DNA of 64,000 bases from positions 40,499-104,498 of the forward strand of contig JAYFRF010000004.1 in NCBI GenBank assembly GCA_034926225.1, written 5' to 3'. Position 1 is the first letter of the stretch, and each line of letters begins with the position of its first letter. Source of the stretch: Clostridiaceae bacterium. Lineage in GTDB: Bacteria > Bacillota > Clostridia > Oscillospirales > QAMX01. The notes under the pieces are model-generated. The model was given only the letters and a program-made list of their open reading frames with translations, searched no databases and was not told the DNA's origin. The position numbers and the translations under genes are program-made. Shown here piece after piece: positions 1 to 64,000 of the stretch.

Positions 1-2
1 AG

Positions 3-1127
3 ACCCCTGAAGGCATTCTTGATGCCGTCACCTTCGATGGTAAGATTTATGCGGTAGTTCCGTTTAAGGATCTTGCCGAGAACAACTCCGTTCTGTACGA
101 TCAGCGCTGGCTCGATGAATCCGGACTGACAATGCCTGAGTGGACGCGTATGTATGATCTCGACGAACTCCTTTACGGTCTCCGCGAGTGGGTTGATACT
201 GCACATCCGGAACGCAAGGATATCCCGATTTCCGATATGTATTCCCTCTTCTATCGTAACTTTGACCTTGAAACCTATTCTAGCCAGAACACTACGATTG
301 CGACGAACTACAAAGGACTTGAGTTCATCGAAGGCTATGAAGCCGAAAAAGAAATGTTCTGTATGTATGATACCCCTGAATTCCTCGCGCATGTAAAGCG
401 CTTAAACCAGATGGTTACTGACCGCATCTATCCTTATGATATCGCGAACTACGATAAAGATAGAGTTAACCGCAAGAGCGGCGACCAGTTTGTCTGGTAT
501 TCTCAGGGCTACGTTTTCGCGCCGGATAACCTGACGGATTATGCCTGCAAACTGCAGATGCAGAGCGTATCCATGATGTTCACCGGTTATGTTCAGGCTG
601 CGATGAATGCTGTATATTCGGACACCGAAAATCCGGAAGCTGCCTGCAAGTACATTGAAATCATGAACAATGATCCGTTCCTTGGCACTCAGCTCCGCTT
701 TGGTTATGAAGGCACACACTGGACGCTCACTGACAATGGTCAGGCGGATTGCTCCATGGGTAAAGAATCCGGCGTCAAGTACTGGTACGGCGTTCAGATC
801 GGCGATATTACCAATTGTATTCTGCCGACCGACGTTTCTCCTGAATTCGGCAAAGCCCTTCAGGATCTGAACAATAACTCCATCCGTTCCTCCAACCTCG
901 GCTTCTCGCCGGATACTGCCAATGTCCTGAATGAAGTGACCGCTGTTGCGGCTGTTTGCACGGAGTATTTGAATAACACCAGCCTGTATTCCGGCATGCT
1001 TACCGACGCGGATACCGATAAGATCGTCGACGAGTTTGTCACGAAGCTGAAGGATAGCGGCGTTGAGACCATCCTCAATGAGTTCCAGACGCAGCTTGAC
1101 GCGTGGCGTTCTGCTAACGGCAAGTAA
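3..1127 (+). CDS. ABC transporter extracellular solute-binding protein (carbohydrate type, DUF3502-like C-terminus), 5'-truncated by the window edge
   Basis: The frame of ORF 132..1127 is open back to position 3 (TPEGILDAVTFDGKIYAVVP...). Typical clostridial SBP motifs: DGKIYAVP, NPEAACKYIEIMN, FGYEGTHW, LGFSPD and C-terminal 'AGVETILNEFQTQLDAW'-like helix. Confidence 0.75.
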   Translation, partial: TPEGILDAVTFDGKIYAVVPFKDLAENNSVLYDQRWLDESGLTMPEWTRMYDLDELLYGLREWVDTAHPERKDIPISDMYSLFYRNFDLETYSSQNTTIATNYKGLEFIEGYEAEKEMFCMYDTPEFLAHVKRLNQMVTDRIYPYDIANYDKDRVNRKSGDQFVWYSQGYVFAPDNLTDYACKLQMQSVSMMFTGYVQAAMNAVYSDTENPEAACKYIEIMNNDPFLGTQLRFGYEGTHWTLTDNGQADCSMGKESGVKYWYGVQIGDITNCILPTDVSPEFGKALQDLNNNSIRSSNLGFSPDTANVLNEVTAVAAVCTEYLNNTSLYSGMLTDADTDKIVDEFVTKLKDSGVETILNEFQTQLDAWRSANGK

Positions 1128-1141
1128 GTTAAACATTCACC

Positions 1142-1177
1142 AAATGAGTCCCACCGGGAAACCGGTGGGACTCATTT
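1142..1177 (+). terminator. Intrinsic terminator hairpin after the SBP gene
   Basis: Perfect 16-bp inverted repeat AAATGAGTCCCACCGG-gaaa-CCGGTGGGACTCATTT, followed by T. Confidence 0.8.
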
Positions 1178-1189
1178 TAAGTTTAAGGG

Positions 1190-1218
1190 TTGCGGAGAGC
1201 GAGGTTGTATGATATAAT
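1190..1218 (+). promoter_or_regulatory. sigma-A-type promoter for the DUF3842 / dehydrogenase / ddl operon
   Basis: TTGCGG-17 bp-TATAAT with an extended -10 TG; RBS GGAGG before the GTG at 1241. Confidence 0.6.
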
Positions 1219-1240
1219 ACCATCTCGGAGGGGATTTTAG

Positions 1241-1675
1241 GTGCATGTTATGGTTGTAGACGGTCAGGGAGGTAAACTTGGCCGTATGTTGATAGAACAG
1301 CTGAAAGCACGGTTGCCGGAGCTTGCGATAACGGCGATCGGTACGAATAGCATCGCTACCGCAACGATGTTGAAAGCCGGTGCGGATGCGGGGGCAACGG
1401 GTGAGAATCCGGTCGTCGTAGGTGCAAAGCGTGCAGATGTGATATTGGGGCCGGTGGGTATTATCATTGCGGATGCACTGTGGGGGGAGATTACAAAGAA
1501 GATGGCCAATGCCATCGGAACCGCGCCCGCGAAAAAGATACTTCTTCCCTATAATAAGTGCGATGTCATGATCGTCGGCACGCAGGGGATGTCGCCGACC
1601 GAAGCGGTAAGAGAAGCGGTTGAGCAGACCGTGAGATATATACAGGAAAATGAGGAAAGGAACCAAAAAGTATGA
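1241..1675 (+). CDS. DUF3842 family protein
   Basis: N-terminal VVDGQGGKLG, AIGTNSIAT.TMLKAGADAGATGENP, DVILGPVGIIIADALWGEIT are characteristic of this family. Confidence 0.8.
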   Translation: MHVMVVDGQGGKLGRMLIEQLKARLPELAITAIGTNSIATATMLKAGADAGATGENPVVVGAKRADVILGPVGIIIADALWGEITKKMANAIGTAPAKKILLPYNKCDVMIVGTQGMSPTEAVREAVEQTVRYIQENEERNQKV

Positions 1676-2631
1676 AAGTACTGGTAACACTCCCTTGCAA
1701 AGAAGAGCATAAAGCGCTATTGAAAGGCGCGTACCCGGACGCAAGCTTCGTGTACATCCCGGCATCCGAGCTTACCTCCGCGGATGTTGCGGATGTGGAA
1801 ATAACCATCGGGAATATGCCGTCGGTGCTTTTAGCAGATTGCAAAAAGCTGCGCTGGCTCCAGCTGAACAGTGCAGGAGCGGATCAGTATCTGGGGAAGA
1901 TGCCGGAGGGCGCCATGCTGACAAATGCAACCGGTGCCTATGGGCTTGCGATTTCCGAACATATGCTGGGGATGCTGCTTGCGATCATGAAAAAGCTTCA
2001 TGTGTATTATGACAACCAACATGCGCATCTGTGGCGGGATGAGGGGCCAGTCTGGGCGATCGAGGGATCGACAGCGCTCATCTTGGGAGCAGGGGATATC
2101 GGCGGTGACTTCGCGCGGAAGGTACATGCACTGGGAGCATATACGATCGGCGTAAGACGAACAGCGACGAAGAAGGATGCGTGGCTTGATGAACTGCATC
2201 GTATGGAGGCTTTAGACGAGCTGTTGCCGAGAGCGGACATCATTGCGATGTGCCTGCCGGGTACGCAGGAGACGAAGGGGATCATAAACGCCGAAAGGCT
2301 TGCGATGATGAAGAAGAATGCGATCATTTTGAATATCGGACGCGGTACCGCGATTGATACAGAGGCGCTGTGCGATGCGCTGGAAAAGCGGCAGATCGGC
2401 GGCGCAGGGTTAGATGTGACCGATCCCGAGCCGCTGCCGCCGGATCATCGGCTGTGGGATATGCCCAATGCGATCGTGACACCACATATTTCGGGGTTCT
2501 ACCATTTGCAGCAGACATTTGACAGAATTGTGCGTATCAGTGCGGAAAACCTCGCAGCATTCCGAGAAGGAAAGCAGCTTCGGAATGTGATCAATGAAAA
2601 GATCGGGTATAGAACGCTGCGTGAGGAATAA
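1672..2631 (+). CDS. D-isomer-specific 2-hydroxyacid dehydrogenase (NAD-binding)
   Basis: SAGADQY, LTNATG, Rossmann motif ILGAGDIGG, LNIGRG, GAGLDVTDPEPLP, catalytic TPHISG; ATGA overlap with the upstream gene. Confidence 0.9.
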   Translation: MKVLVTLPCKEEHKALLKGAYPDASFVYIPASELTSADVADVEITIGNMPSVLLADCKKLRWLQLNSAGADQYLGKMPEGAMLTNATGAYGLAISEHMLGMLLAIMKKLHVYYDNQHAHLWRDEGPVWAIEGSTALILGAGDIGGDFARKVHALGAYTIGVRRTATKKDAWLDELHRMEALDELLPRADIIAMCLPGTQETKGIINAERLAMMKKNAIILNIGRGTAIDTEALCDALEKRQIGGAGLDVTDPEPLPPDHRLWDMPNAIVTPHISGFYHLQQTFDRIVRISAENLAAFREGKQLRNVINEKIGYRTLREE

Positions 2632-2678
2632 ACGGTAGACACTACGCATAAAGTGAAGAAAAACTGAAAGGCATAATT

Positions 2679-3686
2679 ATGAGAATATTGGTATTAGCTG
2701 GCGGATTGAGTCCCGAAAGGGATGTTTCGCTGTCCTCGGGATGCCTAATTGCCAATGCATTGATGAAGAACGGCTGCGAAGTCGCGATGGCGGATGTGTT
2801 TACCGGTGTGGATGCTGAAAAAACGGTTTTCAAAACGGATTTGGAACATCCATACGAGTATAAAATACCCGAAAAGGAGCCGGATTTGGATGCTTTACGG
2901 AGGGTGAATCCGGGAAACGCTTTAATGGGGCCGGGGATTCTCGAATTGGCGCGGAAAGCGGACGTCGTTTTCCTTGGGCTGCATGGCGGTATGGGGGAAA
3001 ACGGGCAGATTCAAGCGACGCTGGATACCTTTGGCATCCCGTATACCGGTTCTGGATATGAGGCTTGTGTTCTGGCGATGAATAAGGAGCTGACGAAGAA
3101 GCTGCTGGACGCTGAGGAAATACCGACGCCCAAGGGGTTTGTCACGAAAGCGATGCCGGAGAATGTGCCGTATCCCTGCTTTGTCAAGCCGGTCAGCGGC
3201 GGATCAAGCATCGGCACGTCGCGCGTGGACAGCAAGGCCGAACTTGAAAAAGCCATCCGTGAGGCGCAGCGGTATGAACAATCGGTGCTGATCGAGGAAA
3301 TGGTATGCGGCCGCGAGTTTTCCGTGGGTATGTTGGATGGGCAGGTGCTGCCGCCGATTGAGATCATTCCATTGGAGGGGTTTTACGACTACCTGCGTAA
3401 GTATCAAGCGGGACTGACACGGGAAATCTGCCCAGCGCAGTTGACGGCAGAGCAGGTGCGGGAAGTGCAGAACCTGACCATGCGTGTGGTAAAGATATTG
3501 GGACTGCGCGATTATGGGCGGGTGGATTTCATTATGAACGAAAAAACCGGGCGGTTTGTCTGCCTGGAAGCAAACACCCTGCCCGGTATGACGCCCATGA
3601 GCTTACTGCCGCAAGAAGCGCGTGCGGTGGGAATATCCTACGAACAGGTCTGCAAGAGGATCGTAGAGCTGGCGCTCGCGCATTAA
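2679..3686 (+). CDS. ddl: D-alanine--D-alanine ligase
   Basis: GGLSPERDVSLSSG, LHGGMGENGQIQ, PYTGSG, KPVSGGSSIG, EIIP...FYDY..KY, GRVDF, EANTLPGMT. The omega-loop Tyr (RKYQ) is of the D-Ala-D-Ala type. Confidence 0.92.
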   Translation: MRILVLAGGLSPERDVSLSSGCLIANALMKNGCEVAMADVFTGVDAEKTVFKTDLEHPYEYKIPEKEPDLDALRRVNPGNALMGPGILELARKADVVFLGLHGGMGENGQIQATLDTFGIPYTGSGYEACVLAMNKELTKKLLDAEEIPTPKGFVTKAMPENVPYPCFVKPVSGGSSIGTSRVDSKAELEKAIREAQRYEQSVLIEEMVCGREFSVGMLDGQVLPPIEIIPLEGFYDYLRKYQAGLTREICPAQLTAEQVREVQNLTMRVVKILGLRDYGRVDFIMNEKTGRFVCLEANTLPGMTPMSLLPQEARAVGISYEQVCKRIVELALAH

Positions 3687-5017
3687 CCGCCGCGCGCCTC
3701 GAGATTGTGAAGCCGCAGGAGGATGGTTGCAAGCTCCGCGCGGGTAGCCGTCCCCTGCGGATCAAAGCTTCCATCCGCGTTGCCGCGGATCAGACCGAGT
3801 GATGCAACGGTTGATACGGCGGTCCGCGCCCAGACGCTGATGCGTTTAGTGTCGGTAAAAGCGACTTTCCGATCCTTGAAAGACAGAGCCGCGGAAGCGG
3901 AAAGATATTGGTATAACAGCACGCAGAGCTGCTCGCGTGTGACAGAGGCGTCGGGGGAAAATTTTCCGTTACCGGTGCCTTTTGTAATACCGAGAGTTGA
4001 TGCCCAGAGGATATAGGCCGCGTCGGAACGTGTAGCGGGAACATCGGAAAAGCCCGTGTTACCGCGGTAATCGTTGGCGTTCATCCCTGCATAACGCCCG
4101 AGAGCACGAACGAAGCCGCCGCGTGTGAGGATGCTGTTAGGCTGAAAGTGTGACGTACGGTTGAAGATCGAACGGGAGAGCGTGTAATAGGCGGGGATAC
4201 GATACCAGTCGGACGCGGAGACATCGGAGCAGGCGAGAGTAAGGTAAGTTGTAAGCGGAACGGCTGACATAACCGCGTCAGCTATGAGACGATGACCGGC
4301 CGCATTCGGGTGCGGGTCATAACCGCCATTTAGGATGTCGGCGTTGGTCAATCCCACCGAATCGATGACAGAATGGATATCGACGAGGATGTAATTCGCG
4401 CTGATGGGAAAGGCCGCGTTAAGGGGCGTAATCCAGACCTCCGCAAAGGAACCCAGATCGAAGACAGAGGTACCGAGGGTGAAAGCCTGTCCGATGTAGG
4501 GATTGAAGATATTATTGGCGATCACCGGCACGCCGGGGGATTTTTTCGCAATATAAGCGAGAATAGAATTAAAATTCTCGGCAAATTGGGAAGCGATCTT
4601 ATAAATTACCTGAGAATCGGCTTCTTTGCCGGAGAGTTGGCTGATGATTTCGCGATAGAGCGCGCTGGTCATGCCGCTGGCAGCGTTTTTCGAGGATAGC
4701 TCCCGAAGAAGATCGTTCGCGCCGATGGAAAGAGTTATGACAGACGCAGAACGAAGAGCATCGTCATACCGGCCGCTTTGGAGCGCGGCCAGAAGCTCAC
4801 CGCTGGTTTGACCGTTGATCGCGCAATTGTCGAGCGTCGCGCCAAGAGTATCGGCAAGCAGGGCGGGGTAGGAGAGGCCTGTGTCGGCAAGACCGTAGCC
4901 GGTTGCCACACTGTCGCCGAGCGCAAGAAGGACGGGCTTGCCCGCGAGATGAGCGGATGGGAGTAGGGTGGTTACAACAAGTACGCAGAGTACCAGGGCC
5001 AAGAATCGTTTGAGCAT
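3683..5017 (-). CDS. Secreted SGNH/GDSL esterase with C-terminal S-layer homology (SLH) domains
   Basis: Start reassigned to the ATG at 5017 (RBS GGAGGT). Signal peptide MLKRFLALVLCVLVV; SGNH blocks LGDS, NGQTS, IGAND, DPHPN; SLH repeats (FSDVP...WA..LGITKG.GNGKFSPDASVTREQL; FTDTKRISVWA...GLIRGNADGSFDPQGTATRAE). Confidence 0.85.
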   Translation of the reverse strand: MLKRFLALVLCVLVVTTLLPSAHLAGKPVLLALGDSVATGYGLADTGLSYPALLADTLGATLDNCAINGQTSGELLAALQSGRYDDALRSASVITLSIGANDLLRELSSKNAASGMTSALYREIISQLSGKEADSQVIYKIASQFAENFNSILAYIAKKSPGVPVIANNIFNPYIGQAFTLGTSVFDLGSFAEVWITPLNAAFPISANYILVDIHSVIDSVGLTNADILNGGYDPHPNAAGHRLIADAVMSAVPLTTYLTLACSDVSASDWYRIPAYYTLSRSIFNRTSHFQPNSILTRGGFVRALGRYAGMNANDYRGNTGFSDVPATRSDAAYILWASTLGITKGTGNGKFSPDASVTREQLCVLLYQYLSASAALSFKDRKVAFTDTKRISVWARTAVSTVASLGLIRGNADGSFDPQGTATRAELATILLRLHNLEARGG

Positions 5018-5034
5018 AGGTATACCTCCGGAGA

Positions 5035-5550
5035 TCAGGTTAAACGAACCATGGATAAAGGGGAATAGCATAGTTTTCCCGCAATGCGAGAAGATTCCAT
5101 CAGTTCAATACAGTCGACCGTCATAGATTGCGGCTGAAGGGATGGAAAGAGGTAGTCTGGCGGGAGGATGTATTCCCGCGCAAGGGTTAAATGAGGATGA
5201 TATGCGCGGTTTTCCGTAGAAAATCCTGCATTTTGAAGGAATACGCGAAGATCTTTATATAATAAGGTCAGCTCTTTCGACGGTAATATGCCGGCCCAAA
5301 GGACACCTGAGTCGAACCTGCCTAGACCGGAGATCGTGAGCGGAAAAGCGGGACATACCGCGGCAAGCAGGATATTAGAAAGCGTCTCGACCGCGGCGGA
5401 CGGCTGCTCACCGAGAAAGTGCAGCGTAATATGCAAGTTTTCCGGACGGGTAAAGTTGCCGCGAACCCCGTCGCGGCGAAGCGAAGCTATGGTGTTGTCA
5501 AGCAAGTCGCGCATGATGTCGGAAAGCGGGATAGCCAGAAACAGACGCAT
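5035..5550 (-). CDS. thpR: RNA 2',3'-cyclic phosphodiesterase (2H phosphoesterase)
   Basis: MRLFLAI start, two HxT motifs (HITL, HLTL), C-terminal LMES...Y. Confidence 0.85.
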   Translation of the reverse strand: MRLFLAIPLSDIMRDLLDNTIASLRRDGVRGNFTRPENLHITLHFLGEQPSAAVETLSNILLAAVCPAFPLTISGLGRFDSGVLWAGILPSKELTLLYKDLRVFLQNAGFSTENRAYHPHLTLAREYILPPDYLFPSLQPQSMTVDCIELMESSRIAGKLCYSPLSMVRLT

Positions 5551-5613
5551 AAGAGCAGGAAGCCTCCTCGCATAATGTATTTACAGTGATTTTGACGAAG
5601 GCACCGTATAAAC

Positions 5614-5642
5614 TTGTTTTCTTACGATGAATGTGGGATAAT
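5614..5642 (+). promoter_or_regulatory. Candidate promoter upstream of the GNAT gene
   Basis: TTGTTT-17 bp-GATAAT with an extended -10 TG. Confidence 0.35.
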
Positions 5643-5663
5643 GAGCGTAACAGAGGAGCGCGG

Positions 5664-5744
5664 TTGCACGGAAGCTGGCAACATTATTTTTACGATTCCA
5701 GTGAGAACAGAGCATATCAGACACAGCCGCCGAAAAATGGCTGA
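5664..5744 (+). CDS. Possible 26-aa upstream ORF or gene remnant (MHGSWQHYFYDSSENRAYQTQPPKNG)
   Basis: RBS AGAGGAG at 5652-5658, TTG start at 5664; the TGA stop overlaps the RBS of the GNAT gene. Translation is unproven. Confidence 0.25.
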   Translation: MHGSWQHYFYDSSENRAYQTQPPKNG

Positions 5745-5750
5745 GAGGAA

Positions 5751-6212
5751 ATGATCACAATGCAATTATACGTTGAAAAAGAACCTTCGCAGGATACAAT
5801 CAATCAAATCGCAGCTATTGCGCAAGATTACACTGTGGATTACTTTACCGAAAATGTCCCTGCCGATACGAGAAATGATTTGCTCTTCCAAAGGGCTGCG
5901 TATTTGAAAAAAAGTAATGAAATTGTCGCATTTATTGTTTTTACTTGCTTGGACGGATGTCCCCATATCACTTTATTGGCTACAAAAAGAGCGTATGCAG
6001 GTAAGGGATACGGCAAATTGTTAATGCATTATTTTGTATCCCATGTAACAGAATTAGGCTTTCACTCTGTGGAAGTGATGACTGTTTTACCGGAATCAAA
6101 GCCGGTATATTTTTCGACTGCTGCATTTTACAAAAGCGTTGGATTTGTTATTACTGACATCTACCCGTTCCTTTGGGAATCTGGTGCCATTAAATTAAAA
6201 AAATCATGGTAG
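5751..6212 (+). CDS. GNAT family N-acetyltransferase, AT-rich
   Basis: Acetyl-CoA motif A (ITLLATKRAYAGKGYGKLLM) and motif B (AAFYKSVGF); codons much more AT-rich than the neighbours. Confidence 0.8.
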   Translation: MITMQLYVEKEPSQDTINQIAAIAQDYTVDYFTENVPADTRNDLLFQRAAYLKKSNEIVAFIVFTCLDGCPHITLLATKRAYAGKGYGKLLMHYFVSHVTELGFHSVEVMTVLPESKPVYFSTAAFYKSVGFVITDIYPFLWESGAIKLKKSW

Positions 6213-6333
6213 TTCCCATCGCCGTATTTTATATTTAGGCTTGACTTCTTATAGCTGGTCTTTCGGATATGGCATCATAGATGCAGTATAGCATAATATT
6301 GTGGAAAATGCAATGAAGTTTGCCTGATAGTAC

Positions 6334-6362
6334 TTGCAAAATCAAGACGAATGTGGTTTAAT
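6334..6362 (+). promoter_or_regulatory. sigma-A-type promoter for the amidohydrolase / oxidoreductase pair
   Basis: TTGCAA-17 bp-TTTAAT with an extended -10 TG. Confidence 0.5.
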
Positions 6363-6391
6363 GAAGAAAAGAAGGATTTGAGGGAGATATA

Positions 6392-7759
6392 TTGAAAGAA
6401 AAGCTTTGCCAGGCGATTGATGAGCGAGCGGATGCGTATTGTGCCTTAAGCGACGAGATTTGGGGTTATGCGGAGACAGCCTTTGCGGAAAACCGGTCAG
6501 CAGAAGCGCTCGCAGCGTTCCTCGAAGCGGATGGTTTTCAGGTGACACGCGGTGTTGCGGGAATTGAAACCGCCTTTACCGCGACATACGGCGAGGGCGG
6601 CGTCCATCTCGGAATTTTAGGTGAGTATGATGCCTTAGCCGATCTCGAGCAGACCTCGATGAGTACGGAACAGTCCCCGCCCGCCGGTCGTCCCGGGCAT
6701 GGGTGCGGACATAACCTCCTCGGCGCGGGCGCACTCGCAGCAGCCTGTGCGATCAAGGCGTATCTTGCCGAAGGGCATCCCGGATGTGTGACGTACTTCG
6801 GCTGTCCCGGCGAGGAAGGCGGCTCTGGCAAGACCTTCATGGCGCGGGATGGCGTGTTCGACGGTGTTGACGCGGCGCTTTCGTGGCATCCCGGCAGCAA
6901 GACGAGCGTGGCGTCGTCGTCGAGTCTTGCTAACTATCAGATCCTCTACCGATTCCACGGCATCGCGGCGCATGCGGCGGGACAGCCTCACCTGGGACGC
7001 TCGGCGCTTGACGCGGTGGAGATGATGAACATCGGCGTGCAGTTCCTGCGGGAGCATATCCCGCAAGCGGCGCGTATCCATTACGCGATCACCGATACCG
7101 GGGGTTACTCACCGAATGTCGTCCAAGCGGAGGCGTCGGTGCTGTATCTGATGCGTATGCCGCAGGTGACCGATCTCGCGGAGCTGTATGAGCGGGTGAA
7201 CGATATCGCGCGCGGCGCGGCGCTGATGACCGGAACCAGCGTGGAGAGCACGTTTATCAAGGCATGTTCCAATACGCTGACAAACCGGCCGCTGATGGAA
7301 GCCATGTACACCAATATGCTGGCGATTCCGGGGCCGGCATACGACGAGGAGGAGACCTCTTTCGCGGAGAAGCTGCGCGGGACTTTCGCAAGCGCCACGG
7401 AAGGCGGCGCGTTTGATACCGCCGTCGATCCGCTGCCGGAGACGGAGGGGACGGGGACCGGCTCAACCGATGTCGGCGATGTCAGTTGGATCTGCCCTAC
7501 GGTTTACTGCTATGTGGTGACGGCGCCGCGTGAGACACCGGGACATACATGGCAGATGACGAGCTGCGGTAAGGCAAGTTTTGCCCATAAGGGGATGCTG
7601 TATGCAGCAAAGGTGATTGCGATGACGGCGATGGATCTATACGAAGATGAAACGCTGCTGGCACACGCGAAGGAAGAGCTGCATAAACGCACAGACGGGC
7701 AGTATATCTGCCCGATACCCGAAGGAATCAAACCCAGAAGTATCAGTGATGTTAAATAA
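6392..7759 (+). CDS. M20 family amidohydrolase, p-aminobenzoyl-glutamate hydrolase subunit B (AbgB)-like
   Basis: ILGEYDAL, GHGCGHNLLG, GCPGEEGGSGK, WHP, GIAAHAA.QPHLGRSALDAVEMMN, GSTDVGDVSW, HTWQ. TTG start with RBS GAGGGAG. Confidence 0.85.
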   Translation: MKEKLCQAIDERADAYCALSDEIWGYAETAFAENRSAEALAAFLEADGFQVTRGVAGIETAFTATYGEGGVHLGILGEYDALADLEQTSMSTEQSPPAGRPGHGCGHNLLGAGALAAACAIKAYLAEGHPGCVTYFGCPGEEGGSGKTFMARDGVFDGVDAALSWHPGSKTSVASSSSLANYQILYRFHGIAAHAAGQPHLGRSALDAVEMMNIGVQFLREHIPQAARIHYAITDTGGYSPNVVQAEASVLYLMRMPQVTDLAELYERVNDIARGAALMTGTSVESTFIKACSNTLTNRPLMEAMYTNMLAIPGPAYDEEETSFAEKLRGTFASATEGGAFDTAVDPLPETEGTGTGSTDVGDVSWICPTVYCYVVTAPRETPGHTWQMTSCGKASFAHKGMLYAAKVIAMTAMDLYEDETLLAHAKEELHKRTDGQYICPIPEGIKPRSISDVK

Positions 7760-7775
7760 ACGGAGGTAAATACTT

Positions 7776-8834
7776 ATGTTGAATCTGGCATTTGTCGGTT
7801 TCCGTCACGGACACATTAACGGACTATACGCGCAGGCAATGCAGAACCCGGACGTTACTGTCGTTGCGGCGTATGAGGAAGATGCCGAAGCCAAGAAGGC
7901 TGCCGAGGAGTCGCTCGGCGTCAAGTTCACGCATGACAGCTATGAAGCGCTGCTGGCTGATCCGACGATCGACGCGGTGGCTATCGGGGATTATTTCGGT
8001 ATCCGCGGCGCGCGTGCGATCGCAGCATTGAAGGCGGGTAAGCATATCATCGTGGATAAGCCGCTGTGCACCTCGGTTGCGGAGCTGGATGAAATTGAAA
8101 AGCTTTCGCGGGAGAAGGGCCTGAAGGTCGGCTGTATGCTCGATCTGCGTCTGAGTGCTTGGGTAGAACCGGTGCGCGACTTCATTTTTTCTGGCAAGCT
8201 CGGCCAAATTCATCAGATTTCCTTCACCGCGCAGCATCCGCTCAACTGGGGCACGCGTCCGTCTTGGTACTTCGAGGACGGCAAGCATGGCGGCACAATC
8301 AACGATATCGGTATCCACGGCATCGATCTCATCCCGTATCTGACCGGCCTGAAGTTTAAAAAGGTCAATGCCGCGCGTCAGTGGAACGCATACGCGAAGC
8401 TCGCTCCGAAGTTTATGGATTCCGCGCAGTTTATGGCGGAGCTGGATAACGGCGCCGGCGTTATGGCCGACGTCTCCTATGCGGCGCCCTCGAGCTGCGG
8501 ATTTAAGCTTCCGCAGTACTGGCGTTTCACGATCTGGGGCGATAAGGGTGTCATCGAATGCGGCGGGAACCTCAACCCCATCGCGACCGTCGCCTTAAAC
8601 GGCGCGGATGGCCCGGTCGTCCTCGATACGCCGGAAGATACGCATCAGTCGCTCGACGTCTTTGTGGATCCCACCGCTGCTGCCGACGCCAAAAAGCCTG
8701 TCAGGCAGAAGCGTCAGCTGCTCGACTTTTTCCTTGCCGACCTTGCTTCTGCCCCCACCGCGCTCAATACCGCGACGGTGTTCGAATCCTCCCGCGCGGC
8801 GCTGATGATTCAGGCCGCCGCCGACCGCGCATAA
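7776..8834 (+). CDS. Gfo/Idh/MocA family NAD(P)-dependent oxidoreductase
   Basis: AFVGFRHGH, ALKAGKHIIVDKPL, GGTINDIGIHGIDL. Confidence 0.85.
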   Translation: MLNLAFVGFRHGHINGLYAQAMQNPDVTVVAAYEEDAEAKKAAEESLGVKFTHDSYEALLADPTIDAVAIGDYFGIRGARAIAALKAGKHIIVDKPLCTSVAELDEIEKLSREKGLKVGCMLDLRLSAWVEPVRDFIFSGKLGQIHQISFTAQHPLNWGTRPSWYFEDGKHGGTINDIGIHGIDLIPYLTGLKFKKVNAARQWNAYAKLAPKFMDSAQFMAELDNGAGVMADVSYAAPSSCGFKLPQYWRFTIWGDKGVIECGGNLNPIATVALNGADGPVVLDTPEDTHQSLDVFVDPTAAADAKKPVRQKRQLLDFFLADLASAPTALNTATVFESSRAALMIQAAADRA

Positions 8835-8848
8835 GTACAGATACCTGC

Positions 8849-8881
8849 AAATCCCGCGCCCTGCCTCGGACGCGGGATTTT
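8849..8881 (+). terminator. Intrinsic terminator
   Basis: AAATCCCGCG...CGCGGGATTT inverted repeat ending in a short T run. Confidence 0.65.
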
Positions 8882-8918
8882 GTCTAAGAAAAACATATCG
8901 ATAAACGATAAATAAATA

Positions 8919-8947
8919 TTGACAAACGGAAGAACCTGTGGTAAGCT
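8919..8947 (+). promoter_or_regulatory. sigma-A promoter for the DUF4173 gene
   Basis: TTGACA-17 bp-TAAGCT with an extended -10 TG. Confidence 0.6.
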
Positions 8948-8988
8948 GAATTCATGGTAATAATATGAAAAAAAGGAGTGGAACGAAG

Positions 8989-10479
8989 ATGGATCAGGCA
9001 GAGAGTATGGTGAGAGCAGAACGGAAGCCATTCGCGTGTGACGGCGCGGAATCGCTTTTGCTTCCATTCGCGTTTGGTATGGGATACCTGTTCATACGCT
9101 TCCTACTGAACGTCGGGTCGGGGCTCGCGGTCGTGTTCTTTATGACGGGGGTGTATGTGACGACCGCCGTATATATGCGGACGGCGAAAATCAAACCGGT
9201 GTGGAGCGGGGTGACGCTCGCGTGGACGGCGCTGACGGCGCTGCTGACGATACCGTTCGCGCTGTTTGACGGCAGGGACGGTCGAATGCTGCCGGTGCTG
9301 CTGTGTCTGATGTGTGCGGCTGCGGTGCAGCTTTACAGCATGCTCGGCTGCCGGACGCGGGGATTTACAGAGGAAGCGTATCTGGACTGGGCCAATGCGG
9401 TGGTCGTGACGCCGTTTACGAATCTGGGTGCGTCGTGGCAGACGGTCGGCGCGGTGGTGAAGCGTGGGAAAGGACGTACGGCGCTGGGGGCGTTTGTCGG
9501 ATTCCTGATCGGTTTGCCGGTGCTGGTTGTGTTGACGCTGCTATTGTCTTCGGCGGACACCGCATTCGAGGGGTTTTTGAATCGGTTCAGCATTGATTTT
9601 ATTTATCAAATTGATAATGAAATCGGCAGATTGATCGGCGGTATCCCATTTGCGATGATGGCGTTTGGGATTCTGTACGGCTGCCGGAGGAAAAAAAGCA
9701 TCGCGAAGGTAAAAGCGCCGGGCGTAGATAAGACGCGGCGGATTCCGGCAAGCGCAGCATACGGTGTGCTGATTCCGATCGTACTGCTGTATGTTGTGTA
9801 TCTTGTTACACAGATGGCATACTTTTTCTCAGGCTTTGCCGGGCTGCTGCCGACAGGGTATACGTATGCGGAGTACGCGAGACGGGGTTTTTTCGAGCTT
9901 TGCATGGTATGCGTAATTAATTTGGGGATAATCGTGCTGATACTGGCGTTTATGAAGCTGAAAAGCGGCATCGGAAAAGGATTTTGCACTTTTTTTGCCA
10001 TGTTTTCACTGGTGCTGACCGGTACGGCGGTGTCCAAAATGGTGCTGTACGTGAATACCTACGGTTTGACTCCGCTCCGCGCACAGACGATGTGGTTCAT
10101 GCTTGCACTGGGTGTGACCTTTGTTTATATCCTCGCGAGACTGTACATCCGGCGTTTCCCGTTTGTCCGGACGCTTGCGGTAACGGCGGCGGCGATGCTT
10201 CTGGTATTCGCATATACGGATGCCGACGCGATGTCGGTATCCTATAACCTCCGCGCGATAGAGGAGGGAAGAATCGCGGAGGACCGACCCGGTATGACCT
10301 TTGCGGGATTTTCCGGCACGGAGCTTTCCCAGATGTCCGACGGTATCGAGCCGTATCTGCGGGAGCATACCGCAAATCCTCTCGCGGATGCGATGATTAC
10401 GAGCCGGAAGGAAAGCGAATCCGCGTATCGGGAGAGCATCCTATACTGGAACCTTGCAACGGAGCGCGCAAAGGGTTGA
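8989..10479 (+). CDS. DUF4153/DUF4173 family polytopic membrane protein
   Basis: Many hydrophobic helices; family motifs LL.SAD..F, TYAEYARRGFFEL, KMVLYV..YGLT.LR. ATG at 8989 follows RBS AGGAG (alternative start 8965). Confidence 0.75.
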   Translation: MDQAESMVRAERKPFACDGAESLLLPFAFGMGYLFIRFLLNVGSGLAVVFFMTGVYVTTAVYMRTAKIKPVWSGVTLAWTALTALLTIPFALFDGRDGRMLPVLLCLMCAAAVQLYSMLGCRTRGFTEEAYLDWANAVVVTPFTNLGASWQTVGAVVKRGKGRTALGAFVGFLIGLPVLVVLTLLLSSADTAFEGFLNRFSIDFIYQIDNEIGRLIGGIPFAMMAFGILYGCRRKKSIAKVKAPGVDKTRRIPASAAYGVLIPIVLLYVVYLVTQMAYFFSGFAGLLPTGYTYAEYARRGFFELCMVCVINLGIIVLILAFMKLKSGIGKGFCTFFAMFSLVLTGTAVSKMVLYVNTYGLTPLRAQTMWFMLALGVTFVYILARLYIRRFPFVRTLAVTAAAMLLVFAYTDADAMSVSYNLRAIEEGRIAEDRPGMTFAGFSGTELSQMSDGIEPYLREHTANPLADAMITSRKESESAYRESILYWNLATERAKG

Positions 10480-10504
10480 CAAGGCGCTGAAAATGCCGTA
10501 TACT
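10476..10504 (+). promoter_or_regulatory. sigma-A promoter for the Crp/Fnr gene, overlapping the upstream stop codon
   Basis: TTGACA-17 bp-TATACT. Confidence 0.7.
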
Positions 10505-10529
10505 GATCGTATAAAAGGTGGTGTGCGGT

Positions 10530-11186
10530 ATGGAACATCCGGAGCGCTATTTCCCGATGTGGGAGGAGCTGACAGCAGGCGAGCGCGAAACATTGTTGGA
10601 TTCGGCGACGTACCGCCGAGTCAAGGCGGGTACGATCCTGCATAGCGGTAAGGAGGACTGCGTTGGGCTGTTTTTGATCGTGTCCGGCCAGCTCCGCGTG
10701 TACATCATGTCGCAAGAAGGCCGCGAGATCACGCTGTACCGGCTGTTTGAGCGAGATATCTGTCTGTTTTCTGCCTCGTGCATTTTTACGGCACAGTTTG
10801 ATATCATGATCACCGCCGAAACGGATACCGAACTGTGGGTCATCCCCGCGCCGGTTTATAAGAAGCTCGCAGAGAAGTCCGCGATCCTCGCGAATTTTAC
10901 GAATACGCTGATGGCCGATCGCTTTTCCGATGTGATGTGGCTGTTCGATCAGATCCTGTTTAAAAGCTTCGATAAACGGCTCGCGGGATTCCTTCTCGAG
11001 GAAAGTATTGTCGAAGGCGGGGGGCCTGTCCGCATGACGCATGAAAAGCTGGCCGCGCACTTGGGCAGCGCCCGCGAGGTGGTAACCCGGATGCTGCGTT
11101 ATTTCCAGAATGTCGGACTTGTCAGGCTTTCCCGCGGCGAAATAGAACTGACCGATAAAAAATCGCTGGAGACGTTGGCCAGGTAA
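10530..11186 (+). CDS. Crp/Fnr family transcriptional regulator
   Basis: cNMP-like domain (LIVSGQLRVY..SQEGREITLYRL) and HTH (MTHEKLAAHLGSAREVVTRML). ATG at 10530 follows AGGTGG. Confidence 0.9.
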   Translation: MEHPERYFPMWEELTAGERETLLDSATYRRVKAGTILHSGKEDCVGLFLIVSGQLRVYIMSQEGREITLYRLFERDICLFSASCIFTAQFDIMITAETDTELWVIPAPVYKKLAEKSAILANFTNTLMADRFSDVMWLFDQILFKSFDKRLAGFLLEESIVEGGGPVRMTHEKLAAHLGSAREVVTRMLRYFQNVGLVRLSRGEIELTDKKSLETLAR

Positions 11187-11191
11187 AACCC

Positions 11192-11206
11192 TTCAATATG
11201 ATTGAA
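11192..11206. promoter_or_regulatory. Candidate IclR operator, upstream copy (TTCAAT-ATG-ATTGAA)
   Basis: Perfect 6-3-6 palindrome with the same arms as the copy at 11311-11325. Confidence 0.55.
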
Positions 11207-11244
11207 AACGACGAAAAACATGGAAAGTGTTTCGTCGTTTTTTT
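11205..11244 (+). terminator. Intrinsic terminator after Crp/Fnr
   Basis: AAAACGACGAAA...TTTCGTCGTTTT stem followed by a T run. Confidence 0.75.
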
Positions 11245-11253
11245 ATATTTTGC

Positions 11254-11281
11254 TTGACAAACACAAATAATTAAGTATAAT
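11254..11281 (+). promoter_or_regulatory. sigma-A promoter of the iclR / cobalamin-enzyme operon
   Basis: TTGACA-16 bp-TATAAT. Confidence 0.7.
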
Positions 11282-11310
11282 GGATCTGAACTCAATAATA
11301 ATAGAAAGAA

Positions 11311-11325
11311 TTCAATAATATTGAA
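11311..11325. promoter_or_regulatory. Candidate IclR operator, downstream copy (TTCAAT-AAT-ATTGAA)
   Basis: Perfect 6-3-6 palindrome between the -10 element and the iclR start codon. Confidence 0.6.
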
Positions 11326-11331
11326 GAAAAA

Positions 11332-12054
11332 ATGATTAAAGTATTGGAAAAAGCATTTACCATACTGGAATATGTCGCATGCGACCCGGAGAAAGCGTAC
11401 CCACTCGGCGAGCTGGCATCGCTGACTGGCGATGCGGCGACGACCTGTGCGAATATCCTGAAAACGATGTGCGAGAGGGGGTATCTCGCGCGGGGGGAGG
11501 CACGCGGAACGTACCGGCTCGGGGAGATGGCGTATGGAATGTCGCCGTATGCGGGTGCGGACACACGCTTAAAGCAGGCGGCGGCCGAGCCGATGCAAAA
11601 GCTTGTCGAAACCCTTGGAGCGTCGGGGGTGCTGGCGGTGCTGCGCGGCGGGGATAAGCGGGTCTTGGCAAGGTACCGGAGCGACAGCGTGATCGAGGTG
11701 AACATGGAAATCGTCGCGTCGAATATGTTGTTTTCCACGTCGACAGGGATTGTGATGCTGGCCACGCTTGCGGAGAACGGACGTGAGATTCCCCAGGCAA
11801 AGGAGCGCGCGGAGGATGCGTTCGGATCCTGGGAACGGTATGCCGCGCTTCTTGCGCAGGTGCGCGAGGAAGGATACTTTTACAGCGATACGAAGCCGAC
11901 GATAGCAGAGGGAGCGGTACCGCTGATTTGCGGCGGAAAGCTGATGGGCGCTTTGGGAGTACATTTCCCGAAGCTGTGTATGACGTCGCTGACGAAGGCG
12001 AGAACTGTGTCGGAATTGCTAAAGACTGCGGAAACGGTCATCAATCAATATTAA
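11332..12054 (+). CDS. IclR family transcriptional regulator
   Basis: N-terminal wHTH (KVLEKAFTILEYV...LGELASLTG...NILKTM.ERGYL...YRLG) and C-terminal effector domain (TSTGIVMLA, VREEGY, AVPL...GALGV). Confidence 0.88.
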   Translation: MIKVLEKAFTILEYVACDPEKAYPLGELASLTGDAATTCANILKTMCERGYLARGEARGTYRLGEMAYGMSPYAGADTRLKQAAAEPMQKLVETLGASGVLAVLRGGDKRVLARYRSDSVIEVNMEIVASNMLFSTSTGIVMLATLAENGREIPQAKERAEDAFGSWERYAALLAQVREEGYFYSDTKPTIAEGAVPLICGGKLMGALGVHFPKLCMTSLTKARTVSELLKTAETVINQY

Positions 12055-12074
12055 AACATACAGGAGGCAAAAGC

Positions 12075-14468
12075 ATGAATGCGAATCTGACCGCGAAGAT
12101 CAAGGAATATGCCTACGAGCTGGGGGCGGATTTGATCGGTGTCGCGCCGATTAAGCGATTTGAGAAAGCGCCGATCCAGATGTCGCCGCAGGGCATCCTG
12201 CCGACGGCAACCTGCGTCATCGTCTGCGCGATCCATCACCCGGATATTGCGATGGAGCTGGGCGGCGAAAAGCACCCGCAGATTCAGGGACCGTATACGG
12301 TGCAGTATACGATGAACACAAAGCTCGACTATATGGCGTATCACATTGCGAACCAACTCGACGCTCTAGGCTACGACGCGATACCGATCGCATCGTCGAA
12401 TATCTGGCGGTATCGTGAGATCATGGGTTTAAACGCCTGCTTTGCGCCGGACATGTCACATATTTACGCCGCGACCTGCGCCGGCATCGGGCAGCTCGGC
12501 TGGAACGGACTGACGATGAGCCCGGAATACGGGCCGTGGAACCGCTTCATCTCGATCATTACGGACGCGCCGCTGGAAGGGACGCCAATGTACGAGGATA
12601 TGACGTTGTGCGACCGGTGCGGGGAGTGTATCCGGCACTGTCCGACGGACGCATTCCGTAAGGAGGTCAAGGGCGTCAAGGTAATCGAGCCGGAGGGTCG
12701 GCGGTTTGAGTTTGCGAACAAGAACCTGTGGCGCTGCGCATGGGGCGAGCACTTCAATCTTGACCTCGATCTGCCGATACCGGACGTTGTGGATGAGAAG
12801 GTGCTGCTGGAGACGATCGACAAGCACGGGATGCGCGGCGGCGAGATGGGATGCTGCTTAAAATTCTGCCTGCCGAAGCACCTGCGTTTGCCGGGCGGGG
12901 ACTTTACGACAACCTATCAACGGAAAAAGCAGAACTATGCGAACCTGGAACTGCCGGTACATCGTCGGATGTACGATGATATCGCAAGCTTTGTGAGGCG
13001 CTACGCGGTGGACGAGGTAGCGTTCCTCGACGAAGAGACGATCGATGGTCTGAACGCGAAGGAGACCTACTCGAAGGCGCGCGGCGCCGTCGTCTATGCG
13101 ATTCGTTACCAATGCGCCGAGGGGAATATGACGCGTGAAGAGCAGCTTGCGCATCATGCAGCGGGACACGGACTCGGCGGGCTGCTCGCAACGGAACGGA
13201 CGGCGATGCATCAGATGAATATTATCGCTAATCTCGATATCACGCGCATTCTCGACAATTTCGGTTACCTGTCGATGTGCAACACGGGTGTGGACGAAAC
13301 GATCTACGCCAAAGCCGCCGGACTGCTGCAGAACACGGCGCCAAAGGGCGAAGACGCCTATGCGGCGACGTCGATCGACGCCACGCAGGACAGCTCCAAG
13401 CGCTTTGACGACGGCTCGCTAGTGGAATATGGCGTTGTCCTGACCGATGCGCCGTTTAGGACGGTGACGAAGTCCGGGCTACAGGAGCCGATTCTGCACC
13501 CGAGGAAGACACTGACGGAAAACGTCGTGGAGTATCTGCGCGAGGAAGGCTCCGATCAGATCGCGGTTATAGCGGCGGCGCGGATGGATGCGTTGGCGGA
13601 TACGTTGGAGGAGCAGCGCGGCGGGGAGAAGCTGATTCTGGCACATGATAAGAACGGGCTGTATACACCTTTCGAAGCGGAGACGGTGGAGTATGAGCGA
13701 CATGCGCGGCATACAGCCGACTACTTAAAGGGCGCGAAGAACGTTATCCTGTTCGCGCATCACTTCCCGCAGGTCGTGACCAAACGCACCATCCAGCCGC
13801 CGGCCTATGCGGCGGGACCGTACCTGTTCGCGCTGTATGAAATGACGTTCGAGCTGGGCTACAGCGCACTGAAAGTCTGCAAATACCTGCAAAGTCTCGG
13901 CTACAGCGCGGTGATGAGCTACGATCTGACAGGTATGGGCGGCAACATTGCGACACCGCGCGGACAGCTGCCGGATGCATTCTGCAACAGCCTGGAAGCT
14001 GTGGAAGCGGGACTGGGGGCACTAGCGGAGAACGGCGTCTGCTATACGGCGGAGCATGGTTTCTCGCAGGGATTCATGGCGATCGTCACCGACGCACCGC
14101 TGGAGACTTGTACATCCGCGGCGTCGATTCCCGATACAAAGGCTGCCTGCATAGAGTGCGGTGTATGTGCAAGCGCGTGCCCGGCGTGTGCGATCAGTAC
14201 GGAGAAAAAGACGATCACGTTAAACGGTACGGAATATGCATGGCGGACGATCGACTGGACGCGCTGCGACTGGGCGAAGCGGTATGCGCTCTGCGGCGAG
14301 GAGGGTTCGAAGTACACGTCCTCAAAGACGGACGTACAGGTACCCGGGCGGGTGACGGAGGGTAACCTGACGGCGGCGCTTAAAGGTATCGACCGCGTCT
14401 TAAAATTCCGTCCTACGACGACTCAGCGCTGCGTCATCGACTGCAAGCTGGTAAAGTTGCTTAGATGA
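12075..14468 (+). CDS. Three-module cobalamin/[4Fe-4S] reductive dehalogenase/QueG-superfamily protein (797 aa)
   Basis: Start reassigned to the ATG at 12075 (RBS AGGAGG). Module 1: LGADLIGVAP, AATCAGIGQLGWNGLTMSPEYGP...IITDAPL, CDRCGECIRHCP...RC...GCCLKFC. Module 3: AVEAGLGALAENG..YTAEHG...IVTDAPL, CIECGVCASACP...TRCDW...RCVIDC. A degenerate Fe-S-less module lies between them. Confidence 0.8.
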   Translation: MNANLTAKIKEYAYELGADLIGVAPIKRFEKAPIQMSPQGILPTATCVIVCAIHHPDIAMELGGEKHPQIQGPYTVQYTMNTKLDYMAYHIANQLDALGYDAIPIASSNIWRYREIMGLNACFAPDMSHIYAATCAGIGQLGWNGLTMSPEYGPWNRFISIITDAPLEGTPMYEDMTLCDRCGECIRHCPTDAFRKEVKGVKVIEPEGRRFEFANKNLWRCAWGEHFNLDLDLPIPDVVDEKVLLETIDKHGMRGGEMGCCLKFCLPKHLRLPGGDFTTTYQRKKQNYANLELPVHRRMYDDIASFVRRYAVDEVAFLDEETIDGLNAKETYSKARGAVVYAIRYQCAEGNMTREEQLAHHAAGHGLGGLLATERTAMHQMNIIANLDITRILDNFGYLSMCNTGVDETIYAKAAGLLQNTAPKGEDAYAATSIDATQDSSKRFDDGSLVEYGVVLTDAPFRTVTKSGLQEPILHPRKTLTENVVEYLREEGSDQIAVIAAARMDALADTLEEQRGGEKLILAHDKNGLYTPFEAETVEYERHARHTADYLKGAKNVILFAHHFPQVVTKRTIQPPAYAAGPYLFALYEMTFELGYSALKVCKYLQSLGYSAVMSYDLTGMGGNIATPRGQLPDAFCNSLEAVEAGLGALAENGVCYTAEHGFSQGFMAIVTDAPLETCTSAASIPDTKAACIECGVCASACPACAISTEKKTITLNGTEYAWRTIDWTRCDWAKRYALCGEEGSKYTSSKTDVQVPGRVTEGNLTAALKGIDRVLKFRPTTTQRCVIDCKLVKLLR

Positions 14469-14519
14469 CTTTTATATGCTCATATGGGTTTCGATTTACG
14501 GTATAGCTGATAAATCCGC

Positions 14520-14552
14520 GCAAAGGGTACGTATTCAATTCGTACCCTTTGC
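14520..14552 (+). terminator. Stem-loop after the three-module gene (terminator or stabilising hairpin)
   Basis: Perfect 12-bp inverted repeat GCAAAGGGTACG / CGTACCCTTTGC; no clear U tract. Confidence 0.5.
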
Positions 14553-14727
14553 CCATTATCAAGAAGTCCTATAACTGATATTCAACTTCCCACACATACC
14601 TGCCGCCCGCTTAACGTCATTGACATCCATCGTTTTTTGCAGAGCTTTATGGATGGGATACTTTTATTAACCCTAGATACAATCTAGCCCTCTCGTCATC
14701 GAAACGCTGCCGTTTTCGTTTACAGCC

Positions 14728-14756
14728 TTGACATACGCGCGAATGTATTCTATAAT
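14728..14756 (+). promoter_or_regulatory. Perfect-consensus sigma-A promoter for the galM / beta-propeller operon
   Basis: TTGACA-17 bp-TATAAT. Confidence 0.8.
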
Positions 14757-14789
14757 ACTTCCGTACTACAACATGCGGAGGTGCATGAC

Positions 14790-15842
14790 ATGAGCATAAC
14801 GAAAGCTGTGTTCGGCGCGTTCGAGAGCGGAGAGCTGGTATACGCGTACACGTTGACGAACAGGATGGGTGTGTCGGCGACGATCTTAAACCTCGGGGGG
14901 ATCATCCAGAAGCTGATGATTCCCGACCGCGCGGGGAAGCTTGCGGATGTGATACTCGGGTACGACACGGTCGAGGGCTACCTGACCGGCGGCGGCTGCC
15001 ACGGCGCGCTGATCGGCCGCTTCGCCAACCGCATCCGTGACGGTCGCTTTACACTCGACAGCGTGACGTACACGCTTCCGAGGAACGAGCTGGGCGTCAC
15101 GTCGCTGCACGGCAATCAGGAGTTCAACTGCGCGATCTGGGATGCGGAGCCGGACGACGCAAACAACAGCCTTCGTTTAACGCATGTCAGCCCCGACGGC
15201 AGTAACGGCTTTCCCGGCGAACTGACCATTTTGGTGACCTACACCTTCGACGACGACTGCGCACTGACGATCCGGTACGAGGCGGTCAGCACGAAGACCA
15301 CCGTGGTCAACTTCACCAACCATGCCTATTTTAACCTCGCGGGAGGCGGCAGCATATTCGGTCAGGTGCTCACGCTTGACTGTTCGCGCTTCACCGAGAA
15401 CGACCCGGCGCTTTGCATCCCCACCGGACGGATTGTAGACGTCGCGGACACCCCCGGATTTGACTTCCGGACAGGCCGCGTAATCGGGGAGAACGTCGCG
15501 CTGGCCGATCCCGGGGCGCTGTTCTCCGGCGGCTATGACCACAACTTCATCCTCGACCGTGACGCATCGGGTCTGACGCACGCGGCGGCGGTGTACGACC
15601 CGCAGTCGGGACGCAGGCTTGACGCGTACACGACTCTCCCCGCCGTGCAGGTCTACACGGCAAACAACATGAAGGGCAACTATCCGCTCAAGAGCGGCGT
15701 ACCGCAGACGCCCCACACCGGTATCTGTTTAGAGACGCAGGGCTACCCGGATGCGCCGAACCAGCCCGCGTTCCCCTCCGCACGGCTCGAGGCGGGCGAG
15801 AAGTTCGTGAGCGTGACGCGCTACCGATTCTCCGTTCAGTGA
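14790..15842 (+). CDS. galM: Aldose 1-epimerase (mutarotase)
   Basis: IGRFANRI, SLHG, GFPGEL, NFTNHAYFNL, GYDHNF, VQVYTAN, ICLETQ..PDAPN. ATG at 14790 follows RBS GGAGG. Confidence 0.9.
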   Translation: MSITKAVFGAFESGELVYAYTLTNRMGVSATILNLGGIIQKLMIPDRAGKLADVILGYDTVEGYLTGGGCHGALIGRFANRIRDGRFTLDSVTYTLPRNELGVTSLHGNQEFNCAIWDAEPDDANNSLRLTHVSPDGSNGFPGELTILVTYTFDDDCALTIRYEAVSTKTTVVNFTNHAYFNLAGGGSIFGQVLTLDCSRFTENDPALCIPTGRIVDVADTPGFDFRTGRVIGENVALADPGALFSGGYDHNFILDRDASGLTHAAAVYDPQSGRRLDAYTTLPAVQVYTANNMKGNYPLKSGVPQTPHTGICLETQGYPDAPNQPAFPSARLEAGEKFVSVTRYRFSVQ

Positions 15843-15851
15843 GGGTGGCGT

Positions 15852-17063
15852 ATGATGAAACAGAGTATATTTACACCCGACGTGCACACGACCCGTCCCG
15901 ACACGGTGCTGCCGAGCGCGCCGGTAACCCAATACGCGCGCTTTATCCGTCCTTCTGACGATGCGGACGCGAAGGCACTGGGGGATCTCTGTGCGCAAGA
16001 AGTCAAGGCCAACGTCATCGGCGACTTCGAGAAGTCGGAGGCATACTGTCGGACGCATCCGGGGGAGACCCCTGACCGCATGGTCCATGTCTCGACCTTC
16101 GTCATCCTCGACGGTGTGGTCTACATGACCTACTACGCCAACGCCGAGAACGCCGACGAGGACCCGTCGAAGCATGCGGCTCGGCTTGCATACCGTCCGT
16201 TCGACGACCCGAAGGGGCTGACGGTGCTGGAGCTGCAGAAGGTGGGCGACATGCTCGAAGGGAAGCGGGTAGACCTGCTCTATGACACGATCCTGCTGCA
16301 TAAGGGCGGGAACGAGCTGTACATCCTGTGGACCGCGGCCATCGAGGGCAATTACTACCGGCTTTACTGCGTCTACGACATCGCGGCGAAGACGGTCGGG
16401 CCCATCCGCATCAACCGCTTCCGGGTGGGGGAGGTCACGGGCGACTTCTCGACTACCGGCATGATCTCCGCGCTCGCGGAGAACGGCATTACGCGCAGGA
16501 CGATGTTCTCGGACATCGGCATCATGCAGAAGCTGACCGCGCGCGAGGAAGACGGCGAGACTTATTATTACACCGGCGCCTACTCCGGCAACGACAACTG
16601 CATCATCAAGAGCCGCGATCTGGTGACGTGGGAATATGTCGCGGCGCCGGATTTCGTCAACAACTCGCTGTGGGAGAATGCCGTGTACGTGCTCGGCGAC
16701 CGTTGTTATTACTTCGTCCGCCAACAAGAGTGTACGCAGGGCTTCCTGACGTGCTATGACCTGAAGAAAAAGACATGGGCAACGCCGATACTGATCGCCG
16801 ACTCGCAGTCCCGCTCCGACTTCATCTTCTATCACGGGCAGTTATATCTGATCCACTCGCCCGTGAACCGCGAGGGCTTCGGCATCGTCCGCGTCGATAC
16901 GGAGGACATCGTACACAGTGAGGTCGTCCTTGTCGCGGATATGAAGGAGAGCCTGTTCTACCCCTATACGCTGGTATACGGCGACGACGCGTACATCTCC
17001 TATACTGTTGGACGCCGCCACATCCGGCTGTCACGTTTCGACCTAAAAAAGTACCTGAGATAA
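15852..17063 (+). CDS. Uncharacterised cytoplasmic beta-propeller, sialidase/glycosidase-like
   Basis: Repeated short beta-strand pattern; Asp-box-like SRDLVTWE; WENAV...YYFVR, SQSR and LFYP resemble sialidase-fold Glu/Arg/Tyr positions. No signal peptide. Confidence 0.5.
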   Translation: MMKQSIFTPDVHTTRPDTVLPSAPVTQYARFIRPSDDADAKALGDLCAQEVKANVIGDFEKSEAYCRTHPGETPDRMVHVSTFVILDGVVYMTYYANAENADEDPSKHAARLAYRPFDDPKGLTVLELQKVGDMLEGKRVDLLYDTILLHKGGNELYILWTAAIEGNYYRLYCVYDIAAKTVGPIRINRFRVGEVTGDFSTTGMISALAENGITRRTMFSDIGIMQKLTAREEDGETYYYTGAYSGNDNCIIKSRDLVTWEYVAAPDFVNNSLWENAVYVLGDRCYYFVRQQECTQGFLTCYDLKKKTWATPILIADSQSRSDFIFYHGQLYLIHSPVNREGFGIVRVDTEDIVHSEVVLVADMKESLFYPYTLVYGDDAYISYTVGRRHIRLSRFDLKKYLR

Positions 17064-17067
17064 AGAA

Positions 17068-17108
17068 CAACGGCGAACGTGCGTCATGTTTACGTGCGTT
17101 CGCCGTTG
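17068..17108. terminator. Hairpin between convergent genes
   Basis: Perfect 12-bp inverted repeat CAACGGCGAACG / CGTTCGCCGTTG, extendable by G-U pairs. Confidence 0.55.
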
Positions 17109-17130
17109 CCATAGTTTACGGGGGGTGAGG

Positions 17131-18936
17131 TTACAGCTCGCTCAGGTCCATCCCCCACGTCTCATGCTGACGGAAGGGTGTCTTGCGTGTACCGATACCG
17201 CGCTTCTCCAGACACACTACGCAATCGCGCGTACAGGCGGCGGTGTTGCGGTTGGCCTCGGCGTTCGGGCTGGTCGTATCGGGGAACGCTCCGTTTGGGC
17301 AGTAGCGGCATTTGCGCCGGTCGACCGCTGCCACACGGTACTTGACCCCGCAGACCTCCCGCTCCATAACCTTTTCCCGGTCGATGGCGTCCATCGGGCA
17401 GGATACGGCGCACTGTCCGTCGCAGAGGGTGTCGGCTCCCCCCGCGTCGGGGATGATGAACAGATCGTTCGGCTCGATCTCGAGGTCGGTGGTGATCAGC
17501 CCCAGCGCCTGCCGGACGCCGAACTCCCGGGTGACGAGCTGCCCCGTCAGACCGATCTGCCCGGCGCCGCACGCCACCGCCGCGTACTCGAAGTCCGGGT
17601 ATACGTTCGGCTCAATCTTACCGTCACGGAAGCGGACGCCCTCGGGCCAGCGCTCTCCGGCGAGCGGCGACGACGGGACCGCCACACCGCCCTGATCCTC
17701 CAGCATCCGCGCGAGGGAGTACATGTACCGCGCGTTGATCAGACGTCCGGCGCGCGTCCAGAGGGTGCCCTCCTCCACACCGCGATAGCTGCCGCGCGGA
17801 ATCTCCTGCATACACAGGATCACGGATTTCGCCTCGGGGAAGATCGACAGCGGCGAGAACTGCGGGGTGCAGTCTTGGAAACGTTCCGCCGGCGCGACGG
17901 CTACAAGGTCGATGCCGCAGGCCTTCGCCATCGCCGCAAGCTCCGCTTTCGTGATCTTCGTCTCGCGCTTCGGGACGCCGACCTTCCCGCGCGCCTTCAG
18001 GTCATGGTAGCACGCCTGGATACAGCCGTACGCACCGCAGATGGGTCCGGGACGTCCGCCCTGCTCAAGCTCCTCGAAGCCCGTCGACATCGTCGTCAGG
18101 TACCGTGAGCGCTTGGACACCGCGTGACCGAAGTTGTACGCCTCAAACCACCCCATCGTCTGCTCGTCGATGTTCAGCTTCCAGCCGGGGACGTCCTTCT
18201 TGATGAACGGCGACGCCAGCTCGTTGAGACCCCAGTGCGTTAGCTTGCACTTGCCGAGGTCAACGTCGCCCCACTCGAACACGCGATCTTCGATCTGCAC
18301 GCTGACCTTCTTTGTCTTGCTCAGCGCATGCCCGGGGCAGACGTCGACGCACTTCATGCAGCGCGTACAGATATGTCCTTTATAAAGCGGGTCAGGCTCG
18401 AGCACAGCGTCGGTGATGAAGATCTCAAACCGCTGCCGGGGGCCGAACTGCGGGGTGAGGAAGACCTTCGACCATCCGAGCTCCCCGAGACCTGCCGCCG
18501 CCGCGGACAGGCGCATATGCAGCACGACGTTCGACGGCAGCTTGCCTTCCTTGACAGGCGGACGTGCGTGCGGCGCTTCATGCGGCAGGATCGTATGGCT
18601 GCCGGGCGACGCGACGGCCTCATAACCGTAGCTCTCGACGAGCTGCATGGTCTTGGTCATCGCCTCGCCGAGAGGTCCGTAGATGCCGGTGCCGTAGCCG
18701 TAGATCCAGTAGGTGGACCAGTCGGTGTTGGTCTCGATGCCTTTGTAGGAGCCTTCCAGGATGCGCCCGGCGAGTACGACGACGCTCTTGGCGTTCGGCA
18801 TGATGTTGAGCGGATTGGTCTCGGGCGGCGCGTCACGGAAGCGCTCGATGTTCGCGATGCCGCAAAGGTCCGCGCCGGCTTTCTTCGCGCACTCCTTGAC
18901 CATCGCAGCGGTCAGCGTCTGATTTGTATTCGGCAT
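17131..18936 (-). CDS. Two-module cobalamin/[4Fe-4S] reductive dehalogenase/QueG-superfamily protein (601 aa)
   Basis: Start at ATG 18936 (RBS GAGGTGAGG). Module A: AGADLCGIA, AAAAGLGELGWSKVFLTPQFGPRQRF..FITD, CTRCMKCVDVCP...KC...CGAYGCIQAC. Module B: CGIDLVAVAP, AAVACGAGQIGLTGQLVTREFG, CDGQCAVSCP...CRYCP...CTRDC. Confidence 0.8.
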   Translation of the reverse strand: MPNTNQTLTAAMVKECAKKAGADLCGIANIERFRDAPPETNPLNIMPNAKSVVVLAGRILEGSYKGIETNTDWSTYWIYGYGTGIYGPLGEAMTKTMQLVESYGYEAVASPGSHTILPHEAPHARPPVKEGKLPSNVVLHMRLSAAAAGLGELGWSKVFLTPQFGPRQRFEIFITDAVLEPDPLYKGHICTRCMKCVDVCPGHALSKTKKVSVQIEDRVFEWGDVDLGKCKLTHWGLNELASPFIKKDVPGWKLNIDEQTMGWFEAYNFGHAVSKRSRYLTTMSTGFEELEQGGRPGPICGAYGCIQACYHDLKARGKVGVPKRETKITKAELAAMAKACGIDLVAVAPAERFQDCTPQFSPLSIFPEAKSVILCMQEIPRGSYRGVEEGTLWTRAGRLINARYMYSLARMLEDQGGVAVPSSPLAGERWPEGVRFRDGKIEPNVYPDFEYAAVACGAGQIGLTGQLVTREFGVRQALGLITTDLEIEPNDLFIIPDAGGADTLCDGQCAVSCPMDAIDREKVMEREVCGVKYRVAAVDRRKCRYCPNGAFPDTTSPNAEANRNTAACTRDCVVCLEKRGIGTRKTPFRQHETWGMDLSEL

Positions 18937-18941
18937 AGTCC

Positions 18942-19841
18942 TCACCTCTCCCAATTCTGAAGCGTCCACGGCTCCGACTCACGGAATTTGTTATGGAAAC
19001 GGATCGTCAACAGGTCATTGTCCTCCAGATGCGCGATACAGGATCGCGTGCAGACGGCGGACAGGATGTTCGGGACGTCCTTTCGGGTCAGCGCGGTGGA
19101 GGTTTCGGTGAGCTTCTCCTGATTGCCCGTGAAGCCGGGCATCATCTCCTCCTGGCCGATCTTGAAGTTGACATCGGGCATCGCGCCGTTTGGACAGGTG
19201 GCGCAGAGGCTGTAGTTGACGCGCGCGAGCGTGGTCGGACGTCCGGCGACGTCGACGGTGATGGTCTCGTCGGGGTGGATGGCGTGCATGGGGCAGGCAT
19301 CGGCGCAGGCATGGCAGTTCGCGCGGTCGCAGAGCGTGCCGGTATAGACAGGGTCGGGGGACAGGGGCGCGTCGGTAAGGACGATGCCGAGGGTTACGCG
19401 CGGGCCGTAGGCAGGGGTGAGAAGCTGGCCGCACAGGCCAATCTCGCCTAGGCCCGCTGCGACCGCTGCCCAGTCAAAATTCAACAGCACGTTGGGTACG
19501 ACGCGGCCTTCCATGACGGGGCGGCTGCGTGGCATCGACTTCGCGGGCGTCGCCTCGTACGCGACGGCTTCGTAACCGGTCGACTGCTCGATAAAGCGTG
19601 CGAGGTCCACGAGAAGCCGGTAAGTGACGCGGCGGCCGTTATAACTCCAGAGCGTCCCCTCCTCGATGCCGCGAAAGCCGCCACGGGGCAGCGGCGTCCC
19701 GACGACCAGTACGGATCTGCACGCGGGCTGGATGCTCTGTGGCCGTGCGTTCTCCGGCAGCGTTAGGAAGCGTGCGGGATCGGCGACTCCGCACAGCGTA
19801 AATCCGAGAGACTCCGCGTAGGCGCGGATGGATTCCTTCAT
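18942..19841 (-). CDS. Single-module cobalamin/[4Fe-4S] reductive dehalogenase/QueG-superfamily protein (299 aa)
   Basis: Start at ATG 19841 (RBS GGAGG). LGFTLCGVA, AAVAAGLGEIGLCGQLLTPAYGPRVTLGIVLTDAPL, CDRANCHACADACP...CATCP...CTRSC. Confidence 0.8.
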   Translation of the reverse strand: MKESIRAYAESLGFTLCGVADPARFLTLPENARPQSIQPACRSVLVVGTPLPRGGFRGIEEGTLWSYNGRRVTYRLLVDLARFIEQSTGYEAVAYEATPAKSMPRSRPVMEGRVVPNVLLNFDWAAVAAGLGEIGLCGQLLTPAYGPRVTLGIVLTDAPLSPDPVYTGTLCDRANCHACADACPMHAIHPDETITVDVAGRPTTLARVNYSLCATCPNGAMPDVNFKIGQEEMMPGFTGNQEKLTETSTALTRKDVPNILSAVCTRSCIAHLEDNDLLTIRFHNKFRESEPWTLQNWER

Positions 19842-19875
19842 AAAAACACCTCCATTGGAACCTGATATACGGGTT

Positions 19876-19904
19876 ATTATACAAGTGTACGCGTCGGAAT
19901 ACAA
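19876..19904 (-). promoter_or_regulatory. sigma-A-type promoter for the minus-strand cobalamin-enzyme pair, divergent from araC
   Basis: Minus strand TTGTAT-17 bp-TATAAT. Confidence 0.6.
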
Positions 19905-19950
19905 GGGGCGCGGTACAGCTATACTTTAGAAAACTACAGGTGATGCGCAT

Positions 19951-20781
19951 ATGGAGTTTTTGCCATTCGTCCTGGAAGCGGGACAGTACACACGTCCGGG
20001 AACGCTTTCCCCCTCGGAAGATCGTATGGTGATGGACTATGAGTTCGATTTGTTCACCTCCGGGGACGGTCACATCACGGTGGACGGCGTACCGTACGGG
20101 GTGCCGTACGGTACGCTGATGCTGAGGCGTCCGGGGCAGCGCTGTCACAGCGACGGCGCGTACAGCTGCCATACGCTGACACTCGACTTCAGCGGTCATG
20201 CGAGCGGTGCGGCGACGCGTCATCGGACGGGAGAGCCGGAGCCGCCGGTTACGCACTACGCGCTCAACCTGACACCGCCGGTGCTGAGACCCGAGCCTTA
20301 CGCCGTTTACGAGGAGCTGTTCACGCAGGTACGCTTCTGCTTTCGCACGGGGTATCAGGCGGGATATGACTCATTGTTGTCGGAGTTTCTGCACCGGCTC
20401 GCGGCAGACGCGCGGCGTATGGAGAATCACCGAGCAGGGGAGCGTGAGAACGCCGCCCTGCATCCGAGTGTCCGTGCGCTGATGGAGCGGATGGCGGAGC
20501 ACTATGACGAGCGCATGACGCTTGAGTACATGGGGCAGACGGTAGGGCTGCATCCACATTATCTGCACGGGCTGTTCCGCGCGCAGCTTGGCATGACACC
20601 GGCGGAGTACCTGACGCGCGTGCGGATGATGCGTGCGGCGCGGCTGCTACTGGATACCACCGAACCCGTCGAGCGTATCGCAGAGGTGTGCGGCTATTCC
20701 GGTGCGGCCTATTTCTCCGACGCGTTCCGACGTTTCTACGGCGTTTCTCCGCGCGGTTACCGTAAGCGACTGCGGGCGTAA
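19951..20781 (+). CDS. AraC family transcriptional regulator
   Basis: N-terminal cupin and C-terminal double HTH (GLHPHYLHGLFR...G.TPAEYL...AARLL...IAEVCGYSGAAYFSDAFRR.YG.SP). Confidence 0.9.
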   Translation: MEFLPFVLEAGQYTRPGTLSPSEDRMVMDYEFDLFTSGDGHITVDGVPYGVPYGTLMLRRPGQRCHSDGAYSCHTLTLDFSGHASGAATRHRTGEPEPPVTHYALNLTPPVLRPEPYAVYEELFTQVRFCFRTGYQAGYDSLLSEFLHRLAADARRMENHRAGERENAALHPSVRALMERMAEHYDERMTLEYMGQTVGLHPHYLHGLFRAQLGMTPAEYLTRVRMMRAARLLLDTTEPVERIAEVCGYSGAAYFSDAFRRFYGVSPRGYRKRLRA

Positions 20782-20821
20782 ACAAACAGGACAGAGGGGT
20801 TCCCTCTGTCCTGTTTGTTTA
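20779..20821. terminator. Bidirectional terminator between convergent araC and the alarmone synthetase
   Basis: Perfect 20-bp inverted repeat TAAACAAACAGGACAGAGGG-gtt-CCCTCTGTCCTGTTTGTTTA. Confidence 0.8.
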
Positions 20822-20832
20822 ATGTAGCTCCA

Positions 20833-21585
20833 TCAATCAGCGTTATGCAGCAAGACCGAATTGGCCGCACCACCGCACTCCTTCATTTCCGCTTGCGCGG
20901 ATTCCTTAGCGGCAGAATGAAGTTTTTGATGGATGTCCTGCATCTTGATATCGAGTGCGGCGGCGGCTTCCGCACATTCGCGCAGCTCCTCGCGCAGCTG
21001 TTCGGGCACATTGTCTTCCTTTTTATAGCGCATCTCGTGATCGAGACTTGCCCAGAAGTCCATGGCAATGGTGCGAATCTGGATTTCGACGGGAACCAGC
21101 TCACGGCGTTCGGCGAGGAAGACGGGAACGCTGACGACGAGATGGAGACTGCGATAGCCGTTGGGCTTGGGGTGGGCGATGTAGTTGCGGGTGCGGATGG
21201 GGGTGATGTCGTCCTGGGTGATCAAGAGTTCGGCCATGCGGTAAATGTCGTCGATGTAGTAACAGATGACGCGGATGCCGGCGATGTCCAGGATGTTTTC
21301 GCGCATGGCGTCAAGGGTTGTTGGCAAGTCGCGGCGTTGGAGCTTTTCAAGGATGCTGCGAGGAGTTTTTAAGCGGGTCTCCATGTGATGAATGGGATTG
21401 TGGTCATAGCGTACCTGAAATTCCTCGTCGAGGATTTCAAGCTTGGTCCGCACCTCGAGGATACCCGCGCTGTAGAGCTGACGCAGATTGATGAATTCGC
21501 GGAGGTTTTGAAAAAGCTCGGAATCAGCGTGCTCCATGAAGACAGAATCGTTGGTATTTAAGCCGAATAATTCTCCGTACTGCAA
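20833..21585 (-). CDS. Small alarmone synthetase (RelP/RelQ-like GTP pyrophosphokinase)
   Basis: RLKTPRSILEKL, DIAGIRVIC, NYIAHPKPNGYRSLHL, VEIQIRTIAMDFWASLDHEMRYK. Probable TTG start at 21585 after AAAGGAG (alternative 21606). Confidence 0.88.
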   Translation of the reverse strand: MQYGELFGLNTNDSVFMEHADSELFQNLREFINLRQLYSAGILEVRTKLEILDEEFQVRYDHNPIHHMETRLKTPRSILEKLQRRDLPTTLDAMRENILDIAGIRVICYYIDDIYRMAELLITQDDITPIRTRNYIAHPKPNGYRSLHLVVSVPVFLAERRELVPVEIQIRTIAMDFWASLDHEMRYKKEDNVPEQLREELRECAEAAAALDIKMQDIHQKLHSAAKESAQAEMKECGGAANSVLLHNAD

Positions 21586-21916
21586 GTTAGGCGCTCCTTT
21601 ATTCATTGTCCCGCGCTTGATTAGACACTGCGCAGGTACATCTCGGCAAATCTGGAAATAACATTTTTTACGAGATCAGCAAAAGTGCTGCGGTCGTTTC
21701 GTGGTTTTCCTCAGCTCATATGAAGACTCTATATAAATATTGTACCGCAATAGAACCGGAAAAGCAATAGAGAAATTATTAAACTCTTTGTATTGCACAT
21801 AAATACTCCCGGAACCAACCGATGTCTTTGGTTATTCATACGATTCCCTTTCAGGAAGGAACCATATGCGAGAAAACCCGTCTTAACGGACAGAACTTCA
21901 AAAAGGAGACAAACCA

Positions 21917-22501
21917 ATGAAGAAACTCGCATTCCTCTTCCTAGCCGCAGTCATGGTGATCACCCTTGCCGCATGTACCGGAGGTAACGGGAGCTCGACC
22001 GCCACGACCACAACTGCCGTTACGACTACAACCGCCGCGACAACCACAACCACTGCCGCGACGACAGCCACAACTACTGAGGCTACGACGACACAGGCTG
22101 CAACTACAGCGCCGGAGGAAAACGAAAGCGCCAGCTTAGAGAGTATCATGGAAAGCATCCTCGAAGGTGTCGAAACGCCGAAAGCCGAAACAGTCCCGGT
22201 GGAGGACGACCTGTGGGAGAATTATGTGTTCATCGCAAAGCCTGAAGGCGCCGAAGCGGTTGTTTCCGAATCGCTGATCGGTTCCATCGCGCATTCCGTC
22301 GTTTTAATACGTGTGGCCGATGCCGCTGATGCGGAGAAGGTTGCCGCCGATATCGAAGACAAGGCCAATCCCCGCAAGTGGATCTGTGTGGAAGCCGAGA
22401 AGGTAGTCGTAACCTATCATGACGATGTGATCCTTCTGTGCATGTCCTTTGAGGATACCTGCGACGCGATTGTCGAAAACTTCGACGCTATCTGGAAGTA
22501 A
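21917..22501 (+). CDS. DUF4358-like lipoprotein with a Thr/Ala-rich linker
   Basis: Lipobox LAAC after a hydrophobic signal; about 40 aa of T/A-rich linker; C-terminal domain with IAHSVVLIRV...ANPRKWICVEAE. Confidence 0.7.
   Translation: MKKLAFLFLAAVMVITLAACTGGNGSSTATTTTAVTTTTAATTTTTAATTATTTEATTTQAATTAPEENESASLESIMESILEGVETPKAETVPVEDDLWENYVFIAKPEGAEAVVSESLIGSIAHSVVLIRVADAADAEKVAADIEDKANPRKWICVEAEKVVVTYHDDVILLCMSFEDTCDAIVENFDAIWK
21990..22110 (+). repeat. Low-complexity coding repeat (Thr-rich, imperfect ACN-ACN-ACN-GCN units)
   Basis: Encodes STATTTTAVTTTTAATTTTTAATTATTTEATTTQAATTA. Confidence 0.7.
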
Positions 22502-22519
22502 TACATCACCGCGCTAGGG

Positions 22520-22556
22520 GAAGCCGGAACAGTGTACAGTTGTTCCGGTTTCTTTT
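22520..22556 (+). terminator. Intrinsic terminator between the lipoprotein and MBOAT genes
   Basis: AAGCCGGAACA...TGTTCCGGTTT-CTTTT. Confidence 0.65.
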
Positions 22557-22572
22557 ACTCCGGGAGGGAAAT

Positions 22573-23991
22573 ATGCTGTTCTCCAGTATCAGTTTTTTGT
22601 ATTTCTTTTTACCGATCGTACTGGCCGTGTATTTTATCACACCAAAACAGGCGCGTAACTATGTGCTGCTCATCATGTCGCTCATTTTCTACTTTTTTGG
22701 CGAGCCGGTTTATACGGTATTGCTTATTTTCTCCTCGCTGTTCGACTATTTACACAGTCTATATATCGAAAAAAAACGCGGTACACACGCCGCGAAAATC
22801 GCACTGATTTCCTCGATTGTCATTAACCTGGCGATGCTCGGGTTCTTCAAGTACGCCGATTTCCTGATTACCAGTGTGAACGGCGTGTTCGGACTTACCA
22901 TACCGCTGCTTGGTATCGCACTGCCGATCGGTATCAGCTTCTTTACGTTCCAGACCATGAGTTACACCATCGACGTGTATCGCGGTAAGGTGCATGCCGA
23001 GCGTAATTTCGCGACGCTGGCAACGTTCGTCTGTCTGTTTCCGCAGTTGATCGCGGGGCCGATTGTACGGTACTCCGACATTGCGGCGGAGCTGCGCGCC
23101 GACGACGGCGCCGGCAGAAGCGCCCGGCTTACGGACGTTTCGGATGGACTGAGACGGTTTGTGATGGGACTTGGGAAAAAGGTGCTTATTGCGAACGCAT
23201 GCGGGGAGCTGTGCGGCGTGTTCCGAGCAAGCGATGAAAAAACCGTCTTGTTTTACTGGATTTACGCGGTAGCGTTTACGCTGCAGATCTACTTCGATTT
23301 TTCAGGTTATTCCGATATGGCGATCGGCCTCGGACGCGTTTTCGGGTTCACCTTCCCGGAAAACTTCAACTATCTCTACCTGTCGCGCTCGATCACCGAG
23401 TTTTGGCGGCGTTGGCATATGACGCTGGGCGGATGGTTTCGGGATTATATCTACATCCCGCTCGGCGGCAACCGCGTATCGAAGGGGAAATGGCTGCGCA
23501 ATATCTGTATTGTATGGATGCTGACGGGGTTATGGCATGGCGCTGCGTGGAATTTTGTGCTGTGGGGGCTGTTTTTTGGCCTTATGCTGATGATCGAAAA
23601 GCTGTGGCTCGGGAAGCTGTTGGACAAAGCACCGGAGTTTATGCGTCATATTTATGTGATGGTACTGATCATATTGAGCTTTGTGCTGTTCAACGCCGAT
23701 GGCTTCACCGGTGCGATTGAAGATTTTTCGGGGCTGTTTGCATTCGGAAAGCTGCCGTTTTTTAATATGTTCACACTGTATACCCTTAATAGCTATGCCG
23801 TATTGCTGATCGTCAGCGCAATCGGCGCTATGCCGCTTGCGAAACATGCTTGGATGTGGCTGCGGGAGCGTCCGGCAGGTGCAAAGGTGCTGACAGTGCT
23901 GGAACCGGTGGCACTGGCCGTCGTATTGCTGATAGTTACGGCTTACTTGATCGACGGTTCGTTTAACCCGTTCCTCTATTTCCGCTTTTAA
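22573..23991 (+). CDS. MBOAT family O-acyltransferase (AlgI/PatA/DltB-like)
   Basis: MLFSS..FL..FLP, PIGISFFTFQTMSY, FPQLIAGPIVR, YFDFSGYSDMAIG, FPENF, FWRRWHMTL..WFRDYIYIPLGGNR, catalytic GLWHG. Confidence 0.92.
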   Translation: MLFSSISFLYFFLPIVLAVYFITPKQARNYVLLIMSLIFYFFGEPVYTVLLIFSSLFDYLHSLYIEKKRGTHAAKIALISSIVINLAMLGFFKYADFLITSVNGVFGLTIPLLGIALPIGISFFTFQTMSYTIDVYRGKVHAERNFATLATFVCLFPQLIAGPIVRYSDIAAELRADDGAGRSARLTDVSDGLRRFVMGLGKKVLIANACGELCGVFRASDEKTVLFYWIYAVAFTLQIYFDFSGYSDMAIGLGRVFGFTFPENFNYLYLSRSITEFWRRWHMTLGGWFRDYIYIPLGGNRVSKGKWLRNICIVWMLTGLWHGAAWNFVLWGLFFGLMLMIEKLWLGKLLDKAPEFMRHIYVMVLIILSFVLFNADGFTGAIEDFSGLFAFGKLPFFNMFTLYTLNSYAVLLIVSAIGAMPLAKHAWMWLRERPAGAKVLTVLEPVALAVVLLIVTAYLIDGSFNPFLYFRF

Positions 23992-24013
23992 TTTGTGAAG
24001 GGAGGTTTACATT

Positions 24014-25114
24014 ATGACGAAGGCACGCCAAATTCTGACCGTATCGATGCTCTGTCTGTTAATCGGCGTCTTCTGCGTTCTGCATATAGCACTTCCCGAC
24101 GCCAAAACCTCCACTTCCGAGAGGCGGAAGCTTGCATCGGTTCCGAAAATCACTATAGAAAGCATTTTTTCGAGTAAATTTTCCGGTGATCTGGAGACGT
24201 ATCTCTTAGACCAATTCCCGGCACGCGACGGGTTCCGCATGTTGAAAGCGATCGTGCGTTTGGCTGTATTCCGGCAGTCGGACAACAACGGCATTTACCT
24301 TGCGGAAACGCCAAACGGTACGCAGATCTGTAAACAGGAGTATCCGACCAAGGAAAATCAGGTGCAGCTCGCGATCAGGAAGATGAATTCGGTTTATGAG
24401 ACATATCTTGAGGGTATGAACGTTTATTACGCCATTGTACCGGATAAGAATTATTATATTGCCGGGCCTGCCGGACAGCCAGCGCTGGATTACGCGCGGA
24501 TACGGCAGCTGATGCGGGAAAGCATGGCGAATATGACCTATATCGACCTGTTTGACACGCTGACGATTAACGATTACTACCGCACCGACACACATTGGAA
24601 GCAGGAAAAGCTGGAGCCGGTCGTCAAAAAGCTTGCGGAAACGATGGGATTTGCCTATCGGTGGGAGTATGAGACCCACACGCTTGCTCCCTTCCGCGGC
24701 GTTTACTACGGGCAGTCCGCATTGGCTGTCGAACCGGACACATTGACATATCTGACGAACGCCGCCACAGAGAGTGCGACGGTGACCAGCGTCGAGGAAG
24801 CGGAGCCCCTTCCCGTGTACACGACCGACCTTTTTGCGGGGATAGATGGGTATGACACGTACCTTTCCGGTGCACAGGCGCTTATGACGATCGTGAATCC
24901 GGACGCCGCGACTGACCGTGAGCTGATCATTTTCCGCGATTCTTTCGGGTCGTCCATTGCGCCGCTGCTCATCGATTCGTATGCGAAAATAACGCTGATC
25001 GACCTACGTTATGTCTCCTCCGCGCTTTTAGGGCGCTTTGTGGAGTTTGCCGATCAGGATGTTTTGTTCCTCTACAGTACGCTGATTTTAAACAGCGGAG
25101 GGATATTGAAATAA
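24014..25114 (+). CDS. DHHW family membrane-anchored protein (AlgJ/PatB-like partner)
   Basis: N-terminal TM anchor, ERRKLA..P, DQFPARD.F, YYRTDTHW (DHHW variant), IFRDSFG, DLRY. Confidence 0.8.
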   Translation: MTKARQILTVSMLCLLIGVFCVLHIALPDAKTSTSERRKLASVPKITIESIFSSKFSGDLETYLLDQFPARDGFRMLKAIVRLAVFRQSDNNGIYLAETPNGTQICKQEYPTKENQVQLAIRKMNSVYETYLEGMNVYYAIVPDKNYYIAGPAGQPALDYARIRQLMRESMANMTYIDLFDTLTINDYYRTDTHWKQEKLEPVVKKLAETMGFAYRWEYETHTLAPFRGVYYGQSALAVEPDTLTYLTNAATESATVTSVEEAEPLPVYTTDLFAGIDGYDTYLSGAQALMTIVNPDAATDRELIIFRDSFGSSIAPLLIDSYAKITLIDLRYVSSALLGRFVEFADQDVLFLYSTLILNSGGILK

Positions 25115-25115
25115 G

Positions 25116-25156
25116 AAAACGCCCATCTTCCTTTTTTAGGAAGGTGGGCATTTTTT
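25116..25156. terminator. Bidirectional terminator
   Basis: AAAAC-GCCCATCTTCCT-ttttt-AGGAAGGTGGGC-ATTTTTT between convergent genes. Confidence 0.7.
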
Positions 25157-25157
25157 A

Positions 25158-25433
25158 CTATAGGATGTAGAGCACGGCTGCGATGACAATGTGCAGAATC
25201 AGGATGGCGGGCATGCCGATAACGAAGGATCGATGTTTCGTCTTGTGGCGAAAGACAGACATGCCGAGGTTTGCGCCGACGGAGCCGCCGATGAGCGCGG
25301 TGAAAAACAGCACCCGTTCCCGGATACGACGAGCTCCCGCCTTGGCGCGATGTTTGTCTGCGCCCATCTGACAGAAGGCGACAAGGTTAATGATGACGAG
25401 GTAAGCGATAAGCAGAACAACGAAGATATCCAT
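25158..25433 (-). CDS. DUF1294 family small membrane protein
   Basis: INLVAF..MGADK.RA...RRIRE..LF..ALIGGSVG...GM..FRHKTKH. Confidence 0.9.
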   Translation of the reverse strand: MDIFVVLLIAYLVIINLVAFCQMGADKHRAKAGARRIRERVLFFTALIGGSVGANLGMSVFRHKTKHRSFVIGMPAILILHIVIAAVLYIL

Positions 25434-25443
25434 AATATATGTA

Positions 25444-26529
25444 TTAGAGCGTCCAGTGAGTGTACAGGAAAGAGCAGTTTTTATCTCCCGGGAATTTATG
25501 GTAGTAGACCGTCAGGATGGAGCCGTCCGCAAGCTCGACGGAAGCGGGGTAGCCGAGATCGACGTCGGTGCCGGGATACAGTTCCATATCGCGCGTCCAG
25601 GTAGCGCCTTCATCGTAGCTGATCATCACGCGCTCGCCGAAGGGCTCCTCGCGGCGACCGTAGGCGCAGATGACGGCGCCGGAGGAATGAACGAGCAGAT
25701 GCGGCGGAGAACCGGAGACGTCGGTGTAGGTGGGCACGCTCCACGTCAGGCCCCCGTCGTCGGAGTAGGTCTGGAACATGGAGAATTTTTTCGCGTACGG
25801 AGAGCCGTCCGCACGATCCTGGAAGCGAATCATACCGAGGATGCGGCCGGAGGGAAGCTCAATGGCATGCGGCTCATGGAAATTATCCCAGATCGTACCT
25901 TCCGGGAGCGGCATAGTGCCGGCTTCCGTCCAGGTCAGGCCGCCGTCCGCGGAGCGGTAGGCCATGACAACGCTCTCGTAGCGGTGGTATTCGTCGCGGG
26001 GGCGGGCTGACTTGTCGGAGTACATGACCTTGCCAAGATAGAGGATGGTACCGTCACGGAGGACGCAGGGACCGTGGGGGGAACTGACCTCGAGCTTTTG
26101 CGCGGGTGTCCAGGAAAAACCTCGGTCAAAGCTTAAACGGACGTGGGAGCCCTGCGCGGCACGGTCGTACTGCTCCGATAAATCCATATATGTACGATTG
26201 AGGATATTCTGCGGTTCGGTGCGTTCAGGATAGGCGCAGTAGCGCAGGGGATGGTTAAACCATGTGAGGAGCAGCCTGTCGCCGCCTAGATGCACGATAC
26301 CGGCGTCGCGGTCGTCGAGGACGGTGTCGTTGACGACAACGGGAGACGACCAGGTACAGCCGTCGTCGAAGCTGTAAAAAAGCTCCGTTTTACCGAACGG
26401 GCAGACATGCGAGGTACGTTCCCCGGAGCAGGCGGCGACGAGGGTGTGGGTGTCGATGCGGGCGACGCTGCCCCAGCCGAAGTAGCCAAAGAGACTTTCC
26501 GGTTTGCGACAAATAATACCGTGTTCCAT
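25444..26529 (-). CDS. BNR/Asp-box beta-propeller, sialidase-family protein without a signal peptide
   Basis: Five Asp boxes (SFDDGCTW, SFDRGFSW, SADGGLTW, SDDGGLTW, SYDEGATW); HEP...LPSGRILGMIR; DLGYP. Start at ATG 26529 after GGAGG. Confidence 0.8.
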   Translation of the reverse strand: MEHGIICRKPESLFGYFGWGSVARIDTHTLVAACSGERTSHVCPFGKTELFYSFDDGCTWSSPVVVNDTVLDDRDAGIVHLGGDRLLLTWFNHPLRYCAYPERTEPQNILNRTYMDLSEQYDRAAQGSHVRLSFDRGFSWTPAQKLEVSSPHGPCVLRDGTILYLGKVMYSDKSARPRDEYHRYESVVMAYRSADGGLTWTEAGTMPLPEGTIWDNFHEPHAIELPSGRILGMIRFQDRADGSPYAKKFSMFQTYSDDGGLTWSVPTYTDVSGSPPHLLVHSSGAVICAYGRREEPFGERVMISYDEGATWTRDMELYPGTDVDLGYPASVELADGSILTVYYHKFPGDKNCSFLYTHWTL

Positions 26530-26546
26530 ACTCGAAAACCTCCGAA

Positions 26547-27656
26547 TCAAACAAGTTTTGGGACTGTGATATTTTTTTTCATAACAAGCTGGCCGGATAG
26601 GCTGTAGGGGACGGAGGCGAAACGAAAGCCGCACTTTTGGTACAGGCGGATGGCCGCTTTGTTGCGCTGAGCGACGTGCAGGCGCAGGGTTTCGCGTCCC
26701 ATAGCGCGGTAGACGACGGTAGCGTGTCCAACGAGCTGCATCCCAAGACCACGATAGCGATACTCAGGCTCAAGATAAATCAGGGAGATGTGTCCGATAT
26801 CCTTTTCATCGTGTTGGTCGGCGTCAAGAAGCAGCATCCCTGCAAGGGTATCGCCGTCCATGCAAAGGGTCGCGAGTCCGGTACGCCCGGTAATCCTGCG
26901 GGTATTGTCACGAAAGATCGCGGGGAGATACTCGCTGAGGTTGCCAAAGACGGCATACCATGCGTCACGGCCGATGCGGTCAATGATTTCTGCATCGCGG
27001 TCGGGGCGGATGTCGTCGAACCAGAGATCGGTCTGATCCTTGCGGAACAGCTCGGCGGAGGGGATGCCGGCGCGGGTGAGATGGGACAAATCCGGCGGAG
27101 AGACGATCTTCCAACGGCCATCGGTATAGGAAAGTGTGGTCACCGAGGTATTTCCGGCAAGATCGAGTTTGGTTTGCGGTAACACAGCGCCGAGAAAAAT
27201 GGAAATAGCGCCGCCGTGAGAGACAACCGCGACGGATTCGCCGTCATGGCGGCGGGCGATGCCGGTCAGCGAGGAGACCATGCGCGAAGCGACGTCGGGG
27301 ATGCGTTCACCGCCGAAACTGTCAAGTGTGTAAACAGGGGCCGAACGCAAAACCGGAACCTCACGGTAGACGTTACCCCAGGAGCGGCCTTCGAGAGAAC
27401 CGAGGTGGATTTCGCGGAGGGCCGTGTCGCCGGTCAATTTCAGGCGCTGCGGTTTGGCGATCGCCATGGCGGTGGCGGCGGTGCGGTAGAGGTCGCTTGT
27501 GTAGACGGCAGCGAGAGGAATGGACTTAAAACGGGCGCCGAGCGCGCGGCATTGGGCAAGACCTGTTGCGGACAGCAGCTCATCGTCGTGCCCCTGACAG
27601 ATGCGAAACAGATTCCCTTCGGATTCCGCGTGACGGATCAGATAGATGGTTGTCAT
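26547..27656 (-). CDS. Histidine phosphatase (PGM-like)-GNAT acetyltransferase fusion
   Basis: N-terminal LIRHAESEGN, LREIHLG..EG, VSHGG; C-terminal GHISLIYLEPEYRYRGLGMQL...NKAAIRLYQKCGF. Confidence 0.85.
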   Translation of the reverse strand: MTTIYLIRHAESEGNLFRICQGHDDELLSATGLAQCRALGARFKSIPLAAVYTSDLYRTAATAMAIAKPQRLKLTGDTALREIHLGSLEGRSWGNVYREVPVLRSAPVYTLDSFGGERIPDVASRMVSSLTGIARRHDGESVAVVSHGGAISIFLGAVLPQTKLDLAGNTSVTTLSYTDGRWKIVSPPDLSHLTRAGIPSAELFRKDQTDLWFDDIRPDRDAEIIDRIGRDAWYAVFGNLSEYLPAIFRDNTRRITGRTGLATLCMDGDTLAGMLLLDADQHDEKDIGHISLIYLEPEYRYRGLGMQLVGHATVVYRAMGRETLRLHVAQRNKAAIRLYQKCGFRFASVPYSLSGQLVMKKNITVPKLV

Positions 27657-27683
27657 CGTCGTACAAATCCTTTTGGATGGTAT

Positions 27684-30600
27684 TTAGGGCTTGGTGTAGG
27701 CGGCGATCATCATCCGCGCAAGCTCAAGAGGTTTGTCGCTTAACCGCAGCCGGACGGAGATATAGGGCTTTTCGCCGGCGTTGAGTAGAACGCGGCCTTT
27801 TAACGTGGGGAGCGCGCAGAGTCTGCCGATGGCTTCGAAATCGGGGGAGGCAAGAGTAAGCATCAGAGTGCCGTTCTTTTGGGTGATATCGGTGATATTC
27901 GCACGCGAAGCGTCGGCGCGGAGCATGGCGATGGAGATGAGGTTTTGTACAGCAGCCGGGGGTTCTCCGTAACGGTCGCAAAGCTCATCCGTGACGTCCT
28001 CGGCGTCGTCTTTTTCCTTAATGAAGGCAATGCGGCGATAAAGATCCATTCGTTCTTCGGCGATGGGGACGTAATCCTCGGGGATATGGGCGGTAACGGC
28101 AAGCTCGGCGGAGCAATCGGGGCGTTTTTGCACTTGCTCGCCGCGCTCCTCGAGAACAGCTTCCTCAAGAAGCCGCAGATACATGTCGTAGCCGACGTCG
28201 GTCATGTGGCCGGACTGCTCGGTACCGAGGATATTACCCGCACCGCGGATCTCAAGGTCACGAAGCGCGATCTGGAAGCCCGCGCCGAAACCCGCGAACT
28301 CGCGCATGGCGGAGAGACGCTTCGAGCCATCCTCGGTGAGAACCTTGCCCCGTTTATAGGTGAGGTACGCGTACGCATGACGCGGAGAGCGTCCGACGCG
28401 GCCGCGAATCTGATGGAGCTGCGCAAGCCCTAAGCGATCGGCGTCCTCGATGATGAGGGTATTGACGTTCGGAATGTCGATACCGGTTTCGATAATGGTT
28501 GTGCAGACGAGAACCTGCAATTCGCCGTCGGACATCGCGCGCATGACCTCGGAGAGGGCATCCTCGGACATCTGCCCGTGTGCAACAGCGATGCTGATGT
28601 CGGGGAGGGCGGCTTTCAGTTTAGCGGCGCAGCGTTCGATGGTTTCGACGCGGTTATAGAGGTAATACACCTGCCCGCCGCGGGTGGCCTCACGGCGGAT
28701 GGCGTCGAAGATGACACCGGCGTCGTATTCGAGGACATAGGTCTGCACGGGCTGACGGTCGCGGGGGGCTTCCTCGAGGGTGCTCATATCGCGCACGCCG
28801 GTGAGCGCCATGTTAAGGGTACGCGGGATCGGCGTCGCGGTCATCGTCAGCGTATCGACGTTGCGGGCGATATCGCGGAGGCGTTCCTTATGGGTAACGC
28901 CGAAACGCTGTTCCTCGTCAATGACGAGAAGCCCGAGATCGTGGAAGCGGAGATCCTTGGAAAGCAGCTTATGGGTACCGACGATGACGTCGAGCAGACC
29001 GCTTGAGAGCTTGCGCTGGATTTCACGCACCTCGGTAGGCGACTGGAAGCGGGAGAGGACTGCGATCTTGACGGGATAGCCGGAAAAGCGGCGGACGGCG
29101 GTCATATAATGCTGCCGCGCGAGGACGGTCGTCGGGACGAGGATCGCGGCCTGCTTGTTTGTCAGGACGCATTTCATGATGGCGCGGAAAGCGACCTCGG
29201 TTTTGCCGAAGCCGACGTCACCGCAAAGTAGGCGATCCATCGGCGCGGATTCCTCCATGTCCGCCTTGATCTCCGCGGTACAACGGAGCTGGGCGTCTGT
29301 TTCGGTATACTCAAAGGCATCCTCGAACTCCTTCTGCCAGGCGTCGTCTTTAGGGAATTTAAACCCGGGGCGGCGTTTGCGTTCGGCGTAGATGGCGATG
29401 AGCTTCTTCGCCATGTCTTTGGCGGCAGCCTTGGCGCGTGATTTGGTCTTCTGCCATTCGGAACCGCCGAGCTTATTGAGACGTGCCTGCGTTTCCTCCC
29501 CGCCGCCGCCGATGTACTTCGACACCATGTCGAGCTGCGTCGCGGGAATAAAAAGCGTATCGGTACCGGCGTACTGAAGCCGGATGTAGTCGCGCAGGCC
29601 ATTGTCGGTTTTGATTTTCTCGATGCCGATGAAGCGGCCGATCCCGTGTTGATCGTGGACGATCAGGTCGCCGGGGGAAAGATCGGAGAAGGATTTAATC
29701 TTTTCGCCGGCTTTTTTCTTTGCGACACGCGGCTTTTTCGTCACCTGAGCGGCCATGATCTGACCTTCGGTGACAACGGCGAGCTTTGCAGTGGGATATT
29801 CGATGCCGGCGGAGAGGTTGCCGATGCCGACGGTGACGGTGCCCGGAGCCGGTGCTTCGGCGAGGTTAAAGTCGATACGAGCGCCGGTATCGGAGAGCAT
29901 GCTTTCAAGATGCTCCGCGCGGCGGTCGGAGGTCGCGAGGACGATGGTGGCGTAGCCCTCGCGTTTGTAGTGCTGGACGTCGGAGACGGCGGTTTCAAGA
30001 CTGCCGCCGTAGCTCGGGAGCTGCTTTGCGATGATGGTGAGGATGGCGCGGGGACGGGGGATGAGCGCCCCGCTGATGAAGCTTTCGAGCATGACGGTCG
30101 CTTTGGCCGGCATATCGGCGGCAAGCGCATCGTAATCGCGGGCAAATTCTGTTTGCGAAGGGGTGATCACACCGGACTCCAGCAGATTTTTGATATCCTC
30201 GTTCATCTGCCAGGCAAAACCCTCGGCCCGTTCGCGGATACGCCCCGTTTCGTCAAGGAACAGGACGCCGGTACGGGGGAGAAAGTCGTAGGCGGTGTGC
30301 AGTTCGGGGTAAATCTGCGGCAGATAGCGGTCGAGCGCGGGAAACAGACCGGTTTCCTTCAGGCGCTCGAGGTCCGCGTGCAGCGTGTCGAGCAGTCCTT
30401 CTGGGATCTTTTTACGGCGGGCGCTCGCGGAAATCAGCTTGCGGATGGCTTCGGCCAAGCCCTCCGCACCGCCGGGGGCGGCGTCCGGGAGGGCTTCCCG
30501 CGCCGGAATAACGACACAGGTGTCGGTATTTTCAGTGCGCCGCTGAGAATCGGGATCGAAGAAACCCATCGCGTCGATCTCATCGCCGAAGAAGTCGACA

Positions 30601-31172
30601 CGAACGGGGGAAGCGTGTGCGGGGGAGTAGACGTCGACGATGCCGCCGCGCAGAGCGAATTGTCCATAACCTTCCACACGGTCGCAGCGGGTATAGCCGG
30701 ACGCGACGAGATGGGCGGCGAGCACTTTCGGCTCGATGGTCTGCCCGAGTTTGAGCGTCAGGCTGCGTGCGCGAAGCGTATCGGGAGACATGGTGCGCAG
30801 AAGAAGAGCGTCAGGCGTGGTGACGACGATGGGGGTCGTACCTAAGACAAGCCCGTAAAGAGTGCGCAGGCGGAGGATTTCCCATTCACGGGAAGCGGAC
30901 TCGACGTTTACAAAGACAGGCTCACGGTAGGGCAGCAGCGCGACTTCTTCGCCCGAAAGAACGGAAAGATCGGCGGAAAGTCGGCGGCATTCCAGCTCAT
31001 CCGCGCAGACAACGGCCAAAGGCCGTCCGGTGAAGCGCCGGACGGCTGCAATGACGTGAGCCTTATGGGGAAGCGAGAGTCCGCCGACAGCGGTGACGGT
31101 GCCATCGCGGATACGCTGCATAAGCTGTTCAAATTCGGGTAAAGCCCGTAGGGCTTGACATAATCCTAGCAA
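27684..31172 (-). CDS. mfd: Transcription-repair coupling factor
   Basis: ALRGGIVD, CarD-like domain (VHDQHGIGRF), Walker A CGDVGFGKTE, DEEQRFGV, TATPIPRT, QIRGRVGRS, DLEIRGAGNILG, TRCF domain. TTG start with RBS GGAGGT. Confidence 0.97.
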   Translation of the reverse strand: MLGLCQALRALPEFEQLMQRIRDGTVTAVGGLSLPHKAHVIAAVRRFTGRPLAVVCADELECRRLSADLSVLSGEEVALLPYREPVFVNVESASREWEILRLRTLYGLVLGTTPIVVTTPDALLLRTMSPDTLRARSLTLKLGQTIEPKVLAAHLVASGYTRCDRVEGYGQFALRGGIVDVYSPAHASPVRVDFFGDEIDAMGFFDPDSQRRTENTDTCVVIPAREALPDAAPGGAEGLAEAIRKLISASARRKKIPEGLLDTLHADLERLKETGLFPALDRYLPQIYPELHTAYDFLPRTGVLFLDETGRIRERAEGFAWQMNEDIKNLLESGVITPSQTEFARDYDALAADMPAKATVMLESFISGALIPRPRAILTIIAKQLPSYGGSLETAVSDVQHYKREGYATIVLATSDRRAEHLESMLSDTGARIDFNLAEAPAPGTVTVGIGNLSAGIEYPTAKLAVVTEGQIMAAQVTKKPRVAKKKAGEKIKSFSDLSPGDLIVHDQHGIGRFIGIEKIKTDNGLRDYIRLQYAGTDTLFIPATQLDMVSKYIGGGGEETQARLNKLGGSEWQKTKSRAKAAAKDMAKKLIAIYAERKRRPGFKFPKDDAWQKEFEDAFEYTETDAQLRCTAEIKADMEESAPMDRLLCGDVGFGKTEVAFRAIMKCVLTNKQAAILVPTTVLARQHYMTAVRRFSGYPVKIAVLSRFQSPTEVREIQRKLSSGLLDVIVGTHKLLSKDLRFHDLGLLVIDEEQRFGVTHKERLRDIARNVDTLTMTATPIPRTLNMALTGVRDMSTLEEAPRDRQPVQTYVLEYDAGVIFDAIRREATRGGQVYYLYNRVETIERCAAKLKAALPDISIAVAHGQMSEDALSEVMRAMSDGELQVLVCTTIIETGIDIPNVNTLIIEDADRLGLAQLHQIRGRVGRSPRHAYAYLTYKRGKVLTEDGSKRLSAMREFAGFGAGFQIALRDLEIRGAGNILGTEQSGHMTDVGYDMYLRLLEEAVLEERGEQVQKRPDCSAELAVTAHIPEDYVPIAEERMDLYRRIAFIKEKDDAEDVTDELCDRYGEPPAAVQNLISIAMLRADASRANITDITQKNGTLMLTLASPDFEAIGRLCALPTLKGRVLLNAGEKPYISVRLRLSDKPLELARMMIAAYTKP

Positions 31173-31196
31173 TCCATTACCTCCGAAGAAAGAGGG

Positions 31197-32639
31197 TTAA
31201 ACACGCGACCACTGTACGCCCTGGGGGGTATCGGTGAGGGCAATGCCCATAGCATTGAGCTGATTGCGGATACGGTCGGCTTCGGCATAATTTTTCGCCT
31301 TTTTCGCGACGGTGCGGGCTTCGATCAGCGCGAGAATCTCGGCATCGGCCTCCGTCTCGGCAGGAACGGTTTCCTTTTTGGCGCGCTGTGTTTCGGCGGC
31401 GGAAAGGAGATTTAAAGACAATACCGTATCAAACTCGCCGATCAAAGACAGTTTGGCGGCATCAGGCAGATCAGATTTCAGAAGATCATACACCGCCGTC
31501 AGCGCAAGCGAGGTGTTAACGTCGTTATCCATCGCGTCGCGGAAGGCCTTGCGATACGGGGCCGCGGCCTCGTCGTCAAGCGCGCCCTTCGACGGATCGA
31601 GTGAGGCCATCGCCGGGTCAAGCCCGGCGATACGGTCGACGAGCTTGTTATACGCGGCGGCAGCGTTGTCGAGGTTTGCATAGGAGAAGATGAGCGGGCG
31701 GCGATAATGGGACTGGAGGCAGAAGAAGCGGTAGGCGATAGGGTCGTAACCTTTTTGCTCAAGCAGCGAAACCGTGAGAAATTCGCCCTTCGACTTCGAC
31801 ATTTTGCCGGTATCGTTTAAAAGATGCATGACATGGAACCAGTAATTACACCACTTGTGGCCGATATAGGCTTCACTCTGCGCAATTTCGTTCGTATGAT
31901 GCGGGAACGCGTTGTCAATGCCGCCGCAGTGGATGTCGAGGTACTCGCCGAGATACTTAAGACTGATGCCGGAGCATTCGATATGCCAGCCGGGGTAACC
32001 GACGCCCCAGGGGCTGTCCCATTTCAATTCCTGATCGTCGAACTTGGATTTCGTAAACCAGAGCACGAAATCCTCCTTATTATGCTTGGAAAAATCCTCT
32101 TCCACACCCTCGCGGACGCCGGAAAGAAGGTTTTCACGTTCGTGCTTGTTGAAAACATAGTATTCGTCGAGCTTAGCGGTGTCAAAATATACATTGCCGT
32201 CAGCGATATAAGCGTAGCCCTTCTTGAGCAGTCCGTCGACGAGTTGAATGTACTCGTCGATGCACCCGGTGGCGGGCTGCACAATGTCGGGACGGCGGAT
32301 GTTCAGCTTTGCGCAGTCGGAGAAGAACGCGTCTGTGTAGTACTGCGCGATTTCCATGACGGTCTTATGCTCACGGCGCGCACCTTTGAGCATTTTATCC
32401 TCACCGGTATCGGCATCACTGGAGAGGTGACCGACGTCGGTGATGTTCATGACGCGGCGGACGTCGTACCCTAAGTAGCGCAGGTACTTTTCAAGAATAT
32501 CCTCGCAGATATAGCTGCGAAGGTTGCCGATATGCGCGTAGTGATAAACGGTCGGACCGCAGGTGTACATACGGACGACGCCGGGTTCATGCGGGACGAA
32601 TTCTTCGCGCGTATGGGTGAGACTGTTATACAGCAGCAT
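31197..32639 (-). CDS. cysS: Cysteine--tRNA ligase
   Basis: CGPTVY..AHIGN (HIGH), [25 protein letters not shown]. Confidence 0.97.
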
Positions 32640-32651
32640 GAGAACGACTCC

Positions 32652-33203
32652 TTATTTTTTACGCACGCCGGTGTGAATCAACGTGCGGTTTGTCCAGAAG
32701 TAATCGACGCCGGACCAGAGCGTCACGGCGGCGGCGATCCAGGAGAGTGCGGTTTCCAAGACCGCGCCTCCCGGCATCCAAACGGAGGGCCAGAGGAGAA
32801 AGATGATCGCGACGGTGAGCTGCACGGCGGTTTTGACCTTGCCGGAGAACGCGGCGGAGAGGAGTGTGCCTTCCCCCATCGCGACGACGCGCAGGGAGGA
32901 GACGGCATACTCGCGCGCGACAATAAGGACGACTGGGATAACGCCCATGCGTCCCTGCGCGAGGAACAAAAGATATGCCGTACCGACGAGCAGCTTGTCG
33001 GCGAGGGGATCCATGATCTTCCCGAAGGACGTCACAAGGTCATATTTACGCGCCAGATATCCGTCCAGCTTATCGGTCAGGGCTGCCGCGATAAACAACA
33101 GAATCGCAAGATACGGAGAAACGGTCCATGAAGTCAGGGAGAACAGAACAAAAAAGGGAATCAGAAGGATACGCAGGATCGTCAGTCTGTTGGGAAGCGT
33201 CAC
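32652..33203 (-). CDS. pgsA: CDP-diacylglycerol--glycerol-3-phosphate 3-phosphatidyltransferase
   Basis: LPNRLTILR, TDKLDGYLARK...TSFGK.MDPLADK, REY, GKVKT. Confidence 0.95.
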   Translation of the reverse strand: MTLPNRLTILRILLIPFFVLFSLTSWTVSPYLAILLFIAAALTDKLDGYLARKYDLVTSFGKIMDPLADKLLVGTAYLLFLAQGRMGVIPVVLIVAREYAVSSLRVVAMGEGTLLSAAFSGKVKTAVQLTVAIIFLLWPSVWMPGGAVLETALSWIAAAVTLWSGVDYFWTNRTLIHTGVRKK

Positions 33204-33233
33204 GCGGCAGACCTCCTTTGGTATGAGATGGAA

Positions 33234-34598
33234 TTATGCGGGATCGGACTGCACCAATTCACCGACGAGATCGCCGTCGATGTCCTCGCAGATACGCACT
33301 TCAACGAAGTCGCCTTCCGAGGGACGGTTCTTTTCTGGCTTGTAGATGAAGACCTTGCCGTCGATGTCGGGGCTTTCGCCGTAGGAACGGCCGAAGAAAC
33401 AACCGGCGGCGCGGTCGTAGCCTTCGACAAGCACGGTGAGCGTGGTGCCGAGAATGCGGGCGTTGCGTTTTGCGACGACACGCTCTTGAATCTTCATGAC
33501 GGTTTCTGAGCGATGCTGCTTTTCTTCCTCGTCGATCTGATCGGGCAGCGATGCCGCGACGGTGTCTTCCTCCTGCGAATAGGGAAAGACGCCGAGCCGG
33601 TCGAACTTCTGGCGTTCGACGAAACTGCACAGCGTGGCGAAATCCTCGCGCGTTTCACCGGGGAAGCCGACAATGAGGGTCGTACGGATAATCAGGCCCG
33701 GAATCGAACGGCGGAGCCTCGCAAGGACGGCTTCGATGGACTTTTGCGTATCGCGACGGTTCATCGCGGAGAGGATATGATCGACGCAGTGCTGAATCGG
33801 GATGTCGAGGTACTTAAGAATCTTCTCCTGACGCGCGATGGTATCGATCAGGCCGTCGGTAATATCGGAGGGGTACAGGTAGTGCAGACGGATCCATCGT
33901 AAATCCCCGATTTCGCAGAGACGGTCGAGGAGGTCTGCAAGCTTCGGCTCGCCGTAAAGGTCGATACCGTAGCGGGTAATGTCCTGCGCGATGACGATCA
34001 GCTCACGGACGCCGTTTTCGACGAGATGGGTCGCTTCCTCGACGATCGCATCCATCTCCCGGCTGCGGTAGCGACCGCGCAAGGCGGGAATGACGCAGTA
34101 TGAGCAACAGTTATCGCACCCCTCTGCGATTTTGAGGTAAGCGGTATAGGCAGGCGTGGTTTGAACACGGGGTGCTTCGGCAAGCGGGGAGTCGACGGAC
34201 GCAAAGCGGGTGATCTGTTCCATGTGCCCTTCCTCGGCGGTCTCTAAAAGACGGTCGCAGACCTCGACGATATCGAGATAGGAGGCGGTGCCGATGACGG
34301 CGTCAACTTCGGGCATGGTATCGAGAACTTCCTCGCGATAGCGCTCCGCGAGACAACCGGTAACGACGACGGCGACAAGCGCGCCGGTATCGCGGCTTTT
34401 AGCAAGCTCGAGGATCGTATCGATGCTTTCCTTTTTCGCATCCTCGATGAAAGCGCAGGTGTTGATGATCGCGACATCGGCTTCATCCGGGTCCTCCACA
34501 AGCTCGTAGCCCGCTTCAAATAGACGCGCCAGCATCTGTTCGGCGTCGCAGAGGTTTTTAGCGCAGCCGAGGGACTGTATCGTGAACTTTTTACTCAT
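33234..34598 (-). CDS. rimO: Ribosomal protein S12 methylthiotransferase
   Basis: SLGCAKN, INTCAFI, TGCL, radical-SAM motif EGCDNCCSYC, YLYP, YLDIPIQH, TRAM domain with SPDIDG. Real start at ATG 34598. Confidence 0.95.
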   Translation of the reverse strand: MSKKFTIQSLGCAKNLCDAEQMLARLFEAGYELVEDPDEADVAIINTCAFIEDAKKESIDTILELAKSRDTGALVAVVVTGCLAERYREEVLDTMPEVDAVIGTASYLDIVEVCDRLLETAEEGHMEQITRFASVDSPLAEAPRVQTTPAYTAYLKIAEGCDNCCSYCVIPALRGRYRSREMDAIVEEATHLVENGVRELIVIAQDITRYGIDLYGEPKLADLLDRLCEIGDLRWIRLHYLYPSDITDGLIDTIARQEKILKYLDIPIQHCVDHILSAMNRRDTQKSIEAVLARLRRSIPGLIIRTTLIVGFPGETREDFATLCSFVERQKFDRLGVFPYSQEEDTVAASLPDQIDEEEKQHRSETVMKIQERVVAKRNARILGTTLTVLVEGYDRAAGCFFGRSYGESPDIDGKVFIYKPEKNRPSEGDFVEVRICEDIDGDLVGELVQSDPA

Positions 34599-35061
34599 CT
34601 TCGAATACTCCGTCCTGAGCGCCGCAGACGCGTCCGAGCGCTCGATTGATCTCGTTGATTGAAAAGCCGCGGCGAAGGAGGGCGGCTGTGGCGCGCCGAC
34701 GTGCGGATACATCCTCATCTCCACGCAGAAATTTCATTGCAAGCGCATCTAGCGCGTCATCGTTTTCGGGAAGCGCGGAGAGCGCGGCACGGATCGGTTC
34801 GTCATCAAGCCCATGCGCCCGCAGACGTGAAAACAGAGCGCGTTTCCCGTAGCCGCGCGCGGCGTAACGGCGCACGAGACTCTCGGCATAAGCGGGTTCA
34901 TCGATAAAATGAAGCTCGGTTATGCGATCGACGGCGGCATCAGCGTCTGTCGGCTCGAACCCGCGCCGCAGGAGTGCATTCCGCAGCTCGGCGCGGGACA
35001 TGGCACGCATGGCGAGCAGGCGGATAGCGGTGGCGTAGGGGCTTTGATCATCCGTTTTCAT
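34591..35061 (-). CDS. recX: Regulatory protein RecX
   Basis: Directly downstream of recA; [12 protein letters not shown]...L, IDE.AYA, L.RRGFS. Start at ATG 35061. Confidence 0.85.
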
Positions 35062-36160
35062 CTTCATTGAAATCATCAGCATCGACGGCGACAGGGTCGG
35101 CGGCCGCCGAGGATGCCTCGAAGGGTTTAGACTTCGTCGCGGCATTGACGATATCGGCGCGCAGCTTCGCGGCGTCTTCGGGGTTTTCCTTGTAGTACTG
35201 AATCGCTTTTTCACGTCCCTGCCCTAAGCGGACGGAACCGGCGGAGAACCATGCGCCGCTCTTTTGGACAAAGCCGTATTGCAGGCCGAGATCGACAAGC
35301 TCGGCATAAGGGGAGATACCTTCGCCGAAGATAATATCAAACTCCGCGATGCGGAAGGGAGGCGCGACCTTGTTTTTTACGACCTTGGCGCGGATATGGT
35401 TACCGATGTTCTCGGTACCGCTCTTAACGAATTCCGTGCGGCGGATATCGATGCGGACGCTGGCGTAATATTTCAGGGCTCTGCCGCCGGTCGTCGTCTC
35501 AGTCGGGCCGCCGTAGCTGGGCATGCCGCCGATCTTTTCGCGGAGCTGGTTGATGAACAGGACGATGCAGTTGGTCTTGGCGATACCGCCGGCAAGCTTA
35601 CGCAGCGCTTGTGACATCAGACGAGCGTGCATGCCCATAAAGCTGTCGCCCATTTCGCCTTCGATTTCGGCGCGCGGTACGAGGGCGGCAACAGAGTCTA
35701 CGACGACGATATCCACGGCGCCGGAGCGGACGAGAGATTCTGTAATATCCAGCGCCTGCTCGCCGTTGTCCGGCTGCGAGACGAGGAGAGAATCGATGTT
35801 GACGCCGAGGGCTTTGGCATAGACGGGGTCAAGCGCATGTTCCGCGTCGATGTAAGCCGCCTCACCGCCCATCTTCTGCGCCTGCGCGACGATATGCAGG
35901 GCGAGGGTGGTTTTACCGGACGCTTCCGGGCCATAGACCTCGACGATACGGCCGCGCGGTACGCCACCGATACCGAGGGCGATATCGAGCGCGAGAGAGC
36001 CAGTGGGGACAGCCGCAACATTCATGTTGACATTGTCTCCCAGACGCATGATCGCGCCTTTGCCGTAGGTCTTTTCAAGATGAGAAAGCGCCGTTTCAAG
36101 AGCTTTTTGCTTATCCTCTACATGCTTATATGAGATTTCGGTCTTCTTTTTTTCAGCCAT
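35048..36160 (-). CDS. recA: Recombinase RecA
   Basis: [80 protein letters not shown]. Confidence 0.99.
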
Positions 36161-36175
36161 ACGACACTTTCCTTT

Positions 36176-37036
36176 CTATAACAAAACAGCGGTCACAACA
36201 CGATCGTGTCCGGATAAATCTTGCCCGGTTTCGATCCCGGTAAAACCGTTACGCTCAAGGATTGCGGTAACATCGGCGGCTTGCTCCATGCCGATCTCGA
36301 AAACGATGCGTCCGCCGGGGAGAAGAAGGGATTTCCAATAGGCGCAAATGGAGCGGTAGAAGTTTAGTCCGTCGCTGCCGCCGTAGAGCGCGAGGGTCGG
36401 CTCGAATGCGGCGACCTCCACATCGAGTACGCTCAGCTCGTCGGCACTGACGTAGGGAGGGTTCGAGACGATCAGATCAAACGGACCGATATCGGAAGGC
36501 GGCTCGTCGAGCGCGTCAGCGGATACTACATCGGCACGTCCGGAGAAGCCTAAGAAGTCAAGATTTTTTCGTGTGACCTCCAACGCGGGCTCGGAGACAT
36601 CCACAAAGGTGACGTCCGCCGCCGTATGCTGGAGGATAGCCGCGCCGATACAGCCAGAGCCGCAGCAGAGGTCGAGCACGCGGGAGTAGCGATGCTCACG
36701 GATAAGCTTGACCGCGTGGAGGACGACGGTTTCGGTATCGGAACGCGGGACTAGAACGTCCTTTGTCACGATTAGGTTCAAGCCGCAAAAATCCCACTCA
36801 CCCAACAGGTACGCCAAGGGTTCCCCGCAGAGACGACGCTCAAGGAGGCCGGTCAGCTTGCCTTCGGCGTCGGCAGGGGCGGGCTCACGGTAGCGGGACT
36901 GGATGGAATTCGCGTCGATGTGGTCGCCGCAGAGACGGCCCGAGAGCGCGACGATCTCCCGGGTCTCCAGATCGGGCATCGGCAGCCCCGAGAGGGCGTC
37001 AAACGCCGTGTCATACAGCTCACGGTAGGTACTCAC
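36176..37036 (-). CDS. prmC: Release factor glutamine methyltransferase
   Basis: EPLAYLLG.WDF, VLVPRSDTE, LDLCCGSGCI, VSNPPY, FEP..ALYGG.DGL.FYR. Confidence 0.95.
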   Translation of the reverse strand: MSTYRELYDTAFDALSGLPMPDLETREIVALSGRLCGDHIDANSIQSRYREPAPADAEGKLTGLLERRLCGEPLAYLLGEWDFCGLNLIVTKDVLVPRSDTETVVLHAVKLIREHRYSRVLDLCCGSGCIGAAILQHTAADVTFVDVSEPALEVTRKNLDFLGFSGRADVVSADALDEPPSDIGPFDLIVSNPPYVSADELSVLDVEVAAFEPTLALYGGSDGLNFYRSICAYWKSLLLPGGRIVFEIGMEQAADVTAILERNGFTGIETGQDLSGHDRVVTAVLL

Positions 37037-37974
37037 CAGCGATCAGCCCCCGTTTCCGCCGGAATCACGGCCTTCAATGCGGTGATCGCGACCTCGAGCA
37101 TGGAATCGTCGGGTTCGCGGGTGGTCAGTTTCTGGAGCCAGAGCCCGGGCGCGCGGACGGCGCGGGTAAAGGCGTTGTCATGGCGTCCGACAGCGCGGTT
37201 GATTTCATAGCTGATGGCGACGACGACGGGGAGGAGTACTAGCCGCAGCGCAAGGCGTATCAGGGGATTGGACCAGCTTACGACGGAGAAGACGAGAATG
37301 CTGACGATCATGACGACAAGCAGGAAGCTCGTGCCGCAGCGAGGGTGTTCCTTTTTACAGCCGCGGGCATTTTCGACGGTCAGCTCCGCGCCGCTTTCGT
37401 AGCAGGCGATGGACTTATGTTCCGCGCCGTGGTACTCAAAGGTACGCTGTATATCCTTCATGTGGGAGATAGAGAACATAAACAGAAGAAAGAGGATGAT
37501 ACGGATGGCGCCCTCGCAGAGATTGCGGAGAATGCCGGAGCCAATGAAGCGGTCGAGGGTACCGGCGAGCAGTGTCGGCAGGAAGAAAAAGAGGACGATA
37601 GGGAGGGCGACGCCGAGGATGGCGGAGAAGGTCATCAAAAGATCGTTAAAGCGCTTTGTACCGAGTCGACGTTCCAGACGGCTGGGGGCTTCGGTATTCT
37701 GGACGGTTTCGAAGGCGGTGTCGGCGGAGTAGAACAGCGCCCGGACGCCCTGAAGCATGGAGGAACCGAAGCTATAGACGCCGCGGATGAAGTACCAGTT
37801 CAGGATCGCGGGTTTTTTGCCCTTTCGCAGCGGCTCGGTCTTTTCGACGAGGGTACCGTCCTCGCGGCGGACGACGATGGAGGACTTGTCCGGGCCGCGC
37901 ATCATAATGCCTTCAATGAGCGCCTGACCGCCGATGAGAGTGCGGAAGCAGGCACGGGAATCAGTTTGTTTCAT
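37033..37974 (-). CDS. DUF1385 (YqhQ-like) membrane protein, putative metal-dependent
   Basis: IGGQALIEGIMMRG, FEYHGAEHKSI, HPRCGTSF, PGLWLQKLTTREP. Start at ATG 37974. Confidence 0.9.
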   Translation of the reverse strand: MKQTDSRACFRTLIGGQALIEGIMMRGPDKSSIVVRREDGTLVEKTEPLRKGKKPAILNWYFIRGVYSFGSSMLQGVRALFYSADTAFETVQNTEAPSRLERRLGTKRFNDLLMTFSAILGVALPIVLFFFLPTLLAGTLDRFIGSGILRNLCEGAIRIILFLLFMFSISHMKDIQRTFEYHGAEHKSIACYESGAELTVENARGCKKEHPRCGTSFLLVVMIVSILVFSVVSWSNPLIRLALRLVLLPVVVAISYEINRAVGRHDNAFTRAVRAPGLWLQKLTTREPDDSMLEVAITALKAVIPAETGADRW

Positions 37975-38026
37975 AAACACCTCGGGAGAAAAAGTGAAAC
38001 CCGCGAGCGGGAATCCAAACATTAGT

Positions 38027-38055
38027 ATTATACCAAAAAAGTAAGCGCATTGCAA
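38027..38055 (-). promoter_or_regulatory. sigma-A promoter of the DUF1385-prmC-recA operon
   Basis: Minus strand TTGCAA-17 bp-TATAAT. Confidence 0.7.
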
Positions 38056-38056
38056 C

Positions 38057-38086
38057 AAAAAAAACGCCTCAAAAGAGACGTTTTTT
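38057..38086 (-). terminator. Intrinsic terminator after rnc
   Basis: AAAAAACGTCTC-tttt-GAGGCGTTTTTTTT on the minus strand. Confidence 0.6.
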
Positions 38087-38121
38087 CATTTTGCATTTCA
38101 AATACCGCGAAAATGTGAAAA

Positions 38122-38823
38122 TCAAACGTCTTCTCCCATCAGACGAAGCGCCTGACGCGCGGCATCTTGCTCGGCGGCCTTTTTTGAGTGGCCGGTACCG
38201 ATGGCGAAAACGTTGGAGTTCAATAAAAGCTCGATGGTAAAGCTTTTCTCGTGATCGGGGCCTTCCGTGTCGGCAAGACGGTAGGAAAGGGTTTCCTCAC
38301 GGTTTTTCTGCACGATTTCCTGGAGCAGGGTCTTATAATCGTTGGATTGGCCATGCCCGGCAGCGGCGGCTACGTTGGCACGGGTAAAGCTGAGGATGAA
38401 CGCGCGGGCGGGATCCCAACCACCGTCGAGATAGATGGCGCCGATGATGGCTTCGACGGCATCGGCGAGGATGGACGGACGTTCGCGGCCGCCGGAGAGA
38501 TCCTCTCCGCGGCCTAAAAGCAGATACTGAGAAAGACCGACGGCGAGTGCTTCCCGGTGCAGCGCTTCCTCGCAGACGACGGAGGCGCGCAGACGTGTCA
38601 GATCGCCTTCGGGCATATCGGGGAAGGTACGGAAGATATAGTCGGCGGTGACGGTATTCAGGATGGCATCGCCAAGGAACTCCAGCCGCTCATTAGAACG
38701 GGTGTGCGGGGAGCTGCGTTTTCCCGAGCGGCGTTCATTGGCGTAGGAGCTGTGGGAGAGCGCGGTGTGCAGCAGATTTGCATCGCGGAAGCGGTAACCG
38801 ATGGCATTTTGCAAATTTTCCAT
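38122..38823 (-). CDS. rnc: Ribonuclease III
   Basis: NERLEFLGDAIL, EGDLT.LRA..V, LADAVEAIIGAIYLD, dsRBD DYKTLLQE...GPDHEK.F...SKKAAEQ.AA. Confidence 0.97.
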   Translation of the reverse strand: MENLQNAIGYRFRDANLLHTALSHSSYANERRSGKRSSPHTRSNERLEFLGDAILNTVTADYIFRTFPDMPEGDLTRLRASVVCEEALHREALAVGLSQYLLLGRGEDLSGGRERPSILADAVEAIIGAIYLDGGWDPARAFILSFTRANVAAAAGHGQSNDYKTLLQEIVQKNREETLSYRLADTEGPDHEKSFTIELLLNSNVFAIGTGHSKKAAEQDAARQALRLMGEDV

Positions 38824-38832
38824 AACGAATCC

Positions 38833-39069
38833 TTATTTGTCGATGCGTTCGGCAATGAAATCGACGACGTCTCCGACGGTCTTGAAGTGTTCCACGTCCT
38901 CGTCAGCTAGGTTTTCGAGGTCGAACTCCTCCTCGAGTGCCATGACAAACTCGACGGCGTCGAGAGAATCGGCGCTGAGGTCGGATTCAAAATCGGTATC
39001 GAGGGTGACGCTGTCTTCCTCGACGGAGAACTGCTCGGCAATGAGACGTTTGAGAACATCCAGAATCAT
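38833..39069 (-). CDS. acpP: Acyl carrier protein
   Basis: DL.ADSLDAVEFVMALEEEF (phosphopantetheine Ser); acidic 78 aa protein in the plsX-acpP-rnc cluster. Confidence 0.95.
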   Translation of the reverse strand: MILDVLKRLIAEQFSVEEDSVTLDTDFESDLSADSLDAVEFVMALEEEFDLENLADEDVEHFKTVGDVVDFIAERIDK

Positions 39070-39085
39070 AACAAAGGCACCTCCT

Positions 39086-40099
39086 TTATTTCGCGGTTTT
39101 CAAGGAGCCGAGGGCGCGAGTCATATTGTCAATGGCGCCGCTTTCGCAGAATCGGACGGTCTGCGCGATGGCGGAAGCGAAGGCGCGGGCATCGGAGGAG
39201 CCGTGCGCCTTGATGACGGGCTTGCGGATCCCGAGGATCGGTGCGCCGCCGACCTCCCTGTAGTCCATGCGGGACTTTAATTCATACAGACCGGAACGCA
39301 GAGAAAGAGCGGCAAGCTTCGTCGTGGCGTTTTTCATCAGCATCGCCTTGATCTGCCCGGCAAAGTAGAGTCCGACGCCTTCGAAGGTCTTGAGGATCAG
39401 GTTACCGGTGAAGCCGTCGGCGATATAGACGTCCGCGGCGCCGCTCGGCAGATCGCGGCCTTCGACGTTGCCGACAAAGTTGAGAAGGCCTTCCTCGGCG
39501 GCGGCTTTGAGAAGCTGATGCGTTTCGACGTAGAGGGGCGGTCCCTTTTTCGCTTCGGTGCCGTTGTTGATTAGGCCGACGCGGGGAGAAGGGATGCCCA
39601 TGGTACCGGCAACGAAAGCGCTGCCCATATAGGCGAACTGCACGAGCATTTCGGGGGTGCATTCGACGTTCGCGCCGCAGTCCATGAGAAGGGAGTGTCC
39701 CTTGACGTTTGGAAGAATCGCACCGAGAGCGCCGCGGCGCGCTCCGGGAATACGGCGCACCAGAAGCGTTGCGCCGGTCAGCAGCGCGCCCGTATTGCCG
39801 GCGGAGATCACGGCGTCGCCTTCATCGTCCGCGACAGCATTCAGTGCGACGACCATGGAGGACTGTTTTTTGTCGCGGATTGCACCTACGGGATCGTCCG
39901 CCATCGTGATGACGTCCTGCGCGTCGCGAATGCTCAGACCGTTGCGGGAAACGCCCGAGGTACGGATGGCGTCTTCAAGTGCATCGGTCTTCCCGACGAG
40001 CATGACCTCAATGCCATGGCTTTCTACGGCGGCTGCGGCGCCAACGACCGCGGGCTGAGCGCCCAGATCGCCGCTCATGCAATCGAGTATGATTTTCAA
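39086..40099 (-). CDS. plsX: Phosphate acyltransferase PlsX
   Basis: LDCMSGD, ISAGNTGA, DCGAN, GLINNGTE..KG, NFVGNVEG, ADGFTGN..LK..EG, GGAP.LG, KAHGSS. Confidence 0.96.
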   Translation of the reverse strand: MKIILDCMSGDLGAQPAVVGAAAAVESHGIEVMLVGKTDALEDAIRTSGVSRNGLSIRDAQDVITMADDPVGAIRDKKQSSMVVALNAVADDEGDAVISAGNTGALLTGATLLVRRIPGARRGALGAILPNVKGHSLLMDCGANVECTPEMLVQFAYMGSAFVAGTMGIPSPRVGLINNGTEAKKGPPLYVETHQLLKAAAEEGLLNFVGNVEGRDLPSGAADVYIADGFTGNLILKTFEGVGLYFAGQIKAMLMKNATTKLAALSLRSGLYELKSRMDYREVGGAPILGIRKPVIKAHGSSDARAFASAIAQTVRFCESGAIDNMTRALGSLKTAK

Positions 40100-40132
40100 G
40101 ACAGGAACCCTCCTTTTATAGGATAGTATCGG

Positions 40133-41434
40133 TTATACGAGGGTTTCGAGCATCCCGCTTAGAGTATCGAGCGCGCGGATGCAAAGAAGTATTTTCCGGT
40201 CACGGCGTTTGGCGCGGGCGGGAAGCGGCTCGAGGATGCCGAAATTGATGTTCATCGGCTGGAAATCGCCGGTTTCGGGCCCTTCAGAGATATAATGTGC
40301 GAGCGCGCCGACGGCGGTGCATCGGGTAAAGTCGGGCTCAGGCTTTCCGCTCAGGTTATGGGCAAGCGTCAGTCCCGCGACAAGGCCGGAGGCGGCGGAT
40401 TCGATGTACCCTTCGACGCCGGTCATCTGACCGGCAAAACGGATGCGGCGGTCGGTGCGCAGCGCATAAGACGCGTCGAGAAGCGCTGGGGAGTTGAGGA
40501 AGGTGTTGCGGTGCATGACGCCGTAACGGGCAAATTCGGCGTGCGAAAGCCCCGGGATCATCGAGAAGACGCGTTTTTGCTCTGGATGACGCAGATGGGT
40601 CTGGAAGCCGACGAGGTTATAGAGCGTCCCGTCCGCATTATCACGGCGGAGTTGGACGACGGCAAACGGCATCTTCCCCGTATGCGGGTCACAGAGTCCT
40701 ACGGGCTTAAGCGGGCCAAACGCGAGCGTCATCTTCCCGCGATGCGCCATGACCTCGACGGGCATGCAGCCTTCGAAGACCATGGATTCCTCGAAGCCAT
40801 GCACAGGGGCGGCTTCGGCGGCGGACAGTGCTTCCCAGAAGGCGCTGTACTCTTCTTCAGTCATCGGGCAGTTGATATAGTCCGGCGTACCGCGGTGATA
40901 ACGGGCGGCGAGGAAGGCACGGGACATGTCGATACTGTCGAGCGTGACAAGAGGGGCGGACGCGTCGTAGAACTGGAGCGGGGTACCGCAGAGGGAAGAA
41001 ATTGCATCGGCTAGCGCACCGCCGGTCAGAGGACCGGACGCGATGATGCAGCTGCCGTCGGGGATGGCGACACATTCGCGGGATTCGGAGGTGATGTTGC
41101 GGCAGGCACGGATACGCTGGGTGACGAGACGGGTAAAGCCATCCCGATCGACCGCGAGAGCGCCGCCCGCATCGACTTTGGACGCGTCTGCGCAGGAGAG
41201 AATGAGCGAGTCGAGCATGCGCAGCTCCGCCTTTAAGAGCCCGGGACCGGTGCCGAGATTATCGGCGCGCAGGGAGTTGGAACAGACAAGCTCGGCGAAG
41301 GTATCGGCGTGATGGGCAGGGGAGCGGAGGAGAGGTTTTTGCTCGATTAAGCGGACAGGAATGCCGCGTTTGGCGAGCTGCCACGCCGCTTCACATCCGG
41401 CAAGACCCGCGCCGACGACGGTGACCTCGCTCAT
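40133..41434 (-). CDS. trmFO: tRNA (uracil-5)-methyltransferase, FAD/folate-dependent
   Basis: VVGAGLAGCEAAWQL, AELVCSNSL, GGALAVDR, FEGCMPVE, NLVGFQT.L, RYGVMHRNTF, AGQMTGVEGY.ESAASG. Confidence 0.96.
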   Translation of the reverse strand: MSEVTVVGAGLAGCEAAWQLAKRGIPVRLIEQKPLLRSPAHHADTFAELVCSNSLRADNLGTGPGLLKAELRMLDSLILSCADASKVDAGGALAVDRDGFTRLVTQRIRACRNITSESRECVAIPDGSCIIASGPLTGGALADAISSLCGTPLQFYDASAPLVTLDSIDMSRAFLAARYHRGTPDYINCPMTEEEYSAFWEALSAAEAAPVHGFEESMVFEGCMPVEVMAHRGKMTLAFGPLKPVGLCDPHTGKMPFAVVQLRRDNADGTLYNLVGFQTHLRHPEQKRVFSMIPGLSHAEFARYGVMHRNTFLNSPALLDASYALRTDRRIRFAGQMTGVEGYIESAASGLVAGLTLAHNLSGKPEPDFTRCTAVGALAHYISEGPETGDFQPMNINFGILEPLPARAKRRDRKILLCIRALDTLSGMLETLV

Positions 41435-43554
41435 GCGTCCTTCTCCTTTTGCTCCTGCTTATAGCCGCAGCCTTCCGCAAGGCAGCGGGTGTCGCGTTCG
41501 CCGTGGAAGCTGTGTTTAAAGAGAGTTTTGCCGCATTTGGGACAGACATCGGAAAGCGGGGTATCCCAGGTGATGAAGGAGCAACCGGCGTCCTTGCCGC
41601 GATTATTTTCGCAGATGAAGAACGCGCGCTTTTTCTTGGAGAAACGCTTGATCACACGACCGCCGCAGATGGGGCATTTACCGCCGGTATCGTCGACGAT
41701 GGGCTTCGTGTTTTTGCATTCCGGATAGCCGGGGCATGCTAGAAACTTGCCGAAACGACCGGTTTTGATCACCATTTTCCGTCCGCAAAGCTCGCATACC
41801 TCATCGGACTCTTCTACAGGCACCTGCACGCGCTCGGTCATTTCCTTTTCGGCGCGAGACAGCTCCTCGGAGAAGCCGTCATAGAAGCCGCCGATGAGCG
41901 CTTTCCACGGCTCTTCGCCGGATTCGACGCGGTCGAGAGAATTCTCCATTTCCGCGGTGAACTTGATGTTCACAATGTCGGGGAAACGCTCAATCATCAG
42001 ATCGGTAACCGTTTCGCCTAAGGGTGTCGGACGGAGGGCTTTTCCCTCGCGCTCAATGTAGTCGCGGTCGAGTATGGTGGAGATCGTCGGGGCGTAGGTG
42101 GACGGGCGGCCGATGCCCTTTTCCTCCATCGTTTTGATGAGGGAGGCTTCGTTGTAGCGGGGCGGCGGCTCGGTGAAGTGCTGATCCGGAATAAGGGAGA
42201 TGAGCTTTAAAGCGTCGCCTTCTGCAAGCTCCGGCAGCGATACCGCTTTTTCATCATCGTCGCCTTTTTCCTCGTAAAGCGCGGTATAACCGGCAAATTT
42301 AAGCGTCTGGCCTGACGCCCGGAAGACGTGGATATTCTCGCCGGCGGCAGCATTGATTTCGACGCTGATCGTATCGTAGACGGCGGCGGCCATCTGACAG
42401 GAGACGAAACGCTCCCAGATGAGCTTATAGACGCGGTACTGATCACTTGTAAGGTCGGCTTTGAGATCGGCGGGGGTGAGGGTCACGTCGGTGGGGCGGA
42501 TGGCCTCATGCGCATCCTGAGAGGAGGATTTGGCCTTAAACGCGCGAGGTTCCCGGGGGCGGTAGTCCGCGCCGAAGTGTTCCTCGATATACGCGCGTCC
42601 GGATTGCACGGCTTCGTCGGAGAGACGGACAGAATCGGTACGCATATAGGTGATCAGACCGGTAAGCCCGCGCCCGGACAGCTCAACGCCTTCATAAAGA
42701 GACTGCGCGACGGCCATGGTGCGCTTGGAGGGCATCGAAAGCCTGCGGGACGCGTCCTGCTGGAGGGTGGAGGTGGTGAAGGGAGGCGGGGGCTGACGGC
42801 GCTTTTCACTCTTTTTGACTTTGGATACGGTGAAAGGGGCGCTTTCCAATGCGGCTTTGAGTGACTGTGCCTCATCTTCATTGTGCAGATCGATCTTTTC
42901 GATGGCTTTGTCGTCCGAAAGACGTCCGAAATACTTCGCTTCAAAAACCCGACTCGTACCCCGGCGGAGCTTCGCACCGAGCGTCCAGTACTCGACCGGG
43001 ACAAACGCGCGGATCTCCCGTTCGCGATCAACGACAAGGCGTGTGACAACGGACTGTACACGGCCTGCGGAAAGCCCGCGGCGGATTTTTTTCCAAAGGA
43101 AGGGTGATAACTTATAACCGACGATGCGGTCGAGTACACGGCGAGCCTGCTGTGCATCGACGAGGGAAGCGTCGATGCGCCGGGGCGCTTCGATACCGGC
43201 ACGGACGGCGGATTTGGTGATTTCATTGAACGTAACGCGGTTGGTCAGATCGTCGGACAGACCCAAGAGATACGCAAGGTGCCAGGAAATAGCTTCGCCT
43301 TCGCGGTCGGGGTCGGTCGCCAGATAAACAAAGTCGCTTTTTGCGGCGGCTTTACGTAATTCTCGAATCAGGTCTTCCTTTTTAGGCATCGGGACATACG
43401 TTGGCTCGAAGTCGTGTTCCGTGTCCACGCCGAGCTTTTTTTCCGGCAGATCACGGACATGCCCCATCGACGCCATGACGTCGAAGTCGGCGCCGAGGTA
43501 TTTCGCGATGGTTTTCGCCTTCGCGGGGGACTCCACGATTACAAGTTTTCCCAT
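41431..43554 (-). CDS. topA: DNA topoisomerase I
   Basis: TOPRIM VIVESPAK, ATDPDREGEAI, SAGRVQS, ITYMRTDS (catalytic Tyr), GIGRPSTY, three C-terminal zinc ribbons. Confidence 0.98.
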   Translation of the reverse strand: MGKLVIVESPAKAKTIAKYLGADFDVMASMGHVRDLPEKKLGVDTEHDFEPTYVPMPKKEDLIRELRKAAAKSDFVYLATDPDREGEAISWHLAYLLGLSDDLTNRVTFNEITKSAVRAGIEAPRRIDASLVDAQQARRVLDRIVGYKLSPFLWKKIRRGLSAGRVQSVVTRLVVDREREIRAFVPVEYWTLGAKLRRGTSRVFEAKYFGRLSDDKAIEKIDLHNEDEAQSLKAALESAPFTVSKVKKSEKRRQPPPPFTTSTLQQDASRRLSMPSKRTMAVAQSLYEGVELSGRGLTGLITYMRTDSVRLSDEAVQSGRAYIEEHFGADYRPREPRAFKAKSSSQDAHEAIRPTDVTLTPADLKADLTSDQYRVYKLIWERFVSCQMAAAVYDTISVEINAAAGENIHVFRASGQTLKFAGYTALYEEKGDDDEKAVSLPELAEGDALKLISLIPDQHFTEPPPRYNEASLIKTMEEKGIGRPSTYAPTISTILDRDYIEREGKALRPTPLGETVTDLMIERFPDIVNIKFTAEMENSLDRVESGEEPWKALIGGFYDGFSEELSRAEKEMTERVQVPVEESDEVCELCGRKMVIKTGRFGKFLACPGYPECKNTKPIVDDTGGKCPICGGRVIKRFSKKKRAFFICENNRGKDAGCSFITWDTPLSDVCPKCGKTLFKHSFHGERDTRCLAEGCGYKQEQKEKDA

Positions 43555-43579
43555 ATTTACTCCTTTATTATGAACGCGT

Positions 43580-44917
43580 TTAGCGGATAAGTTTAAAACA
43601 GCCGCCGGGGATCTGTTGCAAAACGCCGCGAATTTCCAGTTTGGTCACGGCAACAATGATTTTTTCAATCGAGACCCCGGTTTTTACGACCATACTGTCG
43701 GGATAGTCGTAACCGTTGCGGACAGCGTCGATGACGGTCAGCTCAACCGGATCGGTGATCCTATCCGACAGGAACGGTTCGGCGGGCTTCGCCGGATCGG
43801 CGAGCAGCGACGGTTCAGTTACGATGGATTCGGCGGGCTTGGCAGGTTCGATGACCGTGACAGTCATCGCGGAAACCTCGTCGGCGGGAGTGGGTGGCGT
43901 GTCATCCGGAGAAAAGGGCTGGTCGAGTATGACCGTATCATCCGGACGCGGGGGACGCTTGATGTACGCACGCTTCGGCGGCGCGTCTTCCGCCCGGGGG
44001 ACTTGCGGGAGCTGATACTGCGTCAGGGTATGATCCACGTCGAAGCGATAGGTTGCGGCGTAAGCGTCGATGATATCCTTCGGGGAGGTGACGGGGGAAG
44101 CCCCCTGTTTAATGAGTTCGTTTGCACCGCTAAACTCGGGGGTATCGATGGCGCCGGGCACGACAAAGACGTCCCGGCCGTAGTCGGAGGCGAGACGCGC
44201 GGTGATGAGGGAGCCGGAGTGTTCCGGCGCGGCAACGATGAGTACGCCGCAGGCAAGCCCTGCGATAATACGGTTGCGGCGGGGGAAGGTGATGCGGGAG
44301 GGCGGGGTGCCGGGCGGATACTCCGATAGGATACAGCCGTTTTGGAGAATGGCATCCATCATCTTTTTATTGGAAGACGGATAGCAGATATCCGCGCCGC
44401 AGCCGAAAACAGCGGCGGTCAGACCATGCGCGCGGAGTGCGCCGGCGTGTCCGGCGGAATCGATCCCTTCCGCCATACCGGAGATGATGCAGACGCCGTG
44501 GCGGGCGAGCGTGCCGGCAAAGCTTTCGGCGACGCTCAAAGCGCGGGAAGACGCACGGCGTGTGCCTACAACGGCGATACATAAAAGATCGTCGAAGAGG
44601 GGGATGGCGCCGCGCGTATAAAGAACGAGGGGTGGATCGGGTATATTACGCAGGCGTTCGGGGTAGAGCGCGTCGTCGAAGGTGATCAGGTGGATGTTGG
44701 AAGCGGCACAGGCCTGTAAAACGGCATGTGCCGCGTCGAGCGCGCGTGCTTGCGTGAGGGCTTTTGCCATAGAAGGCTTTAGAAGCCCTGTTTCGAGAAG
44801 CATACGGTAATCCGCACTGTAAATCCGCTCGGGTTTCCGAAAAACGGAGATCAGATCACGCGCAAGAGCGGTATTCGGAACCTGTTGGGTAAGCCAGATC
44901 CAATGGCTGAGGGACAT
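43580..44917 (-). CDS. dprA: DNA-processing protein DprA
   Basis: YPERLRNIPDPP.VLY.RG, AVVGTR, IISGMA.GIDS..H, FPRRNRIIAGL, SGSLITA..A...GRDVF; long Pro/acidic linker then a winged-helix tail. Confidence 0.95.
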   Translation of the reverse strand: MSLSHWIWLTQQVPNTALARDLISVFRKPERIYSADYRMLLETGLLKPSMAKALTQARALDAAHAVLQACAASNIHLITFDDALYPERLRNIPDPPLVLYTRGAIPLFDDLLCIAVVGTRRASSRALSVAESFAGTLARHGVCIISGMAEGIDSAGHAGALRAHGLTAAVFGCGADICYPSSNKKMMDAILQNGCILSEYPPGTPPSRITFPRRNRIIAGLACGVLIVAAPEHSGSLITARLASDYGRDVFVVPGAIDTPEFSGANELIKQGASPVTSPKDIIDAYAATYRFDVDHTLTQYQLPQVPRAEDAPPKRAYIKRPPRPDDTVILDQPFSPDDTPPTPADEVSAMTVTVIEPAKPAESIVTEPSLLADPAKPAEPFLSDRITDPVELTVIDAVRNGYDYPDSMVVKTGVSIEKIIVAVTKLEIRGVLQQIPGGCFKLIR

Positions 44918-44949
44918 GCGTCGGTTCCCCCCTTCTCGTTATTGCCGCA

Positions 44950-45711
44950 TCAGAGCGCGGTCTGCATGGACCACAGCACGATGGCGGCGGCGACGGCGGC
45001 GTTTAACGATTCAGTCACGCCGCGCATGGGGATGATGATGCGCGCGCGGGCGGCGGACTGCAAATAGGGCGAGACGCCAGCCCCTTCGCTGCCGACGATC
45101 ACGGCGGCGCGGGCTAGCGAAACGTCACGAATATCGCGGGAATCAGGAGACAGCGCGGCAGCATAGACGGGTAGCCCGGCTTCCTCCATCACGGAAAGGA
45201 AGCCTTCAGCGTCCGTCCGGACGACGGGGACGCGGAAAAGGGAACCCATCGTAGCGCGGACGGTCTTTGGATTATACAGATCCGCACAGGCACCGACAAG
45301 AAAGACGGCGTCGATGCCGAAAGCGTCGGCGGTGCGCAGGACGGTGCCGACATTGCCGGGATCCTGCACGCCGTCGAGACACAAGACCTGCCCGTGAGGG
45401 AAGGCGATGGGCTTTCCCGCGGGCATGGCGCAGGTAAAGACGACGCCGCGGGCATGCTTGAGGGTGGTCATGCGCTCAAACAAGGATGCCGGGACGCAGA
45501 CCATGCGCGGGATACCCTCGTAGGCGGCGGTGAGCGCGGTTTCCTCGTGGAAAACGGCGGCGGTGACGGCCACACCCGAGACAAGCGCTTCCCGGAGGAG
45601 CTTTTCGCCTTCACAGACGAACTCCCCGCGCTGGGCACGATAGGACGGATCGCTTGAGAGACGCTCGATATGCGTGATGAGCGCGTTCTGGCGGCTTGTG
45701 ATACGTTCCAT
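44950..45711 (-). CDS. TrmH/SpoU family RNA methyltransferase
   Basis: ITSRQN, EGEKL..EA, LDGVQDPGNVGTVLRTADAFG, GSEGAG, IPM.G..ESLNAAVAAAI. Confidence 0.92.
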   Translation of the reverse strand: MERITSRQNALITHIERLSSDPSYRAQRGEFVCEGEKLLREALVSGVAVTAAVFHEETALTAAYEGIPRMVCVPASLFERMTTLKHARGVVFTCAMPAGKPIAFPHGQVLCLDGVQDPGNVGTVLRTADAFGIDAVFLVGACADLYNPKTVRATMGSLFRVPVVRTDAEGFLSVMEEAGLPVYAAALSPDSRDIRDVSLARAAVIVGSEGAGVSPYLQSAARARIIIPMRGVTESLNAAVAAAIVLWSMQTAL

Positions 45712-45712
45712 C

Positions 45713-46429
45713 TTAATCGGCGGGATTTGCTACGAGGTATGCCTGATATTCGTCGGCCATAGCCTGCGCAAAGAGAGCCATCGCCTGATAACGAGCCTGT
45801 ACGGCAGGCTTATCCGCGTCGGCCTGCGGGCAGACACGGAAGACGAGGTAGTATTCACCCATCCGGGAGATCGTGTTGTCCGCGAAGAGGGAGGTGTTGT
45901 TGACCGGGATGCGATATTCGTCGATACCGCCGCTGACGCCGTATTCGGAGAGGGGTGCCAGGGCGTCGGACTGGGTGAGGTATTCAAAGGCGAAATCGTC
46001 GATGATCATCAGCGAGATTGTCTGATCGTAGAAGATGGTGAGAACCTGCTGATAGGCGTACACCTGAATCTCATCGGAAGGATTTTCGGCGAGGTTTAAA
46101 CAGGATACCCCTGTGAGAACCTGTCCGTCGCCGTTGAAGTCCGCCATATAGGGTTCCAGTGCGGCAGACAGGGGGGTGTATTGCTCTTCCAGCAAAGCTG
46201 CGTCGCTGATGACATAGAGACGGACGTCGTCTTCGGTTTTAGAGGTGATATCAACGATGAACCATACGGCAAGAATCAATACGCAAGCGGTGATAATCGT
46301 CGGGGTTTTGTAGTAATACCAATAATTTTTAAACCAGGCGACGATTTTATACTTCGATTGAAATTTTTCAGGCTCACCGAAGCCGGAGACTCTTTTCGGG
46401 GATCCATCCTTACGATTGAATAGTGACAT
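45713..46429 (-). CDS. Hypothetical single-pass membrane protein, paralogue of 46410..47063
   Basis: N-terminal WFKNYWYYYK plus TM helix, RLYVI, DFNGDG, MIIDD, YRIPVNNT.LF, YYLVFR. Start at ATG 46429. Confidence 0.65.
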   Translation of the reverse strand: MSLFNRKDGSPKRVSGFGEPEKFQSKYKIVAWFKNYWYYYKTPTIITACVLILAVWFIVDITSKTEDDVRLYVISDAALLEEQYTPLSAALEPYMADFNGDGQVLTGVSCLNLAENPSDEIQVYAYQQVLTIFYDQTISLMIIDDFAFEYLTQSDALAPLSEYGVSGGIDEYRIPVNNTSLFADNTISRMGEYYLVFRVCPQADADKPAVQARYQAMALFAQAMADEYQAYLVANPAD

Positions 46430-47063
46430 CGTTATCCTCGCTTTTATCGTTGTTGCGCGCAATGCCGACGATGATATCGGTACGGCCGCTGACAAAAACA
46501 TCGTTGTACTCGGTGCTGTCAATGTACTTCATGACGAGATAATACGTAACGCCGTCCCGAAGGTTGATTCCCTCAAACAGAGGGGTATCGTTGAGCGTCA
46601 GGCGGTAAGGGTTGTCCTCATCACTCTGGATTTCGAAGAAGGACAGCTCACGCAGGGAGCATAGGGAGGATACATACGCATATCCCTCTTCGTCGACGAT
46701 AAAGCAAAGGCAGTCAAGCGACGTGACCTTGTCCGGCAGCTCGGAGAGCGGCAGGGAGGTTTCGCTTTCGGTGAGGGTATAGCGGTACTGCCGGGAGATT
46801 TTCGTGTTGTCGCTGTCGACGTCGTAGACGTATTCTTCAACATTTTGCAGGAGGTTATAATATGCTTCGTCATTGACTGTATCCTGCGTCACGACGTAGA
46901 GACGAAGGTCGGCGCCGTCGTACCTCGCGAGGAAGACAAAGGCGAGAACCACTAAGACAAGGATAACCCCTACGGCAAAAACTCCTTTGTAGTAATAGCC
47001 GTAAGTGCGTATCCATTCGATCGGACCCATTCTTTTTTTAGCGTCGTCTGGCTTATCCTGCAT
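46410..47063 (-). CDS. Hypothetical single-pass membrane protein, paralogue of 45713..46429
   Basis: WIRTYGYYYK plus TM helix, RLYVV, DVDSD, FIVDE, YRLTLNDT.LF, YYLVMK. Confidence 0.65.
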   Translation of the reverse strand: MQDKPDDAKKRMGPIEWIRTYGYYYKGVFAVGVILVLVVLAFVFLARYDGADLRLYVVTQDTVNDEAYYNLLQNVEEYVYDVDSDNTKISRQYRYTLTESETSLPLSELPDKVTSLDCLCFIVDEEGYAYVSSLCSLRELSFFEIQSDEDNPYRLTLNDTPLFEGINLRDGVTYYLVMKYIDSTEYNDVFVSGRTDIIVGIARNNDKSEDNDVTIQS

Positions 47064-47099
47064 GTTGGTATCCTTTCTCCAAATCAGGCGAAAAAGAGG

Positions 47100-48593
47100 T
47101 TAATCCAAGGGCTTCATTGTGGGGAACAGCAGCACGTCGCGGATGGAAGCGGAGTCTGTAAGGATCATGACGAGACGATCGATACCGATGCCGAGACCGC
47201 CTGTAGGGGGCAGACCGTATTCAAGGGCGTTGCAGTAGTCATCGTCCATCATTGTGGCCTCGTCGTCGCCGGCGGCGCGGAGGGCAACCTGACGCTCGAA
47301 GCGCTGGCGCTGATCGATCGGATCGTTTAACTCGGAAAACGCGTTGCCGCCTTCCCAGGCGTTATAGAAGAACTCAAAACGCTCAGTCAGGCGCGGGTCA
47401 GCGGGCTTTCTCTTGGCAAGCGGGGAGACCTCAACGGGGTAGTCGTAGATAAAAGTCGGCTGGATGAGATGCTCCTCGATCTTCTGGTCGAAGGCCGCGT
47501 AGAGCGCCTCGCCCCAGGATGCGTTGCCGCCGACCTCGACGCCGACGGACTTGGCAAGTGCTCTGGCGTCGGCAGCCTCGGTCACGGTGTTGAAATCCGC
47601 GCCGGTGTATTCGCGGACAGCGTCGATCATCGAGAGCCTGCGCCAAGACGGGGTCAGATCGATCTCCACGCCCTGCATGGTGACCTTCATCGTGCCGAGA
47701 ACCTTCTCTGCGACGGTGGAGATGAGGGATTCGGTGATCTCCATCATGCCGTGGTAGTCGGTATAGGCCTGGTAAAGCTCCATAGAGGTAAACTCGGGGT
47801 TATGGCGGGTATCCATACCCTCGTTGCGGAAGAGACGGCCGATCTCGTAGACCTTGTCGAAGCCGCCGACGATGAGCCGCTTAAGGTAAAGCTCCGGCGC
47901 GATGCGCAGGTACATGTCGATGTCGAGGGTGTTGTGGTGAGTGATGAACGGGCGTGCGTTGGCGCCGCCGAGAATGGTGTTCAGGATGGGGGTTTCGACC
48001 TCCAAAAAGCCGCGCGCGTCGAGGAACGCGCGAACCTCACGGATGATGGCGGAGCGCAGCTCGAAGGTACGGCGTACCTCGGGGTTGACGATCAGATCGA
48101 CGTAACGCTGCCGGTAGCGTAGGTCTGTATTGGTCAGGCCGTGGTACTTTTCGGGCAGGGGCTGGAGACTCTTTGCAAGAAGCGTGAGGCGTTCAGCGGC
48201 GACGGAGATTTCACCCATGTGGGTACGGAAGACCTTGCCGACAATACCGACGATATCGCCGATGTCCCACTTTTTAAAGTCCGCATAGGCGTCCTCCCCG
48301 ACATTATCGAGGCGGATATAGAGCTGGATACGACCCTTCGAGTCCTGTAAATCGCAAAAAGAGGCCTTACCCTTGACACGCTTGGACATAATACGGCCGG
48401 CGATGGAGACCTCGCGGCTTTCATATTCTTCATAATGCTCGCGGATATCGGAGGAGAATTCGCGGCGGTCGTACTTGACCTGCCAGAAGGGATCGGCGCC
48501 GCGGGACTGGAGCTCCGCGAGCTTATCGCGGCGGATTTGGAGAATCTCGGAAAGCTCCTCGCGCGGAGTATCTATAATAGGTTCATTACTCAT
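47100..48593 (-). CDS. lysS: Lysine--tRNA ligase (class II)
   Basis: OB-fold [73 protein letters not shown]. Confidence 0.98.
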
Positions 48594-48644
48594 CTGTTGT
48601 ATATCCTTCCGTTATGTGTTTACATGAATAGTATAGGGGGAAGC

Positions 48645-49115
48645 TTACTCAATTTCGAGTATTTTAAACTTGAGCTTCCCCTCGGGCGCGTCGACGACGG
48701 CGATTTCGCCGACCTTTTTACCCATCAGCGCACGGCCGAAGGGGGATTCGTCGGAAACGAGGCCCAAGGCAGGGTTTGCTTCCTGGGAGCCGACGAGGGT
48801 GTAGGAATCCTCCTCGTCTTCATCGATGTCGAGCACGCGGACCTTAGACGCGTGGGCGACGGTATCGGTGGAGTCGGATTCTTCGCTGATGAGAACGTAG
48901 TTTTGGAGGATATCCTCGATTTCGGCGATACGGGAGTATAGCTTCCCCTGTTCGTTTTTCGCTTCGTCATATTCGGAGTTCTCCGAGAGGTCGCCAAACG
49001 AGCGGGCTTCCTTGATCAGATCGGCGACTTCTTTTTCGCGGACGGTTTTCAAATATTCAAGCTCGGACTGCATCTGTTCGAGACGGGTAGGCGTCAATTT
49101 AAACTGCTTTTTCAT
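48645..49115 (-). CDS. greA: Transcription elongation factor GreA
   Basis: EARSFGDLSENSEYDEAK, VGSQEA.P..G.VS.ESPFG.AL.G. ATG at 49115 fits the RBS spacing (alternative 49124). Confidence 0.96.
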   Translation of the reverse strand: MKKQFKLTPTRLEQMQSELEYLKTVREKEVADLIKEARSFGDLSENSEYDEAKNEQGKLYSRIAEIEDILQNYVLISEESDSTDTVAHASKVRVLDIDEDEEDSYTLVGSQEANPALGLVSDESPFGRALMGKKVGEIAVVDAPEGKLKFKILEIE

Positions 49116-49155
49116 GGTAAACATCTCCTACATGATTAGATCGTTATAAGATAGT

Positions 49156-49184
49156 ATTATATTGCAGGGGTTTGGATATGTCAA
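49156..49184 (-). promoter_or_regulatory. Perfect-consensus sigma-A promoter of the greA-lysS operon
   Basis: Minus strand TTGACA-17 bp-TATAAT. Confidence 0.85.
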
Positions 49185-49325
49185 GGATAAAAAGTGAGAA
49201 AAAGATTTCTGAATTGTAAACAGGATCGAAAAAACACATACTTGACAAGCGGAATAAAATATGGGAAAATAGCATTGAATCAAGTTTTCTTTGAAAATGG
49301 CAGCGGAGAATGGGAGAAGGCTATC

Positions 49326-49787
49326 GTGGACAGGATTGATTTGGAAATCTTGAAGCTTTTAAAAGAAAACGCACGTACGAGAGCGTCCGCAATCAGCGCG
49401 AAGGTGAATCTATCCGTATCCGCCGTCATCGAACGCATCCGCCGGCTCGAGGATGGGCATACCGTGCGCGCCTTTACCATCGCCGTCGATCAAAAGCAGC
49501 TCGGGCTTGATTTGACCGCGTTGATGGAGGTCAGTCTCGAGCATCCGAAGTATTTTGACGCGTTCTGCGACATGATACAGGGTAACCCTTATATTGTTGA
49601 CTGTTATTATCTGACCGGGGAATTTGATTTTATGCTGAAGATTTACACCGATTCTTCGGACAGTCTCGAGCGCATTCACCGCGATATCAAGAGCATGAAG
49701 GGCGTCCAGTCGACGAAGACGCATTTCGTTTTGAAGACGATCAAAAACGATGTAGCGGTGATCCCGGATACCCTGCCGAAAAAGTGA
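49326..49787 (+). CDS. Lrp/AsnC family transcriptional regulator
   Basis: DRIDLEILKLLKENAR...ISAKVNLS.SAV.ERIRRLE; RAM domain CYYLTGEFDFMLK...T.T..VL. Probable GTG start at 49326. Confidence 0.9.
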   Translation: MDRIDLEILKLLKENARTRASAISAKVNLSVSAVIERIRRLEDGHTVRAFTIAVDQKQLGLDLTALMEVSLEHPKYFDAFCDMIQGNPYIVDCYYLTGEFDFMLKIYTDSSDSLERIHRDIKSMKGVQSTKTHFVLKTIKNDVAVIPDTLPKK

Positions 49788-49877
49788 CGACTAAAAGCCG
49801 TATAAATGACTGTAAACGGAAAATTATGCGGACGACAGCCGTGTAAATGAAAAATATTTGAGCGTTTTGAAAAGATC

Positions 49878-49906
49878 TTGCAAATTTTTTCGAAACGCTT
49901 TATACT
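49878..49906 (+). promoter_or_regulatory. sigma-A promoter of the dat / DUF4392 / pxpBC / DUF1445 / pxpA operon
   Basis: TTGCAA-17 bp-TATACT, leaving a leader of about 100 nt. Confidence 0.65.
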
Positions 49907-50011
49907 TGCCGTAGGAAGGCCGTATGCTTCCCGGACCGGAAGTTTGTGCGGAAGACGGAAGCGTATCGCCGCCGCGGATTTGCTACATATTTATTATAGG
50001 AGTGCGACAAT

Positions 50012-50854
50012 ATGGTTAACATTGGTTACTACAATGGACGCGAGGGACTTATCGAGGAAATGATGATCCCGATGAACGACCGCGCCTGTTACTTTGGAGA
50101 CGGCGTATACGACGCGACCTGCTGCAAGAATAATGTGATCTACCTGCTCGAGGAGCATCTCGACCGATTCTTCAATAGCGCGGGCCTGCTGCGCATCAAC
50201 CTGCCCTTTACGAAGGCCGAGCTTGCTGATATCTTAAACGGCCTTGTCCGCAAGGTCGATGCCGACGAGAAGTTCGTCTACTGGCAGTCTTCCCGCGGGA
50301 TCGGGAAGCGGAACCACCTCTTCCCGGCGGATGCGAAGGCGAGCCTGTATATCACCATTACCCCCGCGCCGCTGCCCGACCTCGCAAAGCCAATCAAGCT
50401 CATCACCATCGAGGATACGCGCTTTCTGCACTGCAATATCAAGACGTTAAACTTGATTCCGTCCGTCATGGCGGCGCAGGCCGCCGACGAAGCGGGCTGC
50501 CAGGAAGCCGTCCTGCATCGCGGCGACCGCGTGACCGAATGCGCGCATTCCAATGTCTCGATCATTAAGAACGGTATGTTCATCACCGCTCCGACCGATC
50601 ACCTCATTCTGCCGGGTATCGCCCGTATGCACCTGATCCGCGCCTGCAAAAATCTCTGTATTCCGGTCGACGAGACGACCTTCACGCTCGACGACCTGCG
50701 GAATGCGGATGAGATCATCGTCTCCAGTTCTTCGAAGTTCGCGTTGTATGCAAACGAACTGGACGGGAAGCCCGCAGGCGGACGCGCGCCCGCGCTCTTA
50801 AAGGCGATTCAGGACGAGGTTATGCGTGAATTCCACGCCTATGTGGGAGCGTAA
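50012..50854 (+). CDS. dat: PLP fold-type IV aminotransferase, D-amino-acid transaminase-like
   Basis: DRA.YFGDGVYD, EHLDRF..SA, RFLHCNIKTLNL (PLP Lys), EAVLHR...VTEC.HSNV, ILPGIAR, ADEIIVSSS; resembles Bacillus Dat more than IlvE or PabC. Confidence 0.8.
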   Translation: MVNIGYYNGREGLIEEMMIPMNDRACYFGDGVYDATCCKNNVIYLLEEHLDRFFNSAGLLRINLPFTKAELADILNGLVRKVDADEKFVYWQSSRGIGKRNHLFPADAKASLYITITPAPLPDLAKPIKLITIEDTRFLHCNIKTLNLIPSVMAAQAADEAGCQEAVLHRGDRVTECAHSNVSIIKNGMFITAPTDHLILPGIARMHLIRACKNLCIPVDETTFTLDDLRNADEIIVSSSSKFALYANELDGKPAGGRAPALLKAIQDEVMREFHAYVGA

Positions 50855-50860
50855 AACACC

Positions 50861-51931
50861 ATGACGCAGAAAGAACTGACAACGCTCAACGTTGGGCAGA
50901 GTCTCGACGACCTGATGAACCTCGATCCGCGCGGCTATGGCGTCTGCAAGATCCTGTATCCGGCGGCGCGGGCTTATGCGGGCGGCCCCGTCTGCATGAG
51001 AGCGGCGCGTCTGATGGATGAATCTATCCGGGAAGGATCGTTTGTGTACATCCTGACGGGATTTGTGTTGCTGCCGCATAAGAAGCCCGAGACCGACGGC
51101 ATCTGCGGCGCTTTACAGATGGCACGCGCAGTGGTGGAAGCGTACGGCGCGGTTCCGGTGCTGGTTGTGCCGACGGATTCTGTGTGTGCGGCGTACGCGA
51201 TGGCGCCGGTTGTGGGACTGCACGCTTATGATACGATTGAAGAAGCGCGGGAGCTGCCGTTTTCTGTCGCGATCGTAACGTTTACGAAGGATAAGGCCGA
51301 AGCTCCCGCACAAGCGGAGCGGATGCTGAAGATGGGATGGCCGTCGATGGCGATTTCAACGGAGGCACCGGGAGCGAACGCAGCCGGGGAGTACCATAAC
51401 GCCGCGGGGCAGAGGATTACCGAGCTGGAAGCAAAGTCCGACATCCTCTGGAACATGCTCCGCGAGCACGGCGTGCCGACGCTCGGTATCGGCGACCTCG
51501 GCAACGAGATCGGCATGGGTACGCTCGGCGATCACATCCGGCGCTTCATTCCGCGTGCGGCGGAGCATGCCTGTGTCTGCGGCTGCGGCGGCGGCCTGAC
51601 GGCGGTTTCGACTGCGGACGCCGTGGTAACCGCAACCGTGTCCGATTGGGGCGTCTACGCAGTTTGCGCGGCGCTCGGATTCCTGCATGGCGATATGAAT
51701 ATTTCGCCGGAGAGCAATATGGTACGGGAGTGCATTACGGCGGCGTCGCGTTCGGGAATGGTCGATATGACCGGACGCCTGACGCCGGGGGTCGATGGCT
51801 TTGACGTGGAGTTTAACACGCTGCTGGCAACGCTGATGCGCCGTACGGCAGAGTATCCGTGCAAGCTTGCGGCTGGCTGCCGGCGCTGGTTTGACGAAAC
51901 GAACGCATTGGGGTATTTTGAAAAGGATTGA
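50861..51931 (+). CDS. DUF4392 / glutamate-cyclase-domain protein
   Basis: ILTGF...ETDG..G, E.PG.N..G.YHN, LGIGDLGNEIGMG, ATVSDWG.Y, VDG. Confidence 0.75.
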   Translation: MTQKELTTLNVGQSLDDLMNLDPRGYGVCKILYPAARAYAGGPVCMRAARLMDESIREGSFVYILTGFVLLPHKKPETDGICGALQMARAVVEAYGAVPVLVVPTDSVCAAYAMAPVVGLHAYDTIEEARELPFSVAIVTFTKDKAEAPAQAERMLKMGWPSMAISTEAPGANAAGEYHNAAGQRITELEAKSDILWNMLREHGVPTLGIGDLGNEIGMGTLGDHIRRFIPRAAEHACVCGCGGGLTAVSTADAVVTATVSDWGVYAVCAALGFLHGDMNISPESNMVRECITAASRSGMVDMTGRLTPGVDGFDVEFNTLLATLMRRTAEYPCKLAAGCRRWFDETNALGYFEKD

Positions 51932-51938
51932 TGTGAAA

Positions 51939-52670
51939 ATGAGCGAAATCCGCTTTTTACCGTGCGGCGACCAGGCGCTGACGGTCGAATTCGGGAACGC
52001 GATCGACGCGGGAATTAATACTCGGGTCTGTGCGCTCGCGCGGTTTCTTGCGGAAGAACGCGTTCCCGGTATCCGCGAAACAGTGCCCACTTTCCGATCC
52101 CTGTTAATCACCTATCATCCCGCGATCTTACCCTATAAAAAGCTCATCCGTACGCTCGAACCGCTGATCGCCCGCGCAAGCGGTACGTCGGCGGGAAAGC
52201 GCCGGGTTATCGAGCTGCCGGTCTGCTACGGCGGACAGTACGGCGAGGATATCTCCGACGTCGCCGCTCATGCGGGAATCTCCATAGACGAGGTGGTACG
52301 CCGCCATTCCGGGACGGAATACCTCATCTATATGCTTGGATTCCTGCCGGGATTCGCCTATCTCGGAGGGCTTGACCCGACGATCGTGACGCCGCGTCTT
52401 GCGAGTCCGCGCACGCGTATCCCGGCGGGTTCCGTCGGCATCGGCGGCGAGCAGACGGGCGTATACCCGCTCGATTCACCCGGCGGCTGGCGCCTGATCG
52501 GCATGACGCCGGTAAAGCCCTACGACCCAAGCCGAAAAGAGCCGATCTTATATCAAGCGGGCGACTATATCCGTTTTGTGCCGATCGATGAGAAAACCTT
52601 CCTCGACATCCACGCGCAGGTGGAAGCCGACATTTATCAGGTACACATTCGGGAAGGGGGAGCCGTATGA
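51939..52670 (+). CDS. pxpB: 5-oxoprolinase subunit B (KipI-like)
   Basis: GDQAL.VEFG, ETVPTFRSLL, IELPVCYGG, DISDVA..AG, YMLGFLPGFAYLG, IPAGSVGIGG.QTGVYP..SPGGW.LIG. Start at ATG 51939. Confidence 0.93.
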   Translation: MSEIRFLPCGDQALTVEFGNAIDAGINTRVCALARFLAEERVPGIRETVPTFRSLLITYHPAILPYKKLIRTLEPLIARASGTSAGKRRVIELPVCYGGQYGEDISDVAAHAGISIDEVVRRHSGTEYLIYMLGFLPGFAYLGGLDPTIVTPRLASPRTRIPAGSVGIGGEQTGVYPLDSPGGWRLIGMTPVKPYDPSRKEPILYQAGDYIRFVPIDEKTFLDIHAQVEADIYQVHIREGGAV

Positions 52671-53602
52671 CTATAGTACAGCCGGGGCCTCTTTCGACGG
52701 TACAGGACTTAGGCCGCGAGGGGTATCAGAGCATGGGATTTTCCGTATCCGGCGCGATGGATACCCGTGCGCTGCGCATTGGTAACCTGATGCTCGGCAA
52801 TCCGGAGGGCGCGGCGGCGATTGAGATGACGATGGCCGGGATGACCGTCGAATTTACGTCGGACGCCGTGATCGCGCTGACCGGCGCGGATATGCGGGCG
52901 GCATTAAACGGAAAACCGATGCCGCGTTATACGGCCGTGTATGTCCGCGGCGGCGATACGCTCAGCAGCGGCGCGGCGGTCAGCGGATGCCGGGGGTATC
53001 TGTGCGTCGCGGGGGGCATCGATGTGCCGGTCGTGATGGGGAGCCGCTCCACGAACTTAAAATGCGGGCTCGGCGGATTCCAAGGACGCAAGCTCGCGGC
53101 GGGGGACTGGGTTCCGTACGCGGCGGCGCTCAAGAACACGGCGGGACGGTGCTATTTGCCGGACGCATATCCCGATACGATCACGCTGCGCGTCGTACGC
53201 GGGCCGCAGGACGATCTGTTCACCGAAAAAGGCGTCGCGGCTTTCTTTGGAGAGACCTATACGGTCACGCCGTCGTCCGACCGTATGGGAACGCGGCTGG
53301 ACGGAACTGCCGTCGAAGCGCGGGAGAAGTCGGATATCATCTCCGACGGCATCGCAGCGGGTTCGGTGCAGATTCCGGCGTCGGGGAAGCCGATCGTGCT
53401 CCTCGCCGACCGGCAGACGACCGGCGGCTATGCGAAAATCGCAACCGTCATTACGGCGGATCTTTATAAATTGGCACAGGCGCGTCCTGGAAACAAGGTT
53501 CGCTTCGAGCAGGTCACTTTGAAGGACGCACAGAAACTATATGCGCGCGCGGAGAAGGAAATTTTGCGTCTCGCGCGGGGGAAAGGATGGAAACACGTAT
53601 GA
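52667..53602 (+). CDS. pxpC: 5-oxoprolinase subunit C (KipA-like)
   Basis: [23 protein letters not shown]....[39 protein letters not shown]. Confidence 0.93.
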
Positions 53603-54384
53603 ATTATGCCAATACAGCCCCTGCCGAAATGCGGCGGATGTTCCGGGAAGGGAAACTTGTCTGTCCGACCTCCGGTATGTGCGCGGGATACGCGCAGGCG
53701 AATCTTGTCGTACTCCCCAAGGAGGATGCGTTCGATTTTCTGCTTTATACGCAGCGTAACCCCAAGCCCTGCCCGGTGCTGGAGGTGACCGACGCCGGCG
53801 CGCGGACGCTGTCGATCATCGCACCCGGCGCCGACATCGCGACGGATATTCCGAAGTACCGCGTCTATGAGAATGGCATCCTCACGGGCGAGTATACCGA
53901 TGTGTCCCGCTTCTGGAGACCCGACTTCGTCAGCTTCCTGATCGGGTGCAGCTTCTCGTTTGAAGCGGCGCTCCTTGAGGCCGGCGTCCCGGTGCGGCAT
54001 ATTGAGGAAGGCCGCAACGTGCCGATGTACAACACCAATATCCCCTGCCTGCCGGCGGGCAAGTTCCACGGGAACATGGTGGTATCGATGCGCCCGCTGC
54101 CGCCGGAGAAGGTCGTGCGCGCGGTGACGGTCACCGCGTCGATGCCGCGCGTCCACGGCGCGCCGGTGCATATCGGCGACCCCTCCGTGATCGGCATCGC
54201 GGATATCGCGAAACCCGACTACGGTGACGCGGTGACGATTCATCCGGGCGAGGTACCGGTATTCTGGCCCTGCGGCGTCACGCCGCAGAATGCGGTCATG
54301 GCGTCAAAGCCCGCTTTTGTCATCACACACGCGCCGGGGCATATGTTCATCAGCGACGTGAAAAATGTGGAGCTAAAGGACTGA
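53599..54384 (+). CDS. DUF1445 putative hydro-lyase / D-glutamate-cyclase family protein (YcsI-like)
   Basis: [94 protein letters not shown]-coupled start (alternative 53587). Confidence 0.9.
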
Positions 54385-54385
54385 T

Positions 54386-55156
54386 ATGATGAAAAAAGTC
54401 GATCTAAACTGCGATTTAGGGGAAAGCTTCGGCGCATATACCATCGGACTCGACGAACGGGTCATTCCGCATATTTCATCGGCGAACGTCGCCTGCGGCT
54501 ACCATGGGGGCGATCCGATGGTCATGCGCAGGACCATCGCGCTTGCCAAAAAAAGCAATGTCGCCGTCGGTGCGCATCCGGGTTTCCCCGATCTCATGGG
54601 GTTTGGACGCCGCAATATGACGGTGACGCCTGACGAAGCGTACGGGTATATGCTCTACCAGCTCGGCGCGCTTGCTGCGTTTGCCAAAGCCGCAGGGGTA
54701 CGCTTGCAGCATGTCAAGCCGCATGGCGCATTGTATAACATGGCGGGCAAAGACGCAGATCTTGCCGCAGCGATTGCGCAGTCGATTGCCGATTTTGACC
54801 CGACCCTGATTCTGTTGGGGCTATCCGGCAGCGCCATGCTTGCCGAAGGGGAAAAACGGGGCTTACGCTGTGCAAAAGAGGTCTTTGCCGACCGCGCGTA
54901 TAACGAAGACGGCTCCCTTGTCAACCGAAAGCTGCCTGGTTCCATGATCACGGACGAGGAAGTAGCCATCGCCCGCGTGCTGCGGATGCTTGAGCGAGGC
55001 GAAGTCGAGACGATAACGGGAAAGGTCATCCCGATCGAGGCCGATTCCGTCTGCGTACATGGTGACAACGAACACGCACTGGAGTTTGTGACGAAAATCC
55101 GCGCGGCAATTGAGGCACGCGGCATTGCCGTGGCACCGATGGGCGAGAATCTCTAA
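54386..55156 (+). CDS. pxpA: 5-oxoprolinase subunit A (LamB/YcsF)
   Basis: DLNCDLGESFG, SANVACG.HGGDP, GAHPGFPD..GFGRR, HVKPHGALYN, EVFADRAY, DSVCVHGD. Confidence 0.95.
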   Translation: MMKKVDLNCDLGESFGAYTIGLDERVIPHISSANVACGYHGGDPMVMRRTIALAKKSNVAVGAHPGFPDLMGFGRRNMTVTPDEAYGYMLYQLGALAAFAKAAGVRLQHVKPHGALYNMAGKDADLAAAIAQSIADFDPTLILLGLSGSAMLAEGEKRGLRCAKEVFADRAYNEDGSLVNRKLPGSMITDEEVAIARVLRMLERGEVETITGKVIPIEADSVCVHGDNEHALEFVTKIRAAIEARGIAVAPMGENL

Positions 55157-55167
55157 ATGAGGCTTGG

Positions 55168-55202
55168 AAAAAGCACCCCATTGTATGATGGGGCGCTTTT
55201 TT
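55168..55202. terminator. Bidirectional terminator between pxpA and the MATE gene
   Basis: AAAAAGCACCCCAT...ATGGGGCGCTTTTTT. Confidence 0.7.
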
Positions 55203-55226
55203 ACCGTTTTTTTATGGGAGTTGCGG

Positions 55227-56609
55227 TCACGCGGCCTGATCTGAGGCCGTATTGGTAATGTGATGCACGACATTGACCTTCCAGCGCCCTGTAAAGTAGA
55301 AAACGATAATCAGAATCAGCGCGCCGAGCGACGCGACAGGCCCGCCGAGGCCGACGCCGAATAGACCCCAGTCGAGGACAACGCCGAACAGATAGGATGC
55401 CGGGATGCGGAACAGCAGGGAGGAGAGGATACCGTTTATGAGAGTAAAGGTCGTATGCCCGGAACCCATGTACAAGCCGTTGAAGCAGAAGCAGATCGGG
55501 ACGAGCAGGTAATCGAAGGAGAAGGAACGCATGTAGGAAACGCCGTAGGCGATCATCTCAGGGTCGCGGTCGAAGAGACGGAGGATAAACTCGGGGAAGG
55601 CTTGCGCGACGGCGAAGATAGAGTAGCTGATGACGACGGCGATGACGGTGCCGATGCGCAAGGACTTGACGGCACGGTCCCATTTGCCTGCGCCGATATT
55701 CTGCGCAGACATCGTGGAGATGGCGGCACTCATCGCGAGAGCGGGCATGAGCGCAAAACCGTTGAATTTGCCGACGACGCCGACAGCGGCGCTTGCCGTA
55801 TAGCCGCCGATGACATTGACAAGTGTGGTGATGAACATGAAGGAAATGCTGACTACGCCGTTTTGAATGGCGTTCGGAGTGCCGATTTTGAAGATCAGGC
55901 CAAGCTGTTCCTTATAGATGCGGTAGGAACGGAGCTTAAAGTCGAAGATGAACTTGTTGCGGGCGAGATAGGCGACACACAGGAGCATGGATAAGCCCTG
56001 AGAGATGACGGTTGCAATCGCCGCGCCGCGCGCGCCCATATGCATCGGACCGACAAAAACAATGTCAAGGATGATATTCGTAACGCAGGCGATGAGGACG
56101 AAATAGAAGGGGCGTTTGCTGTCTCCCATACCGCGCAGAATAGCGGAGAGGGCGTTGTAGCCGAAGATAAAGACAATGCCGAGGATGGTGACGAAAAGAT
56201 ATTCGGACGCTTCGGCAAAGCTTTCTTCCGGTGTGCGGATTAGGCGCAGCGACGCGTCACGGAAAAAAAGCATCCCAACGGTGCAAAATATGGAGAGAAT
56301 CAACAGTCCGGTGACCAGTGTAGAGATTGTACGGCGCATTTTTTCGCGTTCTCCCGCGCCCAGATACTGCGCTATCAAAACGGTTCCGCCGAGACATAGA
56401 CCAAAGACGATGTTTGTAATAATAAAAGTGACCTGTCCGCCGATGTTGACGGCAGACATACTGGCGGTACCGGCGAAATTGCCGACGATGAGCATGTCCG
56501 CAACGCTATATAGCGATTGGATAATGTTCGAAAGAAGAACGGGGAGAGCAAAGACAATGAGCCTGCGTGCGACGCTGCCTTCGGATAGGTTGTTCTCAAA
56601 TTGACTCAT
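55227..56609 (-). CDS. MATE family efflux transporter
   Basis: ALP.LLSNIIQSLYSVADM.IVG, ILRGMGDSKRP, NIILD..FV..M.MG..GAAIATV, twelve TM segments. Start at ATG 56609. Confidence 0.92.
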   Translation of the reverse strand: MSQFENNLSEGSVARRLIVFALPVLLSNIIQSLYSVADMLIVGNFAGTASMSAVNIGGQVTFIITNIVFGLCLGGTVLIAQYLGAGEREKMRRTISTLVTGLLILSIFCTVGMLFFRDASLRLIRTPEESFAEASEYLFVTILGIVFIFGYNALSAILRGMGDSKRPFYFVLIACVTNIILDIVFVGPMHMGARGAAIATVISQGLSMLLCVAYLARNKFIFDFKLRSYRIYKEQLGLIFKIGTPNAIQNGVVSISFMFITTLVNVIGGYTASAAVGVVGKFNGFALMPALAMSAAISTMSAQNIGAGKWDRAVKSLRIGTVIAVVISYSIFAVAQAFPEFILRLFDRDPEMIAYGVSYMRSFSFDYLLVPICFCFNGLYMGSGHTTFTLINGILSSLLFRIPASYLFGVVLDWGLFGVGLGGPVASLGALILIIVFYFTGRWKVNVVHHITNTASDQAA

Positions 56610-56718
56610 AGTACATCCTTTCTGCAAAATATGACCGTACAAAACGAAACACATAATAACACAGTTCAATTTATATGTCAATGGTGAATATCACGGTTCC
56701 AAAAGGGAAAACAAACGG

Positions 56719-56747
56719 CGCAAAAATAACTCTCACTGCATACGATA
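56719..56747 (+). promoter_or_regulatory. Candidate mother-cell sporulation (sigma-K/sigma-E-type) promoter
   Basis: CGCA-16 bp-CATACGATA fits HDCA-N16-CATANNNDD. The motif is short, so a chance match is possible. Confidence 0.3.
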
Positions 56748-56779
56748 GGGTAGACCTTGCAAGGAGGGTTGGAAAAAGG

Positions 56780-57844
56780 ATGAAAAGCACTGTATTCTTT
56801 ATGGGGGCGAATGCGCCGAGCGGTTTTGTGGGGCTGTATGACGAATTGCAGGGACCGCATATGCGCAGACTTTATATCCTTAAGGGCGGTCCCGGGAATG
56901 GGAAATCCACATATCTGCGTACCATTGCCGATGCCGCCGAGGAACGGGGCTTATACGTCGAGCGTATCTCCTGCGCGTCAGATCCCGGCTCGCTCGACGG
57001 TGTATACCTGCCTGAACGCGGCATAGCGTGGATTGACGGCACAAGCCCCCATGTCGCGGAGCCGAAGCTGCCGGGTGCGCGGGATGTGTATGTCAACCTC
57101 GGCGAACTATGGAACATAGACGCGCTGGAGCCTGAGACAGGAACGCTTACGCGGCTGTTTGAGTCGTATGCGAAAGCGCAGGCGGCAGCGGTTCGTTATA
57201 TCCGCGCGGCGGGCGCGGTATATGATGTGATCTGCGCGCTGCCGGAAGGCGTACGTTTCGACAAGCTTGAACGGCGTACGAAGGGGATCGCTGCGCGGGA
57301 ATTGCGCAAAAAGGGGAAAACTTATGGTAAAGGACGGGAAATCCGACGCTTTTTGTCAGGGATAACGCCGATCGGGCAGATCTGTCGTTACGACAGCGCA
57401 TTTGCGTTATGCGAGCGTATTTACGAGCTGACGGATGCGTTTGGGATCGGAAGCGCGATGCTGGAAACGCTGCGGGAAGCGGCGCTGCGCAGCGGATACG
57501 ATATCATCACCAGCGGACATCCGCTGGCGCCGGAGAAGCTGACGCATCTGCTGATCCCGGGGGCAGGGGTGGGCTTTGTGACCTCGGACGCGGTTTATAC
57601 CTGCGACACGGAACCTTATCGGCGGCTGCGGCTGGAGACCCTGGTGAGCGGGGATACCCGCAAAGCGCGGCAAGCGTATAAGGAGAACCGGAAGCTGCTG
57701 CGGAGCCTGCTGGAAGCGGCAAATCAGGCGCAGCGGTGCGCGAAGACGATTCATGACCGAATTGAAGAGCGATATAACCCTACCGTAGATTTTGAAAAAC
57801 TGCGTGCGATGGCTCGCGATATGGTGCAAAGGACTCTGGATTGA
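56780..57844 (+). CDS. PRK06851-like P-loop NTPase of unknown function
   Basis: FFMGAN.P.GF..LY, Walker A ILKGGPGNGKST, CASDP.SLDG, IDGT.PH, RR.FLSGITP.G. Start at ATG 56780. Confidence 0.75.
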   Translation: MKSTVFFMGANAPSGFVGLYDELQGPHMRRLYILKGGPGNGKSTYLRTIADAAEERGLYVERISCASDPGSLDGVYLPERGIAWIDGTSPHVAEPKLPGARDVYVNLGELWNIDALEPETGTLTRLFESYAKAQAAAVRYIRAAGAVYDVICALPEGVRFDKLERRTKGIAARELRKKGKTYGKGREIRRFLSGITPIGQICRYDSAFALCERIYELTDAFGIGSAMLETLREAALRSGYDIITSGHPLAPEKLTHLLIPGAGVGFVTSDAVYTCDTEPYRRLRLETLVSGDTRKARQAYKENRKLLRSLLEAANQAQRCAKTIHDRIEERYNPTVDFEKLRAMARDMVQRTLD

Positions 57845-57883
57845 GAAAAGCGGGAGAAAACATAAAATCCACGCTTCATAGAC

Positions 57884-57912
57884 TTGACAAATTGGTGCGG
57901 AAAAGATATACT
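57884..57912 (+). promoter_or_regulatory. sigma-A promoter of degV
   Basis: TTGACA-17 bp-TATACT. Confidence 0.75.
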
Positions 57913-57945
57913 TTTCCTATCAGGAACACGAAAGGACATACAATT

Positions 57946-58800
57946 TTGGGTAAAGTCATATTGACCTCTGAAAGTGCGTGTGACCTTGGCGCGGAGCATC
58001 TCACGCGGCTCGGCGTACCGGTGATACCGTATCATATTTACTTAGATGGCGGCGACTACCTCGACGGCGTGAACCTGACCGCCGACGATATCTTCCGCGT
58101 ATATCATGAAAAGCATGTACTGCCGCAAACGGGTGCGGTCAATGTGCAGGATTTTGTTGAGTTTTTTACCCCGTTCGTCGAGCAAGGTTACGAGGTCGTC
58201 CATATCGGACTCGGCAGCGCAATCTCCTGCTCGTATCAGAATGCCATAATCGCCGCCGAAAGTTTGCCCGGCGTCTATCCCGTCGACTCCCGAAACTTGT
58301 CCACCGGCGTCGGTACGCTGGTGATATACGCCAAGGCGATGATCGAACGCGGCATGTCCGGTGCGGAGGTCAAGGCCGCCTGTGAAGAGCTGCGTACGAG
58401 AATCCACGGCAGTTTTGTCATCGATACGCTCGAGTTCCTCGCGGCGGGCGGACGCTGCTCGGCGCTTGCGGCGTTTGGCGCAAACCTTTTACGGCTGCAT
58501 CCCTGCATCGAGGTCGATACGCAAACTGGTAAGCTTGCCGTGGGGAAAAAGTACCGCGGGCAGATGACAACCGTTCTGCCGCAATACTTCCACGATTTTG
58601 TCAGCCGGTTTAGCGACGTCGAAACCGATTTTATCTTCCTTACGCATGCGGGCAGCCTGGAAGAGGAAATCAGCCTTTCCCGGGAAGCGATTTGGAAGGT
58701 ACATCCTTATAAAGAAGTATACATAACCCGTGCCGGCTGCACGATATCGACGCATTGCGGCCCGAGGTGCATCGGCTGCTTTGTGGTGACAAAGAAATAA
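57946..58800 (+). CDS. DegV family fatty-acid-binding protein (FakB-like)
   Basis: ILTSESACDL, Y.DGVNL, PQTGAVN, HIGLGSAIS.SY..A, VDSRNLSTG, LEFLAAGGR, ISTHCGP. TTG start at 57946 after AAAGGA. Confidence 0.9.
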   Translation: MGKVILTSESACDLGAEHLTRLGVPVIPYHIYLDGGDYLDGVNLTADDIFRVYHEKHVLPQTGAVNVQDFVEFFTPFVEQGYEVVHIGLGSAISCSYQNAIIAAESLPGVYPVDSRNLSTGVGTLVIYAKAMIERGMSGAEVKAACEELRTRIHGSFVIDTLEFLAAGGRCSALAAFGANLLRLHPCIEVDTQTGKLAVGKKYRGQMTTVLPQYFHDFVSRFSDVETDFIFLTHAGSLEEEISLSREAIWKVHPYKEVYITRAGCTISTHCGPRCIGCFVVTKK

Positions 58801-58806
58801 TATGGA

Positions 58807-58849
58807 AAAGAACGAAACCGTCGGGTAGCGCTCGGGGGTTTCGTTTTTT
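58807..58849 (+). terminator. Intrinsic terminator after degV
   Basis: AACGAAACC...GGTTTCGTT followed by TTTT. Confidence 0.6.
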
Positions 58850-58867
58850 AAAGGGAGCGGGAGCGCT

Positions 58868-59629
58868 ATGGCCGTCTATGAGATCGTATTCAGTCCGACC
58901 GGCGGAACCAAAAAGATTGCCGACGCCGTGGCTTGTGGTTTCGCAACCGCGACGGTGATTGACCTCTGCGAATTTGGCGCGGACTGCGCCGCCTATCGTT
59001 TCACCCCGGACGATCTCTGCATCGTGGCAGTTCCTGCCTTCGGCAGACGGGCGCCGGCTGCTGCGATAACACGCTTAGAGCAGATGGTTGGCAACGCGGC
59101 GATGGCGGTGGCTGTCGTCAGCTATGGGAACATCGCGTATGGGGATACGCTCTGTGAGCTTGCGGATACGCTAAGTACGGCGGGCTTTCGCTGCGTCGCG
59201 GGCATCGCGGCGGTGGCGGAGCATTCAATTTTACGGCAGTTTGCGTCCGGGCGTCCAGATGCGGCGGATATCGCGGAGCTTTACGCGTTTGGCGCGAAAA
59301 TTCGGGAAGCGATTGGGGCTCGAGACATCGCTGAGGAGCTGGAGCTGCCGGGAAACCGTCCGTACAAGGACAGGAGCGCTGTACCGATAAAACCGAGGAC
59401 AGGGAAAGGCTGCACAAGCTGCGGATTATGTGCAAAAAGATGTCCCGTAGGCGCGATTCCGGCGGGCAACCCGAGCCGGACGGACGAAAAACGCTGCATC
59501 TCCTGCATGCGGTGCGTCGCGGTATGTCCGGCACATGTGCGGAAGATCAGCCGGGTAATGCTGACGATCGGAGCGGTGACACTTGCAAAGGCTGCGGCAG
59601 GGTTCCGTGCGAATGAGCTGTTTCTGTAA
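58868..59629 (+). CDS. Flavodoxin-like plus 2x[4Fe-4S] ferredoxin (EFR1-type)
   Basis: VFSPTGGTKKIA, AVPAFG, VVSYGN, C-terminal CTSCGLCAKRCP and CISCMRCVAVCP. Confidence 0.85.
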   Translation: MAVYEIVFSPTGGTKKIADAVACGFATATVIDLCEFGADCAAYRFTPDDLCIVAVPAFGRRAPAAAITRLEQMVGNAAMAVAVVSYGNIAYGDTLCELADTLSTAGFRCVAGIAAVAEHSILRQFASGRPDAADIAELYAFGAKIREAIGARDIAEELELPGNRPYKDRSAVPIKPRTGKGCTSCGLCAKRCPVGAIPAGNPSRTDEKRCISCMRCVAVCPAHVRKISRVMLTIGAVTLAKAAAGFRANELFL

Positions 59630-59654
59630 GGCGTGATCGGAAGGGGGTATAGCT

Positions 59655-60086
59655 ATGGGCGAAAAAGCATCGGTGAAAGCGTATGAACTGATGGACGAGC
59701 GTTTCGGACACGATACGCTGCTTTCACTGGCGACTGCGGACGGTGAAGTCCCTTTTGTGCGTATCGTAAACAGCTACTATGAAAACGGAGCTTTTTATAC
59801 GATTACCTACGCGTTATCCAACAAAATGAGGCAAATTAAGAAGAACCCGGTGGTCGCGGTGTGTGGGGAATGGTTTACCGCCCATGGCATCGGCGAGAAT
59901 ATCGGTCACCCCTGTGACGCGTGCAATGGGGAGCTTGCCGCGAAGCTCAAGGTGGTATTCGCCGAATGGTATGACAACGGTCATACGGACGAAAGCGACC
60001 CGAACACCTGCATCCTCCGTATCCGCCTGACGGACGCGGTACTTTACAGTCACGGGACGAGATATGATATGGATTTTACCGTATAA
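59655..60086 (+). CDS. Pyridoxamine 5'-phosphate oxidase-like flavin-binding protein
   Basis: SLAT..G..P.VR.V, FY.IT...SNKMRQI..NP.VA. Confidence 0.75.
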   Translation: MGEKASVKAYELMDERFGHDTLLSLATADGEVPFVRIVNSYYENGAFYTITYALSNKMRQIKKNPVVAVCGEWFTAHGIGENIGHPCDACNGELAAKLKVVFAEWYDNGHTDESDPNTCILRIRLTDAVLYSHGTRYDMDFTV

Positions 60087-60132
60087 AAAAACCGCACGCC
60101 GGAAGGGAGAACCTCCTTTCGTGTGCGGTTTA
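60087..60132. terminator. Bidirectional terminator between convergent genes
   Basis: AAAAACCGCACGCCGGAAGGGAG-aac-CTCCTTTCGTGTGCGGTTT. Confidence 0.6.
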
Positions 60133-60168
60133 AACTGATAGTCGCTTAATAGTTTTTCACGGCGTGCC

Positions 60169-60897
60169 TCAAAATAGTTCAGAAGGATTGCGCGCGGCGA
60201 TCTGCGCGGCGGCGTCGCGAAGGATGCCGAGGAGGTCATAGGGGGAGTGTGCGCCGAGCGTTTCAGGGCTTGGGAAGCAGCCGAGAGCAGCTTCCATGGA
60301 ACCGCCGCGCAGGATGGGGACGGCGATAGCGATGCGGTTTTGGGGGCGTGCGAGCTCGACAAACCCCTCGGCGCGGATCATATAGAGGGAGCGGATGAAC
60401 TCCTCGTTATCGCGGAAGCGGCGAGGGAGGGTGTAGATTTCGAGCAGTGCGTCGAGGGTGGAGCGGGGTTGATGAGCGGCGAGCATCAACCCGGTTGCGG
60501 AGGAGAACACGTTCGGATTGGCGGCATACTGCATCACGATGCTGCCGGAATCGTTGACCTCAAGCACGGAGTGGCGGACATTGTTGCGTAGGACGGCGAG
60601 AGACATGTACAGCCCGTTTTTGCAGGCTAGGGAGGGCATGACGGCCTGCGCGGTGCGCAGCAGGGAAGCGTCGTAAAGCTCGCCGTGGACGAGCGACGCC
60701 GAGAGAACGCCGAGACGGTAGCCGCGCACGGGATCCTTTTGCAGATAACCGGCGTCGGTGAGGGTCTTGACGATCCCGGCGACGGTGGTCGCGTTTTCCC
60801 CGAGTGCGTCAGCCAAATCGGACAGCCGGACAGCCTCTCCGCCGCGCCGGGAAATCTCTTCGAGAATACGCATCGCTTTTATAACGACCTTAACCAT
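60169..60897 (-). CDS. IclR family transcriptional regulator
   Basis: KVVIKAMRILEEI...VRLSDLADALG...GIVKTL.DAGYL..D..RGYRLG; SATGLMLAA, IR.EGF, IAVPI...AALG. Start at ATG 60897 after GGAGG. Confidence 0.87.
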   Translation of the reverse strand: MVKVVIKAMRILEEISRRGGEAVRLSDLADALGENATTVAGIVKTLTDAGYLQKDPVRGYRLGVLSASLVHGELYDASLLRTAQAVMPSLACKNGLYMSLAVLRNNVRHSVLEVNDSGSIVMQYAANPNVFSSATGLMLAAHQPRSTLDALLEIYTLPRRFRDNEEFIRSLYMIRAEGFVELARPQNRIAIAVPILRGGSMEAALGCFPSPETLGAHSPYDLLGILRDAAAQIAARNPSELF

Positions 60898-60913
60898 GGA
60901 TACCCTCCGGATG

Positions 60914-60958
60914 TTCAGCATTATAGAATATTCTACCACTCGACGATGTTTTTGTCAA
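60914..60958 (-). promoter_or_regulatory. Promoter of the second iclR with an overlapping operator-like palindrome
   Basis: Minus strand TTGACA-17 bp-TAGAAT (60930-60958). TTCAGC-ATT-ATAGAA at 60914-60928 matches 9 of 12 positions of the first IclR palindrome. Confidence 0.5.
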
Positions 60959-61033
60959 CTATAAACAATCCGGACAGGCGGTTTTCGCTCCCATCGCCGT
61001 CTTACGGAACCGTATTCGTTCTGTAGAAAGAAT

Positions 61034-61082
61034 AAAAAAACGCCTTCTCCTTGGCGTCCGAAAGCGACGCTAAGGAGAAGGC
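61034..61082 (-). terminator. Intrinsic terminator after the 758-aa beta-propeller gene
   Basis: GCCTTCTCCTT(G)GCGTC / GACGC(T)AAGGAGAAGGC stem with a T run on the minus strand. Confidence 0.75.
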
Positions 61083-61092
61083 ACTTTCATTT

Positions 61093-63369
61093 TTAAAGTC
61101 TCGTATTGGCGACCGCGCCGATGTGGACGGAGCCGATACGATCCGCGCCGCCGATGGCGAGCATTTTGCCGTCCTTCGAGAGGGCGATACTCGTGAGGAC
61201 ATTCGACGCGGACGCGCAGTCCATGAAGTTGGGACTGTTGTAGTTTAAGTGACCGATCTGGGCGATGCCGTGATCGTCGTCGTAGGAGAAGACCATGCCC
61301 ATGTCCTCAACGTCGCCGGCGACGCCCCAGACCTTCGTCTTATCGGCGTTTGTGACCATGCAGCGGACAGGACCGTAGGGGGCGGCGTTGCCGAGGGAGA
61401 AGACGGAGCCGTCGGCACGGACGATACCGAGAAGGCCGTCCTGGGTACCGGCGATGAAACCGCCGTCCTGCCATTCGACGACGCAGGTGGGGTTCGATAG
61501 GTAGCGGCGGCCGGCGACCTCGGGAAGCTTTGTGCCTTCGGGGAGCTTTGCGCCGGACTGGAAATTGCCGGGCAGGAGGTTTTCGCCGAGCCAGGCGCGG
61601 CGTTCCGGGGAAACCTCGGCGTAGGGGAGGATGGAGCGGAGCTTATAAGTAAAGCAGGTCGGCGGAACGACGCCGTAATAACCGTTTTCACGGACGGGCG
61701 TGAAATCGCCGAGGATCCCGCGGATCACCCAGGTAGCGGGGTTTTGATCAACTTCGTCCAGAGTGCGTCCGAGAACCTCGAAGGGATTTTCGGCGATCTG
61801 GAAGTAGTACTGCGGATTACCGTTATCGCCACATAAGCCATGCAGAACACCGTCGTCGTCCCAGGCAAGGCCGATGCACTTCGACGCGGGGATATCGGTA
61901 TGCGGGACGGCGCGCCAGATGCGGATGGGGGTGATTTTATCCTCGGGGAACGCCTGGAAGGGGTTCTTGCCGGAGATTTCCTCGCCGGAATATTTGGCAA
62001 ACCCCGGTTTGTAGTTCTTTTTGGCCTCGGCGATCTGTTCGGGCGTGAAGGGAACGGCGCGGAAGGCGGGATCGTTCGAAATAGCGCCCTTTTTCGCCAT
62101 TTCCGGGCGGAATTTTGTAAGATCGATGGAGACGACGCCCAGAGTACGTTCGGTACCGTTATTCTTCTGCATGCCGCCGACGAGGTGGAGGATGTCACGA
62201 GTTTCGTCGTAGCAGACGCCGGTAGAGTAGGGCATGGCGAAGACGTTGTTGGAGACATACCCTAGGTTTTCGGGGCGCTTGTTGTGACGGATGTCCCAGC
62301 GCATGAGGTAGGAGGGGATCGTATACTTGCGGTAGTCGAACGGCGCGGGGTTGCCGAGGATGACGGGCATCACTTGATACCAGAGGGCGCCGTATTTATC
62401 GACAGCCAGTTCGTTGATGCAGAATTCGGTGTGACGGACGTTGTTGTGGTCGTCGTGCGTGAATTTATGTCCGATGGAACGCACCTTGAGGGTATTCGTA
62501 TCAAAGACATAGAAGTCGTCGGAGGTATAGGAGGTAAAGACGAATTCATGGTCGGAGATGTTGCGGGCATGCGCCATGTAGCGATACCAGGTGTTGTTGA
62601 AGGAATTGTTATAGTAGGCCGGATGCCGCCAGTTCATATCCTCGAGGACGACGCGGTCGACGTTGGCGCGCCAGAGGTAGCCGGACTTCGTCATGCCGTA
62701 GATATGTCCGTCGGGTCCGCGGTGGAGCCGATAACAGAAGACCTCGGCGGCCTTGCCTAGATCGACGACGGTGCGGTCGTCGATGGAGAAGCGGTAGACA
62801 TGGCCGCGCATGAAGCCGATCATGTAGAGACAGTTGTATTTCGAGTCATAGGTCATGCCGTAGATGGTCTCACGGGGAACGGGAAGTCCCCAGTTTTCCG
62901 TCTCACCGGTTTTGGGATCGTAGACGAGGATGTAGGAGCCGGGGAAACCCTCATGCGCGTGATGCATATGGGCAAAAGGCATCCATTCGGGATGATCCTT
63001 GGCCTTGGAGGTCGAGTGAGTCGTAGCAACGACGCGGCCGTCGGGGAGGAAGGTGATCGATTCGTGCAGCTTCGTATGCGGAAGCTGACGATCGCGTGCC
63101 AGCGTGTAATGCTGCGAGTTAAAGCAGATATAGCTCTTGTCCTGCGCGTAGTCGTAAGCTAAAAGAGAGGTCTGCGTCTCGCGGGTACCCTCGCACGCGG
63201 GAGCGGTATAGACGATGCCGTCCGGGGAGATGTTGACATCCCAAGTGCCGTGTACGTCCAGGCCGACGTCGAAAGTCGAGTAGCGGACGCCGGTATTCGC
63301 GATAGTACGGTAGGCTTCCTCAGGGATAATTCCTGAATAATCGAAGGCAAAAGTACGGTTCGCTGCCAT
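61093..63369 (-). CDS. Uncharacterised large beta-propeller protein (758 aa) with a His-rich N-terminal domain
   Basis: WD40/YVTN-like blade repeats (ISPDGIVY, FLPDGRVV, YDPKTG, GPDGHIYG, VDKYGALW, WDDDGVLHG, LSKDGKMLAIG); His clusters PHTKLHES, ATTHST, AHMHHAHEG; no signal peptide. Confidence 0.6.
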   Translation of the reverse strand: MAANRTFAFDYSGIIPEEAYRTIANTGVRYSTFDVGLDVHGTWDVNISPDGIVYTAPACEGTRETQTSLLAYDYAQDKSYICFNSQHYTLARDRQLPHTKLHESITFLPDGRVVATTHSTSKAKDHPEWMPFAHMHHAHEGFPGSYILVYDPKTGETENWGLPVPRETIYGMTYDSKYNCLYMIGFMRGHVYRFSIDDRTVVDLGKAAEVFCYRLHRGPDGHIYGMTKSGYLWRANVDRVVLEDMNWRHPAYYNNSFNNTWYRYMAHARNISDHEFVFTSYTSDDFYVFDTNTLKVRSIGHKFTHDDHNNVRHTEFCINELAVDKYGALWYQVMPVILGNPAPFDYRKYTIPSYLMRWDIRHNKRPENLGYVSNNVFAMPYSTGVCYDETRDILHLVGGMQKNNGTERTLGVVSIDLTKFRPEMAKKGAISNDPAFRAVPFTPEQIAEAKKNYKPGFAKYSGEEISGKNPFQAFPEDKITPIRIWRAVPHTDIPASKCIGLAWDDDGVLHGLCGDNGNPQYYFQIAENPFEVLGRTLDEVDQNPATWVIRGILGDFTPVRENGYYGVVPPTCFTYKLRSILPYAEVSPERRAWLGENLLPGNFQSGAKLPEGTKLPEVAGRRYLSNPTCVVEWQDGGFIAGTQDGLLGIVRADGSVFSLGNAAPYGPVRCMVTNADKTKVWGVAGDVEDMGMVFSYDDDHGIAQIGHLNYNSPNFMDCASASNVLTSIALSKDGKMLAIGGADRIGSVHIGAVANTRL

Positions 63370-63393
63370 AATCGTCAGGTCTCCTTTCGATAT

Positions 63394-63999
63394 TTAAAGC
63401 TTGAAGATATGTACGCAGCCGATACGGTCGGCGTTGCCGACGGCGAGGTACCTGCCGTCGGGGGAAAGGGTGCAGGCGGTTAGGATATGCGCGGCGGTGG
63501 GCCCGTCCATCCAGCCGTGGGAGTTGTAGCTGATGATGCCGAGCTGACGTAAGCCATTGCGGTCGTCGTAGGTGAAGACGGTGCCCATATCCTCATCGTC
63601 GCCGGCGGTGCCGTAGAGGACGGTATGGTCGGCGTTGGTGCAGAGGCAGCGAACGGGACCCAAGGGTGCTGCGTTGCCGAGGTTTTTGATGACGCCGTAC
63701 TTGGCAACGGCGAGCAGGCCGTCCTGCGTACCGATGATCTGGCGGTTGTCGGAGAAGTCGACGCAGGCTGTCGCGACGGCACGGAAGCGGCGTCCGGCGA
63801 CCTCGGGAAGCTTTAAGCCGGAATCCACGTCGAACGGACGGGGGAAGCTGTTTTCAGAAAGCCATTTATCGCGTCCGACGGTGATTTCATCGTAAGGGAT
63901 GAACTTATCGAGGCGGAAGGCGTAGGATTGCGGGGGGACGATCTCATAATGATCGCCGCAGTCGCGTTCAACAAGGTTTCCTTTCAGAATGGAGCGCCA
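63394..63999 (-). CDS. 3' part of a paralogue of the 758-aa beta-propeller, truncated by the window edge
   Basis: The frame of 63394..63828 is open to 63999. Shares VPP, LPEVAGRR, GTQDGLL, LGNAAP.GPVRC, TNAD.T, AGD.EDMG.VF.YDD, YNS...MD and ADRIG.VHI with 61093..63369. Confidence 0.7.
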   Translation of the reverse strand, partial: WRSILKGNLVERDCGDHYEIVPPQSYAFRLDKFIPYDEITVGRDKWLSENSFPRPFDVDSGLKLPEVAGRRFRAVATACVDFSDNRQIIGTQDGLLAVAKYGVIKNLGNAAPLGPVRCLCTNADHTVLYGTAGDDEDMGTVFTYDDRNGLRQLGIISYNSHGWMDGPTAAHILTACTLSPDGRYLAVGNADRIGCVHIFKL

Positions 64000-64000
64000 T

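Follow-up and report, generated by a model that had tools for sequence, protein, structure and literature searches.

We studied a reductase gene that is flanked by an IclR-family regulator gene and galM in the window, meaning the whole 64,000-nt stretch of DNA that was analysed (Table 1). Its open reading frame spans positions 11928-14468, and the ATG at 12075, which has AGGAGG 7 nt upstream, is the most likely start, yielding a protein of 797 aa (P0001). A sequence scan of the 797-aa protein found neither a signal peptide nor a membrane segment. There was likewise no sign of a Tat leader: an RR motif is absent, the N-terminus (MNANLTAKIKEY) leads directly into the core, and the maximum 19-residue hydropathy was 1.55. 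The promoter listed ahead of iclR matches the sigma-70 consensus at every position, although it was identified by pattern match only. Because iclR stops 20 nt before the reductase gene, the two genes are probably co-transcribed. An orthologous IclR gene was found upstream and in the same direction in 18 related loci.

Table 1. Features of the reductase locus (positions in the window; aa, residues of P0001).
Feature	Position	Strand	Evidence or remark
Consensus sigma-70-type promoter, TTGACA-16-TATAAT, ahead of iclR	11254..11281	+	12/12 positions, pattern match only
IclR-family regulator	11332..12054	+	Pfam HTH_IclR and IclR_C
Three-module RdhA/QueG-fold Fe-S protein P0001, 797 aa	12075..14468	+	Soluble
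Module 1 core, aa 1-170, nitroreductase-like, putative corrinoid-binding domain	12075..12584	+	TIGR02486 E 1.2e-14
Module 1 ferredoxin domain, aa 171-290	12585..12944	+	Seven invariant Cys
Module 2, aa 291-478, vestigial core copy	12945..13508	+	hhalign with shuffle controls; AF2 model and Foldseek
Module 3 core, aa 479-680	13509..14114	+	TIGR02486 E 1.9e-9; PDB 8q4h E 2e-4; hhalign vs module 1
Module 3 ferredoxin domain, aa 681-797	14115..14465	+	Seven invariant Cys

Reductive dehalogenases (RdhA) and epoxyqueuosine reductase (QueG) belong to the class III B12 superfamily, in which a nitroreductase-like core precedes a ferredoxin domain with two clusters. P0001 contains three homologous nitroreductase-like cores in one chain, and a ferredoxin domain comes after the first and after the third, so that modules 1 and 3 have the layout of the superfamily. 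An earlier note, made from the sequence alone, had proposed such an internal triplication of an RdhA/QueG (nitroreductase-like) unit. Every motif that it quoted was found in place, and the triplication was borne out by BLASTP and by hhalign with shuffle controls. Between module 1 (aa 1-290) and module 3 (aa 479-797), BLASTP gave an E-value of 4e-18 (27% identity over 200 aa) and hhalign one of 1.3e-39 (probability 100%). Pfam Fer4 families matched aa 172-201 and 689-735, in agreement with the ferredoxin motif that the note had described, beside the cobalamin-binding segment, in both modules.

The relationship of module 1 to known enzymes was assessed with a profile (A3) comprising ten module 1 segments and four single-module relatives. 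It matched RdhA 8q4h and PceA 4uqu with E-values of about 1e-17. Invariant motifs of the module 1 core are HHxD, GPY, SSNIWRYR, FAPDxSH, AGxG..G..G, PExG, and NRF. R157, in N156-R157-F158, aligns with R305 of PceA and is invariant in module 1. The corresponding position of module 3 is variable (R, D, or G after Q665) and is Gly in P0001. The module 3 core carries the motifs GPY, PRG, CNxLEAVEAGxG..NG, and VTDAPL and has an extra beta-hairpin insert at aa 519-541.

The middle region corresponds to the core only, in degenerate form, and evolves faster than any other part of the protein. Both the active-site loops and the Fe-S motif are missing, and a variable disordered insert occupies aa 423-439. 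As the note had observed, there is no Cys motif here; indeed, no conserved Cys was found in module 2 among 80 genomes. Pfam and NCBIfam searches of module 2 gave no match, and its pairwise BLASTP comparisons with modules 1 and 3 were marginal (E 0.098 and 0.019), so profile comparison with shuffle controls was required. Module 2 aligned to module 1 in hhalign with a probability of 93.8%, an E-value of 1.8e-7, and a score of 53.0, and to module 3 with a probability of 72.6% and a score of 40.2. Forty column-shuffled profiles scored 13.5 +/- 2.1 (max 17.9) against module 1 and 14.3 +/- 2.4 (max 20.9) against module 3, and the reversed profile scored 16 and 14, respectively. According to the note, the proposal would fail if this region did not adopt the expected fold, which was not the case: when the AF2 model of module 2 alone was compared with the PDB by Foldseek, QueG was the best match, accompanied by NpRdhA and nitroreductases, and CblD was also matched. 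Three of the four segment pairs that had been aligned by eye recurred in the profile alignment (IASFVRRYAVDEVAF with IKEYAYELGADLIGV, LDITRILDNFGY with IANQLDALGY, and VVLTDAPF with IITDAPL). The fourth, YAKAAGL with YAATCAGI, was not so placed by hhalign; in the model, these segments form a topologically equivalent short helix (H408-414 and H131-135). The low constraint on module 2 fits a structural role in a pseudo-oligomer.

For the full-length protein, AF2 predicts a compact globule (pLDDT 85.5, pTM 0.90). In a Foldseek comparison with the PDB, NpRdhA, PceA, the 8q4h RdhA, and QueG came out on top with E-values of 1e-8 to 5e-6, and a nitroreductase and MMACHC followed. In the global alignment, NpRdhA superposes with a TM of about 0.25 and an rmsd of about 23 Å, values that are uninformative on domain packing.

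The cysteines of the two ferredoxin domains depart from the pattern of the superfamily. Module 1 has seven (C179xxC182xxC185xxxC189P, C221, and C261xxxC265P), as does module 3 (C692xxC695xxC698xxxC702P, C731, and C786xxxC790), and all 14 are invariant in 80/80 genomes. The pattern of RdhA and QueG (CxxCxxCxxxCP ... C ... CxxCxxxCP) provides eight Cys for two [4Fe-4S] clusters. The note had described the second Cys groups, GCCLKFC and QRCVIDC, as non-canonical, and this is explained by the first Cys of CxxCxxxCP missing in both modules, leaving CxxxC(P). In module 1 this position, 258, is taken by M or F, and in module 3 of P0001 the equivalent position, 783, is taken by T; a conserved Cys was found there in none of the 80 genomes. 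Following the cluster-ligand mapping derived from QueG (PMC4646009), the distal [4Fe-4S] cluster would be bound by C179/182/185/265 in module 1 and C692/695/698/790 in module 3, and the proximal cluster by C189/221/261 and C702/731/786. With three Cys each, the proximal clusters would therefore be [3Fe-4S], or [4Fe-4S] with a non-Cys ligand. The expectation of up to four clusters in the protein, stated in the note, is reasonable, although with seven rather than eight conserved Cys per module.

We compared P0001 with the curated families and with solved enzymes. The whole protein scored 80.2 bits against the RdhA model TIGR02486, for which the curated cut-off is 160.35 bits; module 1 alone reached 54.9 bits, and module 3 reached 37.8 bits. 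Against the QueG model TIGR00276 it scored 40.9 bits (E 1e-10), with a cut-off of 200 bits. Both the Tat signal peptide and the adjacent rdhB that characterize respiratory RdhA are missing. P0001 shares with PceA 4uqu and RdhA 8q4h the core fold, AGLG...PE(F/Y)GP...T..PL, the first of the Cys motifs (CxxCxxCxxxCP), and an isolated Cys (C221 aligns with C372 of PceA in the profile alignment), but it has no Tat leader, RdhB, or N-terminal substrate cap, and its second motif lacks the first Cys. PceA attains a two-core state as a homodimer, whereas P0001 has three cores in a single chain. The compact layout of core and ferredoxin domain is also that of QueG (5d08, 5d6s). Unlike QueG, P0001 is triplicated, stands under an inducible regulator, and has no HEAT-repeat tRNA-binding domain: the alignment to 5d08 covers aa 125-194 only, and the chain ends 7 residues past C790, so a C-terminal helical-repeat (HEAT) domain is absent.

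Proteins of the NpRdhA type (PDB 4ras, 6zxu, 6zy1; BhbA, JtRdhA) are, like P0001, soluble and without a Tat signal or RdhB partner, and NpRdhA was the best Foldseek match of the full model. As in modules 2 and 3 of P0001, a vestigial Fe-S-less core directly precedes a complete core and ferredoxin unit; in these catabolic dehalogenases the cobalamin-free copy mimics the PceA dimer interface (PMC10463259). Linkage to regulators, found for P0001, has been reported for the cytosolic RdhA class as well, whose rdhA-like genes adjoin IclR/MarR regulators and galactose genes (PMC12219181). P0001 differs from the NpRdhA type in its extra complete N-terminal module (core and ferredoxin), the absence of an NAD(P)H reductase domain, and the number of cluster Cys per module (seven versus eight). 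Sequence similarity is very low (profile E 1e-7), and the hosts of the P0001 family are strict anaerobes with no known organohalide link. The note had called the architecture unfamiliar. This does not apply to the cofactor-less vestigial core beside an active core, already known from NpRdhA; the extra complete module is new, and so is the seven-Cys pattern. In the literature collection that was searched, no tandem or triple RdhA/QueG protein turned up, an absence that is not proof. We conclude that P0001 represents, in its architecture, a new variant among the class III B12 enzymes.

The host genome encodes about ten paralogues of the RdhA/QueG superfamily. These include genes X, Y, and Z on another contig (C16) and, in the window, P0270 with the Y-Z fusion P0269, which adjoin an AraC regulator. 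Like P0001, these sets have three RdhA/QueG-like modules per locus, arranged as three genes, one plus two, or, in P0001, one chain, and all are soluble. Unlike P0001, they have Fe-S motifs with eight Cys in all three modules, and they represent a separate subfamily: scored against it, module 1 reaches 68-95 bits but module 3 no more than 35-50.

At least 80 species-level genomes, distributed over five or more phyla, retain the three-module architecture, which is not an artefact. The mean pairwise identity of the cores was 72% for module 1, 52% for module 3, and 35% for module 2. The family comprises at least 538 clusters at 90% identity, with relatives in 182 species-level genomes, and its members inhabit anaerobes of gut, rumen, digester, and groundwater in at least five phyla. 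Most come from ruminant, human, and chicken gut metagenome-assembled genomes (MAGs). The sequence of the source genome itself was detected in groundwater, landfill, and wastewater metagenomes.

Gene neighbourhoods were surveyed by clustering the flanking ORFs of 84 loci; the target gene was identifiable in 79, and 74 loci were usable. A divergent AraC gene was present in 41 of the 74 and a co-directional IclR gene in 18. When reductase, ferredoxin, RdhB, transporter, and corrinoid-gene partners were sought in the 84 loci, only IclR and AraC recurred, and no conserved membrane-protein neighbour was found in the 79. A Pfam survey of 106 flanking genes returned 163 families, each present in at most 7 genes, with carbohydrate families in twos and threes only; a sugar-linked function was therefore not adopted.

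We also assessed the capacity of the host for cobamides. In its genome (96.7% complete), neither CobS, CbiC, nor a cobalamin riboswitch was found, and judging from this gene content any corrinoid would have to be imported. These gaps briefly favoured a corrinoid-free reading, which was weakened by the B12-binding-domain proteins present in the host and by the cobalamin riboswitches in 35 of the 43 other genomes carrying the family. No sequence motif is diagnostic of corrinoid binding in class III B12 enzymes (PMC4646009). Indirect support for it comes from the B12-using host and from the AGxG..NG...PExG segment, which both complete modules conserve and which matches the part of PceA and QueG that binds the cofactor.

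Taken together, P0001 is probably (roughly 0.55) a redox enzyme of the class III B12 superfamily that works in the cytoplasm under the control of a regulator and forms an intramolecular pseudo-oligomer, in which modules 1 and 3 would each carry a corrinoid. The corrinoid in each of these would be held base-off and fed by the distal [4Fe-4S] cluster. Because no reductase partner is encoded nearby, the electrons may come from the low-potential ferredoxin or flavodoxin pool of the cell. Module 2 would be the counterpart of the vestigial core of NpRdhA, replacing the dimer partner and making the chain self-contained. The two complete modules differ in their invariant loop residues and therefore probably do different jobs: each may carry out its own reductive step (C-X or C-O cleavage) on an inducing small molecule or, alternatively, one step may be catalytic and the other accessory. 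Against this reading speak the scores, which fall far short of the curated RdhA and QueG cut-offs, the Arg aligned to PceA R305, which module 3 does not conserve, and the host's lack of CobS, CbiC, and a cobalamin riboswitch. A bolder form of the idea, which we offer as speculation and regard as doubtful, is a third functional branch beside the dehalogenases and QueG. It would have two corrinoids, four clusters, and two non-identical sites performing consecutive reductions on one inducing metabolite, with the three-Cys proximal clusters ([3Fe-4S] or open-iron [4Fe-4S]) tuned for the chemistry. The paralogue series of three genes, one plus two, and one chain would then record a merger into a single polypeptide in which one core now serves as scaffolding.

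Other explanations were weighed against the two-site pseudo-oligomer. P0001 may have a single catalytic module, most likely module 1, with module 3 as an accessory electron-entry or structural unit that has kept its clusters and lost its active site. Module 1 is indeed far more constrained (72% and 67% identity, 97 invariant columns) than module 3 (52% and 51%, 44 invariant columns), the Arg aligned to the catalytic-site Arg305 of PceA is invariant in the former and variable in the latter, and a separate reductase partner is not encoded nearby. Yet module 3 retains AGxG..NG, TDAPL, an invariant PRG, GPY, CNxLEA, and its 7 Cys in 80/80 genomes, more conservation than a plain electron wire needs, and we consider a lone active site a possibility, though not a likely one. 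It is improbable that P0001 is a true catabolic reductive dehalogenase acting on organohalides, i.e., a tandem version of NpRdhA/BhbA. The score of 80 bits against the 160-bit cut-off of TIGR02486, the lack of dehalogenase accessory genes nearby, and the predominance of gut MAGs (ruminant, human, chicken), where organohalides are no obvious major substrate, all speak against this. In its favour are NpRdhA and PceA as the best structural matches, the NpRdhA-like order of vestigial and then active core (PMC10463259), the IclR/MarR regulators and galactose genes beside cytosolic rdhA-like genes (PMC12219181), and the occurrence of the genome's sequence in groundwater, landfill, and wastewater metagenomes.

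A corrinoid-free family, with cores that bind another cofactor or only the substrate and with chemistry at the free or non-Cys-ligated iron of the three-Cys proximal cluster, seems very improbable. Cobalamin is bound by every solved protein that pairs this core with this ferredoxin domain, the AGxG..NG...PExG segment is conserved in modules 1 and 3, and there are other B12-dependent proteins in the host and B12 riboswitches in most family-carrying genomes. These observations stand against the first Cys of the second motif being absent from both modules in all 80 genomes, a host without CobS, CbiC, or a B12 riboswitch that nonetheless has about ten superfamily paralogues, and the lack of a B12 sequence motif in class III enzymes (PMC4646009). 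As for QueG itself, the name given to homologues in some JGI and NCBI records, we give it almost no credence: the weak TIGR00276 match (E 1e-10) amounts to 40.9 bits against a 200-bit cut-off, the shared core segment at aa 125-194 is all that aligns with QueG, and the C-terminal helical-repeat domain is absent. Moreover, a housekeeping enzyme of tRNA would not be expected to have three modules and an inducible regulator of its own.

To our knowledge, class III B12 enzymes have only two established reaction types, reductive dehalogenation and the reduction of epoxyqueuosine. P0001 offers a natural case of a chain that unites two putative complete catalytic units with a vestigial one, and its cluster Cys deviate in a conserved manner from the usual eight. 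As almost every copy adjoins its own ligand-sensing regulator (AraC and IclR, counted above), there is a simple handle on the substrate. Its identification could bring to light a new B12-dependent reaction in anaerobes of the gut and the subsurface. It would also put right a misannotation that keeps recurring, as family members are labelled '4Fe-4S binding protein' or, wrongly, 'epoxyqueuosine reductase' in databases.

The representative library also contained many shorter matches with ends inside a module. They resemble metagenomic fragments and so were left out of the inference of split architectures. One locus (L098) was an exception: here, real stops lie between a gene that resembles module 1 and an ORF of 113 aa that resembles module 2.

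The three-module architecture of P0001 is real and not an artefact, and the family of its three-module relatives is real as well. A word-indexed search gave at least 538 clusters, most of them 760-800 aa long; an exhaustive one, at E <= 1e-30, gave 142 clusters at 50% identity. A scan of species genomes detected relatives in 182 genomes, and its best 80 matches were almost all full-length three-module genes. Carriers belonged to the Clostridia (Oscillospiraceae, Faecousia, Acutalibacteraceae) and, beyond these, to Lentisphaeria/Victivallis, Armatimonadota, Phycisphaerae and a spirochaete MAG, and came from rumen and gut, digesters and groundwater. Within its known enzyme superfamily, the widespread and uncharacterised three-module protein is a new variant in architecture.

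The P0001 gene lies within a longer ORF; we took the shorter frame as the gene because a strong ribosome-binding site precedes its start codon. Coordinates are collected in the table.

Features in the window associated with the P0001 gene and its paralogues
Feature	Position	Strand	Details
Long ORF containing P0001 gene	11928-14468	+	ORF call
P0001 gene	12075-14468	+	ATG 12075, AGGAGG 7 nt before; 797 aa
IclR-family gene	11332-12054	+	end 20 nt upstream of P0001 gene
TTGACA-16-TATAAT promoter match	11254-11281		ahead of iclR; 12 of 12 sigma-70 consensus, pattern match
Second perfect promoter match (spacer 16/17)	14728-14756		ahead of galM (aldose-1-epimerase gene); 12 of 12 sigma-70 consensus
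P0269, two-module RdhA/QueG-like	17131-18969	-	612 aa; overlaps P0270 gene
P0270, single-module RdhA/QueG-like	18942-19904	-	320 aa; motifs CDRANCHACADACP, CATCPNG, CTRSC
AraC regulator gene	19951-20781	+	divergent from P0270/P0269

Each motif quoted in the earlier note was found at its position. Modules 1 (aa 1-290) and 3 (aa 479-797), each a core plus a ferredoxin domain, are homologous (BLASTP E 4e-18), and unambiguously so when family alignments were compared with hhalign over 239 columns (probability 100%, E 1.3e-39). The middle region, module 2 (aa 291-478), had no Pfam or NCBIfam match, and its similarity to modules 1 and 3 was marginal by BLASTP. With hhalign, its family profile aligned at equivalent positions with the module 1 core, in its N-terminal part (probability 93.8%, score 53.0), and with the module 3 core (probability 72.6%, score 40.2), and VVLTDAPF was aligned onto IITDAPL and IVTDAPL once the alignment threshold was relaxed. 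As a control, the middle profile was column-shuffled 40 times and also reversed; the shuffled profiles scored 13.5 +/- 2.1 and 14.3 +/- 2.4 (maximum at most 21), and the reversed profile 16 and 14. Judged against these controls, the similarity of the middle region to the module cores is far beyond chance, in line with the by-eye alignment of the earlier note.

The AF2 model of full P0001, with 31 family members as input, was both confident and compact (pLDDT 85.5, pTM 0.90). The order helix, strand, strand, long helix, strand, short helix, two strands was common to all three regions. The best PDB matches were NpRdhA, PceA, the 8q4h RdhA and QueG; a nitroreductase and MMACHC came next. Modelled alone, the middle region (pLDDT 79) returned a top-50 PDB list of QueG, NpRdhA, nitroreductase-family flavoproteins and truncated CblD; the E-values were modest (best 1.9e-3, TM 0.41-0.47) and the list was homogeneous. 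On this list and the profile evidence, we accept a nitroreductase-like core fold for the middle region, so the absence of this fold, named in the earlier note as refuting its reading, is not what is seen.

Fourteen Cys were present in 80/80 aligned proteins (179, 182, 185, 189, 221, 261 and 265; 692, 695, 698, 702, 731, 786 and 790). With a profile built from module 1 segments and single-module relatives, C221 aligned with C372 of PceA. The second motif of PceA reads C383xxC386xxxC390P, whereas module 1 has x258xxC261xxxC265P and module 3 has x783xxC786xxxC790; positions 258 and 783 replace the first Cys, so the second Cys groups are indeed non-canonical. In Streptococcus thermophilus QueG, Cys184/187/190/243 belong to the distal cluster and Cys194/210/236/239 to the proximal one (PMC4646009). 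By mapping onto these ligands, the Cys missing from each module would be a ligand of the proximal, cobalamin-facing cluster, and modules 1 and 3 would each contain an ordinary [4Fe-4S] cluster alongside a three-Cys cluster. C260 ('GCC') occurs in only 39% of the family and is thus no general substitute.

Module 2 has no conserved Cys and no ferredoxin domain, in agreement with the missing Cys motif described earlier. Its 'GY' strand and 'YA..AG' helix are separated by 13 residues, against 31 in module 1, where they contain the invariant SSNIWRYR...FAPDxSH loops. A variable stretch, disordered in the model (aa 423-439), takes the place of the AGxG..NG..PExG..NRF segment. Module 2 also evolves fastest, with a mean pairwise identity of 35% and four invariant columns; the corresponding identities are 72% and 67% for the core and ferredoxin domain of module 1, and 52% and 51% for those of module 3. 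Such losses and fast evolution would be expected if module 2 were a scaffold, not if it were a catalytic unit. The catabolic reductive dehalogenase NpRdhA has a vestigial core followed by an active core (PMC10463259), an order that modules 2 and 3 repeat exactly, which gives the 'dead module' a clear precedent and, by analogy, a probable role. The literature searched offered no earlier case of a chain with an additional complete core-plus-ferredoxin module, nor of the conserved 7-Cys pattern; the architecture called unfamiliar in the earlier note is so for the extra complete module, but not for the dead one.

P0001 reached 80 bits with the RdhA model and 41 bits with the QueG model, where the cut-offs are 160 and 200, and lacks the Tat and RdhB features of RdhA and the HEAT domain of QueG. 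On these grounds it is neither RdhA nor QueG but belongs to a separate family of their superfamily. QueG identity was excluded for practical purposes on its score and the missing domain. Class III enzymes lack a sequence motif for B12 binding (PMC4646009), and the indirect evidence on corrinoid binding is mixed. No CobS, CbiC or cobalamin riboswitch was found in the host genome (96.7% complete), in which two proteins have a canonical B12-binding domain; on this gene content, the host must import cobamides. It seems to be auxotrophic for cobamide and to take it up without riboswitch control. A cobalamin riboswitch was detected in 35 of the 43 other family-carrying genomes. A 75%-identical orthologue is followed, about 4 kb downstream, by genes for a DUF4430 protein, CbiQ and a fused ECF ATPase/S-component (L001:14296-18385). 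These could encode an uptake system for corrinoid or cobalt; they are not conserved in other loci.

We read P0001, with a probability of about 0.55, as a cytoplasmic putative corrinoid/Fe-S reductase in which two modules bear cofactors and one serves as a scaffold. P0001 lacks a twin-arginine leader as well as any membrane segment (19-residue hydropathy, maximum 1.55). Electrons would come from the general ferredoxin or flavodoxin pool, and IclR or AraC would mediate induction of the gene by the substrate of its product. Invariant loop residues include HHxD, SSNIWRYR, FAPDxSH and NRF in module 1, whose R157 aligns with R305 of PceA, and PRG and CNxLEA in module 3, which has no fixed Arg. Given these differences, the two modules are unlikely to be redundant, and they may catalyse two steps. 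The observation in the earlier note is confirmed, and its interpretation, two active sites plus a dead module, is supported in part.

Less probably, one of the two complete modules has become an accessory module. A true organohalide dehalogenase is improbable. A corrinoid-free enzyme using the open cluster is somewhat less probable still.

All flanking ORFs of 84 loci were clustered, the target gene being identifiable in 79. The only two recurrent neighbours were a divergent AraC-family gene (41 loci) and a co-directional IclR gene (18 loci), together present in 59 of the 74 loci whose upstream sequence was long enough. Beyond the regulator, 163 Pfam families were spread across 106 flanking genes, none in more than seven genes, and no electron donor, transporter or corrinoid gene was consistently attached in the flanks of the surveyed loci. 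With the regulator alone recurring amid heterogeneous flanks, gene and regulator behave as a self-contained inducible unit. In the window, the proximity of iclR and the promoter matches ahead of iclR and galM make iclR plus the P0001 gene the likely transcription unit. Perfect 12-of-12 sigma-70 consensus promoters are unusual. The adjoining sugar genes, galM and a GFO/IDH/MocA oxidoreductase gene, in our view say little about the substrate, and the surveyed loci do not support sugar-degrading genes as the usual surroundings of the family. A 403-aa protein encoded directly after galM (15852-17063, plus strand) had no Pfam or NCBIfam match.

The host genome contains about ten further superfamily members (class III-like paralogues). 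The P0270/P0269 pair sits 3 kb downstream of the P0001 gene; plus-strand ORFs at 17086-18108 and 18328-18960 had no family match and are probably antisense artefacts. Elsewhere in the host genome (L096, contig C16:195500-202500), three adjacent single-module RdhA/QueG-like genes form an operon (1875-2840, 2858-4018 and 3909-4856). They are one-to-one counterparts of P0270, the P0269 N-half and the P0269 C-half (215, 201 and 156 bits), so the P0269 gene is a fusion of the second gene with the third. A set of three cores can be spread over three genes, divided between a single-module and a two-module gene, or joined in one chain; as a lead, this suggests a three-core working unit for the branch.

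A metagenomic contig locus (L098:4001-5412) carries a stand-alone 290-aa module 1-like gene with a real stop, followed after 138 nt by a separate 113-aa ORF like a minimal module 2 (VVVGIDYPE ... YLDNLGYEAM ... VITNAPL) and then by the start of a module 3-like sequence; the three-module gene may here be split or decaying. Among genomes, ruminant and other animal guts were the source of most family members. DNA near-identical to window positions 12075-14468 was found in groundwater metagenomes (share 0.95-1.00). Weaker matches (share 0.07-0.34) in landfill, wastewater, sludge and digester metagenomes may represent relatives or short conserved stretches.

Follow-up and report, generated by a model that had tools for sequence, protein, structure and literature searches.

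Why a D-amino-acid transaminase, the two halves of a D-glutamate cyclase and an ATP-dependent 5-oxoprolinase should be encoded side by side in a gut-type anaerobe is the question raised by this locus, which lies in a window of 64,000 nucleotides (the whole stretch of DNA analysed). The six genes form one predicted transcription unit which, in the reading we tentatively prefer, would manage the D-glutamate/5-oxoproline node. Gene calls were based on Pfam and NCBIfam profile matches, and the features are as follows:

49242..49270, + strand: promoter-like site upstream of lrp, TTGACA-17-GAAAAT with a TG extension (consensus scan only, 10/12 matches)
49326..49787, + strand: lrp, Lrp/AsnC-family regulator, 153 aa, GTG start (PF13404 HTH_AsnC and PF01037 ligand-binding domain)
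49878..49906, + strand: candidate operon promoter, sigma-70-like TTGCAA-17-TATACT (consensus scan)
50012..50854, + strand: dat, D-amino-acid transaminase, fold type IV, 280 aa (PF01063)
50861..51931, + strand: DUF4392 / PF14336 protein, 356 aa (PF14336, E 5e-78)
51939..52670, + strand: pxpB, 5-oxoprolinase subunit B, 243 aa (PF02682; TIGR00370, 216 bits against a cut-off of 145.55)
52667..53602, + strand: pxpC, 5-oxoprolinase subunit C, 311 aa (PF02626; TIGR00724, 321.7 bits against a cut-off of 230.2)
53599..54384, + strand: DUF1445 / PF07286 protein, 261 aa, YcsI-type 'putative hydro-lyase' (PF07286, E 2e-72)
54386..55156, + strand: pxpA, 5-oxoprolinase subunit A, 256 aa (PF03746; NF003814, 380.7 bits against a cut-off of 226)
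55176..55203, + strand: intrinsic-terminator-like hairpin and T-run (7-bp stem with 4 GC pairs, then CGCTTTTTTA)

The layout described in the first-pass annotation was recovered at the same positions: seven genes on the + strand, in the order lrp, conserved promoter, dat-DUF4392-pxpB-pxpC-DUF1445-pxpA, terminator. The junctions from dat to pxpA measure 6, 7 (from the DUF4392 stop to the pxpB ATG), -4, -4 and 1 nt, the two negative values being ATGA overlaps (pxpB/pxpC and pxpC/DUF1445), and every one of them carries a purine-rich ribosome-binding site; the DUF1445 gene has an alternative ATG at 53587. The candidate operon promoter is the sole conserved block of the lrp-dat spacer when the window is compared with three related species, and no Rfam element was found in the operon leader of about 105 nt. 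The Lrp/AsnC regulator scores under all NCBIfam equivalog cut-offs; its orthologue (51-94% identity) is upstream of dat in 19 of the 80 related loci surveyed, Victivallis included. The terminator-like hairpin separates pxpA from a convergent MATE gene (55227-56681, opposite strand) adjoining the operon. The six-gene operon itself contains no transporter gene, as had been noted; yet a LivJ-type (amino-acid-type) ABC importer is directly upstream in 31/80 related loci.

The operon proved far more conserved than could be known from one sequence. Among the related loci with room for the genes concerned (79 and 66, respectively), dat is immediately 5' of DUF4392 in 74/79 and the full set of four downstream genes is found in 62/66. 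DUF4392, DUF1445 and PxpA are confined to the identical 7 of 61 relatives (40 genera), a co-occurrence with Fisher p values of 2e-9 by genome and 1e-5 by genus, and PxpABC without the DUF pair was found in none of 54 genomes of the same bacterial order. The dat-DUF4392 and DUF1445-pxpA pairs are kept across both gene orders, and 22/80 loci include a true alanine racemase gene in the cluster (TIGR00492, 399 bits). The gene set, recurring in nearly all 80 loci as parts of one phyletic pattern, is beyond chance and constitutes a conserved module; no publication on this bacterial cluster was found in the literature.

The best NCBIfam match of dat is TIGR01121 (D-amino-acid transaminase), at 222.9 bits compared with 93 bits for ilvE, a score under the equivalog cut-off of that family. 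The best PDB matches (1DAA/3DAA, E 3e-50) correspond to the Bacillus sp. YM-1 D-amino-acid transaminase, which has the same fold type IV and whose catalytic Lys and Glu and Y-R-H carboxylate trap are all kept (Y31, R98, H100, K145 and E177, compared with 1DAA). By these active-site residues Dat is predicted to be a canonical D-amino-acid transaminase, and therefore the L-branched-chain specificity that had been considered for this protein is unlikely. Unlike the YM-1 enzyme, this Dat is encoded within a cyclase/oxoprolinase operon, and the genome has no other D-AAT-like gene.

Bacilli and staphylococci use Dat as a source of D-Glu; unlike theirs, the Dat described here is the sole candidate source in a genome without MurI. 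A profile search gave no PF01177 (glutamate racemase) match in the present genome or in three congeners, so the genus as sampled lacks the enzyme, and a tblastn search of the present genome with MurI from the same bacterial family gave no match. MurD is present, and two alanine racemase (Alr) homologues are encoded outside the operon. As the genome encodes MurD and alanine racemase but no glutamate racemase, the operon Dat is the only visible source of D-glutamate for the wall. The scavenging or detoxifying role assigned to the operon in the first-pass annotation did not take the missing racemase into account: Dat probably makes D-Glu for the wall, besides acting as a scavenger.

The DUF4392 and DUF1445 proteins are homologues, respectively, of the C-terminal and N-terminal domains of the mammalian mitochondrial D-glutamate cyclase (DGLUCY / C14orf159 / 9030617O03Rik; EC 4.2.1.48), and are predicted to be free-standing versions of both animal domains (PF14336 and PF07286); the product of the mouse enzyme is 5-oxo-D-proline, and L-Glu is not formed; in mammals this lactam is excreted (PMC5339696). 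In the DUF4392 protein of the present operon the metal-site motifs are kept. Unlike in DGLUCY, the domains are on separate genes, DUF4392 first and DUF1445 later with pxpB and pxpC between them, and these predicted cyclase genes share their operon with the genes for D-amino-acid transaminase and ATP-dependent 5-oxoprolinase. A Verrucomicrobiota-type genome has the two DUF genes next to each other on their own, with neither Pxp nor Dat in the vicinity, which fits one two-part enzyme. By sequence and fold (TM 0.86-0.88), the only PDB relative of the DUF4392 protein, and the sole solved structure of its fold, is TON_0340 of Thermococcus onnurineus (PDB 4FC5, 5GL4), which has a di-Mn2+ site and shows weak phosphatase activity (PMC5132392). 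The invariant acidic motifs of the DUF4392 protein (E77, D79, E168, D212, E216, D312) are common to the TON_0340 di-metal site; TON_0340 is shorter (268 aa versus 356 aa) and has neither the N-terminal helices nor the Cys-rich loop. This clade-specific CxCxCGGG loop (residues 238-245) is found on the clustered bacterial DUF4392 proteins and is absent from the archaeal TON_0340 and from a divergent stand-alone homologue. To our knowledge, archaea lack DUF1445. The DUF1445 protein (NF003969, 426 bits against a cut-off of 324) has the PDB relatives 3DB9 (E 8e-101 by sequence) and 2PIF (54-56% identity in Foldseek alignments) and the invariant residues C117, C225, H186, H244 and H248; beyond its own family, the fold matched only the NrpR-like protein 3NEK (TM 0.39-0.45).

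PxpA, PxpB and PxpC are, judging from their profile matches, family members of the prokaryotic ATP-dependent 5-oxoprolinase, although PxpC reaches only 276 bits against the PxpC equivalog NF045499 (cut-off 500). PxpA is single-copy in the present genome and in 47/51 cluster genomes, and is therefore not a specialised paralogue. The three subunit families are common to the known operons of B. subtilis (pxpA/ycsF-ycsG-ycsI-kipI-kipA), E. coli (ybgJKL) and C. glutamicum (pxpTABC), none of which includes dat or DUF4392 (PMC13274462; PMC10448178). The earlier comparison with B. subtilis was correct in that DUF1445 (YcsI) adjoins the pxp genes there, as here, and dat does not; it was mistaken about the transporter, YcsG being an Mn2+ importer and not a substrate transporter (PMC10448178).

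These gene identities uphold the proposed link to D-glutamate and 5-oxoproline, and the stereochemical argument built on it must be revised. The first-pass annotation held that a gap between the D-lactam made and the L-lactam hydrolysed implied either a PxpABC accepting the D-form or a DUF protein epimerising 5-oxoproline, both leading from D-Glu to L-Glu. The former is chemically wrong: because lactam opening leaves C-alpha untouched, 5-oxo-D-proline opened by PxpABC would give D-Glu, in a futile cycle with the cyclase. Conversion from D to L is possible only through a 5-oxoproline epimerase, and either DUF protein in that role is disfavoured, because both are domains of one mammalian enzyme that makes 5-oxo-D-proline without L-Glu (PMC5339696). 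Nor is inversion forced, since Dat and alanine racemase, present in the genome and often clustered in relatives, already give an ATP-free exit for D-Glu.

The account we favour, with somewhat less than even confidence, is a D-Glu/5-oxoproline node in which stereo-inversion is unnecessary. DUF4392, with a di-metal (Mn2+-type) site, and DUF1445 would interconvert D-Glu and 5-oxo-D-proline; PxpABC would convert 5-oxo-L-proline to L-Glu at the expense of ATP; Dat would catalyse D-Glu + pyruvate <-> 2-oxoglutarate + D-Ala; and alanine racemase would return the D-amino group to the L-pool, the clustered copies being a D-Ala sink or source for Dat. The module would make D-Glu and both 5-oxoproline enantiomers available to central metabolism in the form of L-Glu, 2-oxoglutarate and alanine. 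Where the amino-acid-type importer is present, it probably serves uptake and salvage; in this genus without glutamate racemase, the same Dat run from D-Ala would supply D-Glu for the wall; and the operon probably also determines how large the D-Glu pool is, in response to an Lrp-type regulator that senses amino acids. Both accessory genes, the racemase and the importer, fit this node model. Several points count against it: the cyclase equilibrium favours the lactam, so that un-driven opening of 5-oxo-D-proline would be inefficient; the cyclase would drain D-Glu in a Dat-dependent cell; and independent L- and D-branches should leave some PxpABC-only relatives, none of which occurs among the 54 genomes, where a single linear pathway or a complex fits better. 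The association of MurI absence with the cluster also falls short of significance by genus (p 0.17), and because six relatives lack both MurI and Dat, a missing PF01177 match alone is no proof of Dat dependence.

A single linear pathway would be provided by the earlier idea in its corrected form, an ATP-driven irreversible inversion of D- to L-glutamate that needs a 5-oxoproline epimerase, which we regard as unlikely. Dat would form D-Glu from D-amino acids and 2-oxoglutarate, DUF4392 would probably cyclise it, DUF1445 would probably epimerise the lactam, and PxpABC with ATP would release L-Glu. O2- or quinone-linked oxidation of D-amino acids is unusable by strict anaerobes, which counts in favour of inversion. 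Every gene is given a separate step on one linear path, in agreement with the perfect co-occurrence of DUF4392, DUF1445 and PxpA and with the two conserved gene pairs; the two invariant DUF1445 cysteines and the CxCxC loop of DUF4392 are compatible with thiol acid/base chemistry, and DUF1445 with pxp and without DUF4392 in B. subtilis would be accounted for (PMC10448178). A precedent for costly 'irreversible racemisation' of D-glutamate, via N-acetyl-D-glutamate, is the DgcN/DgcA pathway of marine bacteria (as cited in PMC12363236). The parallel is conceptual (the amino group is acylated, the centre inverted and L-Glu freed at an energy cost): the proteins are unrelated, the present operon has no acetyltransferase or N-acyl-amino-acid racemase domain, and acylation here would be intramolecular, i.e. 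lactam formation. Against inversion, we know of no 5-oxoproline racemase, the DUF1445 fold resembles that of no racemase, the Dat and Alr route already spares ATP, and the clustered alanine racemase is hard to fit in; the mammalian two-domain enzyme, moreover, ends in an excreted lactam (PMC5339696). We consider it improbable that the DUF pair and PxpABC form one multi-subunit ATP-dependent lactamase, or act on another lactam or D-amino dicarboxylate (e.g. a D-2-aminoadipate-derived lactam), 5-oxoproline and D-Glu not being the true substrates. In favour of this, all five genes are strictly inherited together, as would suit a complex; the nearest relatives have a gene for a creatininase-family cyclic amidohydrolase interposed between DUF4392 and pxpB; in Clostridium variants pxpBC is followed by genes for a biotin carboxyl-carrier protein (BCCP) and a biotin carboxylase, an arrangement resembling a split urea-carboxylase; and only the weak phosphatase activity is on record for TON_0340 (PMC5132392). 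However, PxpABC functions without either DUF protein in E. coli, Thermus and Deinococcus (control genomes with PxpA present, DUF1445 and DUF4392 absent), the DUF pair stands alone in another phylum and is an active cyclase in mammals, and the Dat residues match an ordinary D-Ala/D-Glu enzyme.

A biosynthetic substitute for MurI, in which L-Glu or 5-oxo-L-proline would be turned through the lactam into wall D-Glu by ATP-pulled ring opening while Dat handed D-amino groups on to D-Ala, appears very improbable. MurI is missing genus-wide with MurD present, PF01177 is absent from 14/50 cluster-bearing genomes tested (among them two Victivallis MAGs, 5.4 and 6.2 Mb in size), and all five DUF/Pxp loci without an adjacent dat are in MurI-less genomes. 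However, the other 36/50 have a PF01177 match (in three, an Asp-racemase-like full-length match only), the association of MurI absence with the cluster is not significant by genus (p 0.17), and all but one of these MurI-less genomes encode, at another locus, a Dat orthologue with at least 50% identity, Dat and Alr being sufficient, as in the bacilli and staphylococci that use Dat; an epimerase and a D-specific ATP-dependent prolinase, both hypothetical activities, would also be demanded. We give least credence to detoxification as in mammals, with D-amino groups passing through D-Glu and an exergonic cyclisation to exported 5-oxo-D-proline, and PxpABC confined to L-lactam repair: it has the mammalian precedent (PMC5339696), a cyclisation with no need of ATP and the adjoining MATE exporter gene in its favour, but a D-Glu drain would harm a MurI-less cell, the common accessory genes are importers and not exporters, and the MATE gene is convergent, with MATE near the cluster in just 2/80 relatives.

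We class the operon as an expanded 5-oxoprolinase operon, a D-glutamate module in a genus without a detectable glutamate racemase. ORF calls together with Pfam and NCBIfam searches placed seven genes on the + strand, spanning 49326-55203 with the putative terminator:

49326-49787, + strand, lrp, Lrp/AsnC regulator
50012-50854, + strand, dat, class-IV aminotransferase
50861-51931, + strand, DUF4392 gene (PF14336)
51939-52670, + strand, pxpB, 5-oxoprolinase subunit B
52667-53602, + strand, pxpC, 5-oxoprolinase subunit C
53599-54384, + strand, DUF1445 gene (PF07286)
54386-55156, + strand, pxpA, 5-oxoprolinase subunit A

The five junctions from dat to pxpA measure 6, 7, -4, -4 and 1 nt, with a purine-rich ribosome-binding site before each; a hairpin with a T-run lies 3' of pxpA, and the MATE gene next door is convergent and outside the predicted transcription unit. 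The 224-nt spacer between lrp and dat keeps a single conserved block across three related species, with diverged flanks; this block, TTGCAA-17-TATACT at 49878-49906, was taken as the candidate operon promoter. A leader RNA or riboswitch in the lrp-dat spacer was rejected: scanning 49100-55400 by E-value against Rfam yielded nothing beyond noise, and the leader is not conserved among relatives. The regulator combines an AsnC-type HTH (PF13404) with the ligand-binding domain PF01037, and reaches no NCBIfam equivalog cut-off (for instance 70.6 vs 233 for the Lrp model). A perfect sigma-70 consensus (TTGACA-17-TATAAT, 12/12) is present on the minus strand at 49156-49184, facing the divergent genes 48645-49124 and 47100-48593, whose syntenic counterparts in the related locus L001 encode GreA/GreB and class-II tRNA-synthetase domains. 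Just beyond the MATE gene, 56675-57844 (+ strand) encodes a P-loop protein of 389 aa related to the uncharacterised family PRK06851 (NF005320, 174 bits, below cut-off); as far as seen, it has no connection to the operon.

The product of dat carries the class-IV aminotransferase domain PF01063 (E 6e-42), and its closest matches are the structures of the Bacillus YM-1 D-amino-acid transaminase (fold type IV, EC 2.6.1.21; E 3e-50). The five hallmark residues of one of these structures, 1DAA, are identical in both proteins: K145, which is the PLP lysine, E177, and the residues Y31/R98/H100 that trap the alpha-carboxylate (in the Dat alignment Y33, R100 and H102, with the lysine in NIKTLN and the glutamate in VTECAHSN). 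The protein scored 222.9 bits on the D-amino-acid transaminase model TIGR01121, under the equivalog cut-off of 277.45, vs 93 bits for ilvE and 77 bits for pabC. An L-branched-chain-specific enzyme, one of the outcomes that the first-pass annotation had named as fatal to its proposal, is unlikely in view of the conserved hallmark residues and of the D-amino-acid transaminase score compared with ilvE. The operon dat is the only gene of this type in the genome, the second class-IV gene probably being ilvE.

All three subunit families of the prokaryotic 5-oxoprolinase PxpABC (EC 3.5.2.9) are encoded in the one operon, each above its family-level cut-off (PxpB, TIGR00370, 216 vs 145.55; PxpC, TIGR00724, 321.7 vs 230.2; PxpA, NF003814, 380.7 vs 226); on the PxpC equivalog NF045499 the score was 276.4 bits, under the cut-off of 500. 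The idea that the cluster PxpABC is a D-specific paralogue beside a housekeeping copy was discarded, PxpA being single-copy here and in 47 of the 51 cluster genomes. DUF1445 was likewise rejected as an obligatory Pxp subunit, because PxpA is found without either DUF in the controls E. coli, Thermus and Deinococcus; in B. subtilis, also a control, DUF1445 (YcsI type) adjoins the pxp genes and DUF4392 is absent (PMC10448178).

The two DUF genes were assigned with high significance (DUF4392, PF14336, E 5e-78; DUF1445, PF07286, E 2e-72). We know of no bacterial role for the DUF4392 family or the YcsI-type DUF1445 family; DUF4392 makes up half of a human mitochondrial enzyme. The operon encodes both domains of D-glutamate cyclase in different genes, 1.7 kb apart and flanking pxpB and pxpC, whereas the mouse and human enzyme (DGLUCY type, EC 4.2.1.48) is a single polypeptide, a fusion of exactly the DUF1445 and DUF4392 domains (PMC5339696). 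The recombinant mammalian cyclase converts D-Glu to 5-oxo-D-proline and has no racemase activity (PMC5339696). The AlphaFold model of DUF4392 (pLDDT 91) has a sole match by sequence and by fold, the archaeal protein TON_0340 of Thermococcus onnurineus (TM 0.86-0.88), a di-Mn2+ protein of RecJ-like fold with weak phosphatase activity (PMC5132392). Residues E77, D79, E168, D212, E216 and D312 (window protein numbering) are invariant in the DUF4392 alignment, within motifs aligning with the TON_0340 metal site; their one-to-one pairing with the six published ligands comes from motifs, not coordinates. A CxCxCGGG loop at residues 238-245 is invariant in an alignment of 12 sequences and occurs in 70 of the 80 DUF4392 proteins linked to clusters. 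TON_0340 lacks this loop, as does a divergent stand-alone homologue; in the cluster-linked proteins it may bind an additional metal or provide catalytic thiols. DUF1445 matched two proteins from structural genomics, 3DB9 (E 8e-101) and 2PIF (E 2e-96), with 54-56% identity in the Foldseek alignments; beyond its own family, its model (pLDDT 90) has a single match, the NrpR-like protein 3NEK (TM 0.39-0.45). Two cysteines and three histidines are invariant in DUF1445. The fold searches with both DUF proteins revealed no resemblance to a known racemase or hydrolase.

The conservation of the operon was analysed in 80 loci (at least 46% identity) that came from a scan of species-representative genomes for DUF4392 relatives and were then probed with the window's proteins. 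The first-pass annotation had proposed operon conservation as a check, and conservation was indeed found: dat lies directly upstream of DUF4392 in 74 of the 79 loci with room for it, the four genes pxpB, pxpC, DUF1445 and pxpA are all present in 62/66 loci with room, and three separate look-ups of DUF4392 relatives each returned the same neighbour genes. There are two gene orders, that of the window and dat-DUF4392-DUF1445-pxpA-alr-pxpB-pxpC, the latter sometimes followed by genes for BCCP and biotin carboxylase; the pairs dat-DUF4392 and DUF1445-pxpA are kept in both. Accessory genes include a LivJ-type ABC importer with a cytidylate-kinase-like gene (31/80 loci), a bona fide alanine racemase (TIGR00492, 399 bits; 22/80), an Lrp orthologue (19/80) and, in the nearest relatives, a creatininase-family gene (one locus tabulated among the 80). 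The cytidylate-kinase-like P-loop gene (PF13189; L004:6475-7137 and 30 other loci) is always located between the importer genes and dat (31/31). The creatininase-family gene, encoding a cyclic amidohydrolase, lies between DUF4392 and pxpB in loci L001 (9134-10063) and L010, from a species 71% identical to the window's; a 53%-identical copy is present in the window's own genome (C10:292121-293032), and it may represent another lactam-opening activity tied to the module.

The carriers are mainly Clostridia, with additional MAGs of Victivallis and Paenibacillaceae. DUF4392 was found in only 2 of 201 genomes of the Victivallis phylum, and the Victivallis module genes are nearer to the window's (71% identity for Dat) than most clostridial ones, so the module has been transferred horizontally together with its regulator. 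In a set of 61 relatives from 40 genera, DUF4392, DUF1445 and PxpA are confined to exactly the same 7 genomes (Fisher p 2e-9 by genome, 1e-5 by genus); PxpABC occurs in this order only as part of the module.

D-glutamate, which is abundant among D-amino acids in the gut, is used universally as a building block of cell walls. No match to PF01177, the Asp/Glu racemase family of MurI, was found in the 2.83-Mb genome carrying the operon (96.7% complete) or in three congeners, and a tblastn search of the same genome with two MurI proteins from its bacterial family was also negative. The module is present in all four genomes of the genus. The genome does encode MurD, the D-Glu-adding ligase, and two alanine-racemase homologues. 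With MurI not found, these genes present and dat the sole D-amino-acid transaminase-like gene, Dat fed by alanine racemase would be the only visible source of wall D-Glu here, a route used in bacilli and staphylococci, and MurI-less bacteria of this kind should be unable to make their wall without the transaminase of the operon. The cluster was rejected as a general replacement for MurI and is kept only as a rival of low probability: 36 of 50 other carriers have a PF01177 match, the association between module and MurI loss is not significant at the genus level (p 0.17), and Dat explains the MurI-less cases, an orthologue being present, even where dat is non-adjacent, in all but one of the 14 carriers lacking PF01177 (two Victivallis MAGs among them). 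Six relatives of the same order (G008, G036, G046, G049, G050 and G052) have neither PF01177, nor a Dat homologue at E<=1e-10, nor the DUF4392 module, and consequently another D-Glu source or an undetected, divergent racemase exists in this order.

The reading that we tentatively prefer, while giving it somewhat less than an even chance, is a node between D-Glu and 5-oxoproline that would need no new chemistry: DUF4392 and DUF1445, as a split cyclase, would interconvert D-Glu and 5-oxo-D-proline, PxpABC would open 5-oxo-L-proline, Dat would link D-Glu to 2-oxoglutarate and D-Ala, and alanine racemase would close the loop. It accounts for the clustered alanine racemase and importers, agrees with the product of the mammalian enzyme, and gives Dat a second role, that of supplying D-Glu in hosts without MurI. 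Its weaknesses are that the lactam is thermodynamically favoured, and that there is no obvious reason for the strict co-inheritance of the L- and D-branches. A cyclase and a hydrolase acting on the same enantiomer would constitute a futile cycle, so that they should either act on different enantiomers or be separated by a stereo-inversion. The first-pass annotation had proposed such an inversion, an ATP-driven conversion of D-Glu to L-Glu through either an epimerising DUF protein or a PxpABC accepting the D-lactam. The latter version fails on chemistry: lactam opening leaves C-alpha untouched and its product would be D-Glu, hence only a 5-oxoproline epimerase could give inversion.

An inversion of D-Glu to L-Glu by such an epimerase, followed by ATP-driven opening, accounts better than the split-cyclase node for the strictness of the linkage and for the two gene pairs kept in both orders. 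The DgcN pathway (PMC12363236) is a precedent for it in concept, although that pathway (DgcN/DgcA) uses an N-acetyltransferase and an N-acetyl-D-glutamate racemase, neither of whose domains was found in the operon proteins (Pfam, NCBIfam). The inversion conflicts with the mammalian data and requires an enzyme activity not yet known, and we consider it rather unlikely. The wider proposal that DUF4392, DUF1445 and PxpABC form an undescribed, racemase-independent, ATP-driven system of glutamate stereo-inversion (cyclisation, epimerisation by one DUF and irreversible ring opening), joining the D and L pools in either direction in MurI-less lineages, this genus among them, is unlikely. That the proteins form a single multi-subunit lactamase or act on a different substrate seems quite improbable; a biosynthetic route running from L to D is very improbable, and detoxification by cyclisation and export is hardly probable at all.

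Each enzyme family is known, and the combination is undescribed in the searchable literature: searches on the cyclase, both DUFs, 5-oxo-D-proline and DgcN returned no description of the bacterial cluster. Six split homologues of human GLUCM from gut bacteria are listed, unanalysed, in the table of a preprint (PMC11580864), and a catalogue of D-amino-acid genes from 2025 contains no cyclase. The module is compact and conserved in Clostridia, Victivallis and Paenibacillaceae. In it, both DUF families stand between a transaminase for D-amino acids and a lactam-opening enzyme driven by ATP, a position that makes a concrete series of reactions accessible to assay with as few as four or five purified proteins. 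The real surprise would come only if the lactam is epimerised: this would mean a new enzyme activity (5-oxoproline epimerase), a new way of inverting an amino acid, and a function for two widespread DUF families, including half of the human mitochondrial enzyme. Otherwise, the pathway, undescribed, widespread and directly testable, would be the first bacterial one for 5-oxo-D-proline, a compound formed in animals from the D-glutamate of bacteria.

At L095:8886-10688 (G249, a Verrucomicrobiota-type genome from the phylum of Victivallis), DUF1445 and DUF4392 genes form an adjacent pair on their own, in the domain order of the mammalian fusion. No Pxp, Dat or Alr gene is located near this pair, and its DUF4392, in which the Cys-rich loop is missing, shares only 27% identity with that of the window. 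In Clostridium saccharobutylicum (L006:12172-15779) and about five other loci (L022, L025, L034, L043, L052, L086 types), the genes for BCCP and an AccC-type biotin carboxylase (TIGR00514, 750 bits) directly follow pxpB-pxpC; together these make up the parts list of a split urea-carboxylase-like enzyme, raising the question of whether some PxpBC pairs are biotin-linked.
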